64,000 nucleotides of DNA from positions 73,162,001 through 73,226,000 of the forward strand of contig NC_087436.1 of assembly GCF_036321535.1 (NCBI RefSeq), given 5' to 3'. Shown piece by piece: positions 1-64,000 of this stretch. The notes beneath the pieces were generated by a model, which made no database searches, was not told the DNA's origin, and saw only the letters and a list, made by a program, of their open reading frames with translations. This DNA is from Camelus dromedarius. Its lineage: Eukaryota. The position numbers and the translations under genes are program-made. Position 1 is the first letter of the stretch. Each line of letters starts with the position of its first letter.

Positions 1-213
1 TAGGGAATAATATTTACCCAGTTTCCTATTTACAGAGGCCTCCTTCCCACCAAGCACAGAGTCTGTTTCTATTCTCCCCAATTCTGTTTACAGTGTTTAA
101 AGAGTTCAAGTAGTTCTAGCATATGTACAAACATAACCTAAGACTGACTCACAACAAAGACTGATGAACTAAGTCTATTATTTACCAACATATTGTTAAT
201 CTACTGTAAATAA

Positions 214-214
<1 letters not shown>

Positions 215-252
<38 letters not shown>
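215..252. repeat. (TG)19 microsatellite
   Basis: Perfect TG run read directly. Confidence 0.97.
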
Positions 253-255
<3 letters not shown>

Positions 256-2232
256 AAGGAACTTCATAGACAGTTGACATAATCAGAGCCCCTCTCTTGA
301 GAACAAACCTGACTTGATGGACCAGAAGTAAACAAGACAGAGGACTGGAGAATCTTTTGTGCAATTGTAAAAGAAGGGATTGATGGTGAAATGGAAAAAT
401 AAAGTTATTATACACTAACTGGAAAAGGCAAAGAAAGAACAGCCTGAAGATAAAGATAGCAAGCTAGCTTAAGTACATGATCATGCACGTGTAACTTAAC
501 TTTTTGAGAAGAGTTTGTGCCACGAGATGTTTTCACAGTACAGAAAATAGTTCTGTGGTCTAGCCAGCTAACCAAATGGGAACAAACAGAGTGACAGGAA
601 GGATAAGGAACTGTGCCTTTTCCAAATCTCCATCTCCAGGAAAAAACTCTGGGAGGTAGCAACTACAACAGAAAATCTACAAGCAGTGCACCTGGTCATT
701 TACCTGTTTGGGAGATAAGCAGATTACACGATGTCTTATTTTTTGGAGGAATGCCAGTATTTAAAGTTGCTAAGTTTGAGCCAAGAGATGTGGCTCTAGC
801 CCTAGGGCAAAACTTGGAGGTCCATGCCTTCTTCACTTAGCTGAGCACCCGTGACTGAGATGTGAGACATGAGATCATGGGTGATTCCTTAGAGGGCCAG
901 ATCAGTGATTCCTGCAGCCTGACCTTGAGATGGCTTGAGTGTAAGTGTAATTAGCTCTACCATCCAGGGTACTGTCCACAAAGATGGAAGCACCCTGAGA
1001 ACTTCCAGTGTCCTTTATCTACCCAAAGGTTAGATTCAACGCCTTTCTCTTGGCCAGACTCTAATTTAAGGCAGTGAATAAAAGACTTAGGAGTCTAGGA
1101 GACAGATACCAGTCTGAGAAATTTACAACAGTGCTTTTTATTCTCTACTCAAAATAATACTAAGTAATAATCAAATATCTCCAGTTTTAGTTTTTCAGCA
1201 TTCTGCTGGTGAAATTTCTTTCCTTGATTTATTTCCAAAGGCTAAACAGTAAGGACTACTCCACCAAATCAGGAATGTTGGACAAAGAGAGGTGTGCTCT
1301 TCAGCAAGCTCCCTGGACACAACCTGGCTTCTTCCCTGTAGGCTAGATGGCATGTCTCCCTCTTTGATACCAAACGTAATGACAGTGATGAGATCCAGTT
1401 ATAACTCTTCTTTTCTTATGTGGAGCTCTGAGAGGTGGGGCTTCCTTTATTCTTTAATACCTAGAAATATCAGAGCAGCAAGTGACGTGTCGGAGCAAAA
1501 TAGAAAGATTTTGAAAATTTCACGTCTTCTTTTCTGCTCCTGTGGTTAATTATATAAATCATCACTTAGGAAGGCATCAGCCCAAGCTTTGGGGTACTGC
1601 AATATCCCATAAGAGTTTATCAAGTCCGTACATTTTTTAGATGAAAGAAGAATTGTCACAAGTAAGTAAGAGACTTGGATTCCTAAAGTAGAAATATTCA
1701 GGATCTCATGGCATTCCAGTTATGGGTATACTAATTTATGAACTATTTACTTGAATAGATTATGTTCATCTAGCAGTACAACAGAGACGGTAGTGCTGCT
1801 GTCCTTTCCTACACTTCCCAGCTTCCTTGTGGTTCGGTTGGGCCCCTGTGCCTGGTTCTGGCTGTGAATAGATGTGAAGTATGTACTCTCCATTTGAGGT
1901 CCTGAAATAAGTTTTCCATGCTTTCTTGCATCAGCAACCCTGCAGAGAGCTGGGGTCCCTGAGCTGCTGTAGGACGGTGCAGTGCCCTAGAATGCCAGGC
2001 AATCTGCATTGGACTCTATGGGAGCAAGAAACAGATCTTTGTAATGCTTAGCCACTGATAGTTCAGGGTTTGTTTGTCCCTGGTACATACTTTACCCTAA
2101 CTTGACAAATTCAAAGGGAATTACATTGTACAAGTTCACTAGTTGTTATCCAAAGTAGTGCTTTGGGTGTTTGTGAGTGACTAACCCATTCAAACTTCAA
2201 ATCCAAGTATTCCCAGCGAACAAATCTTTGTT

Positions 2233-2463
2233 TAGTATAGTGGCTAAAAATTCTGATTCTGAGCCTGGTTTAAAATCCAGGTTCTGCCACTAGCTGTATG
2301 ACTTTGGGTAGGTTACTTAACTCCACAAGCCTTAACTTCTACATCTGCGAAATGCGGTTAATAACATTACTCAGTCCATAAAGCTGTTGTGAGGATTAAG
2401 TAAGTCATCATCTGTAAAGCACTATGGACACGTCATAAGCATTTAATAGATATTATTATTATT
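2233..2463 (+). mobile_element. MIR SINE
   Basis: MIR core: ctgccactagctgtatgactttgggtaggttacttaac...catctgcgaaatg...gttgtgaggattaa...tgtaaagcac, with (TAT)n tail. Confidence 0.85.
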
Positions 2464-4161
2464 TTAGACTGTTTTATCATAAAATTTTGATCATGATGCT
2501 CTTAAGAAATGAATTATAGGGTGAAGAGGGGATGGTAATGATGATGCAGCCAAAATGATGGTTGTCAGATTTAAAACAGTGGGAGTTCTGGCACTGATGA
2601 GAGTGACTGTGATTGTGACAGTGGCAGGCTGTGGGTCTATAGAAGAGTCGATGAGTTTTAAAATCAAGGCCTGTGAGCATAAATCTGACTAGGAAACTGA
2701 CTCACAGTGTAAGGCCAGTTACACTTATCTCCATTTTCCTACCTTCATTTCAGTGGCAGATGCTCCTTGAAGGACTATAATAAAAATCACCCACCATATC
2801 CTGCAAATCCCTTCCCTTAAACCTTTAAAATAGATGAATTATGCTGGCTTCGGAGCTGTAGGCAGCAGCAGTCAGCAGAATGAAATGTGCCCATTTTCTG
2901 GCTTTTAGCACAAGTCACAGTTGTCTCTGCTCCCTCTAACCAGGTGACACAAAAGGAAACAAATCAAAGGATGCTGTGGAATCTTAATTATATCAAATTA
3001 AGGACAAGTGCAATGGGCTCATCACTGTCACTGACCTAGCACTGACTGAGGGAAGAAATCCCTGTCAACCTTTAAAGCAGATTTCTACCAAGAATGTGGC
3101 ATGACTTGGGATATAGAAACAAAACATCCCTCACGAGTGTCAAGTATTAGTTAAAGAACAAATCAAAACAATCACCTATTATTTTTAAAACTTACAATAA
3201 ACAACTATAAAAGCCAAGTATGTAGGATGTGGGAGGTAAGGAGGGTAAAGATTGCTTATGGAAAGAAGCATCATACCTTAGAGCATTCAACCATCTAGAA
3301 ATGCCATTTGAGTATCTGAAACAGAAATATTGAGCTGAAACAGAATGAGAGTAATCAGACTATGTGATGAAGGGATTAAGTAAATGTTTTCCTGACAATG
3401 AAACATCAGAACAAATTCATTTCCTCTGCCCCTTAAGAAATGTTTCAGGAAACAGGATTTCTGCTCTTCCCCCTTTCCCAGCTTTTCATTATAATTAGCA
3501 GACAGTGCAAGGATAGAAACCACATTCCTGTAATGCAGGTAACTAGAAAGACCCATGTGTCAAGTGGAAGAACAGCTCAGAACCATCCTGGTTACAGAGT
3601 GTTAGTAACTTCTTTTTGTTTTCAGAAGATTGGACATTTCAATGAAGAGGAATTTTTAAAGTCTGCCTCTTCTTGTTCTTTACAGAAGATCCTAAACTCA
3701 TTGATTCTTTGACAGAAGACAGTGTAGGTCGTTGATGCAAATCTCCTCATTTTACAAACAAGGTCCCTGAAGCAAAAGCAATCATAGATTTTTAGTGACA
3801 GAACAGAGCTAGAGCACAGCTTTCTTGACTTCTATTTAATGCTTTTTCCTTAGGGCATATCAGAAAGCAAACAGTTGCTCTAGGTCCTTCATATCTGAAC
3901 ATAAACTTGGATATGAAGTCTCAGATTTCTAAATTTAGATGTAACCATCACAATTTTGGCTGGTAAATACAACAGTAGCAATAGCCTCCAGAAGACAGGT
4001 GGGCACAGAAGGCACAGTTATGTAAATGTAGGTGTTTATATTACACTTGGTTGCCGGGATCCAATCTTTGGGTGATTAATTTATTCAGCAGGTATTTACT
4101 GAGAGCTGACCACGTGTAAGATATCATTGTGCTGGTTAGCTGAAAGAAGCTAATCAAAAAT

Positions 4162-4640
4162 GATGGAATGCTACTCAGCCATAAAAAAGAATCAAATAAT
4201 GTCATTTACAGCAACATGGATGGAACTAGAGATTGTCATACTAAGTCAAGCAAGACAGAAAAAGAAAGAAATATACCATATGACATCACAGATGTAGAAT
4301 CTAAAAAAAAAATGACACAAATGAACTTATTTACAAAATAGAAACAGACTCACAGACAGAAAACAAACTTATGCATACCAGGGGGAAAGGGATAAGTGGA
4401 GGGATAAATTGGGAGTTCAAGATTTGAAGATACTAACTACTATATATAAAATAGATAAGCAACAAGATCCTACTGTACAGCACAGGGAACTCTATTCAAA
4501 ACCTTGAAATCGTCAATAATGAAAAAGAAGATGAAAGAGAATATATACAAATATATATAGCTGACTTACTATGCTGTACACCAGAAACTATCACTAAACC
4601 GACTATACTTCAATTTACATAAATAAATAAATAAAAATAA
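4162..4640 (+). mobile_element. 5'-truncated L1, 3' end (cetartiodactyl-type)
   Basis: ggaatgctactcagccataaaaaagaa...gcaacatggatggaactagagatt...cacagggaac...gactatacttcaat and A-rich tail. Confidence 0.92.
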
Positions 4641-5859
4641 TGAGAAACATTTCAAGTTTTCCTCCTGGGAGTAAGATGCTCACCCTCCAGTAAAAAGAAG
4701 TTGACCCTTAAAGAACCTAAAAAATAAAAAGGAGGAGGAGGGGAAGGAGGGGAGAGAAAAGGAAAATCTACATTCAGGGAAGCACTGTTCTGTGTACAAT
4801 GTCACACATGAGAACTCTGATCAGTCAGCACACTAAAAATGGTAGATGGCCACATGACAGTGTGTGTACCCAAGACTAAACTAATGCAAGATTTGAAACT
4901 AAACATTCATTATTATAATGCCTCAGGGAGACCAATTAGGACTGATTGGCATCACCTCGGCCAAGGAATAATAACAAAATCCTATGTATTTCACCCCTTT
5001 ACCAGGGTTCATGACAAGAACATAAGGTAAATAGATGTAAATTTTAAAATCACCCTGAAGATCTAATAATCGTAAGAGAACACACTGAGAATAGTTCTAA
5101 GACAATCGTTTACTTTTCTCAATACCATGCTCTTCTGTGCTCTAAAATGGCAATTAAGCAACTGTCATCCCTGCCCCTCTTCTTGTTAAATCTCTGCTAT
5201 GACCAAAGAGATGGGCTTGAAATGCAGTGGAAAAATACCTGCTTTGAATGAATTTCTAATCAGATTTTCTAGACGCTACCAGGAAATTGTGGTGGTGCAT
5301 TGTGTATAACATCCTAGAAGCAGGGAAGTACTGGCTCCCTGTCCGAAGCTCTCCAGGCTATCGGCAGGTAGCCTACAGAGCTGAGGACACCTGGAGTCCC
5401 CCAGTATGCCTTGGCCCCACTAATTGTGACCGCCAACTTCTGCCTGAGGCAGGAGGCAAGATAAAATACATAAACAGCAAGAGAGATAATAACAGCAATA
5501 GAATCAAAGTGACATGGTTAACAAGCTATGAAGGATGCAGTCAGGTATGAAAAGAAAAATCTATCAAATCACTTGATATTTAAAAACCTTTCTTTGAAAG
5601 TAGTACAAGAGGAAATCCTTTACTTTAGAAATAAAATTCCCTTATATTTAAAATGCCATTGGAATCAATACCCAGAAAAATCCATCAGGGTTTTCTTCAT
5701 TCCGGGGTTGATGTGATCAACTAATACATCCTATTAGCTACTATGACCACAGTGCTCTATGAAGGGTGTGTGTTGTGGCTGGGACTGGAATAATCCTCAG
5801 GGAGATAAAACATGGAAGAAGGAAAGTAGGAAGGAAATGAGACATAATACTAATGAAGG

Positions 5860-6280
5860 TGTCAGGAACAAATAACTTGTTTGGAAGACGGTTCCAGGAA
5901 GTGCTGGGAGGGAGTGGAGCAGCAAGATGGGGAAGGAAAGTCAATAGGGTGTGTGATTGAGTAGGTGGCCACTGTGGGTAACTGGGATTAAATGCTACTG
6001 GAAACCTCTGAGACACTGTGTGGAACACATTTGAAGATTATCCTACTGCAGGGTTGGCAAATACAATATTTTTCAACTCCTATCCCCCACTTTTTGAGGG
6101 TAGCTCCTAAGATGTTAATTTCCTGACACTCTGACCTACACTGAACATGGACCAGAGATGAGCCCAGGTGAGAGAACATCATCAGGCAGAGAGATGCAGG
6201 AAGCTGTCAGTGTGTAAGAGAGGTGACTTCTGCGCTAGGTGGAGGGGTGTGGACAGAGCACTGACATCACCTACTCCAGA
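5860..6280. mobile_element. Probable MaLR (MLT1-like) LTR fragment
   Basis: Degenerate MLT1-like sequence (ttccaggaagtgctgggagggagtggag...ggccactgtgggtaactggg); from recollection only. Confidence 0.5.
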
Positions 6281-6799
6281 ATGAGGCAGAAAATCCATGA
6301 TATTGGTGCTTACAGTGGGGGGAGACATTGTAATGGGCAAAAGAAATCAGCAGGCATTCATCTGGATGCAAATATCTGAGACAGATTAGAAGTAGTGAAC
6401 CTCTTTTGTCTTCACAGTTCCCTTTCTCATATTGGAATTTTTCACCAGAATACTTGAAGGTCTTAAAAAGTAAATACCATTTTCTATTTAAATCAAGTTT
6501 TATTAAACTAAAAAGTTCTTCTCCACTTACCCCTTATTCTTCATTCACCCTTCAGCTTGTTATCCCTCTCTTGTCTACTGTCTTGACCATGTTCTCATCA
6601 AGCAAAGTTCTTAAATGTTCAGCTAAATCTGCCCTCTTCCCTTGATATTGACTTAGGGTTGGACTGTGTTTCAGTAGAATCTTTCACAGGGTCAGAATGT
6701 CTACTTAGTTATAATAAAAATTAATTTTGCACATTGATAAAAACTTGGTACCAGAATGCATGGCACTGCTTAAGTTTGAAGGATGCCCCATTCGTATTC

Positions 6800-7170
6800 T
6801 TTTAAATTAGCTAGACATTGGAAATAAAGGGGAGTGGTCCAGATAAGAGGAATGGCATCTTTGGGGTAGGTGTGACAAGACAGGCTTGGTAAGTGCTAAG
6901 TAAACCAGCCTGACAAGAGTGTAGGGTCGATACTGAGGAAGGGTGAGAGTTAAGGCTACAAAAGGATGTCACAGAGCCAGACTCATGAAGGTTATGAGAA
7001 ACAGGTGAGGCATAAGAAGACACTGAGGGCATTGCATAAGGAGATGGGGTGGCAAAAGCTGTTTGAAGATGAAGGATAATGAAGCATGTATGAGACAAAT
7101 TGGAATGGCAAAAGGCTGAAGGCAAGGAGACCAATTATGAGGTTAAGTGACTAATTCAGGCATCAATTTT
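6800..7170 (+). mobile_element. L2 LINE fragment
   Basis: Purine-rich L2-like text (ggcaaaaggctgaaggcaaggagaccaattatgagg). Confidence 0.5.
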
Positions 7171-7359
7171 AAGGCCTTATAAATATCTCACAATCTATAA
7201 TCAAATGCATACAGTCACACAGGTTTTATAGAAAAGGACACAACTGAGAGAGGAAGTGGAGGAAAGAGCAACTTTTTCTAATTTGTCCACCCAGAGGGGG
7301 TACCTTTTCTAATTCCAGCAAAGGAACTGCAGGCACCAGCAGGAATCATGTTTTCAATT

Positions 7360-7361
<2 letters not shown>

Positions 7362-7399
<38 letters not shown>

Positions 7400-7409
7400 T
7401 ACACACACA
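7362..7409. repeat. (CA)n microsatellite, imperfect 3' part
   Basis: Read directly. Confidence 0.95.
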
Positions 7410-7548
7410 GAGAAATGTTTGCACCATGTAGGTAGCAGTGTAATGGGGAAAAAGATAAATGGGAGAAACATTTTAATTGGCATTAATAACAACTGCTACA
7501 GAACAAGATGGTCAAGACATGTAAGTTAGGACATTAAAATATAGGATA

Positions 7549-9736
7549 AAGGATGTCCATTCTTGCCACTTTTATTCAACATAGTTTTGGAAGTCCTAGC
7601 CATAGCAATCAGAGAAGAAAAAGAAATAAAGGGAATCCAAATTGGAAAAAAAGTAAAACTGTCACTGTTCATGGATGACACTGTTCACGGATACTATACA
7701 TAGAAAACCATAAAGAAGCGACCAGAAAACTCCTAGAACTCATCAATGAATTTGGCAAAGTTGCAGGATACAAAATTAACATACAGAAATCAGTTGCATT
7801 TCTATACACTAACAATGAAATAGCAAAAAAAGAAATTAAGGAAACAACCCCATTTATCATTGTACCAAAAAAAATAAAATACCTAGGAATAAACCTACCC
7901 AAGGAGGCAAAGGACCTGTAATCCAAAAACTATAAGACACTGATGAAACTAAACAGATGGAAATATATACTGTGTTCTTGGATTAGAAGAATCAATATTG
8001 TTAAAATGGCCATACTACCCAAGGCAATATACAGATTCAGTGCAATCCCTATCAAATTACCAATGACATTTTTCACAGAGCTGAAACAAAAAATGATAAA
8101 ATTTGCCTGGAAACATAAAAGACCCCAAATAGCCAAAACAGTCTTGAAAAAGAACAGAGCTGGGGGAAATCATGCTTCCTGACTTCAGACTATACTACAA
8201 AGCTACAGTGATCAAAACAGTATGGTACTGACACAAAATCAGACACGTAGATCAATGAAACAGGATTAAAAAGTCCAGAAATAAACCCACCCACTTATGG
8301 TCAATTAATCTATGGAAAAGGAGGCAAAAATATACAATGGAGAAAAGACAGTCTCTTCAATAATTGATGCTGGGAAAACTGGACAGCTACCTGTAAAATA
8401 CTGAAATTAGAACATTCTCTAACACCATAAACAAAAATAAACTCAAAATGGATTAAAGATTTAAATGTAAGACTAGATACTATAAAACTCCTGGAGGAAA
8501 ACAGAGAGAACACTCTTCGACATAAATCACAGCAATATTTTTTTTTCCAACCAGCTCCTAGAAAAATGGAAATAAAAGCAAAAACAAGCAAACAAACTAA
8601 CAAATGGGATCTAATCAAACTTCAAAGCTTTTGTACAGCTAAGGATATCATCAATAAAATGAAAAGACAATCTACAGAATGGGAGAAAATATTTTCAAAT
8701 GATACAACTGGCAAGAGACTAATTTTCAAAATACACAAACAGCTCTATGTATAGCTTAATATCAAAAAAAAAAAAAAAAAAGCAGCCCAATCAAAAAATG
8801 GGCAGAAGATCTAAACAGACTTTTCTCCAAAGAAGACATACAGATGGCCAACAAGAACATGGAAAGATGCTCAGTATCACTAACTGTTAGAGAAATGCAA
8901 ATCAAAACTACAATGAGACATCACCTCACACCAGTCAGAATGGCCATCATTAAAAAGTCCACAAATGACAAATGCTGGAGAGGGTGTGGAGAAAAAGGGA
9001 CCCTCCTACACCACTGGTGGAAATGTAAATTAGTGCAGCCACTATGAAGGACAATATGGAGGTTCCTTAAAAAACTAAAAATAAACTTACCCTGTGAGCC
9101 AGCAATCCCACTCCTGGGCATATATCTGGAGAAAAATATAATTTGAAAAGACACATGCACCCCAATGTTCACAGCAGCACTATTTACAATATCCAAGACA
9201 TGGAAACAACCTAAGTGTCCATCAACAGATGACTGGGTAAAGAAGATGTGGTATATATGTATACAATGGAATACTACTCAGCCATAAAAAAGAATAAAAT
9301 AACGCCACTTGCAGCAACATGGGTGGACCTGGAGATTGTCATTCTAAGTGAAGTAAGTCAGAAAGAGAAAGAAAAATACCACATGACATTGCTTATATGT
9401 GGAATCTAAAAAAAAAAAAAAAAAAAAAAAAGACACCAATGAACTTAGCTACAAAACAGAAACAGACTCACAGACATAGAGAACAAACTTATGGTTATCA
9501 GTGGGTAAAGAGGGTGCAAAGGAATAATTAGGAATTCAAAATTTGCACCTCTTGGGGAGTGATGGAAATGTTAGCTATCTTACTTGTGGTGGTGGTTTCA
9601 TTGGTGTATACATCTATCAAAATTCATCAAATTGTACATCTGAAATATGTGTAGTTTACTGTACAGAAATCATGCCACAATAAAGGTGCTAAAAAATTCA
9701 CCAGCAAAAACTTTAAAAATAAATAAAATTGAAAAA
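7549..9736 (+). mobile_element. 5'-truncated L1 (disrupted ORF2 RT C-terminal half + 3' UTR) with atypical 3' tail, flanked by TSD
   Basis: ORF2 peptides ([68 protein letters not shown]) split by stops and frameshifts. TSD TAAAATATAGGATA (7535-7548) / TAAAATATATGATA (9737-9750). Confidence 0.96.
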
Positions 9737-10134
9737 TAAAATATATGATAGATGACACTGTTTAAATCATAGTTTAATCAACTTCATTTAATTCAAAAAA
9801 GTTGTAGGATGGGGTCATCTAGGTTTTAAAATGTTCTTGTTAATAATATTCCTAAATTTATAATATTTCATATTGTCTAACTTGCAGAACTTGGGACCCT
9901 AAGAAAACATAACTGACCATAAAACCAAACGAAGATAGACTTCTTCCTTCTTTGGTAATTCACAAATCCTCAGAAACGTGCAGAGACTCGGGTGAGTGGT
10001 GAGGCTATCAGTGATCACCATATAGTACTAAGAAAAAAGAATTGGGCATTTTATTCTCTCTGGTTGTTTTAATGCTTTCCTGTTTTAATTTATCATTTCT
10101 TTTACAAATGTAGAAACGAGCGTGCGAGTGCATG

Positions 10135-10160
10135 CACACACACACACAAACACACACACA
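10135..10160. repeat. (CA)n microsatellite
   Basis: Read directly. Confidence 0.9.
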
Positions 10161-10719
10161 GCCAAACCTGTAAATACTCCCCTTAGAGCTCTTTTTGACA
10201 TTGTTTTCAGATGTGACCTCTGCAAACAGCTTACTCAACCAAAATTAGGTCAGAATAAAATTTGAAGGATGTTCCATCCTTTATTCTTTTAAATTAGCCA
10301 GGAACTAACTCTTCAATATTTATGACCACTCACTGAAAATACATGATTGTTCTACTGGGAAAATAAGGTTGCCTTGAGCAGAGTTGCAGGAAATCTGATT
10401 TGAAAACCCAAGTAAATAATCTCCACGATTCTAATAGGGCAATGTTGCAAATGAAACATAAGTTAATAGGTACAGCAAAAGAATGACCTCTGTGGATTCC
10501 AATTAGACTAAGCACGTCAAGGAGGAGAGGTGGGGGCTCAGGCTACAGATAGATATGGCTGGTAGTTATTGCCCATGAAATGAATAAGAAACAAAATTAA
10601 AAGCTATTGAATATAAGCACAGGAGCCTTCTCTTGCTTATTCTCTAAGATCTTTATTACCTGAAGTATGGGTGTTGTTGAAGGTTTAAATAATTCTTGAA
10701 AGAAACAAAATGTCAAGAG

Positions 10720-10900
10720 GGGTTAGAACATGAATATTCAAGGTCTATGGACTCAAACATCAGTTCTATTACTAGTTCAATGATTTGGCCAAGTTACTTA
10801 CTGTCTCTGAACCTTCAAGTTTCTTCTCTGAAAAATGGGTCTGATAATATCTAACTTACAGGATATGGGAAAATGCTTAGCTCAGTAGATGCTCAATTGT
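10720..10900 (+). mobile_element. MIR SINE fragment
   Basis: tgatttggccaagttactta...tctgaaccttcaagtttcttctctgaaaaatggg. Confidence 0.75.
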
Positions 10901-11082
10901 TCCATCTCTTCTTCCTCCCCTTCCTCCTTAGACATCAGAATAATGTTAGAGAGTAACAGTGTGTTCTGAACCATGAACACATTGGACGTTCCTCCAGGGG
11001 TAACCTGTAACTTTTGCCCGTATAACTGCTAACTATTGGCGTAACTCTCTCCTTGCCAACAACAGGAACTTGGTGGCCCCGT

Positions 11083-11330
11083 GAGGCAGTGTGGCATGGA
11101 GCATAATGTGGAGGACTGTGGGCTCTTAGGCCATCCTAACTGAGTTTGAATCCTTAATCTGCCACCTACCAGCTGCATAACCTTGGATATGTTGCTTAAT
11201 CTTTCTCTGCTTAAGTTTCCTTAGCTGCAGAATGGATGTTAATGAAGACATGTTCTCTTAGGGGTGTGAGAATTAAATGGCCTAACCCATGATGGAATTT
11301 CAAAGAGTGCTTTATACTGTTTCACTCAAT
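11083..11330 (+). mobile_element. MIR SINE
   Basis: gagtttgaatcc...tctgccacctaccagctgcataaccttgg...tgtgagaattaaatg. Confidence 0.8.
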
Positions 11331-12494
11331 TGAATGTAAGGCCGTTATACTAAAATTTCAACCCTCAAAAACAGAGAAATTCAGAGTGGTTTCTCACAAT
11401 GGAGGAATAGACTTCCATTATTAAGGAATTTCCATCAAGATTCCTTCCGAAAGTGAAGCGATTCACAGCGTGTTGAGTGGAAGAGGGCCTGCCGTGGCAG
11501 CAGTGTGATCAGCACAGATGCAGTTCATCCATGGACGTGGATTAATTTCTGAGCCCACCATGTAGCAGGTCCTGTGACCGTATCACAACTCCCGACTCCT
11601 CATTATCTGGAGAATTCCCACTGAGATTTTCATAGCGTTTCATCTTTCTTTTATATTCACAATACATGTTTTCTTTACTGTGGGCTTATTTTTAATGTAA
11701 AATGAGCTCCTTCCTCTAACAAAGGTGCTGGGTTCTGTACGGAGCAGGCAAATCATAACAAACAATAATCATACTTCTCTGTGTGTGTTTCCCTGTTGGA
11801 GTCAATCCTGAGTAGCCATACACAGGACTCTTCAACACATTGGTCGCCCACTGTGGATCAGGTGACCCTGAGGAAACACAACTGTCACCCAGATTTGGGT
11901 GATGTGGTGATCAACATGCTAAGAGTTGAATTTCAGAGAATGCTAACCATTGATTTAATCAGCTGGAGCTCCTCCAGATGACTGCATCATGCCAAAAGTG
12001 TCACCTTTGCTGTTTCCACCACAGTTTCTCCAGGGAAATGGAGGAGGCCCCACAAAAATGAAGGTTAGTGAGAGGACAAAGCACGTACTCTTTAAAACCA
12101 GTGGAAGCCCCAAAGATGAGTCATGGAAGGCCATTTTCATTACAGAAATAGAAAGAAGGCAGAAAGAAAGGAGATCAAGGCTCCCTCTGAAGACTGGTGT
12201 GTCCAGGCTGGGGCCTCAGCAAAAGGCCACGTGACTCCTGGCCCCACTCCTCACCTTTCCATTCTGGCAAACACTAAAGGGCCTGCCTGTCTCTCACCTG
12301 TTACTTCAGGTGTGTTTCTATTCTCTTTATCATCCTCCTCAGCCAGACATGAGGTAGAAAGGGAATATGTATTATTAATGTATGTACCAGATAAGAAGCT
12401 ATTAACGCTCAACTCCAAAGTCATTTTGTGCTCCTCTTCTCTGGTTCTGTGGCCAGGATTCTGAAAATGATTTTCTTCCTTCACCCGCGGCTCC

Positions 12495-12925
12495 TAAGAG
12501 GTTCTTATCAACAAGGGGCACTAGAGTGAGGCTGGAGGACTAGAGAAGAGGAGTCAGTCTGGTTCCAACCCATTCCCCCGTTTGCTTGCTCTTTCGGTCA
12601 GCGCCCCTCAGCAATGGCTTTTTTGCCCTGACAAGCAGTTGGTCCCAGGCTCCAGCGTCATTTTTTGTTATCCTCAGAACCTCTCACCTTGCCCTCCTCA
12701 GAAGTCTGAGAGCAGTTCCATGGGATCTCTCCTCCCAGCTTCTGAGTTCTCATCACCACAAACTCTTCCTCTGTTTCACCCAGGGTTTCCTACAGTTTCT
12801 ATCTCTGTGACATCCTAGTGTCCCCTTCTGCTTTTTTCGTTTCTCACAGTTGTTGGACCAGTTTCTTATATTAAATTCTTCTGTTGAAATATCTGCTGAG
12901 GTGCTTTCCCTGATCAATCTACTAT
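12495..12925 (+). mobile_element. Old ERVL-type LTR fragment (LTR16/LTR33-like)
   Basis: 3' text ccagtttcttatattaaattcttctgttgaaatatctg resembles old ERVL LTR ends; recollection only. Confidence 0.45.
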
Positions 12926-13427
12926 GTCTGCTTTAAATGATTTGGGGAAACGGAGGCAACAATATGAAGTAAGTGAAACCCATTCTCTATCCGTCTCCAT
13001 AGCCCTGTCTGTGCCATCTTTTCTCCTACCTGAATACACAAGTTACCTAGCGAAAGTGTTAATTTCTAATTAAGGTATCAGCTGATAATGGCTTAAAACG
13101 TATAACTCCCAAGTTACTGACTTTTTCAAAAGCTTTCAATAGTGATATTTTAAATTGTATATAAATGTTTAGTTAGTTTGTGGATGTTTGGCACTGAGTT
13201 GGGCACTGTCAAGGAGAGAAGGAGGTTATAAAAATGGTATGAAATAACATCCCTACCCTCAAGGAACAGTAGTTGAGAGAGGAAGAACCAATGTACAAAT
13301 AAATATTAATGAGAGAAATACATGATACATAATTATAAACTGAGTTGGATGGTGCAGACCACAAATGCATTAAGAGGTGAAAAACAGAAGAGGTCATGGG
13401 GTCAAAGTAACCAAGAGGACTTCACAG

Positions 13428-13895
13428 TGTGAAGGAAAAACTGGGCTGGTCTAACAAGATAACTCACAAGTCTAGGAATGTGAAGGAGAGGCTGGGCTGG
13501 GCTGGCAGGATAACTCACAAATCTAAGTATTGGAATACTGATCTGAGTTCTGCTAGACTAACTTGTAAATCTAGGTTAATTAGTGTTGGTTTGCTGTTCA
13601 TGTTTTTTTGCTAGCCAGCTGGATTTTCAAAGATATATATCTGGCTTTGGAATGTTGGTTTGCTGCCTCCCTGCCTCCACTTTTGTGATGATAATGCTGC
13701 TAAAGCTGTTCCATGCCTATTGGCCGAATACCCCAAGCTTGTACTTTACCCTATAAAACCTCATGCGCACGTCTTGGAGGTGCTCAGAGCTTCGGAGCAG
13801 AAGCCCCTCTGAGCCCGCTGGCATAATACATCTGAGTACTCCAACCCTCCGCCAAGTGGTGCTTGTTTCTTGGCTGGCCTGTCGTTTCCGTAACA
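13428..13895 (+). mobile_element. Solo ERV LTR (468 bp; ERV1-like by 4-bp TSD), inserted in an L2 remnant
   Basis: Starts TGTGAAGG and ends CCGTAACA; ACAG duplicated at 13424-13427 and 13896-13899; TATAAAA at 13752; CpGs retained. Confidence 0.88.
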
Positions 13896-15439
13896 ACAGT
13901 AGATTATGAGGTGCATTTGGAAGTATTTAGATATAGTAAGAGAATGGGAAAAGACTGTCCAGACTGAGAAGCAGCATGAACAAGGTTATGAAAATGGAAC
14001 ATTAGACTTTGGTGTGTATATCCATTGGTACCAATTAATATGATTTTGCCTTTAGAATCTCCTAGGTTGGCCACCTAAGCAGAACAAAGACTCCTGTGAA
14101 CTTATAAATAGTTAAACCAATCGGAATTCCATCTGCCACTTAAAAGAATCTTTAAACTCCAGTGTCATTCAACTGTGGTCATTTAGAAGCAGAGCTCATA
14201 CATTTTTACCAACAGCTGGGGATTTGATATTTGGGATTAATGTCCTGGTAATCCTTTTGATTGACTTGGGGGTTTGTCCAAGAAGTTCCCATCCTTCAGG
14301 AATAACTCAGATGCAAATATCAAACACAACTGCTTGTCGGAGAAACCCTTGGGAGCCAATGGTAGTCTGCTTAATTAGAATCAAATCTAATCAAAACAAA
14401 ACACAAGTTGTATCATTAAGCACCAGAACGAACCACTAAGCAATTTCTGACTCTTGATACCCGGTTAGAATCATATTTTAAAGTGAGATTTTAAATGCCT
14501 TTTGTAAAAGTACATAAGGAATCAGGTAGATTATGCAACCACCTTCAACAAGCACTTTCATAAATCAGTGAATCCAAGTGGGAACAGAATTCTTTAAATT
14601 ATAAGCAAGAAGATAATAATAGAATTAGATCCTGACCTTTCCCATAAAAGCAACCATCCTCTTCCCCGCCCCTACTCATAATATACAATAATGTAATCCA
14701 TATGGAAGAAGTCAGTGTGTGTTTGGGAACCAAGTCCTACACTTTCTTTTCCATCACAAAAAGCCAGTTGTTATTCAGAACCATCCATCAGGATCCTATT
14801 ACACTCTGAAGCATTAAAAAAGGAGGCCTGGACTCAGACCTCCTGCTGAAAAGTTAAGTTGTCAGTTGTTAGGCAGAAAATCAATCAGAAATGCATTTGG
14901 GACAATGGCGTGCTGCCTGGAATTACACCAGGCTGGAAAGAAATCAACCCAGAGGCAAAAAAAATACTAATATTTGGAGATACCCATTCCATCTTAGGTG
15001 AATCAATTTATTTAGACACATTTGCTAAACAGAAATATACTGGTGCCAAGTTTCAGATTTACATATAATTATAGCAGAACACTTACAAAATTTTCTCAGA
15101 AAGATCAAGATACTCTATTGCTCCAACATGTTCCAGTAACTTCAAAATTGTTGTATATCGCTTTGGCTAACTCACATTCCTATCCCTAGGTCTCATAGGA
15201 GGGACAGAGACTTTGCCACAGTTTGAGTAATTTATCATACTTTTGCAAATGCTCATGGAAGACACATGGGTAGCTGGTATTACCATAAGCTCCTTGTAGT
15301 CCCTTGTTGAGAGGGTGGGAGGCAGACAAAAATCCTGGACCACGCTCTTCACATGTAGATTAGTCTGATTTCCAAAGTGATAATAGAGTTAGTTAGAATC
15401 TACTGCCAATGGAATTGGCTCTTAGTCCCCTAAGAGTGA

Positions 15440-15680
15440 TAATATTAAAATAATAGCTACCATGATCTTAGCCTTTTCTATGACTCCATCACAGTGCTAA
15501 GCACTTTGCATACTCCTCTAACCCTCCCAACAATCTTAGGAAGTAGGGCTGCTTATTTGCATTTTACAGACAGGGAAACTGAAGCTTCAAGAGGATGTCA
15601 CTTATTCAAGGTCACGTATCTGATGGGAGGGACCAGAAGTCAAGGTTACGCTGAATGATCCCAGATGCCCTTGCTTGGTA
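15440..15680 (-). mobile_element. MIR SINE
   Basis: gtgctaagcactttgcata...cattttacagacagggaaactgaagc...caaggtcac (antisense MIR core). Confidence 0.85.
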
Positions 15681-16689
15681 ATGCTCCCTCTCACACATAG
15701 TTAAATATCTGCGCACAGAGGGGAGCTGCTCTAAATCATGGGCTACTGCTTCAGCCCCAAACCAGCCGCCTCCCAAATGCTTCTGTGCCAGCTGGATCAA
15801 GAAAGCCAGAGACCTTGGCGCTATCACAGCCAGAGGCCTGCTGTGCAGGGGTTGTGGTATCTTCATGTTTGTTCTCGTAAGTAGGAAGGCCAGTCATTTA
15901 CCAACCACCTTGACTATGTGCTTGGAAAGTTTGAAGCCATTGCTGCCAATCCATGGCCCTCTTTAGGCCATCTTTTCCCCAACATGAACATGCAAGTTAC
16001 CCAGCAAAGGTGTTAATTTCTAATAATATCATTTCTGATAATGAGTCAGTGCCTCCTCAACCCATCCTTAAACAACGAGCCATCCGTATAGGAGAAGTAT
16101 GCCTTTCTATAATTCTCCACTCACCTCCTCTTCACTGGTGCCTGCTTTTGCCAGGTCCTCTGGAATTTTATCAAACACAGGTGTGCTTGTTTGGGTAATA
16201 TTTTCCTTACCATTGAGCTAATGTGACTACTTAGAGTAACTGCTTTAAATGTTATAATTAAAATTTCCAAAGATTTTCAAGCATTTATTCCCACTAAAAT
16301 ATGCTTGTGCGGAGAAGAGGTATTTCCATTTTGTGGGTGCAAAAACTGAGACACAGAAAAGTTACAGAATTAAAATTTTCTAGCACTTGGCTAAGTGCAC
16401 TGTTCAAATTAATGAAATAGAAAATGATAGAAACATCTGGGTATGCTGCCCAGGCTCTCTGGACTCTGGTTTGATGCTCCTTGCTGCAGGATAGACAGTT
16501 TACAGGCTTGAATGTTTAATTGTTTCTTCCTAAACTCCTTCACTCTTGCACTCCTCCAGTTAACTCACAGTCCAGTTTTTATTCTATTAGGCTTTAAGTG
16601 TGACAACCATGTTTCCCAACATTGAACTCTGCACAGGCTGGTCTGGGATTAACATGAGATCATTTCCCTTCTTTAAAAAAAGATTGCTG

Positions 16690-16915
16690 AGCTGTGGAGT
16701 ACAGCAGTTACATGCACAGTTACTGGAGCCAAAATGCTTAGGTTCAAATTCCAGTTTCAGCCACATGTGGGACCCTGAGCAAATTAATAACTTGGCACCC
16801 CACCTACCCCATCTACAAAATACAAATAATAATAGTACCTAATTCATAGTCATTGTAAGAATTAACTGCATTCAAGCAAAGCCTCTAACCAATTCCAAAA
16901 ACACATTAAATGTTT
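16690..16915 (+). mobile_element. MIR SINE
   Basis: ggttcaaattccagtttcagccac...catctacaaaat...aataatagtacctaattcatag...gtaagaattaa. Confidence 0.8.
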
Positions 16916-17407
16916 CCTGTTTTTTCAATTCCAAACAACCCTCACTCCTCAATCTCAAAAAAATGATTCTTTTATGCTGAGACATTCTTATTCCCTATCA
17001 GTCCCATTCAGAAGGTTCTGATCAAATAAAATCCATCATTCACTACTTCTTCCTCTACTCCCAAATCTGACCCCATAGTTTTGGACCATATCTTAGTCCC
17101 ATATGCAGGCTCTGTGTAGCAGTTTTTCTCTCGAAAAGTCAGGCTTTCCTCTAGAAAGAAATGGTTCGAAATTTCTGGAAATAATCCTCACGATAGGTGA
17201 CACTGGTTGGCTGAATCACAAGCCAAATCTCTCTCTAACAGCCTGTGTATGATCAAGAAATTCCCCTTGCATCACCGCCCTCAGTCTCAGGCACCACCCC
17301 GGGAAATGTGACAACAGGGGCCTCAGAGTCCAGGGGTGCTGATGGAAAGGTACAAGGGCCTTCCTCTCTTCAGGTGTGTTTCTTCTTCCTTTTTCTTTCT
17401 CAGGTTG

Positions 17408-17897
17408 CTATGACAGCTACTACTAACTGTTCCCCAATATCCATTCTCCCCTTCTTCCATTGCAATAGAATTTTGGTTGGGCTCCTGGCCACTGGAATAA
17501 AGACATTTCCCAGCCTCTCGTCCAGTTTGATGGAGCTATGTAGCTGAGTTCTGGACAATGAGATGTGAGTATAAGTGATGTGCACAACACCACTTCTAGA
17601 CAATGTCCTTAAAGGGAGGGTCATCTCTTTTCTGCCCTCCTATGACCTGCAGCTTAGAATCTAGAATTGGTGGCAAGATAACTTGGACCATGTGGACGAG
17701 AGCAAGATCCAGAGATAGAGAAGCCACGAATAGAAGGAGGCTGGGTCTCTGGAGAATCTAACAGAGCAGAGCTACTGTGGCAGCCCAGGTCTCACTCCCT
17801 TGAGCTGTACATCAATCAGAAATAATACAAAAGGTTTAGTCCACTGTAATTTGGGGTCTCTTTTACATATAGCTTAATCTGTGTCCTAACTAGTACA
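17408..17897 (+). mobile_element. MaLR (MLT1-like) LTR
   Basis: ccccaatatccattctccccttcttcc...catttcccagcctc...gagttctggacaatgagatgtgag...ctaactagtaca end. Confidence 0.75.
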
Positions 17898-18666
17898 TTC
17901 ATCCATTCTGTATTATTTTTAAAGGAATTTACTTCTGTCCTGATTTTAGATTTAGCCTTATGCAAGAGTCATTACATTTCCTTAATTCTAAACCTTTTTT
18001 GTTTTCCTTTTTTAAGTGTACATTCAATAGTATATAAATTTCACTGTAAGACTCTATTTTGTTACTTCATGTAAAAGTAGTGACCTTAATGCCAAAAAAT
18101 AATTTTCTCCAGATGTTTTGTATTAATTTGATGTAGGATTTTGGACTTACCTGGCATCCATTTTTTTTTATTTCCATATAGTTGATCTAAGCCAGAATTC
18201 TACATTTCTGAATGACAATGATGCATATTATGTCTGCTTTATAATCTTATTTATTTCTTCCTATTTTCAATGATATGACTACTTGGGGATAAAACCCCAG
18301 GTTTGAAGAAGCAAAGATGCACTTATGTACAATTACCATGTGCTATATAGCTTATTTCACTAACAACAAATTTCGTTTAAGCATTTGGTATACACTATAC
18401 ATCTTTAAATATCCTAGTGGGTATTTTAATTCACTATTGCTAAAGTTTTATTTATAATTTCACTTTCCATTTCAAAGATAAATTTCCTCAAATATATCTA
18501 TATGAGATTTATTGTAGGTATCAATGTGGGTTTTTTGTTTGTTTGAGTTGCTACTTCAATTCAGGGTGTTTTTTTTCCTAATTAATATTCAGTTTATTAA
18601 AGTTACCAAGTCAAAAACATAGTTTTCCTTCAGCTTTTAATTTCACTTTATAAGTTTCATTCTATA

Positions 18667-19155
18667 AATGGATGGACCTTGAGGACATTATGCTCAAGAG
18701 AAATAAATCAGTCAAAGAAAGATAAATACTTTATGATCTCTCTTATATGTGGAATCTAAAAAAAACTGACTTCATAGAAACAGAGAACAGATTGGTGGTT
18801 GTCAGAGGCAGGGGTGGAAGGTGGGCAAATGGGTGAAGGTGCTCAAAAGGTACAAATTCCCAATTATAAGATAAATAAATTCTGAGGATGTAACAAACAG
18901 CATGGTAACTGTAAAACAAAAAATGCTTCATTGTATATCTGAAAGTTACCAAGAGAATAGATCTTATAAGTTCTCATTATAAGAAAAAAGAAAATGTAAC
19001 TATATGAGGTGATGGATGCTAACTAAACAGGTTGTGGCAATCATGTGGCAATATATACATTCCTAAAATCATTATGTTGTACACCTTAAACTAATATAAT
19101 GTAATATGTCAATTATATCTCAATAAAACTAGAAAAAATAAATTAAATTTAAAAA
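18667..19155 (+). mobile_element. L1 3' end (L1MA/MB-like)
   Basis: atggatggaccttgaggacattatgct...gttgtacaccttaaac...caattatatctcaataaa + A tail. Confidence 0.9.
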
Positions 19156-20486
19156 TAAAGTAGTTAATATTAACACTTACTCCCAAGGAGTCAAAACAAA
19201 TATTTGATTAACTTTTGGTCAACTCAGTTTATTTGGTTTCTTTTATACACGTAAGACCTCTTGAACATTTTGACTACTTTTACATATTTAATATAATTGC
19301 CTACTTTGAATGCACCTTTTGAATGTCACTGTAAGGAAAATTCTCCCAAGCACTTAAAAATTCAACTAAATTCAATAGATTAAATTTAAAATATAATGAA
19401 TTCTGAGCTCTCTTAAACAGTCAGCATTATTTACAAACTTAGTAAAATATTTTATGCATCTAACTTAGAAACCATAAATCTAAATCAACTACTGAATTAC
19501 ATATTTTAAGTGAGAATTACAAGACTGACGTGTTTATAATATATTTAATTCTATTTAAATCCAAATGTGCTTCTATTCTGGTTTAATCAACAGAAAAATA
19601 TTAATATGATTTTGATTTAGTTTATTATTTCTAAGATTACTCAATGCTTCCCGTGGGTGAAATGAATTTGGTATACGGACTAAAGAAAGCAAGTTAGACT
19701 TTGTCATCACAAGTGAATTGTGGTGGCTGTCTTGGCATAGTGAGGTTGCTTATTGGCCGAAGGCTTTGGCCAGGACTGACTTTCCACAGGCCACTAATGG
19801 CCAAGGGGAACCCTTATATAGCGCCACTCTGCCAAGAGGGAACCCAAGCCTATCTCCAAATAGGTCAGCTTCACATCCCCCTGAATTCAAGTTACACATT
19901 TTCTATTTCTTCAATCTGATTTGAGTCTGCAAATCCCCACCAAGATTATTTCAGCACTTGATTAGATTTAACTAATTCATTTACTGCCTGGTTCCACTCT
20001 GAACGCTTTTCATATTTTGCTCTGGGCTCCCACCACAAACCTGACAGATATTTAAATAACAGCTGATTGAATTCTGCCTGTTTCTCATCTCTGTTTGACT
20101 TGACAGACCCCAGACATCATACTAATGACAGTAAGGAGATGGGCATCTCTGGACATTATTGTTAGTTAGAGCTCATTTGTAACAAATATGTGCCTTCAAG
20201 TTGCTTTTACATTTTTAAATCATTTTCATCCGCAGTTCACATTGTTAAACCTGGTATTTTTGTTCTTGTTAAACATGAAGAGTAAATTTTATCCAGTTTT
20301 TTTAAGCATTTGGTTTTTTATTATACAAGCAATGTAATCTTCTCCAGAGGCAGGAAAGCCTGTCTTTAATGCCTAAACTTGGTTCCTTTTATCCCTGGAA
20401 TCTCTAGCAAAACTTCAAACGAAGCGACGTCACCTGTGGCTTCAGAGCTGACACTTAAAACTGCCCCTCTGCAGCCTTTATGGGGT

Positions 20487-21860
20487 AACTTAATTTTGAA
20501 ATAATTTCAGACTTCCTGGGAAGTTTTTAAAATAGTGCAAAGAATCCCCACGGACAACACCAAGATTCCTCAAATATTATCATTTTATCACATTTGCTTT
20601 ATCATTCTCTTATATCCATTGGCATAAAATTTATCTTCTGAAATACATGAAAGTAAATTTTAGACAGGATACCCCCTTAACTTTCAATACTTCAGTTGTA
20701 TTTGCTAAAAATAAAGACAATCTCATATATAATTGCTGTGCATTTACCAAAATCAATAAATTAACAATGATGCAGTACCATTACCATTACCAACATCAAC
20801 ATTGTTCTCTGATTTATAGACAGATCTTAAGCAAAGTTTGTCAATTAACCCACTCGTGACCTAAATTGTCCAGGAGTAAATCCAGGATCACCAATTACAG
20901 CTGGTTGTCATGTCTCTTTGTTCTTCTTTAATCTGGAACAGTTCTTTTTTCTTTTTCTTTTTCTTTTTCTTTTTCTTTTTCTTTTTCTTTTTCTTTTTCT
21001 TTTTCTTTTTCTTTTTCTTTTTTTTTTTTTTTTTGTCTTTTGTAGTTTTGATAGTTTGAAGAATTCAAGCCAGTTATTTTGTAGACTGTTTCTTAACTTG
21101 GGTTTGTCTGAAGTCCCCTCATTATTACACTCAGGTTACACGTTTTCGTCAGGAACATCACATACGTGTTGTTCTGTCCTCCCCGGGAGGCACCAGGTGT
21201 CTGTGCAGCCCATGTTAATGATGTTACATTGATTGCATGGTTAATATGATTTGTCAAGTTCCTCCACTGAAAGGACACTATTTTTTCTTTGAGATTAATA
21301 AGTATATCATGGGGAGATACTTTGAAACTATGTAAATATCTTGTTTTTCATCATACTTTCACCCTCTGGTTTTAGAAGTCATGGGTAATTTTTGCCTGAA
21401 ACAATTATTATTATAATGACTGCCAAAAAGGTGATTTTCTAACTCCTTCAGTCTCTTTGTCTTTGTTAGTTGGAATTCTACTGTAAGGAGGAGCATTTTC
21501 TCCTCCCTCCTTTATTTCCTGACTCATTTATTTATATCAGTATGGACTCAAGGATTATTTTTTCCTTTGGGTTATACTCCATCACTATTGAAAGCCATTA
21601 TGATACTCAAATTGTCCCAGATTTGGCCAGTGGAAGACCCTCCAAGCTGGCTCCTGTGTCCACTGAACATGGCCCCCCTCCTTTGAGCTCTTCCTTGCAT
21701 TTTGGCCCAAAAACTGTCCCAAGTTCACAGTGGAATTTTCCTGTTCCAGACCTGGAGTGACCCACTTCTCAAAGGAGCTCCAGATTCTTATGGGAGAATG
21801 ATATTTAGAAGCCAAGACCTAGGTCCTACGTGTGCTCATGGCTACTAAAGTGTTCTCTGA
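20487..21860 (-). mobile_element. Old L1 (L1MC-like) 3' region
   Basis: ttttgaaataatttcagactt...ggggagatactttgaaactatgtaaatatc...caaattgtcccagatttggccagtgg; homologous to 52490-53295. Confidence 0.8.
20944..21034. repeat. (TTTTTC)n hexamer repeat ending in poly-T
   Basis: Read directly; source of the FLFLFL ORF. Confidence 0.95.
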
Positions 21861-22881
21861 TGCCTTTTCAACTATTCCTAATAATAGCCATTTCAGCTGA
21901 CAGATACCTCTGGAAAGTCTACAAGATAATCTCCTAACAGTCTCACCAACGGCTTTACCACATAGCAATAGTTAGGTCTCCTTCACACCAACCTGTCCCA
22001 TTAGTGTGCACCAGGGTTTTTCTCAGTCACCAAACTTTCTAAGGACCATTCCCTCCTGAGTTATGTAATTTTCCCCATCTTAAGGGCAAGATACATCAGA
22101 GGGGACTACCATTTCCCCATCACCTCCCCAAACTAGAACATATAGCTCCCTCTCTGCCTTGAAGTTTTCTTCAATATTTCCTCCTATCACTCATCCCTTT
22201 CTTCATACAAATTTCTTTCATCTGCCTTTTATCCTGGTATTCTTGGAAATGACCCTCTGCACAGAACTTGCTTCTTGGGCTCTTTTGGATTCCGGAGTTC
22301 AAGACTGGAGAAAAAGAACTAACACAGACATCCAGGCTCTGTCTTCTCTTCTTCATCCCTAAAACTCATTATGCATGTCCCAAGGAACTGGGAAGCCAGA
22401 GAGAAACTCATCAGACCCTGAAGACTGTAAGACTTAAGCCTTGAGACCATTAGAGCTGTATCATTTAAAACAGAGAGCAAGGGCAAATAAAAACAAAGTA
22501 AAGTGGACTATATGATAAAAAAAAAATGAGATAAAATGAAGAAAAGAGACTATTTAAAATGTACTAAACATAAGAAGGGATATAAGTGGGTCTCCTACAC
22601 AGTGAATATTTAATGTTTAGAGTTTCCCAATGAATAATGTATGCAGAGATCACATCAAAGAGTTCAATTCTTGTTCATAGGTCAGAGGTCAGGCTTTGGT
22701 CCATCACGGAAGAAGACTTTAGGGAATCATTCTGAGAATGAGGAGGCAAGAACAGTGATGAAAGGATTTCTATGTAACCATGAAGTATCTTACAGATCTA
22801 GAAGTAGAGAAACCAAGGAAAAGTTACAAGGAACAGTACATGGAAAGTTAATTTGGACATGTATATGTATAGGAATAAATT

Positions 22882-22883
<2 letters not shown>

Positions 22884-22912
<29 letters not shown>
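22884..22912. repeat. (TG)n microsatellite
   Basis: Read directly. Confidence 0.95.
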
Positions 22913-22915
<3 letters not shown>

Positions 22916-23492
22916 CACTTACCTATTATCTTTTCCACAGAAAAGCATTTCACTTTAGAAAGAAAATAGAAAGAAATAAATGTATATGTTGCACTTTTAG
23001 GTTAAAAGCTATCTTTTATATTTACGTTATTTACATATAATAACTTCAGAAATGACTGTCTCCCCAAAGGACTTACACTAGTTACTAGTTTTCCAGACCT
23101 GAGTTCAGCCCAGTCTCTAGTCCACATGACTTTCACCTTCAGAAACCTAGTGTGCTGCTGACCCTCTACCTGGGCTGAAATTCTTGCTATTCTGCCAAGA
23201 TAGAAGGAAAGTCAGACATAGAATATATCCCCTCTTCTTCCCTAAGTCGTAGCTCTTCCCAGACCATAGAAATGATATTCCGTGTTCTCTATTCAAAGAC
23301 AGGAAAAACCCTATGCTTTCCCCTGCCCATCCCCAGGGTCAAGAACAGAATTCCCCCCTCCCACTGCTGCCTCTGCCTCCACACTACATTTTACCCCTGT
23401 AGGTACCTGGGGCTGTAACAGCCTTTTATTCAAGATGAGCCTCAGGAAGAGTTCCCTGGAAAGATTTTTTTTCCTTTGTGTCTTTCTATTTT

Positions 23493-23968
23493 TTTTCTTT
23501 TTTTTTAAGCATCTCATTGATATTTTTTTTTTAATTGAAGTATAACCAATTTACAACATGTTAATTTCTGGTGTACAGCATAGTGATTCAGTTATATATA
23601 TATATTCTTTTTCATATTCTTTTTCATTATAGGTTATTACAAGGTACTGAATATAGTTCCCCGTGCTATACAGTAGAAACTTGTTGTGTATCTATTTTAT
23701 ATACAGTAGTTAGTATCTGCAAATCTCAAACTCCCAATTTATTCCTCTCCACCCTCTTTCCCCTCTGTAACCATAAGTTTGTTTTTTATGTTTATGAATC
23801 TCTCTGTCTCTGTTTTGTAAAGAAGTTCATTTGTAAATAAGTCTTTTTTTGTAGACTCCACATATAAGTGGTATCATATGATATTTTTCTTTCTCTTTCT
23901 GGCTTACTTCACTTAGTATGATGATCATAAAGAAGAATAAAGTAATGCCATTTGCAGCAACACAGATG
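23493..23968 (-). mobile_element. L1 3' end with short 5'-inverted segment
   Basis: poly-T + aattgaagtataacc...tggcttacttcacttagtatg (antisense), then sense L1 cataaagaagaataaagtaatgccatttgcagcaacacagatg (~23926-23968). Confidence 0.88.
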
Positions 23969-25697
23969 TGCTCTTCTATTTTTCCAAATGTTGTTAACAT
24001 GTTTCAGTTCTTTAATTTTATAAACCATAATAAGTGTTGTTTTAAGGAAAAGAAATGTCTCACTATGAAAATCCAGAATAAAAGACTAGAGCACACATGA
24101 TTCTTGACTTTGCTGTTCCTCTGCACATACACCACTGATCTAATCTTACGCCTCACCCAAGTAAGAACCCCTACATAGATGGGGGGGGATCCTACTGCTC
24201 CCATTCACTGGGTAGGAAGGGGAAGGCTGGAAGATAGGAATGTTGTAGATAAATAAATTTGTTAAGTTCTGATTGTGAATTACTGTTTTTATAATCTGAG
24301 AGCTCCTGTCTGTGATCCATGAAGGCAAGGTGTCAACTTCTTTCCACTCTTCAAGATGGGGAAAAGCCCTTTTCAAAAGTTTCAGGCAGTGGGAAGAAGT
24401 TAGGTTAGCTACATTTTTATATTCTTTCATTGATCTTGAACTTACATTAGCCCTTTCATTATTCTATGTGTGGGCTCTATTAAAAGCCCTTTTCTCTGCC
24501 CAAGGGTCAGGGGTCAGTCTTGATCATGTCACAGATGGGATTTACTCTGAGTATGGAAGCTCTTGTCTGTCACTCATTCTCCTTCCCACAGGAAGGCTGT
24601 CCCTGAGGGAGGATTCTTTTCCATGGCTAGTGATGAAAGACTTAAAGCTGCGCTCTTCACTCAGAAAGTCTGGAAAGGAGAGATTTAGGACAGACGATAC
24701 AAGGAGAGTTAACTTAGACATATCAGTAGAAAACACTTGAAATAATAAACTTCCTTCCAGTGAAAACCAAAGGCACTTTTGTTGATCTGTTTTCACTCAT
24801 TTACTATCCTCATTTGAAGAACAAGCAAAACCAAACCCTAATTTTTTGAGATCCAAATGTCATAGTCCAGCCTCCACCCTCACTGGCGATCCCACTAGCT
24901 AGAGAAAGCAGAGCTTTCCTTCAACCCTTTCTGCCTTGATTCTTCCCAAAAACAGCAAGGGAAGGTTTACAATACTGTGCATGTCTTTCGAAAACAGATC
25001 CAGAACATAAATGTGGTCTATGAATGGTCCACTTTGTGGTCCCTTTTCTGTCCAAGGACAGAGGTGATTCTTTAGTGAGGAAATGGGGACTGTTTTCTTC
25101 CCCACAGTATATAGCATTTTCACCAAAATCCATAGAAATGGTGAGGATGGAGAGAAGAAATCATCCAAACCCCTCTTCTCATCACCACACCCCTCCCACC
25201 ACCAGCACTGACAAACTTCACTCTTGGTCTTTCCAGAATCAAGACTCTTTTCACCTACTTATTGCTCAGGAGAAAATAAACAAAACCCAAAACAGAATTT
25301 TTCTTCCCTGATCACTTATTTCCTTTCTTCCCTTCTAAATTCTTAGTGGGGAGCAATATCATATTTTGTTGACATAAAAATGCATGAAAATTATGCTATA
25401 ACAGAGAAGAGCACCATGGACCCGGGTACAAAGCAGGAGACTCAGCACCCAGACAGTAAGGAGAGGGAGCAAGAAGACTCAGAAGCTTGGGACCACTAGG
25501 AAGCCTTATATTAATGGTGAGAACTGAAATCACATCACTATGTTAATTACATCTTCTTTCCTCACTGTGACCCATCCTGAGAAAAGACCAAGTAGACATC
25601 AACCAAAATCTGTAAAATATTCCCACAATCTATCAAAAAGATAAAAAGTAATCAAATATTTTAGTCAGAAGGAATCATTTAGATCAGACTCATGAAG

Positions 25698-25941
25698 CTC
25701 CTTAAAAAACTAAAAATAGAGTTGCCATATGATCCAGCAACCCACTCCTGGACATATATCCAGAGAAAACTCTAATTTGAAAAGATACAAAAGATGTTAA
25801 TAACAGCACTATTTACAGTAGTGAAGTCATAGAAGCAACCTAAGTGTTCATTGACAGAGGAATGGAGAAAGATTATATATATGTATATATATAATATATA
25901 TATATAATTATTAATTTTATAAACCATAATAAGTGTTGTTT

Positions 25942-25991
<50 letters not shown>

Positions 25992-26527
25992 AATATTATT
26001 CAGCCATAAAAAATGAAATAATGCCATTTGCAGCAACATGGGTGGACCTAGAGATTATCATACCAAATGAAGTAAGTCAGACAGAAAAAGACAAATATCA
26101 TATGATACCACTTATACATAGAAATTTTTTTAAAAGATACGAATGAACTTATTTACAAAACAGAAATAGACTCAGACATAGAAAACAAACGTATGGTTAC
26201 CAAAGGGGGAAGGAGGGGACAGGGAAGGGATAAATTAGGAGTTTGGGATTAACATATATACATACTGTATATGAGATAGGTAAATAACAAGGACCTACTG
26301 TATAGCACAGGGAACTATATTCAATGCCTTGTACTAGCTTATGATGGAAAAGAATCTCAAAAAAAAGTATGTATTTGTATATATATAACTGAATATATAT
26401 ATATTCAGAACCTGAAAAAGAATATAAATATTTGTATATATATAACTGAATCAGTTTGCTATACACCTGAAACTAATACTGCACTGAAAATTAACTATAC
26501 TTCAATTTAAAAATTGTTTTAAAAAAT
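25698..26527 (+). mobile_element. 5'-truncated L1 3' end with 17-bp TSD
   Basis: cttaaaaaactaaaaatagagttgccatatgatccagcaa...aactatacttcaat; TSD AGATCAGACTCATGAAG (25681-25697) / AGATTAGACTCATGAAG (26528-26544). Confidence 0.95.
25873..25989. repeat. (AT)n/(AC)n compound microsatellite inside the L1
   Basis: Read directly; interrupted by a 33-bp unique insert. Confidence 0.93.
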
Positions 26528-28164
26528 AGATTAGACTCATGAAGAATTTTCATTTTACCTTCTTAATCATATACCAGTAACAGCCCTTTCATTTTTCTGT
26601 AAGCTAGTTCAATTAAGGAGCCCAATTTTCTGTCCATGGGTTGGAGGTCAGAGGTGTATATATCTCAAGATGGTGAAATCTGATCGCCCCACATGCAGAA
26701 GTCCCTAAGGGAAGATGATCTTACGAAAGCCCTGAGGACAATCTGGAAATTGAAACTCAGGTTAAATGGCTCAGGATGAATTAAGTGTTCATTTTAACTG
26801 TCAAAATATTGAAAATGATAACTTTTCTCAAAACATAGACCAAAAAATATTCTTCACTAAATGTCTAAGTTTAGTGAATTTACTCAATGTCTCAGTTTGA
26901 AGTATAACAAGGAAAACATTAATTTATCTTTTGAAACCTAATGTTAGAGAGGACAACCCGGAAAATTCCTTCTAGGAAGTCACAGGGCCAGTCAGGGGGA
27001 CACAAAAATGACACAGTTATAAAAGCCCTTTAACATCCTTCTCCCAACTCTCATTTACATACTTGTTTTTCCAGCTTTCGCTGAATTACAAGCATGACCT
27101 CCCTATGGCCATTTTCTCCCTGAATTGGGGTCAAAGGCCAACTCTCCAAGGGCCAGATGAAAGACTGGCGATTCTTTTCTCTTTAACTGCTCAAAGCTAG
27201 TGGACGCTCTCCCCATCTCTTCGGTCTGCCAGATGAACTTAAGAGTATCCACATCATCCATTCCTCATTTCATTCTTTGTTTTCCCAGAAAAAAAAAAAG
27301 TGCCTTTCACCTGCCTCCTGCTCCTAGCTTCATCTTATCCTCAGAGACTCCGCTGTGCTCGGAAGGGGCTCCATGACTCTAACTGTTCCAGGATGTATCA
27401 AGTTCAGGCTCTGTGTGGACCTCTGGAGGGTCCCATCCGTTGGTACAGGGATTGATGGGAATGAAGCAGGCAGGGAGTAGCTATGGAAATCTGGGAGGCT
27501 GGCAAAGCATTCGGCACTGTTCCTGTCTCTGTCCCTACTACAGGCTTTGGAAAGTTATTACAGAATTACTAAACCCCCATGGAAAAGTTGGCAGCAGGGT
27601 GGGTGGGTGCCTTGGGTTCTGGTAATGTGAGAAAGAGTGTTCAGTGAGAACTGGAGGCATTTGTCAAACACAGAATAAATGTGGCTGAATAACATTTTGA
27701 GATAGCAATGCACCAGAGCCTTTTTCTCCCTGTATTTCCCCTTTTTGTCCCACACTCAAACAGTGGAGAGGTTGCTCTTTTTCTCAGAAGAGCTGAGTGG
27801 CAGGCTTGGAAGCAGGAAAGTACTGGAAGATGTTTTTGGCTTTTGTTTTGCAAAACCTGAATCTTTGGGTTACAGGAACTTGTGGGAATGGAAAGAGCAG
27901 TTCGAAGAAACATGAAAGGAGAAGGATTTCTCTCATATTTAAAAGAGATATTTCCAAACTGGGGAAAGGAAACAGGGAGGTTATGGATCCCAGAGCAGCA
28001 GGATTCAGCCTGGTATTCTAGTCCTATACTGGGGAGGCAGGAGGGCCAGAACTGGAACAGCTGCGTGGGGTGTCAAGGAAGACACAGCAAAGGCAGGCTC
28101 CTAAAGACTCCTGAGCCCCGCGCATGGTATTTTAGCACAGAGTTAATGTCTCTGATTTTACTCT

Positions 28165-28650
28165 ACTTGCAAGCTTACAAGTTAAATGGCCACAGTTTCA
28201 CTCATGCTGACAGAAAACACAAGTCACCCACGACAGAGGCTAAGGATGTTATTACTCCAGGCACAGCAGGCAGCATTCTCTTCATGTGCACATTGGTTTA
28301 CCTCATTTCTCAGTCTCCCAGGGACTACACGAAACAGCGCAAATGGACATCGCACTTGCAGTGGGTTTACATCACAGCTGAGGATGCTCAATTTTCAGAA
28401 ACCTCAATATGTTAAAGAGGCTACAAGAAAATCTGCCCAGCCTTTGTCCTAAAGAGTGCCGTTATCTATACTATACGAGGACGCCAACAAATCTTCCCTC
28501 TAGCCCAGAGCGAGACACTATCCCTATCTGCCAAGTCTACTTGCTATATGAACATCCTTGAAAAGATCATCTGGAATAAACTAGCTATGCCTCTGCTCAT
28601 AAGACAGTGGAATACAAGAAGCCATGATTGGTAGAGAATTGTGTACACAG
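28165..28650. mobile_element. Probable old ERV LTR
   Basis: Composition and motifs resemble antisense MER-class LTRs; termini not resolved. Confidence 0.4.
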
Positions 28651-29244
28651 AAACCAACACTGTGCACACAGAAACAATGGGTGGCTCAGCTGTGACCTAT
28701 GTGGTCTGATGATTAAGGACTAGTAAACAGCCTCCCACCCCCATCACCTTTGCACACCATAAGACATGAGAACTATAGCACAACCCTGGAAAGAGGAGCA
28801 GAGTGCATGGTAGTACTAAGGGCAGAGAGATTAAATAAAAGTATGAATACAGTGGGATATTCAGCTCTCTTCCTCCTTTAGCTACTACAATGTCAGACTC
28901 AGCACCAGACAGGATATTTGAGGATGACTACCTGGAAAAATAAAAGGGACACTCCTAAAAGAAAAGACCTTTAGGAATTGGCACTTCACAAATTTACACA
29001 TTCTCTCAAGAAATGGTTAGATCCCTGTCCAATAACTTTACAATGAGTGGGCAGGTCCCACGCCTCTCACTGATGTAAATTCTTATCAGTTTTACTTATC
29101 TTAAATATGAATGGACAGCCAGGGATCACCACACCTCTGAGGAAAGTCTTTAATATTAAAGAAAAAAGAGAAATAAATATACAGAAACAGTAATTCAGAG
29201 GAAATAGACAATGAAGAGAAACAGAATAAACTTTTTTTTAAGTT

Positions 29245-30520
29245 ATAGTTTAGAGTTCCACCTCCAAGAATATGGAACAGACATACTTTTTCATATCCCT
29301 TTTTCTAAGTACAGCTAAAAGCCCTGAGCATTATTACTACCCACTTGTCCATGCGTGTTCTTCATTTCTCCATTAAAGCCCTTGGTATATTAATCATAAG
29401 TGTTTTAAATGCCAGGTCTGATTGTTCTAAAATCTCTGCCATATCTGAGGCTGATTCTCCATCTGGTCATGTGTGTGTGAGTGTGTGTATGTGTGTGTGA
29501 GTGTGTGTGTGTGTTGTTTTGGGTTTTTTGTCTTCGAGTATGCTTTGTAATTTTTTCTGAAAGCTAGACATGATGTACTGAGTAAAAGGAAATGTAGTAA
29601 ATGGGCCTTTTGTGTTTTCTGTTTATCTGGCTAGGAATTAGGCTGTGTTTGGTATTTGCTAAAACCGTAGGTATCAGAGGCAAGAATTTTCTCTGGTGTT
29701 CTTGCTTTTGTAGCACCCTGCCTTGTCTTTGCGTTTTCCTAAAGACTTCTTCCCAAATAAGATCTGAGATGCGCAGTTCTTTCAGCTGAAATTTCCTGTT
29801 GTTGTTCGGGAGTCCTATTGAAATGGTGGTAAGGTATGGGGGTGGGAGGAACAGAAAGCATTCTGTAGTTCCACGGCTGGGTCTTAGCCCTTTAGTGAGC
29901 CGGTGAGTCTGTACCCCTGGGCTGCGATCTTCTCAGTTTTGATTTTTATCTCCTTTAGGTGAGACAACAAGATTACAAAGGATTGGATGGGCTATTTCCT
30001 TTCCTCCAGGTGGGTTAGGCTCTGGTAAAACCACAGTCTGTTAGGATCTTGTAAAATTTCCCCTGATGCACGCATTGTTCAGAGCAGAGTACTCCAGGGT
30101 ATTTCAGAATGGCTACTCCTATCTTGGCTGTGAGAATGTGGGAGAGCTCCTAGAGGTAAAACTCATAGAAGTGCGGGGCTCTCACTAAACCTAGACCCTT
30201 TGGGAGTTTTTAACTCTCAAAAACATCCACACTGAGCCTCCAGCAATTCATTAATTCTACTTTCAGTTGTTCTACCCTTGTGCTACTTCCTGCAGAGGCT
30301 TCTGCTCTGGTAAATTATGATCCTCTCCTTCACCTGTGTGTCTCTGCAATTTGGGGACAGCAGTTTGCCCTTTGACCACAATTCTCTGAGGGATATAAGA
30401 AGAGTTTTTGCTTTTCAGTTTGTTCAGCACTTTTTGGTTGTTGTTGTTATGAAGAGGGGAGTGACAACTTCCAAACCCTTCCATGCCAGATGCTGGACTG
30501 GAAGCCAGAAGTCCAACTTC
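29245..30520 (-). mobile_element. Old L1M 5'-region fragments (with TG-rich microsatellite 29470-29514)
   Basis: Antisense L1M 5'UTR-like text (ggaggtaaaactcatagaagtgcgggg...cagcaattcattaatt...agttttgcttttcagtttgttcagc). Confidence 0.6.
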
Positions 30521-32758
30521 ATAAACCTTTTATTGTTTCATACTCACATTCTTTTAGGGATGTTAACCCGCCCTTCCAGTGCCCTGACTTCAAGTCTAGA
30601 CCCAAATTAGACAGCGGTCCCAGAGCAGCGAATCTAGTCTTCTCTCTTCAGTGCAGTCACTTCCTCCCTTAACAGCCTCAGGACAACAAAGGAGACAGGG
30701 AACAGATTGGGAAGTGTGACCCATGGAAGACAACACCAATATTGGTGATAAAAACCCTTCATAAAATACTGTAACCACACTCTCTTTCCCTAGACTCCCT
30801 AGAAGAAAAAAGATCCAATTAACCTGAGAGAAAACATTTCTACAAACTGCTATTAGAATGAAGGAGGCTATTTCAAACATTTTTAGTTAAGAGCAAGAGT
30901 CAAATTGGACTCCTGTGATTTTCAAAATTCTAATCCTTTTTAAGCCCTTAATTGCTTTGTACTTGGGCTGAATTAGGAGGTTCAAATTTTTGTCCGTGAG
31001 TCTGAAGTTTGAAAGCAAACCTCGTGATTCATTCTGAGTAGAAGGAGACACTTTCAGTACCCTTAAGGAATTTATAGGGATTATCTCAGAATAAGGGTAA
31101 TTTTGAATGTCTAGGGATATTATATTAAACATAGCTATATGAAAGAGGGTGGAGAATATCAAACAAAAAGGAACTATTAAATCAAACTAGACATCACTTC
31201 TGCAAGTGTCATTCAGGAGAAAAGAAGCTATTTCTAATTTTAAATTGAATGACTAAGGTTGTGAATAATTTTCTTTTATTTATATTTTTAAACTGCCTTC
31301 TTTGGTAAGTATGCATGTATCAGAAGGGAAAACTAGGTGGTTGCAGGGACAAGAATGGGAGGGAAACCTGCCTTCCATTGGAAACACTTTTGTACTTTTG
31401 GAATTGGTACCATGTGCAAATATTAATTACCCTAATCATTTATTAGTTGCTTATTAAAGAAATAAATTTTATGCAGAATGTGGAGGCATTATCATCATTG
31501 TTATTTTGCTAACAAACTATTTTTAGAAGCCCAAATCCCACAAGCCAGAGAGAAAGTTTGAAAACAAAACAAGGGGAAAATATTTTGGATTAGTTTGGTG
31601 AATAGAGATTTCCCCCCAACCTTTGCAAGACCACCAAAAATGTCTCTTCTTTTATTTTAGGCTGTGCAGGGCTCAATACTGTGCCCTGATGAGCTAGAAA
31701 ATCAAAAGCAATAGCACATGCTAAAATCACTAGGTTTTTTTCCAGATTAAAACATTCTAAATAGTCCATTTTAGCCTACCAATAAAGGAAACAAAAATAG
31801 AGGTCATTGGATTGCCATCCTTGCCACTGAAATTACACAGTATCTCAATTCTAAAGGGCACTAGAGCAAAAAGAAAAGATGTCTGACATCATGAAAACAA
31901 AAGGTAACTATATGGCCAATCAACCTTTATCCTCTCAAGGAAATTGCACTCTGACAGGGGATGTGGAGGGTATGGGTGATGTGCTAATTCCACCATTCCC
32001 AAGTGCAACAGTCAGCACCGAATAGTCCTTTCCATGATTGCACCCAGCAGATGTTTCACTCGGTCTTATTCCCAAGCATCTGGTTTTCAAGAGGGCTCTG
32101 TTGCTGCCTCCTTTGCCCTGGAGTGGGATCAATGACGACTTCTTAACGAGAAAGAGGAAGACAAATGAGGAAGTAAAGGATGCAAAACCCACAAGCTGAT
32201 GATCTCAATGTAAAGTAAAGAAGAAAAAGGGTAATAACTTTTCAAAACCAAATCTCGGGTTTAGTGCAACACCCTCAGCTTATTTGAGGAATTCCCCTCA
32301 GGTTAGGGGAGTAGATATGACAAAAGCGCAGCACCTCCTCCCCAGCAGCTCTGAAACAAATGTGGGAAAGGAAGATGCATGGTCTCTCTTCTCCCAAAGC
32401 AGGCCCACGTGGAGTTCCAGGAAAACCCCCACGTCCCTCCTGCTCACAGGCTACCCACCCTCAGTGACCAGGCAGGAGGGTCTCTTCTTTCTGTCTTCGT
32501 TTTGTTTTTTCAGTTGGTCTTCTTACACGTTCTTAAGTCCCCTGGGATGATGTTCATTTCACACATGCACACACACGCCCCCATATCGCAAACCTTAATT
32601 CTGATGACTCTGAAGACTAAATCCCTCTTCCTCTTCTCTTTCCCCTGACTCACGTCCTAGCTTCCTCTAAGGTTCTTCCCATGGGGTAACTACCCTTCCC
32701 ATCCAAACAGGGTATTTCTAGATTCTGTCCTGTAGGTGAACGGTTAAGAGCAGAGTTC

Positions 32759-32827
32759 TTTTTTTTAATTGAAGTAGAGTTGGTTTACAATGTTGTGTTA
32801 ATTTCTAGTATACACCATAGTTTTATA

Positions 32828-32860
<33 letters not shown>

Positions 32861-33010
32861 TCCTTTTCATATTCTTTTTCATCATAGGCTATTACAAAGT
32901 ATTGAATATAGTCCCCTGTGCTATACAGTAGGACCCTGTTGTTTATCTATTTTGTATATACTAGTTACTGTCTGCTAATCCTGAACTCCCAATTTATCCC
33001 TCCACCCCTT
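32759..33010 (-). mobile_element. L1 3' end fragment
   Basis: ttttttaattgaagtagagttggtttacaatg...ccctgtgctatacagtaggacc...ctcccaatttatccctcc. Confidence 0.92.
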
Positions 33011-34844
33011 AAACTCTAAGGTGCCAAAAAGAGGAAAGAAATGGCTGCAGCTGGTTAGAGTTAGTTCAAGAGAGGATGTGATTCTTCTCTTATAATTCAC
33101 AGGGTTGATGACATGCATGAACATTTAGAACCCAGAGCCTATGCCATGTGGATTCTAAAAAGAGCCCAATGATTGGAGGTGGAGTGATTATTCACAGAAA
33201 ATGGTGATGAATGGGAGTTTACTAGAATTTCCCCTGGAGGACACCTCCTGAGAGACAAGTAACTGGAAATATTCTAACCAGCCTCAAGCCTTTGCTACTT
33301 TCAATTTATTGTGTGTGACTAAAGATTCATGAGGAGAAAAGGGCTAGTGAGAACCACTCAAGATTTAAGATTGGTGAGAGAAGAGAGGTTAGAGATACAT
33401 GAGGGGCAAGAGAAGAAAGAATTAGGGGTTAAGAATCTCTTTTCTCCTGCTGACAACAGTGATTGTCAAACTCCCGCAGAACCTGTGAGCTTCCCTTCTT
33501 GGCCTCCCCCCACCCACCGTGTCCCTCTTTCTCAGCCTTAGGTGGGAGTGGGGCTTGGGCAGGTGGCAGGGAGCCGTAGGGCAGGGTTTTCACTGGAGTC
33601 CCAGGCTGTCCAGGTGACCCCCTTGAGCCCCTGTCTTATACCCTGTCCATCCCCACTTCACCCTCAAAGGAAAGAAACATGGGTGTTTCTCTAGGAACAA
33701 AGGAGTTAAAGCCATGTCCCCTTTCCCTCCTCAATTCCTAGCTTAGAATAAGTGATTCTACCCCCTGTACTGATTTCTTTCCTGGTCAGTAGAGAATCTC
33801 TTCAATAAAATGGAAATGATTATAATTAGACCTATTCACTATTTCATCTCATGTCAGCTTCAAAATAATTCTGAGCTGTAGGAAATGAGGTTTCATCCTC
33901 TTTCTACAAATGAAGAAAATGAAACCAGCTTCACCGTTCAGAGGTTAATTTTATTCACAATGCCCCATTTTTGCAAGGGAAAAACAGTAAAGAACTTATC
34001 CTAGTTAACATTAGATTCTACTCAAACCTGGCTAGGAGCAACAAGTTTTTGAAGAAGTAAAGTAGATTCCATGTAAAATGGTTAAAAAGGAGTTGCCAGC
34101 TTGAGCACCTGTGGGAGAGGAGAAATGGGGATACATATTTCCAAAAAGATGAGTACCACTGACAGAAACCTCCTGGCCTTCAGGAAAACTTAGGATGTAG
34201 GGAGTGTCTCTCTTCCTCAAGCACAGGGACACCCTCCACAGCTATTACTACTTTACTGCCGAGATGCTGAGACCTGTAGAGAAGCAGGAGGTCTCAGAGC
34301 AGGATGTTGAAAAAGCAAATTAGGGCTTTTCAAATGATTGGACTGAGCAGCTTACACGGCAGACTAGATCTCCTGTGGCTAAGTCCAGAGACACAGCCAG
34401 CTACCAGAGCCACCAATTTAAACACCCCTGAGAACATTCCAAAATGGAAAAATCTCTACCTGCCAGATGGTCTCTCGGGGAGGGCACTGGACATGAGAGA
34501 ACAAATACACTCCAGTCTGGAGTGGGTGCAGTGAGACCTCAAAGGTGGGCTTGGGTGACTGGCTTGTGTTAGGAGAGTGGGTGTAACTGCAGGGCTGTTT
34601 TTTAATTGTTTTGGATACATTCAGAGCCAGAGCCTGGGTTAAGAAAAGAAAGTTTCAGTTCCGCTCATGTTTCTTGTCCTTCCCACTCAGCCTCCTCCTT
34701 TCTACACAAACATAGAATAAATACATGTTTTAAATATCCACTTGAAGGAGAACCAAGTTCATCATCAGCCCGGGATTCTCATGTGTCTTGGTGCCATCCT
34801 GATTAAAGACATTAGCGCTTTGAGAGAGAGTCAGGCCAATGTTT

Positions 34845-35752
34845 GATATTCAGTGAGTGTTTATAGAGCACCTATTGTATGCCAGGCACTACTCCTGGTA
34901 CAGGGAATACATCAGTGAACAAACAGGCAAAAATCCTTGTCCTTGGGAATTACACTGCGGTATAGTAGAAGGAGACCCAGAATAAATTAAAAATATGTGA
35001 AAGTAAATCAGAGAGTATGTTAAGAAGAAGAAAAGCACTACAACAACAGTAAAAGTAGAACAGAGTGAGGAGGATGGGGTGTCTGGCAGGTGGAGGTATG
35101 TAGGCAAGACTGCACTTTCCATGGGACAATCAGGGTAGCTCTCCTTGAGAAGGTGACATCTGAACAAAGGCGAGAGAGAGGTGAAGAATGAGGCTGATCA
35201 TAGATGCGAAAAAAGGAAACAGCTCAGGGTGGGCCCAATGGTGGGAAAGAGCCCAGCACCTTGGAGGAATAACGAGGAGGAAGGGGGAAAGAAGAGGAAG
35301 GGGTGAAGTCAGAGAGGCAAGGCACAGGGGGGATGGAGGGGCCAAGACACATAAGGTCTTGTAGACCAACAAAAGATTTCAACTTTACTCTGAATAAAAT
35401 AGGGAGGCCTTAGAGGATTGTAAGCACATGAATGTTATGGATCGGGTTGATGTACGTTTTAAAAATATAACTCTACCAGTCATGTTGAAAATAGGCTATA
35501 GAGGAGGAGGGAAGAAGCAAGGAAACCAGTTAGGAGTCCTCTGTAACATTCTGGAGAGAGATGTTTGTGGCTGGGAAGCAGGGTGTGGGCAACTGGTGTA
35601 GTGAGAACTGATCAAGTTATGGGTTTAATCCTAAATGTAAGATCACAAGATTTCTTGACAGACTGGATGTGAGGAAAGGAAGAAAGGAATAAAGGAAAGA
35701 AAGGAAGGAAAGAAAGGAAGGAAGGAAGGAAGGAAGGAAGAGAGATAGAGAA

Positions 35753-35836
<84 letters not shown>

Positions 35837-36320
35837 GAAGGAAGGGAGGGAGGAAGGGAGGGAGGGAGGAAGGAAGGGAGGGAGGAAGGAAGGAAGGAAA
35901 ACGAGAGAGAAAGAAAAAGAGAGAAAGAAAGAAAGAAAGGGAGAGAGAGAAAAGAAGGAAGGAAGGAAGGAAAAGGGGAGGGGAGGGGAGGGTAGGAAAG
36001 GAAAGAAAGGAAAGGAAAGGAAGGAAAGGAAAGGAAAGGAGGAAGAGAGGGAAGAAGAAAGGAAGGGAATAAAGGAAAGAAAGAAAGAGGGAAAGAAGTA
36101 GGAAAGGAGGGAAGGGAAAGGGAGGCGGGAAGGGAAGAATTCAAGGCTGACACTAAGGTTTGTGGTCTGAGCCACTGGAAGGATGGAAATGCTATCATCT
36201 GATATGGGGAAGACATCAGGTAGGCAAGTTTAAGGAGAAGATGAGTAGATCCAGTTGGGACATATTGATTGGAGATGTCAAGACGGTCAGTCAAGAAGAG
36301 GTAGTGAGAAAGCAGCTCAA
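34845..36320 (+). mobile_element. L2 LINE fragment interrupted by a polypurine SSR
   Basis: gagcacctattgtatgccaggcac...gaaggtgacatctgaacaaag...gactggatgtgagg [SSR] aattcaaggctgacactaaggtttgtggtctgagc; in this reading the L2 itself is probably antisense. Confidence 0.75.
35672..36139. repeat. ~470-bp polypurine mosaic SSR: (GGAA)n/(GAAA)20/(GGGA)n/(GGAAA)n
   Basis: Read directly; perfect GAAA run 35755-35834. Confidence 0.97.
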
Positions 36321-36324
36321 AGTC

Positions 36325-36600
36325 AAATGTAACATGTTCAGACCTACACTCTTGCATCCATCATTTCTCACCCCTAATCTGAAGCATCTCTTTGCAGTCT
36401 TCTATTTCTCCAGATATGGAAATTCTATTCAATCAGTTGCTCAAGCCAAAAACCTTCAGGTCATCCTGGACTCCCACTTTCCAACACATCCCACACCTAA
36501 TCATCAACAAACATTATCAGTTCTACTTGAAATGTACTCAGAATCTGACCATTTCTCCTTCTGTTAAATGCCACTATTTCTATCCAAATTGCTATTTTAT
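36325..36600. mobile_element. L2 fragment in the opposite orientation to 34845-36320
   Basis: cagttgctcaagccaaaaaccttcaggtcatcctggactcc...ttctacttgaaatgtactcagaatctgacc. Confidence 0.7.
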
Positions 36601-36749
36601 CTATTAAAATTAATGACTAAAATCCACTTCAGATGAACTCCTGGGCTAGACAATAAATATTAAACTTGATCTGAAGAATTATTGTCTCTGCTATTTAAAT
36701 ATTTAGTAGTGAAATGTTTAGTATTTGATATTGTAATATAAGAATTATA

Positions 36750-38500
36750 ATTTATTGCCTCTTACAGTCACTGTAGGGCACATTTGCAATTCTAAAGGGA
36801 TCTCACTTTTAGCTGAGGGTGGTAGCTAAGGGCAAGCTCTTCCATCTTAGGACTCTGCTGATAGTGGTGTTACCACCAAGGCTTTCCTTCTTTTCTAATA
36901 GTAGCTCTCATAAGATTTACCTCCCCAACTCCTGAATTTGAAGATTTGGTTAAGGGTGGTGGTATATGTCATTGAACCAGTCCTACAAAATCTAGGCATT
37001 GCCTGGAAAGATGTTTTTTGACCAATTTCAGAAGCTTTTTGTAAGATTGTTGCCCTTGCGACATCTGATTTTTTTGCATGTGTTTACTGTTTCACACAAT
37101 CACTTTTTAAAATCTGTCCTTAAACTTTGGATCTAGACATATGGCAACAGAATAATATAAGTTTCTTTGAGATAACTAAATTAGCACTGACTTTCCATCT
37201 CTATCTCGGTTTTTATTTCATGAGCACCAATATCAGCGCCTTCTCTGTAGCCAAATGCTAGAAGAATCATGTAAGGTATCATGTAAGAAATATTTTCACA
37301 ATCAATATACTTCATATTGGCCATTTCTTCAGTCAGGTCTAAAGACAAACTACACTCTCTTCAAGCAACCCTTCGACTGGTAGTGAATCCTGTCATGTTG
37401 ATATTTTTGTCTGCCAAATATAGTATTAAACTTTTCTTTGAAGGGGCCTTTTTGAATGTGTAATAGTTCCTATTCCATCCTGTTTGGACATTTTGTATAA
37501 ATTCTTGACAAGGTAGTTCAAAAACTTCTTGTATGTCATGAAACTTGTCTTTAGCTGAAAAATATTGATGGTGGCCACCATTTCCTGCTGACAGTTCAGA
37601 AATCCTATTGTATTTTTCTGTGCTGTAATTACTTTCTGAACACACAACCAAAAAGTGTGATTTGAAATACTGATTATGACTTCCAGATCACACAAAGCCT
37701 TCACCATGTCTGTTTCACTGTCAGAGTGGGTCACATGACAACTTCTTTCCTCATTTTCTATTCAATAAATATTTCTTCAATAAGATTCACTATGTTGTTG
37801 GCTGTTGTGAGACTTCACATCTTTCAGCAAACTAGTAAACAGAAACAGAATTGAATTTATCATTAATCCGCCAGGCTGTCAAACTTTAAAAAAGACATCT
37901 GGTTGTCTCCATATGCTCAAATGTCTGATGTATGATTTTCAAAAGTACTACACTTAATGATGTTACTGCCTTTGTGTTAAAAAGCAGATATGATTCAGGA
38001 AAAGAGTTTTTCAGTAGTGTGTTTTGTAGAAAGAACTTTTATCTAAGATTTGTGTGCATACCTTAAAAATCCTTCAACTGCTGAAAATTGTAAGCAGGCT
38101 GTAACAGTCATTTTGACAATTCGTTTATTTAAATGCTTAGTCTTCACAGGCTTATAACTATAAGGAATCATCTTCTGAAAGGATTCTAACAGAATCTGTG
38201 TTTCTAGATTTATTATGCCAACAAAATATATTTTGGGTACTTCCTTTTTCTCTAACACTTTATTGTCTTTATGTAAATGAAACATTTTCATGATTTGTAT
38301 TAGTTCTCAGTCTTTTTCCCTATTAAATCATTTGAAAATATTTGTTTGTTTTTTACATAAAATTAACAACTTTGACCTCTCACTAGTTATTTTATTCATA
38401 ATAACGAATGTACATTTATACTTCAAATTTCAGCATATAAAACACATGGTGAAATTTTCCCTCCAAAAACCTACTTGCTGATATTTGATAGTGATTTTAT
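36750..38500 (-). pseudogene. Fossil hAT (Ac/ZBED-like) transposase, multiply disrupted
   Basis: Colinear motifs on the minus strand: MCFIC (BED-like CxxC), LNKRIVKMTVTACLQFSAVEGF, HTSDI*, SLTAWRINDKF, SH/TANNIVNLIEE, SDSETDMVKA, SNHTF, LPCQEFIQNVQTGWNRNYY, VTPLSAES*. Confidence 0.85.
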
Positions 38501-38715
38501 ATATTAACGATAAATCTGAAATTCATACTTCCTTGAATTACTTAGTTTTCCTGACTACACGTTGTGGTACCATATATGATCATGAGATTACTGATCACAC
38601 AAAGTTCAGAGATGCCAGGAATGACAGTGAAGCAGTTCCAGCTATCTGGCTTGAAAGTGAGTCCAAGATAAAGAGTAGATCTTGGCCACACACCAAAGGA
38701 TGATCTCTGGGACGG

Positions 38716-38754
<39 letters not shown>
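38716..38754. repeat. (AC)n microsatellite
   Basis: Read directly. Confidence 0.93.
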
Positions 38755-38930
38755 TATGTATTCTCACCCTTAACTAGGACGTAAGCTTCTTGGATGCAGG
38801 GAGTTATTTTATTCATTGCTTTTTATTTGTTGTCTTGCTCAAAGCCAAGCACATAAAACACACTCAATAAAAATTTGATAAATGAATGAATGAATACTCT
38901 GCAGCTGTTATAAAAAACAGAAACTATCTG

Positions 38931-39755
38931 CAATTGTCCCCCCTTATCCACAGGGGATACATTCTAAGACACCCCCCATCAAAGCCTGAAACTGTGGATA
39001 GTACCAAACCCTATATAAACTATGTATTTTCCTCTACATACATACTTATGATAAAGTTTAATTTCTAAATTAGATATAGTAAGAGATTAACAATAATTAA
39101 ATAGAACAATTATAACAATATACTATAATAAAAGTTATGTGAAGGTGATCTCTCTCAAAATATCTTATTGTACAAATTTAATGCCTTTTCCATCTTAACT
39201 AAGCACTTAACACCGCACTGTGGCTGTAACCTTTGCAGTTTGAGGTACGACAGCAAAACTAGCATGAATTTCTCTTTCTGCGCAATTTCAGAGATAGATT
39301 TGTCCTTATGGTAGATCTTAGGAAACCCAGCATACGATTTTTTTTCTTTTCTTTTTAAGTCAAGAACTGTCACCTTTTCACTAACAGGAAGCACTTCAGG
39401 GCTACTCTTTGACATATCTGAATTGCCAGCATGACGACCTTTGTGCTTTGGGGCCTTTATTAAGTAAAGTAAGGGTGACATGAACACAACCTGATACCGT
39501 GACAGTCAACCTGATAACCTAAACAGCTGCTAAGTGACTAAGGGGTGGGAAATGCTGGACAAAGGGATGATTCATGACCCAGGTGGGACAAAACGGGACA
39601 GTGAGAGATTTCATCACACGACTCTGAACAGCACACAAATTAAAACTTATGGTTTGTTTATTTCAGTAATTTTCCATTTAATATTTCTGTACTACAGTTG
39701 GCTAAGGGTAACTGAAATTGTGGAGTGTGAAACCACGGAAAAGGGGGGACATCTG
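38931..39755. mobile_element. TcMar-Tigger non-autonomous element (MER44/Tigger7-like)
   Basis: Terminal inverted repeats CAATTGTCCCCCCTTATCCAC ... CACGGAAAAGGGGGGACATCTG followed by TA; interior matches recalled MER44 (gatagtaccaaaccctatata...atgataaagtttaattt). Confidence 0.85.
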
Positions 39756-40284
39756 TACTTCTCTTGACATGAAAAGATGTCTACAACGTACTTACAGAGT
39801 AGTATGCCTTTTATGTAGATAGTTACTTTGCTCACTGTAGTGTCTTAAGGAGCTGGCTTAAAGTCAGGGATGTAAGAGAACTTAATACATGTTAAACAAA
39901 TGAATTAATGAAATGAAGTGAATACAATAGCTTCCATATCATTGTACTCCCTTCCTCCAGGCTGTCAACCTTCCAAGCTGTCCTCTTCCATTCATCCACT
40001 TATTAATACCTTCATGCAATCAGTGCCATTAGAGTGATCTTTCTAACTTGCAAATCTGATGACATTTTCCTGCCCAGAATTCTTTAATGCTCCCTATAGC
40101 CTCCAAAATAAACTCTGGTTGCTGTAACAGGGCACTCAACACTTTTCATCATTTGATCTCAGCAAACCCAAGCAGGCATATCTCTTGCCACAGCCCCCTG
40201 CCCATTTCCCTAATGCCCTTCCCATGGCTTAAGTGTCACCAACACCAACTGCTTGTGACACACTAAACATACTAAAACCACATT

Positions 40285-42235
40285 CCTTCATTGCTTCTGA
40301 CAAGTAATTTGCTGCCACTCTTATATTTGCTCCTTTATATTAAACATGTCTTTTTTTCTCTGTCTGCTTTTAAGAGTTTGTCTTAATCATTGGTTTTGAA
40401 TCAAATATCATTTGATGATTATGTGCCTTCCTGTAGCTTTCTTCATAATTCTTGTGCTTAGATTCCATTTATAGTTTTGGACAATTTTCAGCAATTGTTT
40501 CTTCAAATATTTTTGTCCTTCACCCCCAATCCTTTCTCTCCTATGAGACTCCAATTCCATGTATGTTAACCACTTGAAGGTCTTTCATAGCTACTGATGC
40601 TCCTTTCATTTAAAATAATCTTCTCTCTTTGGTTTCATTTTAGGTAGTTTCTCATGCTGTGTCTACAAGTTCATTTGTTTTGTTTTCTCATGTATAATTT
40701 GCCATTAAATACATTTGGTTTTTTTTAAATCTCAAGTCTTACAGTTTCATCTCTAGAAATTCATTTTGGGTCTTTCTTATATCTTCCATTTCTCTACTAA
40801 CTGTTTGAACATACGGAATAGTTACTGTTTAAATGTACTTATCTGCTGATTCTAATATCTGTGTCAGCTCCAGGTTGTTTTTGATTAATTATTTTCCTCG
40901 TTATGGGTCATGTTTTCCTGCCTCTTTGTTTGCCTGGTAATCTTTGTTTTAATGATAGAGATTATGAATTTTAACTTGCTGGGTGCTGGGTATTTTTGTA
41001 CTCATATGAATATTCATGAACTATGCCTGAGATGCAGCTTAGTTATCCAGAAATGGTTTGATCTTATTGGGTCCTGCTTTTACAACTTGCTGTGCAGGTC
41101 CCAAGTGGCACTCCCATTTCAGGTTAATTAATCCCCACTACTAAGTATTCAACACAATCGCCCATAAACTATTTTAAGTTTTTCCAGTCTGGCTTATGGG
41201 AATAAACACTATTCCTGGAATTGTGTTCATGCCAGGAACATTTTTCTAATCCTTTTGAATTGTTTCCCCCTCTAACCACTTTGTGTAATTTTCTTGCCCA
41301 CATGCACTGATCAGTAATCCGCTGACTCTTCAAAGAAAAGCTTCTACTGTCTCCAGGCTTCTCTCTCTGTGCAGCTATCTCCTCTTTGTTACTTTGTCTT
41401 GCAAACTCTAGCCACCTTGGTGTCCCCAGGCTCACAGTTCCATCTCAATATTCACCATTATTAATTTCGTCCTTCATTGACACTGAAGTTTTTGGATCAG
41501 AGACAGATTTCTTCGTATACTCACCGCAAGATCAATAGAGTAATACTGTAGGGTCACTCCCCCGCATTTCCAAAGTAACATGAGGACCAGATATGAAAAT
41601 TTGTCCTGTGTGAGTAGCAAGCTCACCTCATAAGTGAGGAACACAGAAATACAAGTTTATCTGTCCTTGTACACAGGAGAAAGAGGTATCTGCTTCCCCT
41701 TACACATCTGAAAGTCTCTTTAGAAATGTCTTGCTCTAACCCTTTGGAATGTAAATAAATCTCTCCAGGGAAAAAATAATTCCTGTGTCTCCAGATTTAC
41801 AACTCAGAGATGTTTCCAAGTTCCAGGTTTCATCTCCTTTGAAATGTAAACACATGTCTCTGGCATTAGGTAAATCTCTCTGGAGTTCTCACTCTCTATA
41901 CAGTTGTAAATTAACTTCTAAGACTAGCTCTCAGATCAGATTCCAAGTTTCAGTAAAATGTGTTTGGAAATCCCTAACTGTGTAGAAACATAAAGATATT
42001 TTCTCTGCAACCCCACATCCTCCCTATGCCGTGACCTGGAAACCCTCGAAACAGTAAGCTGGAGCAATTGTATGACTGGCTTGTTAGTTTCCCATCTCTC
42101 AGGGATCACTATCCTTTGTGGCCAGATGGTCTGCGTCTTGAAGACTGTTGTTCTATATATTTTCTCTGGTTTTATTGGTTGATCCAGGTGGGAGAGTAAA
42201 TCTAGCTCCTGTTAATCCATTTTGGAAGGAAGTAA
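40285..42235 (-). mobile_element. Old L1M ORF1/5' region, interrupted by a probable LTR (~41480-41990)
   Basis: cagcaattgtttcttcaaatatttt...gagactccaatt...ctgattctaatatctgtgtc...; resumes at ~42030 (ggaaaccctcgaaacagtaagctgg). Confidence 0.65.
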
Positions 42236-42894
42236 AAGCCCCGTGCTGCTTCATGCTTCCTTGACCTTGCACTTGCTGTTCCCCGGTTTGGCATACACTC
42301 CACCACCAAAAACAGACCCCTTATCATCTACCCGTCAAAGTTTACATCTTTCAAGTGTCAGTTCAGGGTACGCACTTGTATATAAGTTTTCCTCGACTCT
42401 CTCAGGCACATTTCGGTGCCTGTAGTGGACACAGTTGGTTCTTTGCAAACACGCAACCTGGCTCCACTTCTAACATTATTGTGAGTTGATTGAGGTTTCC
42501 ACCCTCCTCCATGCATCTGTGTACATCAAGAGAAGCTAATCTCACCCTTGCTCCAGATTCTAAGGGTAATGTGCAATAATAAGTTTTCCAATTATTTAAG
42601 ACAATTTGGGTTGAGTTTTAGTTTTTTTCAGCCAATAACATCCTCACCAAGGAGTTACCCTTATCCCCACGCTCCTGTATCATATTATATGTGCTTCCTT
42701 TTTAGCTGCATATCTATCTTCCCTCTAGACTCTAAGCCTCTTTGAGAGCCAAGAGGACATAGTATCTTGACTCTTTAGAACCAGGGCCTGATACAGAGTG
42801 GGGACGGAAGACATGTGGAATGAATGATTGTTCATATCTCAATCTTCCCAGAAGGTTGTAAGAATCCAATCAATACTATCATATTTATATAACA

Positions 42895-43100
42895 GTATAT
42901 ATTATAACAATATTTATTAAAAAAAAAAACTTCACTGCATGCCAACTACAGGCATCATCTCTTGCAATCTTCCCAACAGCCCTCTGGAATAGATACTATT
43001 ACAGTGCTGCATTCATTTTACAGTAGGAAAACTGAAGGTTGGGGAAGTTCAATGATTTGCCCAATTAAATATAGGTAGGAAGTGGTGGAACCTGGACTAG
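42895..43100 (-). mobile_element. MIR SINE fragment
   Basis: cattttacagtaggaaaactgaagg...atttgccca...agtggtggaacctgga. Confidence 0.75.
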
Positions 43101-43104
43101 TAGC

Positions 43105-43726
43105 TGTCAGGAGCTCAGCAAAGCTGTCAGGTATTAAAGTAGCAATTAAACCAATAAGCCAAAATGGAAGTAACAGCGAGCCTTGAATCATTCACTTCCA
43201 TAGGACAAGAGGGTAAAACCAGGAAGAGCACCAAGGGCCCCTGTTCCTTTTCCCCCACGAAATGGCACACTGGTCAAGAGTCAGGTGAACTAGTGTAGAT
43301 GTGGGGGTTGCCTCACCATTAAGGGACCCAAAATAAAAGATTCCTGCAGTTTTATGGACCCTGGGGCCTAGGTGGAGGTGGGAAGAAGTTGGGAGTGTGA
43401 GAGTACTGAGTACCGAGTCAGAGTGGGGAAAAGTGTCTTCAAGGTTTCCCCCATCATACCTCTACCCATAAGGAGGCCTTGGCAAAGGCATCGGAAGACG
43501 ATCTCAGATGAAGCCCCCAAATAATGAGACCCAGGGATGAAGGTACCCAGGGATGAAGGGCCAGGAATGCACAGATGCAAAGAGCATGACCAACCAGAGG
43601 GGCCTGGGTCTTTGCACCTCCTCTCAGAGGCTGTGTACCTAGTCTGGCGGGAGAGCACATGTGAGGCCAGTCAGGCAGAGCCTTTATAATTGCCTTATGG
43701 TTGGGCCCAGAAAAAAAAACACACAT
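43105..43726. mobile_element. Probable ERV LTR inserted into the MIR
   Basis: GC-richer block starting TGTCAGG and ending ...ACACA that interrupts MIR text; TSD not resolved. Confidence 0.45.
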
Positions 43727-43856
43727 TGTTCCAGACTCCTCAGGAACCAAGTCTCTTAACCACCAGATCTTTTCGTTGAGTAAACGACCTTATTTTATTA
43801 ATTTCTGTCTCCCCAGTAGAGTCACTGGACCATGGTCCATGATACATATAATAAAG

Positions 43857-43908
43857 GTGAATTGAATTAAGTGGAATAGAATTGAACTGAAGTGAATTGA
43901 ATTGAATT
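43857..43908. repeat. Degenerate (GAATT)n pentamer repeat
   Basis: Read directly. Confidence 0.8.
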
Positions 43909-45029
43909 ATAAAGAGCAGAGAGAAGGATAGTTGCTGACATTCAAATACCAGCCAAAGATTCTGTCATAGTTGAACTGTATTTCTGCATAAGGGAATAAA
44001 TTGATACTACAGAAGCATAATGCCTTAGTTCTAAGAAGATATATTCAGGATCCTGCTAATGGGACCTCCTCAGTAAATTCCAAAATTCTTCAAATAGTTC
44101 ATATCATGCTCAAATAGTTCATTTATTCCCTTTTCCATCTTATCACCGAACTCATAAATATTTCCTCAACTATCATAAAATTCCAGATTCTTTTCTTTTT
44201 TCAACATGAAGCAAGACATCTAGGCACCCAATAAATGTTCATTAGTGAAGATGATGAAGGCCAATTTGATATGTTTTTTTCCCTAACTGCTTTTGAAGGC
44301 CCTCAGCATCATTTAGCATTTGATTTGAAATCTTTGGAAGAGCACATTTTCAAATCTGTACATTGTTAATTAACATTGCCAGCTATTGCTATCTTTCTTG
44401 GTTCAAAAGGCTTTGCTGTCATTAATTACATATTCAGAATGATGGGAATAGATTCAATTTATTCTGAAAATCCCAATGAATTAAGCTTTCTCTGTACTAC
44501 CAAAATCAAGAGATGTCAGAACAGCATTCTGTTCTAGGGTCATTCTTCTTTCTTCTCCCTCCTTCAGTTGGGATGGTAAAGCAGGGTGGTGCAAATCAGT
44601 TTGCAATGCCAAAGTTAGAAGATATACCTTTTATAGCTACAGAACAGCAACAACAACAACTTCAACAATATCGTGAAACTCTATCCATTAGTCTCTGGTT
44701 TCTCATTCTCCATATAGTAATACATCCCTAAAGAGAGAAACCCAGAGAAGGTGTTAAGTGAGAACACAAAGTGAATTTAACATGTATTTTTTAAAGTAAC
44801 CTGTTCTTTATAGAAGTTAAATATTCTCTAGGATTAATTTTCCAGAACTTCCCCTTGACCAGACTTCTCTAACCCTTTCCCACCTCCACCCTTCTTTCAA
44901 TGTGAAACAGTCCACCACACACACAGACACACACATACACAACCCTCACTGTCTCTAAGCCTTTAAATAACCAGATTCTCTGGTGTGTGGAAATCACACG
45001 TTAAGAACCTGTTAAGATCACCTGAAAAC

Positions 45030-45330
45030 TAGAGCGAATCAGTAGTACATTGGATGATACAGAAGAAAAGATAAGCAATCTGGGCAACAAAATAATGGAA
45101 ATCACCCAATCAATACCTATCAGTATCTATCAATAATCATTTTTAACACAAATAAACTAAATGCTAGAATCAAAAGACAGAGTGACTAAATGGACAAAAA
45201 AAAAAAATGAGACCCATCCATATGCTGCCTACAAGAGACTCATGTCAGATCTAAAGACACACACAGATTGAAAGTGAAGCGATGGAAAAAATTCCATACA
45301 AATTAAAACAAAAGGCATACAAAACAAAAA
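45030..45330 (+). mobile_element. L1 remnant: ORF1 piece joined to the ORF2 endonuclease start
   Basis: gatacagaagaaaagataagcaatctgg...ggaaatcacccaatca, then atatgctgcctacaagagactca...gattgaaagtgaagcgatggaaaaa (CCLQETH motif). Confidence 0.8.
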
Positions 45331-46714
45331 GTTTGCTACCCCCAGCTGTTTGTTGCATATCAAACAAAGCTGTCCTAATCTGTTCAGATCACCCGGGTAA
45401 AGGTGTCGCAATTACTGAAACGCCATCCTCCCTGGTATAGTATTCTCACTCTACACTTTCCAAATGTTAGACCACAATACAGGTACTTTTTCTAGCCCTG
45501 CCTTTCTAGCTCCACTTGAGTTTTTAAAGCTTCAGATCCAGTTTCCTGAACAGATATTTAAAGTAAGGTTTTTCAAAGTAAGTTTCTAGTTTCTCCTCCA
45601 ATCAGGCTTCTTCACCAGTTAAAATTATTGCCTCAATGGGGCCTCTCTTCTCCCTTGTCTGCCCTCCTTTACCACCATACACCAGCTTCTCCTCCCCAAA
45701 TAATTTGTCTTCTAAGGCATTATGAGTCATAGCTTTGTTATCTCTCAATCACACAAACAAGATAAAAATAGGGGGCAGAAGACGTAGAATAATCAAAGCA
45801 ACCAGTGGCATTTCCCTTTAATTTGGGAAACACATGCACTCTGGCACCAGGGTTGGGGTGATATTCTGAGCTATAAGAGAGGAGATGGAAAGTTGAAGGG
45901 AATAGTGTCTTTTGGTGTATAAAACAGACCTTGCTAGAATTTTTCCAAGGATGGAGTCTACAATTTTCTTTTCATTAAATTAGTCAACTGACTAAAGCAA
46001 ATCACAAATTCCAAAGAGATTCAAATGAAGGAAATATATAAGATTAGTGCTGGAAGTCTGCATCTAATTTGGGCATATAAACTTCCGATCTTAAACAGGG
46101 CAAATTAACTCCTTTGATATGCAAAATAGCTCAAAATTATCCTCCTCTGCTTTTCTCTTTCTGGGCAGGAGTTTGCAAATATTAGAGCTACTTTAAGTAA
46201 TGGAGAACATCCCTTTGTATTCCCAAAAATAATGAACAAGGAGTCCAAAAGCCTGAGTTCTGACTTGCAGCCCCCTTGGATATGGTGATGTGGAGAACCA
46301 GCCTTTCTGACTCACAGTTTCTCATTTACAAAATGAGGATAAGGGTATCTTTATTCACAAGGGTTGTGTTCATAGCCCTCTGTAAACTCTAAAAGGTTAC
46401 ATAAATATAAGGGACCATTAGCATGATGATCCAGGCACATTTCCAAAACATTTTCATCACTGTCAGAAAGTTGGGACCTATGAGTTGGTGAGCCATAGTC
46501 AAAGCCACTGACCTGAAGAAGGAAGATATTTTCTGCATATGAGGCATAAGTGTTGCCACTCTGAAAACAGTAAAGTAAGAAGACTCTGCCGAGAACTGAG
46601 ACTCGCCTTCATCATTGTTCTGGAAGGTGTAAGTCCTGGCAGGGTTCACTGCCTGAATCTCCTAAGCAAAAGAATCATTTTGACCAGAAACACAATGGAA
46701 ATAGTTTTCAAGTA

Positions 46715-46940
46715 TACAATAGCAATACTGCTACCTAACATTTATGAAATCCTTGCCATGTGCCAGGGACAGTTCTAAGCACATTACCAGTTTTATCTAA
46801 TTCAATCCTCCCTGCAAAGTAGGTGCTATTATTCCGATTTGTCCCATTTTACAGATGAGACTTATAAAAGCTAAGTAACTTGCTCCAGATGAATAGGATA
46901 GCAACAGAGATTTGAACTCACACTCTTAGCCACCTCTTGA
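46715..46940 (-). mobile_element. MIR SINE
   Basis: atgtgccagggacagttctaagcac...cccattttacagatgag...taagtaacttgc...gatttgaactc. Confidence 0.85.
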
Positions 46941-47827
46941 CTCTCCCTTCTTTTAAGATCTGGATAAAATTCATCTTTCCAGAGAAATGTGGAAAGTCTG
47001 AACTCCTCCCCAGGATTCCTGTAAAACTCCCGGGGGTGGGACAGGGCACAGGGTGCGAGGGGCACGTCTCTGCTCAAAGTTCCCTCTGACTCTCTTCTCC
47101 TGCTCATGATCTCCCTGTTTGGAGCTATATTGACCCAGAAGTGGACTCAGGCTGTCCATCATTTCCACTCAAAGAGTTTTTGAAGCTTTCCAGAGATAAA
47201 ATATACAGCCCAGGAGTGGAAACAACTCGCAATTTAGTTTTAAACAATTCTGTTTCCATAAGTCCTTGGGCAATTTCCACGACTTGGACTCCAGCCTCCT
47301 GCCCTGTTGCTCAGCCCTGTTCTCTCCATCCTTCCCCACTCCCCCGCCTCGTCTCATCCTCAAATTCCTGTCCAATCCTACTGTCTCTTTTGTTTCTTTG
47401 GTTTCTGCCACCCCATCCTCATAGGATCTCACTTTGCCCCTAAGTGATTTATCAACATTTTTTTCCTAATCAAAGATAGCTCCCTCCCTATGAGAAATTA
47501 CAATGCTTTCTCTGAAGATAAGGATATTGTCACCTTGGTATATATCCATTTAACAAATATTTATTCCTAGAAAGTAAAAAGAGAGGGTGGTAATACATAA
47601 AGCCAGAGGGATTTTTAATATCTTGAACTCATACTGATAAACCACTAAAGAATAATTAATAAAGGGAATCATAAACTCAAAGTCATCGTAATTATAATCA
47701 CATTTCTATAGCTCATTTTAATCTATTATAAATTCTTTATAACAGGAGGAGTACTTTCACCCCAAAACATTAAAATATTCTGTTGTTAAAAGAGAAAACA
47801 TCCTGGTGACATGATAATGTGCCATGT

Positions 47828-47832
<5 letters not shown>

Positions 47833-47863
<31 letters not shown>
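47833..47863. repeat. poly-A tract (~31 nt)
   Basis: Read directly. Confidence 0.95.
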
Positions 47864-47865
<2 letters not shown>

Positions 47866-48284
47866 ACCTTCTATACCCCAAACATTGTGGCAGCTTCTCA
47901 GGCCTATAAGATATCCAGCTCGAAGCAAATTCACTCCAGCTGTCAAGACAGTCAGGTGACTCTATAAGGAGCATTGCTGGGCTGTAGACATTTACTTTTT
48001 GTTTTCTAACAAAATCAATTACTTGCTCCCATTACACTCCTACTTTGTTAATGAGTTCACAAAATAATAATTTAATCATGAAAATAGTGGTAAATTAACT
48101 CTGTCATCCCTATAACTTGCCTACTATTTATCCACTCATTCATTTGTTTATTCCTCAAATATTTATGGAGCTCTTTCTATGCACATGGCTTCAGAGAAGC
48201 AGGTAGGAAGCGTGGGAGTCAAGCTTTACAAATATTTCTAACAAAGAATTATAAATGGTATCATTTATTCATTAAAACCATATT

Positions 48285-48480
48285 TCGAGGATCATCAGTG
48301 GTTCTAGGCATCTTACATTATATTATCTCATTTAACCTTCACAGCACCACCACTTTCAGGGGAGTATTAGTAGCGTTTTACAGACAATGTAACTGATGAT
48401 TAGAGAGGTCAAGTAACTTGTAAGTATCTGGTCAGGGGCAGAGCCCACATCTAAACTCAGGTCTTAGTGACCCCAAGTAC
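48285..48480 (-). mobile_element. MIR SINE
   Basis: tattatctcatttaaccttcacagc...ttttacagac...agaggtcaagtaacttg. Confidence 0.8.
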
Positions 48481-49490
48481 TGTGCAAATAAAGAGGAGGA
48501 GGCTGCTAACTAATTCTGTCTGTGAAGTGAAGCATTTCACAGAAGTGAAGGCATTTCAGAGGAGCCACTGCTTAACCTGATCTATAAGGAGCCCATCATC
48601 TAATAAGTAAAGGGCATGGCATCTATGATGGAAAGAATGGTGTAGACAAAGGCATGATTATATGCTGTGGCTTGCACCTGATTTGATCTTACCAATCCGC
48701 AGCAGTGGGACATATGGTTCATTAAGGGCAGTTTCTCTACCTCCAGTGCTTCCCGAAGTAGACAGGACACTCCTTGAGAACAAGTATTATGCCCTATTTA
48801 TTTGGTAGTCCTCCCAGAGCCCAGAACACATCTTACAGAGATGGTGCTCAATTGTTGTTTGAAGAAGTGAGTTAGAGTGTGAGGTGAGATGTATGGGAGG
48901 GAGGAAGCGAGGGAGGGAGAGGAAAATACAATTTCTGCTGTAACATTTTATCACAGGGCATCTTATGGTGTTTATTTTCTAAAAGTTGCTGAGTTGATTC
49001 TCTTATCAGTCTCCTTTTGAGAGATAATTGCTGGTATAATCTTAGCAACATGATTATACCTTTTTTGTTATGATCCAGCAGCCACGAGACTCAACGCGTG
49101 CTTCAGTTATGATAGAAATAGCTTTGCGTAGACAGTCTCCCTGGGACAGCGTGTGTAGGTCTACAGTGTCACCCTTTGTGGTCCTTCACTGCAGTATTAC
49201 ATGTCCATAATAACAACAATAGTAGCTTGCATTCCTTACCCAGTTTACTTTGAAGGCAGTTGTACCTCTGTCATCGCCTCACAATAACCCTGTGAGATCT
49301 TTGCCAGCCAATGGAGCCAAGGTTTGGGCAGGTAAGCCATGGGCTCCAGGAGACCAAACTCCAGGCCCAAACACAAGTCTCCTGATTCCTGGTCCAAACT
49401 TCTTTCCATTTATTCAGTCTCCTTCCCCAGGAAGAAAAACAATTCCCTTAAGGAATTATACTTGAGTTTGTCTCTTTCCATTTCTGTTTC

Positions 49491-49494
<4 letters not shown>

Positions 49495-49537
<43 letters not shown>
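49495..49537. repeat. (AC)21 microsatellite
   Basis: Read directly. Confidence 0.96.
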
Positions 49538-49538
<1 letters not shown>

Positions 49539-50924
49539 TGTCTTGCTTTGGAGGAAGTCTGAATTTGTTCTAAGGTACAACTTGCCCCTAATTGGTTTTC
49601 ACCCAATTCCTGTGGCCTTAGGTGACCTCATGACCATTGTGAAAATGGTTTCTAGGTGGGTCCTGAGGTTCAGACGTGTCTCACAAGGGTCATCCTGGCA
49701 CTGCCTGCCTTCAGACTCCTTAGTCTTTATCATCAGTGGAGTCCACACATTCATTTCAGACATGAATTGGCTTTAACTATCCCTTATTGGTACTAGTGAC
49801 AGTCAGCCTTCTGAGGCATGTGACTGGATTTGAGTTTAGGTCCAATTCCACACCCCTAAAATGAAAAACGCTAATCTGAGAAGTTTCCTGCCTAGAAACC
49901 ACCCACCCCCACCCCAAGCACAGGACCACGGAATTGAAAGGATCATTTTATTATACATGTAAGCCCTCTCAGGATTAATCCTACTATGTGGAGGATTTTT
50001 CAACCAGTTGAACAAGTTGGGGGTTTTTTATTCCCACTTCATTTATGTTTTGAAAACCATTTTGGAATCTGTACTCTCCTCCAGCTTCACTGGAAGATAA
50101 GGAACCTGCATGCTATCTGCAACCCTTAAATTAATCAGGTGCGGGAGATGGTTGGGAGGTAGGGAGGTGAGAACTGAGTCAGGAGGGAACATGTGACAAC
50201 AGCAAGCACACAGATCGTTAAGGAGCAGCTGGTGGCCAGTTCACATTGCTATACACCTCAAAGGAGCCAAGTAGCAAATGCCTCCCAAAGTAAACCTCCA
50301 GTCATCTGAGAGTGAATGCCCTGATTGTGGCTAAAGCTGATGGGAAAATGTTACAGGCTTGAGGCATAACACGGTTGGAGGCACTCAGATAGATCTGACT
50401 TGAGACGGGGCTCACAGTCACCTTCTTCCCTAGATGCAGCTCCTTCAAATCTCATTCGTTTTGACAGTTCCAACCAAAGGGTAGCTAGCTTTTCTTAACA
50501 CCTCAAATCCACTATGGTAGGTAACTCAAGGTCTGACAATTGATTCAACAAAGAATTATACAGAGTCTACTATGTGCCAAGCATAGTAGGGACTGAGAAG
50601 CAATAAGGCACAATCCCTCCCCTTGGGAGCTCTCAATCCAACAGGAGAGACAGAAAGGCAACATTTATAATCAGGGAGCTATTCAGTATATATAAATAAC
50701 TTCATACTATGGACACCAACCAGTCAGAGGGATGTTGGCAGGTGCACGGGGGCATGCCGGCTGCAGGTCAGCCCTGCCTATAGTATCACATGTTAAGGAC
50801 AGTAGCAGAGGTCTCTAGAAGATGCTATGGGAGCTCAGAAAAAGCTCAAGCTACTATATGTCAGAATTCTGGCCCTTTGAAGAGGATAGTTTTAGAAGAG
50901 TAAGGTGAAATAATAAAGACAATG

Positions 50925-51125
50925 ACAAAACTACCATATTAGGTACATACCATGGGCCAGCTCTGTGTTAAGAAACAACTTTCCAAAGGTTACTTTATTT
51001 GATCCTCACAATATCCCTCTTTTAACAAATAAGGAAACTGAGACTTAGATCAGGTGAATTACCCAAGATCACACATGTTTTTAACAGGGTTTAAACCCTA
51101 ACAATCTGACTTCAGAGCCAGCACT
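50925..51125 (-). mobile_element. MIR SINE
   Basis: tttgatcctcacaa...aaggaaactgagacttag...cccaagatcacac...tctgacttcagagcc. Confidence 0.8.
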
Positions 51126-52049
51126 TAATATGTGAAATTTGAGGTGTTGATTCTTCTGAAAATAAGTTATCCAATTTAAGAATACAGAAAGAATAAGAGT
51201 TAGTCAGCAAAAAGTTGGGTTTCCTACCATTTCCTTACTGCAAGGGTCAGAGTATTTTAGTTAGAAGAAGATTGGTGAAGTCCTTAATCAAAAAGTCAAA
51301 CCCAGGTCAACATAAGTAAAGATAAATACAATGTAAGAAAAAATCTAACAATCATTTTTCTTAAGAGTCCTTTAGAATGAAGGATAGGCAGAAAGAGCCA
51401 TCAGGCAAATATTGTTCAAGCTGTTTCAAGAGGTAAGTGGCAGGCACAAGGGACCATTACTATAACTCTAAAGAACCTTGTCGAAAATTTTAAAATAAAG
51501 CTATCTTCTAAAACATGCTTCTGGATAGTAGAAATGTTCCCTTTGTCTGTCTTTGATCAGTCAGCCCAGGAGAACTATAGCCTCACTTAAAGGCAAAATA
51601 ACAGAATTAAAAAAAAAAAAAAAAGATTTTCCAGAAGAATTCCTAAAGTATACTTCTCATACTGAAGTCTGTAAGTAATAAGAGAAGGTTGGAAATGTCA
51701 CCAACAGATCGGATTTTTCATGGTGCCTTTCCAAGAGTCCTAAGTTCACAGGATCACAGGTCACAGGAAATTCATGTCTGTGGATTTAATAATAACGTAA
51801 AAGGAAGGAACAAACAGCCACCCCCTTCTCTTCTGTCAAAATGCAAAGATTTCTGTTTGAAATGTTGAGGCTGAGGGTATCACTGAGGGAAAATCTACTG
51901 CTTTAAAGATTAAAGGGGGGGGGGACATATTTCCCAGAATAGCCAATACAATATTGAAGGAGAAGCACAAAGTTGAAGGACTGGCACTACTCTACCTGAC
52001 CTTTATGCTAGAGCGGATCCAGTTTTTGGCAACCAAGAACGTTGTTTGA

Positions 52050-52470
52050 AATAGGGATCTTATTCCGTCCTATGGCTGAAATCATGTATGTGTTGGTGAC
52101 TCCAAAATTTATACCTCTCCTCTAAGTGCCAGACTCCTATTTCCAACTGCTAATCCAGCATCTTTACTTGGAGATCTCCTGGACATCTCCAACTTAACAT
52201 GTCTAGATCAGAACTCTTAATTTCCTTCCCAAATCCAATCCTAAACCAGACTTCCGCATCTCAGAAAATGGCGTCACTAGCCATCCTGGTGTTTAGTCTC
52301 CAAACCTAGAAGTCATCCTAGAATAATTTTTTTTCCTAAACTATTAAAAATTTCTCCACTCCTTTTCATTTCTACTGCTACTATTTTGATTGAAACAACT
52401 GTCTTTTTTTAGTCTATTGCAAAACGTCTAGTATCCTGACCTCTCTGGCCCCTCAGCAATCCATTCTATA
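52050..52470. mobile_element. L2 LINE fragment
   Basis: tgactccaaaattt...ccagactcctatttccaactgc...catctccaacttaacatgtct...aaacctagaagtcatcc. Confidence 0.75.
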
Positions 52471-52489
52471 AGATGATTTCTTTTTGTAT

Positions 52490-53972
52490 AAAATTTGTCA
52501 AATTTTTATTTGGGATAATCTCAAATTTACTTTTTGAAAAAGTTGTAACTTTATTTTTCCAAAGCATTTTAGAGTAAGTTGCCAATATGATGCCTATCAC
52601 CACCGAATACCTAAATGTACACTTCCTACAGACAAGAGAATTAGCTTACATAACCACAAAACACCTGTCAAAACCAGGAAACTAACAGTGACGCATTGCT
52701 ACCACCTAATCTGCAGACCTCATTCAAGTTTCACCATTTTTCCCAGTAGGTCACTTATAGCAAAAAGATCCAATCCAGAATTATGTGTTGCATTTATCTG
52801 TCATGTCTCTTTAGTTTCTAGAAACCAGGAATGATAATTCAGCCTTTCTTTCACTTTCATGACGTTGATACTTTTAAGGACTATAGACTAGATTTTTGTT
52901 TTGTGTTGTTTTTTTTTTAAATGTCCCTTAATTTGCGTTGTCTGATGTTTCCACCACAGGATTAGATTCAGATTACACATCTTTGGCGGGAAAATCACAG
53001 AAAGACTTTTCCATCATATTTTATCAAGTACTGCACACTTTTGATTTGTCCCCGTGCTGGTGATGTTCATTTAGATCATTTGCTGAAGGTTGTGTGCCAG
53101 GCTTTTCCACCCTGAGATTATCCTCCTTTCCCCAGTAATTAATAAGTATTTTCTGGGGAGATATTTTGAAACTATGTAACTATCCTATGTTAATCAAATT
53201 GTCCATTTATATCTATTTACTTATTTATATCAGTGTGCATTTATGGACTCCTATTTTATTCAGGGGATTATAAATTTTACTATCATTACTTGTTCCCAGT
53301 TGTTATCATACTTGACCCCTAGAGAGGGGATTTGTGATAGGTTTATTCTTGGTCTTGCTTCTGGGAATAGAAGCTGCCCTATGGAGGAAATTTATGGCAA
53401 TACTCATTTCTCAGAAGTATCTGCTTTTAGTCAGATACAGAAAGCTCTGAGAAGGCTTCTTTCTGCATCTGTTGAATCCCAAATATTTTCAGCTTAAAAT
53501 AATCTTTATTCCAACTCTGGGGTTCCAAGTGGGTTCCCATACTGCCAAGCTCTTTTCCAAAGTGGTAGTACTATTTTGCATTCCCACCAGCAGTGGATAA
53601 GTGTTCTGGTTGCTCTGCATCCTTGCCAACACTTGGTATGGTCAAACTTTCATCTTGCCATTCTAGTGGCTAAATACGTAGTCACAGCACATTGTGGTTT
53701 CAGTCTGCATTTCCATAATAACTAATGATGCTGAGCATCTTTTCATGCACTTACTAGTCATCCATGTATTTTCTTGGGTTAAGTGTGTGTTCAAATCTTT
53801 TCCCCATTTTTACTGGGTCATTTGTCATCCTATATTCAGTTTTAGGAGTTATTTATGTATTTCAGATAGAACTCCTTTATCAGATATGTTTTACAGATAT
53901 TTTCTCCCATTCAGTACCTTATGTTTTCATTTTCATGATTTCCTTTTGAAGACCAAATGTTTTCAGTTTTAG
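52490..53972 (-). mobile_element. Old L1 (L1MC-like) 3' region, split by an LTR-like insert at ~53300-53540
   Basis: ggggagatattttgaaactatgtaa; ttttccaaagtggtagtactattttgcattcccaccagcag...tgcatttccataataactaatgatgctgagcatcttttcatg. Confidence 0.8.
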
Positions 53973-54569
53973 TGCTATTAATTCCTCTCTGAGCTGTACC
54001 CCACAAATTTTGATATATCATGATGTCACTGAAATTCACTTCAAAGTACTTTCTGATTCCTAATTATCCCATTTCTGGATCCATTACTCACCTCCTTCTT
54101 CAACCAATGCCAGAGAAAGAGTAGCAGCAAACTTGGGTGATGGCAACTAACAGTTTACAGAACATTTCTTCGCTTCATTTAGACCTCACAATACCATTCC
54201 ATTTCACAGAAGAAACTATAATTTAATCAGGAGATTAAAACAAGTTGCCCAAAGTTGAAACATCAGTAAAGACAGATTCAAGCCTTACTCGGATTGTCTG
54301 ACTGTAAATCCCATTCTCTTTCCACTGTACTTTTCTTAGATCTCTGAAGGTCTAAGTTAAAACCTTTTGGTAAGTTAAGTTTCTAAGATAGTTTGTATTT
54401 TAAAAGGAGACTTTCAAAGATCTTCAAAGGATGCTCAGATTTCTAACTGTGGTAATATCAGATGCAATCACCACAGAGAGCCAGCAATGTCTCTGTCCAA
54501 TCAGCCCCCTCTCACCTTTGAAATCATCCTCTGCTGGCTCCTCTGGTAATGAAGCCAATGAATCCAGGT

Positions 54570-54745
54570 GGCTTGCATGAATTTCATGTCTTTTAAGAAC
54601 AGGTCCTCAGAATGGCATTTGGAAGACTCCCCTTGGGAGCCCCCAGGGGTTCTGGTCCAATTAGTACTGGTTGGAATGCAGGGATGTAGATTTCTTAGCA
54701 AGCATCTTAAGGTAATTCTGATGCAGGATGTTAGGGGATCACCCT
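54570..54745. mobile_element. MER5-like hAT-Charlie MITE fragment
   Basis: tttcttagcaagcatcttaaggtaattctgatgcagg; recollection of the MER5 end. Confidence 0.45.
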
Positions 54746-56017
54746 AAACTGGTAGGAAGAGGGTAGAGGGTAGGTAAGGATCAGGGGAGACAGGAGGAGG
54801 TGGTAGAGGCAGGCGAGGGTGGGTATGAAGTGCTTGTAAGCCCCCTTGGGGATTTAAATCTCATCCTAAGTGTAGTGAGGAATAATTGAGCTTTTAAGCA
54901 GAGGAGTTACCTAATAGATTGAGAGTTTAGAAAGATCAGGAAAGTGGAATGTGCAGAATGAACTACTGGGGTCAAAGACAGGAGGTGAGGAGAGCAGCTG
55001 GAGGCTGTTACAGCAGTTCCTGAGAGGCTGGTGGCTTGGACAATGATATCGGTGGTAGGGATAGAAAGACTTCAAGAAAGAAAAAAAATGAACATACATG
55101 AAGAGACAACACCCAGTGAAAGGGTTCAATGAAATGAAAAAATAACAAAAAGCAGAATGTAAATTGCTAGTGAGGACCTATAAACAAAAAGGCATCATAA
55201 TCCCAGAAATGGTGATTGAGGGTCCAGGGGAGAATATTTCACCCAGAGGACTTCGAAAGCTTCCTTGACTCTGTCCTTTCCAGAGACTTATTGTTTATGT
55301 TAATAAAGGGAATTTACTGCCTCAGATCATAAAGGCTGCTGCTCAGCCTGAAATCTGTTCAGCGACCGTGCTAACAACAGCCATATTTTTTAGCAGAGCC
55401 CTCTTGCAAGCAGTTTTATGATCTCGCTCATGAAAGTCCTTCCCAACCGGCCCCATATCCCCTATGTTGCACCTTATTTATGGGCTGAGGTGCTCTGCCC
55501 TTCATTACAGCATCATCCCTCAGTCTGCTATAAAGCTCGGGAATGAACTTGGTCCTGAGTCCAACGTAAAATGTATTCAGAGAAAAAAACTTGGCATGGA
55601 TGGCCACATTTCAGTCCCAGGATTCTGTGAACGGCCTCTCATGAGTAATGTAAATCAGATTTGTGGATTTATATATGCACTATATTTACACTGTCCAATA
55701 TTATTTTTAATCATATCATATGCCATCTCCCTGAAGCTGGTACAAAAGGTTATGGGCTCAAGTCCCACTGAGGTTGCCTCCAGATTGTCAATTATATTTT
55801 TAACCCACATATACTCATATAACTTTATTTTTCCAAGCAACATCAATCACAGTCCAATAAAGTGATAATAATTTTCTTCGTATTCAGTTAAAGGAAGAAA
55901 ACTGCCAAGGAAAAAAAGAGATGATACCTACCAGAAAAGCCTAAAAACAAAACAAAAGAGATGGGAGAAGTAACTGAACTTACCAAATAAAGTAGAAGAC
56001 AGCACAGAGCCTCGGAA

Positions 56018-56200
56018 CAGCAGTCCTCAGCCCTGACCTCGCATGAGAGTCACCTGGAGCTCTTTTAGACTAAATAGCCCCACCTATGACAATTAGCGCC
56101 TACCTCTGCGGGGGCGGGGGGGTGGGGGTTCCAAGCAAATGTGTGCTTTAAAAACTGCAAGTACGGTGTTTCCAGTGTGCAGCACAGAGCATTACTGCTC
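56018..56200. mobile_element. MER5-like hAT-Charlie MITE
   Basis: cagcagtcctcagccctg...gagtcacctggagctctttta...tttaaaaactgc...ccagtgtgcagc...cattactgctcta. Confidence 0.55.
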
Positions 56201-56529
56201 TAGGAAACAGAAGAAGATTGATGTGGACTTATCAGCATCCAAGAATCCATATCTGACATATTGTGGGACAAAGATTAATCCAAGGTATCTGTGTCTTCTT
56301 TCCCATACTAAAATGTATAACTTTTGTCTATGCTAAACTTACAAAGAAAAAAAAAAAGGTCCTTTTTTAAATTTTTGTGTTTCAGAAAGGAATATAGTCA
56401 TTGGTTTTTTAATCTTTTAAAAACATTAATCAGATAGTATCACTTTTAGAAATGAGTATAGCTTTGCTGCTTTTTCTCATCCTTTAAAATCATGAAGTAG
56501 ATCATGTCACTTCCCTGAAGGACTCCTTG

Positions 56530-56654
56530 TATTTGCAAGGCCTGAGCAGATGGACAAATGGAAGCCACACACTGTTTACTTAAATGTTTAAATTGATAGT
56601 TCAAGCTACTAACTTGTTAAATAACATATATTCCATCCTCCTACTTTGACAAAT
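56530..56654. mobile_element. hAT (MER96B-like) fragment, probably continuing beyond the L1 at ~57515-57790
   Basis: acaaatggaagccacacac...taaatgtttaaa...tgttaaataacatatattccatcctcctactttgacaaat matches recalled MER96B. Confidence 0.5.
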
Positions 56655-57512
56655 TCTCAACATCACTAATTATCAGAGAAGTGCAAATCAAAACTACACT
56701 GAGGTAGCACCTCACACCAGTCAGAATGGCCATCATTGAAGACTCTGCAAATAATAAGTGCTGGAGGAGGTGTGAAGAAAAGGGAAGCTCCTACACTGTT
56801 GGTGGGAATGTAATTTGGTGCAACCACTATGGAGAACAGTACAGAGGTTTCTTAGAAAACTAAAAATGGAGCTACTGTATGAGCAGCAATCCCACGCCTG
56901 AGCATATATCCAGAAAAGATGAAAACTGTAATTCAAAAAGATATATGCACTTCAGTGTTCATAGCAGCACTGTTTACAATAGCCAAGACATGGAAGCAAC
57001 CTAAATGTCCATTAACAGATGATTGGATAAAGAAGATGTGGGATATATATACAGTGGAATATTACTCAGTTGTAAAAAAAGAACAATATTACCATTTGCA
57101 GCAACATGGATGGACCTAGAGATTATCATACTAAGGGAAGTCAGCCAGAGAATGACAAATATTATATAATATCACTTATATGTGGAATCTAAAAATAATA
57201 CAAATGAATTTATTTACAAAACAGAAATAGACTCACAGATATAGAAAACAAACATGATTACCAAAGGGGGAAGGGGGATGATAAATTAGGAATATGGGAT
57301 AAATAGATAAAAAATAATATGTATAAAATAGATAAATAACAAGGATTTACTGTATAGCACAGGGAACTATATTCAGTATCTTGTAATAACCTATAATGGA
57401 AAAGGATCTGAAAAAATATACATATATACATATAAAACTGAATCATTTTGCTGTACACCTGAAATTAACACAATACTGTAAATCAACTATACTTCAACCA
57501 AAAAAATCAAAA
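56655..57512 (+). mobile_element. 5'-truncated L1 (ORF2 C-terminus + 3' UTR)
   Basis: ctcaacatcactaattatcagagaagtgcaaatcaaaac...[18 protein letters not shown]...aatcaactatacttcaa + A tail. Confidence 0.95.
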
Positions 57513-58189
57513 AATATTTGTACAGCTTTTATGTAATTAAAAGTTGGCAAAATATCAAAAATAACTGAATTTAACTATTATGACACATATCTGAGTATTC
57601 TGTTGATGGGCCAGAAAAATTTGCATGGGTAAAAAGTAAAGATGTATATAGCTCATAAATTATCTATTTTCAGAATAAAATTTATTGTGCTTGCCTTCAT
57701 TCCAATAAAATGAATAATTATATTATCATAATCAAGATTGTCACATAATTTGTGTTCTATTGACAGTAATGTCAAATTGATCCCATTTCTTGAGCTATTA
57801 TAGTTCTTAGTTTTTTTAAATTAATTTCAACTTGGAGAAATTTCCCTAGAAAGCAATCAGAATTGTTGATAAAATCCTTAAACCAACATTTAGATTCAAA
57901 AATAAACCTCAGATACCATGTTCAAATACTTTAACAGGGTTACAAATAATAATTATTACTGCAGAAAGCACTGCAAAACACTTTAATTTTATCCTGCCAC
58001 CACTTACATCACTATTTTCACCATAAAGTAATGCTTGGAACCTGAAGACTGTTTCTCCTACGTGTGTGCTTTGCATGCATATGTGTACATGTATGTGTGT
58101 GTGACATATGTAGTGCCCACTAAAGCATGGGCTCCAGCACAGGACCCCCTCTTATTTAGTCTAGGCAGCAGTGCTTTTCTTCTCATTGC

Positions 58190-58990
58190 CCTTCCGTGGC
58201 TTCCCTGAGAATTAAATCTAACTCTTTGCCAAGGACCACAAGTCTTCATAAGGCCTTCTTATCAGGTCTGGCATCTGCCCAGCTGAGCCTCTGTCACCCT
58301 CTCTCCTGCTCTTGTTTACTCTGCTTCAGCTACAGTGGTCTCTGGTCTGCTTCTAAGACACCGCAACCTTCTTTCTACTCAAGAACTTTGCACTTGCTGT
58401 TCCCCCAGCCTCCCAGCACAGCTCTTTACATGGTTGGCTTTTTTGGGTTCTTGGAGTTTCAGCTGAAGGCAGACAGATGGTATCTGTGGTAATTAAAGGT
58501 ACAAATTCTGGAGCTAAACTCCCCAGGTGCAAATTTGGCTCTACTATTTATCATCTGTGTAGTCCTGGACCAGTCTCCGAATGGCTCCATCCTTCAGTTT
58601 CCTGATTATAGAAAGGAGACAGTCATACTTGCTCATAGGGTTACTCTGTGGATTGAATGAGTTAATATAAATAAAACACTTAAGACCAGGCTTAGCATAG
58701 AAAGCTAAGTTTCAGTACATCACAGCTTAAGAAAGCAAAAGTCACCTCCTCAAAGATGCTCTCCCTAACGGCCCATACCAACATAGCTTCCCACTAACAC
58801 GTTACTATTTCATTTTTTACGATATTTATTCCTATCTAGAATTGCATTGCTTATTTTTTGTAATGATTTATTGTCTGTCTCCCCTAGATGGCAAGTTTTA
58901 TTAGCACTGAGCCCTTGTCTGAGAGTTCACTGCTGCCTCCTCTTATACCTGGCACATAATAGGGCTCAATAAACATCTGCTGAATAAATT
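58190..58990. mobile_element. L2 3' fragments with a nested MIR (~58485-58715)
   Basis: L2: ctttgcacttgctgttccc..., cctggcacataatagggctcaataaacatctgctgaataaat; MIR: ggattgaatgagttaatata...aaacacttaag. Confidence 0.7.
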
Positions 58991-60717
58991 ATTTTTTCTA
59001 AAAGATGCCAACTTCAAACTAAATCAGAAATTACAGATTTGGGGGAGGGAGGGTGTTAAAAAAAGAAAAAAAACAACTTACTCTCCTTTCCCAACTAACT
59101 TTTCTCAAATTGTACTCGTTTATGATAGGTTAGCAGGTATCTGTGCAAGGCTGTGATGTGCCAAAAAGTGAAGGCAATATGGAGGTCATGGTGCTGAAGA
59201 TGGCCGACCGCTCACCAGTAACGAGAAACATCTGCTAACAGCCCCAAGAGAAGTGGGATCTTTGCAGTTATTCGGTCAGTTTAGTCAATGTGGACTTCTC
59301 GCCTGGTCAATGTAAGATGCTGTTTGTAATTAATGAGGAAATTGACCAGTAAATGACTGGTGCCTTGTACACTGGAGAGAGTCGTAAAGTATGGAGGGAA
59401 CTTCTCTTTAAAGAAAAAGCAAAAAGCATTGACCTTCATAGATCATCAAAAGTTATGAATGAACACCAATCACACCAGGGATGCCATGTGAAATTATTCC
59501 TTCTGAGATAAGAATAAAAATCCTGTTGTTCCAGCTTTGAATCCATTTTTTGGCTGACTATTGTCTTGCTTTCCCCAGATTTCCTTCGCATACATGACAC
59601 TAGCATCAAGCCAGGACAGTGAGAAAGCAATGAATTCTAGCATAATTTGGGTAAGTTTACAGAGAGCTGAATCTCAAGAGTCTTTGTCACTTTCCCATAT
59701 AAGGAAGCTGTTTGTTGCCACTGCTGCCAGTGGTAACAATCTTCACATCTCTGGCCCCTTGGCCCCCCCTGCCCCTCCTGCATTCCTGCAGTCCTCAATT
59801 TTCCAGCTCCTTCCTATACTTTAGGCTGGAAAATTAATTTGGCTTCCTTTGAGCTGTTTGGAAGAAAAATGAGACAGAAAGAAAAAATTTTAAAATGATT
59901 ATTGGCATTGTGTAGAAAGAAACCAGTCATCTGAGTTAAAACTTATATCAGAAATGTACTTAATAATGCCAAAAACAAGCTTCAAAAGTGGGTCTCAGGT
60001 TCTCACTATTGCAAGTATAGTGAAATGTGTAAGAATGACTCAAACAATTCCAAATGGTGTTTTGGTTCCCTGACCAATCCATCAGGAAGGATGCTATTAA
60101 TTTATGTTAAGCTGAGCACTTCTCCAGTGTTCAATCACTAACATCCTGCAGAATAAAATAGTGGAAGACTGCACCTCCTTACAGTCACCCACAAATAGCT
60201 GTAGTGGCTGTTTTTTGGCTTGGGTTTTTTTTTATTTTAATCTATAGCACAAATTTCCAACAAGACTCTGTCAATAAGTTCCCTTAGATTACATCCTTTT
60301 GATGGTTTATTGACAATAAAGCAATAAAATAAAGATCAAAAATTTGCTTCGTGCTAGAGAAGCTATTACTCCAAGTCTTCAAAGAGTAAATGAGAAGAAA
60401 TATTAAGATGTGAATTCACTCACACAGTTACTGTGGAGGAAATTTGTAAATGTGCATTATTGTATTATCAGTAGTGGGAAGACCAGGAAAAGAGAGTGAG
60501 TTCAGCTATTTATTATCTGCCAGCCTACCTGTGAAGCAGTGAGAATAACAGTACAGCACGGACCAGTACTACCTGGCTCCAAAAAATTTTTAATACTTGG
60601 TTTTGGTCAAAAGATGTCTTCTTAAGCAAGGGAGGGAATTGAGCTGGTAACAACTAGACCACGCCCACTCACCTACCCATCCGATTCTCTGGGTGGGTCC
60701 CAATGAAAGAGAAGCTC

Positions 60718-60849
60718 AAAAATGTGACAATGAATATATATATGTTCCTGTACAACTGAAAAATTGTGCTCTACACTGGACTCTGACACAACATTGTAAA
60801 ATGATTATAAATCAATAAAAAATGTTATATTGTTTAAAAAAAAAAAGAG
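60718..60849 (+). mobile_element. Very short young L1 3' tail (camelid-type) with TSD
   Basis: aaaaatgtgacaatgaatatat...aaattgtgctctacactgga...caacattgtaaaatga...aataaa + poly-A; TSD AGAGAAGCTC at 60708-60717 and 60850-60859. Confidence 0.85.
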
Positions 60850-61442
60850 AGAGAAGCTCTGACTCTGATGTAGTAGCCTCTGGAAAATCACATCTGAGGG
60901 ACAGGACTGTTCCATAAGGCTGAAGGATACACACACAGGCTCCTAGCCAGCAAGGTGAAATTGGCCAAAATTCCACTCACCAATAGTGTCTGGCTCAAGA
61001 CTGAGCCCAGCTGGAAGGTGCGTCCTTGTCTATGTTTCTGCTCAGAGTGCCTTTTTCTCTTCCATTAAAAGGGGCCACATAGGAAGTACCTACTCTAGTA
61101 CGAGTCTAAGCTCCAGCCTTACCTTTCCTACACATGAAGGCTTGGGCCTTTCTCTCTCTGTGATCTTTATACATACGTCTATACTTAAGCACTTATCACA
61201 TTGTGTTAGCTTATTTGCATGTCTGTCTTCCCATAAGATTGTGAGATTCCTGAAAGTAATCATATTCCTGTCTTTATTTTCATTTCTTAGCATAGAACCT
61301 GGTACAAAATAATTTGTGCCAATGCTTAAAAAGCACGCTTGTTGTATGAGGGTTTGGAAAGATGGATGGATGGTTGGACACATGGATGGATGGATGGACA
61401 GATGAGTGGAATCCAGAAAACCTCTATCAAGAACATGAAAAT

Positions 61443-61554
61443 GGTATAATGGAAAAGAATCTGAAAAAGAATAGATAAATTTATATATGTATAACTGAAT
61501 CACTTTGCTGTACACCTGAAATATTGTAAATCAACTATACTTCAATTTTTAAAA
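61443..61554 (+). mobile_element. Very short L1 3' tail with TSD
   Basis: ataatggaaaagaatctgaaaaagaa...gctgtacacctgaa...caactatacttcaat; TSD AAGAACATGAAAAT (61429-61442) / AAGAACATGGAAAT (61555-61568). Confidence 0.9.
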
Positions 61555-62709
61555 AAGAACATGGAAATAGGCTTGGAGTCAGGGCAGAGGACTCCACTTC
61601 TGCTCTCTCTCTATCCCTTGACACTATTAGTGAGTGAGCAGAGAATAAAAGTCAAAGTTGCCAAATGAAGATTTTGTTAATGATAGCATACCTTACTCAA
61701 TAAGCCAACACAACTGTATGCAACTAACCCTGTCCTGTGTTTTTAGAGGTTGTGCTAGGTAGCCCCCGCCACGATCAAATACCCACCCTTCTCCACCCCA
61801 CTTAGTACCCCAGGAGGCTGGCCTATATGGGCAACATCAAGGCACCTAAAGAAGCACTCTGAGGCATGTTACCCTCTCCCTGGCTTTCCCCATCCCCCAG
61901 CCTCAAAACATATATTTTCTGAATATTCCTTAAAGTGAGAGAATATAGACATAAATATCACCCTTCCTAAAGTTCCCCTGTAGATGGTGGAGACTTTCAC
62001 TAATTGTGAGCTCTCTGATAAGCAATCTAACGCTTGGGTGGAAAGCAGTTTTAATGGAGCCTTTATTTCCTTGGAAACCAGCCTCCGGTGCAGAGCACTG
62101 AGTACTCGAACATCAACAGCAGCAAATCCACTCCAAGCACAACAGAACAAGCAAATATCCTTTATTTAACAAATTTGAATGCTTTGCCTCCTCACTGGAG
62201 GCAAGCTGCGGGGGGCGGACATTTTCTTCTAAAGCTTGTTCTCTAATCCATCACTTCTCAAACTCCTTTAAAAGAGTGTAAGTGGAAAAATACACTATGT
62301 TGTAGTACACAGCAGAACAGATAGTTGAGGTTGTTGGTTGCTACAGACAACTAGCTCAAGGGCTCCATCCCAGTATCACCTGTAGTACCAAAGGGGAGCG
62401 GTATCTTGGCACAGGGCATCCCCCGTTTGTGTGGCTCAGCGAATTCCAGGGCTGAAAATAGACAGGTGGCACGTACTTCACACATCCCTGATACTGACAC
62501 TGAACAGTGGACCCGGGAGGCTTCCACTAGAACCACAGCCTCCATGCCCCTGAAAACTGGGTGTCATCGTGGCCACCACTGTTGCCATCTCAGAGTGGAT
62601 TGTGCCTGGCTTATTTCATGGAGCTGGGAGGGTGATTTGGTCCGTTGTTTTCCGGTGAGTAGTCTCCAAGCCTGGTTATCCAGGCTTTTTCGGAAAGTAT
62701 AACCTCTCT

Positions 62710-63722
62710 TTATTTAATATTTTAAATTCATTCACATTGTTCTAAGCTCAAAGCACAACAATAAGAGATGCTAAAGAAGTTTCCTTCTCCCTTTGCACCC
62801 CATCGGCCCTCAGACCTTCAGGTAACCACTCTTAAAAGTTTGTGTAGGGGTAGGGATACCTTAGGAGTTTGGGATTAACAAATACACACTACTATATATA
62901 AAACAGATAAACAACAAGGACCCACTGTATAGCACAGGGAACTATATTCAATTTCTCATAATGAGCTGTAATGGAAAAGAATCTGAAAAAAAATACATGT
63001 ATGTATTACTGTACAATCACCTTCCTGTACACCTGAAACTAACATTGTAAATAGACTGCACTTCAATAAGAAAACAAGAATTTTTTAAAAAATTTTAGGT
63101 ATCCTCCCAGCTTTTCTTTTTGCAAGCATAATGAACACAAATATTATTTTCAATTCCTTTTCTTGCACAAATGGTAGCAGTGCTATCCACATACTATGTG
63201 TCTGTATGCATTCTCTTACAACTTCCTTTTTTTACTTAACAAAATATCCACATGGGTACACAGAGCGCCTTCTCATCCTCTTTTACAGTGACACGGAATT
63301 CCATTGCGTGGATGCACCACAGTTTATTTTAACCAGTATCTATTGATGTTCATTTGGCTTGTTCCCAATTTTTAGCTATTGTAAACAGCGCTATATATGT
63401 CATTTTTTACGAATATAGATATGTCTTTAGAAGAATTCCCAGAAACAGGACTACTGGGTCAAAAGATAAGTGCATTTGTAATTTAGATAAATATCACCAA
63501 ATTGATCTCCAGAGAAGTTTATCATTTTGTACCCCTACCAGCAATGTCTAGGGGTGCCTATTCCTCCAGAGCCTTGCTAACAGAGTATGTTATCCAATTT
63601 TTGGACTTTTGCCATCCTGATAGGTGAAAAATGAAGTCTTAGTGTAGTTTTAAATTTCATTTATCTTATTGTGAGGGAGGTTTATCATCTTTTCATTTGT
63701 TTAAGGCCATCTGCATTTCCTA
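62710..63722 (-). mobile_element. Old L1M (ME/MD-like) 3' region
   Basis: ggtaaccactctt...[L1 insert]...cattttgtacccctaccagcaatgt...tttgccatcctgataggtgaaaaatg. Confidence 0.75.
62846..63090 (+). mobile_element. L1 3' tail nested in an older L1
   Basis: ggagtttgggattaacaaatacacactactatatataaaacagataaacaacaaggacc...cagggaactatattcaa. Confidence 0.9.
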
Positions 63723-64000
63723 ATAGTAAGGCCTCTTTCTTCTGGAATTAGCCCAAGCTAGTTTCTATTGCTATAGACTGTTACACTATTTAAAACCCCT
63801 TTCTCCTGGAAGCCAGAGTGTCTCCCCATGTATTTATTTTTATATTTGGTCCTTGAAGGACCAAGATGGAAGAAGTGGATTTCACCTGAAGTATCCATCC
63901 TTCTAGAGATAAAGGAAAAGGAGTCCCAAGTGACTGTGGGTGGCCTCTGCCTCCAACTTTGGCTCCAGCTTCCCAGGCTTTATCAGGTCTTGCTGTTAAG

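What the first reader, a model, noticed from the sequence alone, without database searches (positions are those of the whole stretch)
36750..38500. Hidden, near full-length fossil hAT/ZBED-type transposase spread over several short minus-strand ORFs
Seen: joining minus-strand frames across stops and frameshifts gives, in order, ENFTMCFIC (~38435-38460), LNKRIVKMTVTACLQFSAVEGF (38067-38132), HTSDI* (D codon 37923-37925, TGA where W is expected), SLTAWRINDKF (~37853-37885), SH/TANNIVNLIEEIFIE*, HSDSETDMVKA (D at 37720-37722), SNHTF (~37657), FIQNVQTGWNRNYY (37460-37501) and VTPLSAES* (stop at 36847-36849). Established: Ac-family and ZBED1/4/6 transposases carry a BED CxxC, a D.xP.S.VE..GF block, D-x-W (first catalytic D), SLTAHW, HT..NI, TDN..NM..A (second D), CxxH, LIQDV.TRWNS.Y and P..S..SER (catalytic E). 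Inference: the order and spacing match one transposase of roughly 550-600 codons, with the catalytic E mutated GAA->TAA. No single ORF in the track reveals it.
Basis: partly seen in the sequence, partly recalled or inferred. Interest (0 to 1): 0.7.

Follow-up and report, generated by a model that had tools for sequence, protein, structure and literature searches.

The report
Ancient dead hAT transposase fossil
This stretch of a mammal-like genome is the broken, frameshifted remains of a cut-and-paste jumping-gene enzyme of the hAT type, and it is likely an ordinary, very old transposon copy that was already damaged before today's placental mammal lineages split.

Summary
The fossil is real. 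Aligned across frameshifts, a profile of 91 intact hAT transposases matches minus-strand 38198-37110 colinearly: 110 bits against a best control of 21.8, 360 codons, 8 stops, 5 frameshifts. The start of the dimerisation domain lies at 36914-36822 (0 of 200 controls reach it). Two details fail. The 'catalytic E to TAA' is an out-of-frame misreading (0.2 bits against 21.3 bits for the same bases in another frame); the true Glu position lies about 45-60 nt further on and is unresolved. The BED finger is unsupported (198 of 300 controls score as well). No TIRs or TSD survive. The closest intact proteins are only 25-32% identical ('ZBED4-like' animal hATs); no intact orthologue was found among 1.84 billion representatives. 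Decayed relatives in other genomes fall into two groups, likely orthologues of this copy and of a second copy. The damage fits neutral decay over about 0.3 substitutions per site, though that test is weak. The scan found a similar fossil in this genome before (e1-9021956). Dfam/Repbase could not be searched. Ordinary; low interest.

The parts
37110..38198 (-). Alignable transposase core, profile columns 89-460 of 627: dimerisation/DNA-binding box, RNase H-like fold with D1 and D2, helical insertion up to the LDP(R/K)F motif. 8 stops; frameshifts near 37885, 37808, 37743, 37576 and 37160-37185.
   Evidence: 110 bits, 360 codons, 102 identical to the profile majority; Atlas 0.96 to PF27039 clusters, lead only; PF14372 at E 0.025 on 37041-37178, below cut-off
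37923..37925 (-). First catalytic Asp codon (GAC), kept; the Trp two codons on is a TGA stop
   Evidence: column 184 is D in 88 of 91 intact proteins
37720..37722 (-). Second catalytic Asp codon (GAC), kept
   Evidence: column 252 is D in 90 of 91
37657..37659 (-). His of the CxxH motif, kept; the Cys column holds Ile
37475..37480 (-). R-W motif: Trp kept, Arg column holds Gly. The Gly is shared with the decayed relatives P0004, P0016 and P0017.
   Evidence: R in 87 of 91 intact rows, G in none
36915..37109 (-). Linker between LDP(R/K)F and the dimerisation domain: about 65 codons where the profile has 83 low-complexity columns; not alignable above chance
   Evidence: 20 of 300 controls reach the score; partly similar to decayed relative P0143 in another frame
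36822..36914 (-).
   Evidence: 19.3 and 22.4 bits, 0 of 200 controls at each setting
36720..36821 (-). Eroded remainder of the C-terminal domain; the catalytic Glu should lie here (candidates GAG 36804-36802 or GAA 36792-36790), unresolved
   Evidence: best local 11.0 bits, 70 of 300 controls reach it
38199..38459 (-).
   Evidence: (forced alignment -4.6 bits)

Best explanation
This is the decayed transposase gene of a hAT (Ac-type) cut-and-paste DNA transposon, broken by stops and frameshifts, and it likely inserted in an early mammalian ancestor and has since been inherited as neutrally decaying DNA. Shown: the colinear homology, the two Asp codons, the breakage, and the loss of recognisable ends. 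From established knowledge of the family: the intact parent would have bound its terminal inverted repeats, cut the element out via hairpin-capped flanks with the DDE triad and the CxxH and W residues, and pasted it in with an 8-bp target duplication (PMC4763223, PMC10368747, passages). Inferred: this copy was one of at least two long copies of the family, it had already lost the invariant Arg of the R-W motif before the carriers of group-A relatives diverged, and it now makes no transposase.
For:: colinear alignment far above controls; the best intact hit P0007 carries zf-BED and Dimer_Tnp_hAT. P0007 aligns with Hermes over about 450 residues (E 2e-27), which fixes the catalytic columns; of 11 hits among 1.84 billion representatives, 8 are short ORFs (44-165 aa) and 3 are transposase-like at 28-32% identity; none is an intact close relative; the short ORFs form group A (54-69% identical to the window) and group B (55-76% within, 29-50% to group A); group A shares the Gly and two neighbouring changes at near-invariant columns. 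P0143 matches the window across two different frames, as expected for DNA-level descent without frame constraint; the observed 2.2 stops and 1.4 frameshifts per 100 codons, 26 of 65 invariant residues and score 110 all fall within the 5-95% range of simulated neutral decay at d=0.35; the best TIR+TSD score of 17 equals that of shuffled flanks (16-17).
Against: No DNA or species name could be obtained for any decayed relative (searches found nothing; searches give no names), so orthology, flanks and copy number are inferred from short ORFs, which are selected for being open. The simulation has little power: stop and frameshift rates barely differ between d=0.15 and d=0.35, and at d=0.25 the invariant fraction (0.40) lies below the 5th percentile (0.46). 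No TIR or TSD was found, so element ends do not prove a transposon origin for this copy. The whole genome was not available, so no copy count exists. Group B could be the same locus in faster-evolving or more distant mammals.
Confidence: 0.85

Rival explanations
1. A lost domesticated ZBED-like host gene: the transposase was tamed in early mammals, drifted away from the catalytic consensus while still coding, and was later pseudogenised in the sampled lineages.
For: No TIRs, long colinear span without large internal deletions, and only 26 of 65 invariant residues kept. Two of the window's frameshifts are not shared by the ORFs that span them (P0004 group near 37576; P0002 group and P0011 near 37185). 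ZBED domestication from hATs has happened repeatedly (PMC3606216, parts 1-2 read). The simulation cannot exclude it.
Against: No intact orthologue among 1.84 billion representatives. All close relatives are short broken ORFs at identities expected for neutral divergence. A second group of relatives suggests more than one copy. ORF hits span open frames by construction, so unshared frameshifts carry little weight.
Confidence: 0.07
2. A pseudogene copy (duplicate or retrocopy) of a known ZBED gene (ZBED1, ZBED4, ZBED6, C7ORF29/ZBEDX).
For: Intact relatives carry the automatic name 'ZBED4-like'. ZBED genes share this domain order (PMC3606216).
Against: The exhaustive search returned no full-length protein above 30% identity, whereas a mammalian parent gene should have ranked first (inference: the library has no names, so the presence of ZBED genes in it was not checked). 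No neighbour genes of known ZBED loci were seen in 149 of 243 open frames scanned. No direct comparison with named ZBED proteins was possible.
Confidence: 0.04
3. A dead transposase whose DNA has been kept for a non-coding (regulatory) role, as described for some ancient fossils.
For: Relatives are still alignable across genomes. Short contigs of RNA or RNA-guessed runs cover parts of it. Frith 2022 (PMC9004415) reports exapted hAT fossils.
Against: Identities of 54-69% correspond to about 0.17-0.28 substitutions per site in simulation, in the range I recall for neutral DNA between placental orders, so there is no sign of excess conservation. The RNA contigs are short, low in depth, unjoined, and may be DNA.
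Confidence: 0.04

Closest known systems
Animal hAT transposases auto-named 'zinc finger BED domain-containing protein 4-like' (Linepithema P0111/P0151, Choristoneura P0022, Rhinophrynus P0104, Brachyhypopomus P0119; unnamed P0007, P0096)
   Same: Same motif order and spacing from the dimerisation box to the start of the C-terminal domain; D1, D2, the His of CxxH and the Trp of R-W kept.
   Different: Only 25-32% identical in pairwise frameshift alignments (top 15 and named rows of 113). The fossil sits on a branch of 2.48 against a median of 0.16 and has no supported sister. It is broken; BED finger and Glu not recognisable.
Hermes (Musca domestica; PDB 2bw3, 4d1q, 8edg), Ac family of hAT
   Same: P0007, the bridge protein, aligns with Hermes over residues 177-627 at E 2e-27; same catalytic architecture.
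   Different: The fossil piece itself gave no Hermes hit. Hermes is active with 17-bp TIRs and 8-bp TSDs (PMC10368747); none survive here.
Ancient mammalian hAT fossils: autonomous Blackjack, Charlie, Cheshire, Arthur and Zaphod families (PMC5753468), and the protein fossils of Frith 2022 (PMC9004415; its Table 5 lists 7 hAT-Ac pre-amniote fossils in human, 1 known before)
   Same: Same kind of object: a degraded hAT transposase found only by frameshift-aware alignment.
   Different: Whether a named Dfam/Repbase family or one of Frith's fossils covers this locus could not be tested. At about 1.4 kb alignable it is longer than the hAT fossils in the table rows I saw (164-625 bp).
Domesticated ZBED genes (ZBED1, 4, 6, C7ORF29/ZBEDX; PMC3606216)
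   Same: hAT Ac-family origin and domain order.
   Different: Those are intact, syntenically conserved ORFs; this has no open frame over 111 codons in the interval and no intact orthologue was found.

Membership tests
hAT superfamily transposase | Colinear homology to hAT transposases over the catalytic core | tested here: met
hAT superfamily transposase | First and second catalytic Asp | tested here: met
   GAC at 37925-37923 and 37722-37720 in columns that are D in 88 and 90 of 91
hAT superfamily transposase | Catalytic Glu in the C-terminal domain | tested here: inconclusive
hAT superfamily transposase | CxxH and R-W motifs | tested here: inconclusive
   His and Trp kept, Cys and Arg columns changed (decay)
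hAT superfamily transposase | C-terminal dimerisation domain (PF05699) | tested here: met
   first third aligns, 0 of 200 controls; a direct Pfam scan of the piece gave no hit
hAT superfamily transposase | N-terminal BED zinc finger | tested here: inconclusive
   198 of 300 controls reach the best local score; a CxxC lies at a plausible distance but no His pair follows
hAT transposon (whole element) | Short TIRs and 8-bp target-site duplication | tested here: not met
   best score 17, shuffled 16-17; one search showed no convincing pair among the 25 longest of 251. It is filed as a fossil transposase gene, not as a bounded element.
hAT transposon (whole element) | Multiple dispersed copies | tested here: inconclusive
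   no second copy in the window; genome not held; two groups of decayed relatives suggest at least two loci
Ac family (versus Buster or Tip100) | Phylogenetic placement with Ac/Hermes/ZBED1-type transposases | tested here: inconclusive
   all intact hits are 'ZBED4-like' and P0007 matches Hermes, but no Buster or Tip100 reference was in the tree
Named Dfam/Repbase family | DNA match to a family consensus | not testable with these tools
Domesticated ZBED gene | Intact ORF with conserved orthologues | tested here: not met
   8 stops and 5 frameshifts in the core; no intact orthologue

The most novel reading that the evidence does not exclude
The locus is a ninth-plus ZBED-type domestication: a hAT transposase tamed as a host gene in early mammals, which lost catalytic residues while still coding and was then lost in every lineage sampled, leaving near full-length orthologous ruins.
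Probability: 0.07. Interest if true: 0.6.

Novelty: new member of a known kind. Interest (0 to 1): 0.15.

Why it matters
As read here it adds one long fossil to the known record of extinct mammalian hAT transposons. If no Dfam/Repbase consensus covers it (I put that at roughly one in three, untested), this locus, its likely orthologues and the second group of copies would allow an unnamed, very old autonomous hAT family to be described and dated, which is useful to repeat curators but not surprising. Only the lost-host-gene reading would interest a wider audience, and the evidence weighs against it.

Tried and rejected
Pfam on six whole frames: nothing relevant. Pfam on 10 in-frame pieces: one weak PF14372 hit and two unrelated weak hits. 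Word-based homologue search with the longest piece: 0 of 195 candidates scored. PDB search with that piece: only chance hits at E 1-1.5. Whole genome not held. Two metagenome scans for DNA of relatives: 0 of 22 and 0 of 162 pattern matches confirmed. A second Atlas look-up for the N-terminal third was not obtained, so that third rests alone. TIR/TSD search: chance level. Tree: the fossil attaches next to two ant proteins at support 0.78 on a very long branch, so no donor or horizontal-transfer claim is made. RNA: 4 runs laid, all contigs; 8 pieces of real length or short chance matches, no joints. One 616-nt contig (run only guessed to be RNA) covers 37284-37883 and ends in 16 A on the + strand, opposite to the transposase, at an A-rich genomic spot, likely internal priming; runs X18 and X19 held under 10% of the words. 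This is no evidence of a transposase mRNA and none against. Host-gene context: 149 of 243 open frames of 60 aa or more scanned, no hit above a Pfam cut-off; Rfam none. Look-alikes among earlier findings: none by DNA or by P0006.

Full report
Setting. The window is 39% G+C with CpG observed/expected of 0.16, microsatellites and LINE-1 pieces (RVT_1 hit at 7679-7918, below cut-off), i.e. mammal-like DNA. Runs of about 2 Gb from one coded organism hold the stretch in full (14 of 24 listed runs). No whole genome is held.

Observation. No single frame gives a relevant Pfam hit. The longest in-frame piece (37579-37139, stops as X) was searched by phmmer against 1.84 billion representatives and gave 11 hits. 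One, P0007, is an intact 637-aa protein with zf-BED and Dimer_Tnp_hAT that aligns with Hermes at E 2e-27. Its relatives (393 found, 120 listed) supplied 91 proteins of 550 aa or more. Of these, 75 hit the locus by tblastn at E<1e-3 and none hits elsewhere in the window. A frameshift-aware alignment of their profile gave 71.6 bits with strict penalties, against at most 29.0 in 46 other tiles. With relaxed penalties, chosen after the first run, it gave 110 bits over columns 89-460 = window 38198-37110, against at most 21.8 in 40 controls. The central piece is partly circular because it found the homologues. The N-terminal third (26.1 and 33.9 bits) and C-terminal third (19.3 and 22.4 bits) are not, and each beat 200 of 200 controls; the C-terminal margin is thin (control maxima 18.4 and 20.7).

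In that register the motif scores 0.2 bits, and the surrounding 49 codons score -25. The same bases read in another frame give WW...ALSY, which scores 21.3 bits against columns 558-576. The Glu is column 587, eleven codons after that block, so it must lie near 36805-36790. Two Glu codons are there, but the region is not above chance (70 of 300 controls), so the state of the third catalytic residue is unknown. The BED finger is also unproven: the nine-residue CxxC candidate scores 11.9 bits ungapped, below the control mean of 13.1, and the forced alignment of the domain is negative. D1 and D2 are confirmed. Of 65 near-invariant core columns, 26 are kept.

Relatives. Eight of the 11 phmmer hits, and three more, are short unnamed ORFs of 44-165 aa. 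Seven of the 13 short ORFs tested match the intact-transposase profile on their own at E 0.002 or better; the other six do not. They form two groups. Group A is 54-69% identical to the window. In it, P0004, P0016 and P0017 share with the window a Gly where 87 of 91 intact proteins have Arg, and changes at the next Ser and Thr columns. Group B (P0005, P0006, P0009) is 55-76% identical within and 29-50% to group A, and has a different residue at that column. In simulation 54-69% identity corresponds to about 0.17-0.28 substitutions per site. My inference is that group A are orthologues of this insertion in other mammals, inherited after damage had begun, and that group B marks a second old copy. 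This is not shown: no DNA, flanks or species were obtained. Intact relatives are all about equally distant (25-32% in the rows printed of 113; tree branch 2.48), so no source lineage can be named.

Age and mode of decay. Simulated neutral decay of six intact cores (60 replicates per level, my own rate settings) reproduces the score, stop rate, frameshift rate and invariant fraction at d=0.35, and all but the invariant fraction at d=0.25. That is about the age of L2/MIR repeats (recalled), and L2-like fragments flank the fossil on both sides (recognised by eye; names recalled). The test does not separate this from an early coding phase followed by later decay, because stop rates overlap widely across levels. 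No TIR or TSD is detectable. RNA contigs give no sign of a sense transcript, but cannot exclude one.

Mechanism. The parent would have worked as other hATs do: BED-assisted binding of the ends, DDE-catalysed excision with hairpins on the flanks that need CxxH and the conserved Trp residues, and integration with an 8-bp duplication (PMC4763223 and PMC10368747, passages found by term search). This copy cannot encode that enzyme: it has a stop two codons after D1 and at least 9 stops and 5 frameshifts in the alignable parts.

Comparison with the literature. PMC3606216 (parts 1-2 of 4 read) lists the domesticated ZBED genes; this locus fails their defining feature of an intact ORF. PMC5753468 (passages) lists autonomous human hAT families. 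PMC9004415 (abstract, passages, section 6; supplement listed but not opened) shows that such fossils number 100,000-500,000 per genome, are mostly already annotated, and include hAT-Ac examples; its supplement and data files may cover the human orthologue. Five paper searches showed no description of this locus in their listings, but a repeat-library entry would not appear there. An earlier agent reached the same verdict for another 'ZBED4-like' fossil 9.5 Mb away (e1-9021956); no DNA look-alike links the two, and that note is not independent support.

Verdict. It is a very old dead hAT transposase, a new member of a known kind at most. Interest 0.15.

Noticed in passing
window 38931-39755: An 825-bp element with terminal inverted repeats (arms agree at 16 of the first 20 bases); it resembles a MER44/Tigger7-type non-autonomous Mariner element (name recalled, not tested).
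   Followed up: partly
window about 38760-38900 and about 35000-36640: L2-like fragments on both sides of the fossil, in both orientations (recognised by eye; name recalled).
   Followed up: no
window 37284-37883: A 616-nt contig from a run guessed to be RNA ends in 16 A on the + strand, antisense to the transposase, at an A-rich genomic spot; likely internal priming on a + strand transcript.
   Followed up: partly
window 35674-36115: About 440-bp GAAA/GGAA purine-rich simple repeat inside the L2-like stretch.
   Followed up: no
window 4163-4633, 8867-9547, 23524-23926, 25699-26513, 32756-33009, 56653-57516, 61422-61559, 62846-63080: At least eight mutually similar pieces at 72-83% identity, probably LINE-1 3' ends; L1 ORF2-like frames at 7679-9277.
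   Followed up: no
window 27644-28072 (-): A 143-codon open frame with a weak Pfam TMEM145_N hit (E 0.00068, 20.4 bits against a cut-off of 28.1; one of 149 frames scanned), overlapping a 184-codon frame on the + strand; probably chance.
   Followed up: no
window about 40300-41300 (-): A-rich stretch resembling an old L1 5'/ORF1 region (by eye).
   Followed up: no
proteins P0005, P0006, P0009: A second group of decayed hAT ORFs from unnamed contigs (P0006 seen on 20 contigs) that likely marks another ancient copy of the same or a sister family.
   Followed up: partly
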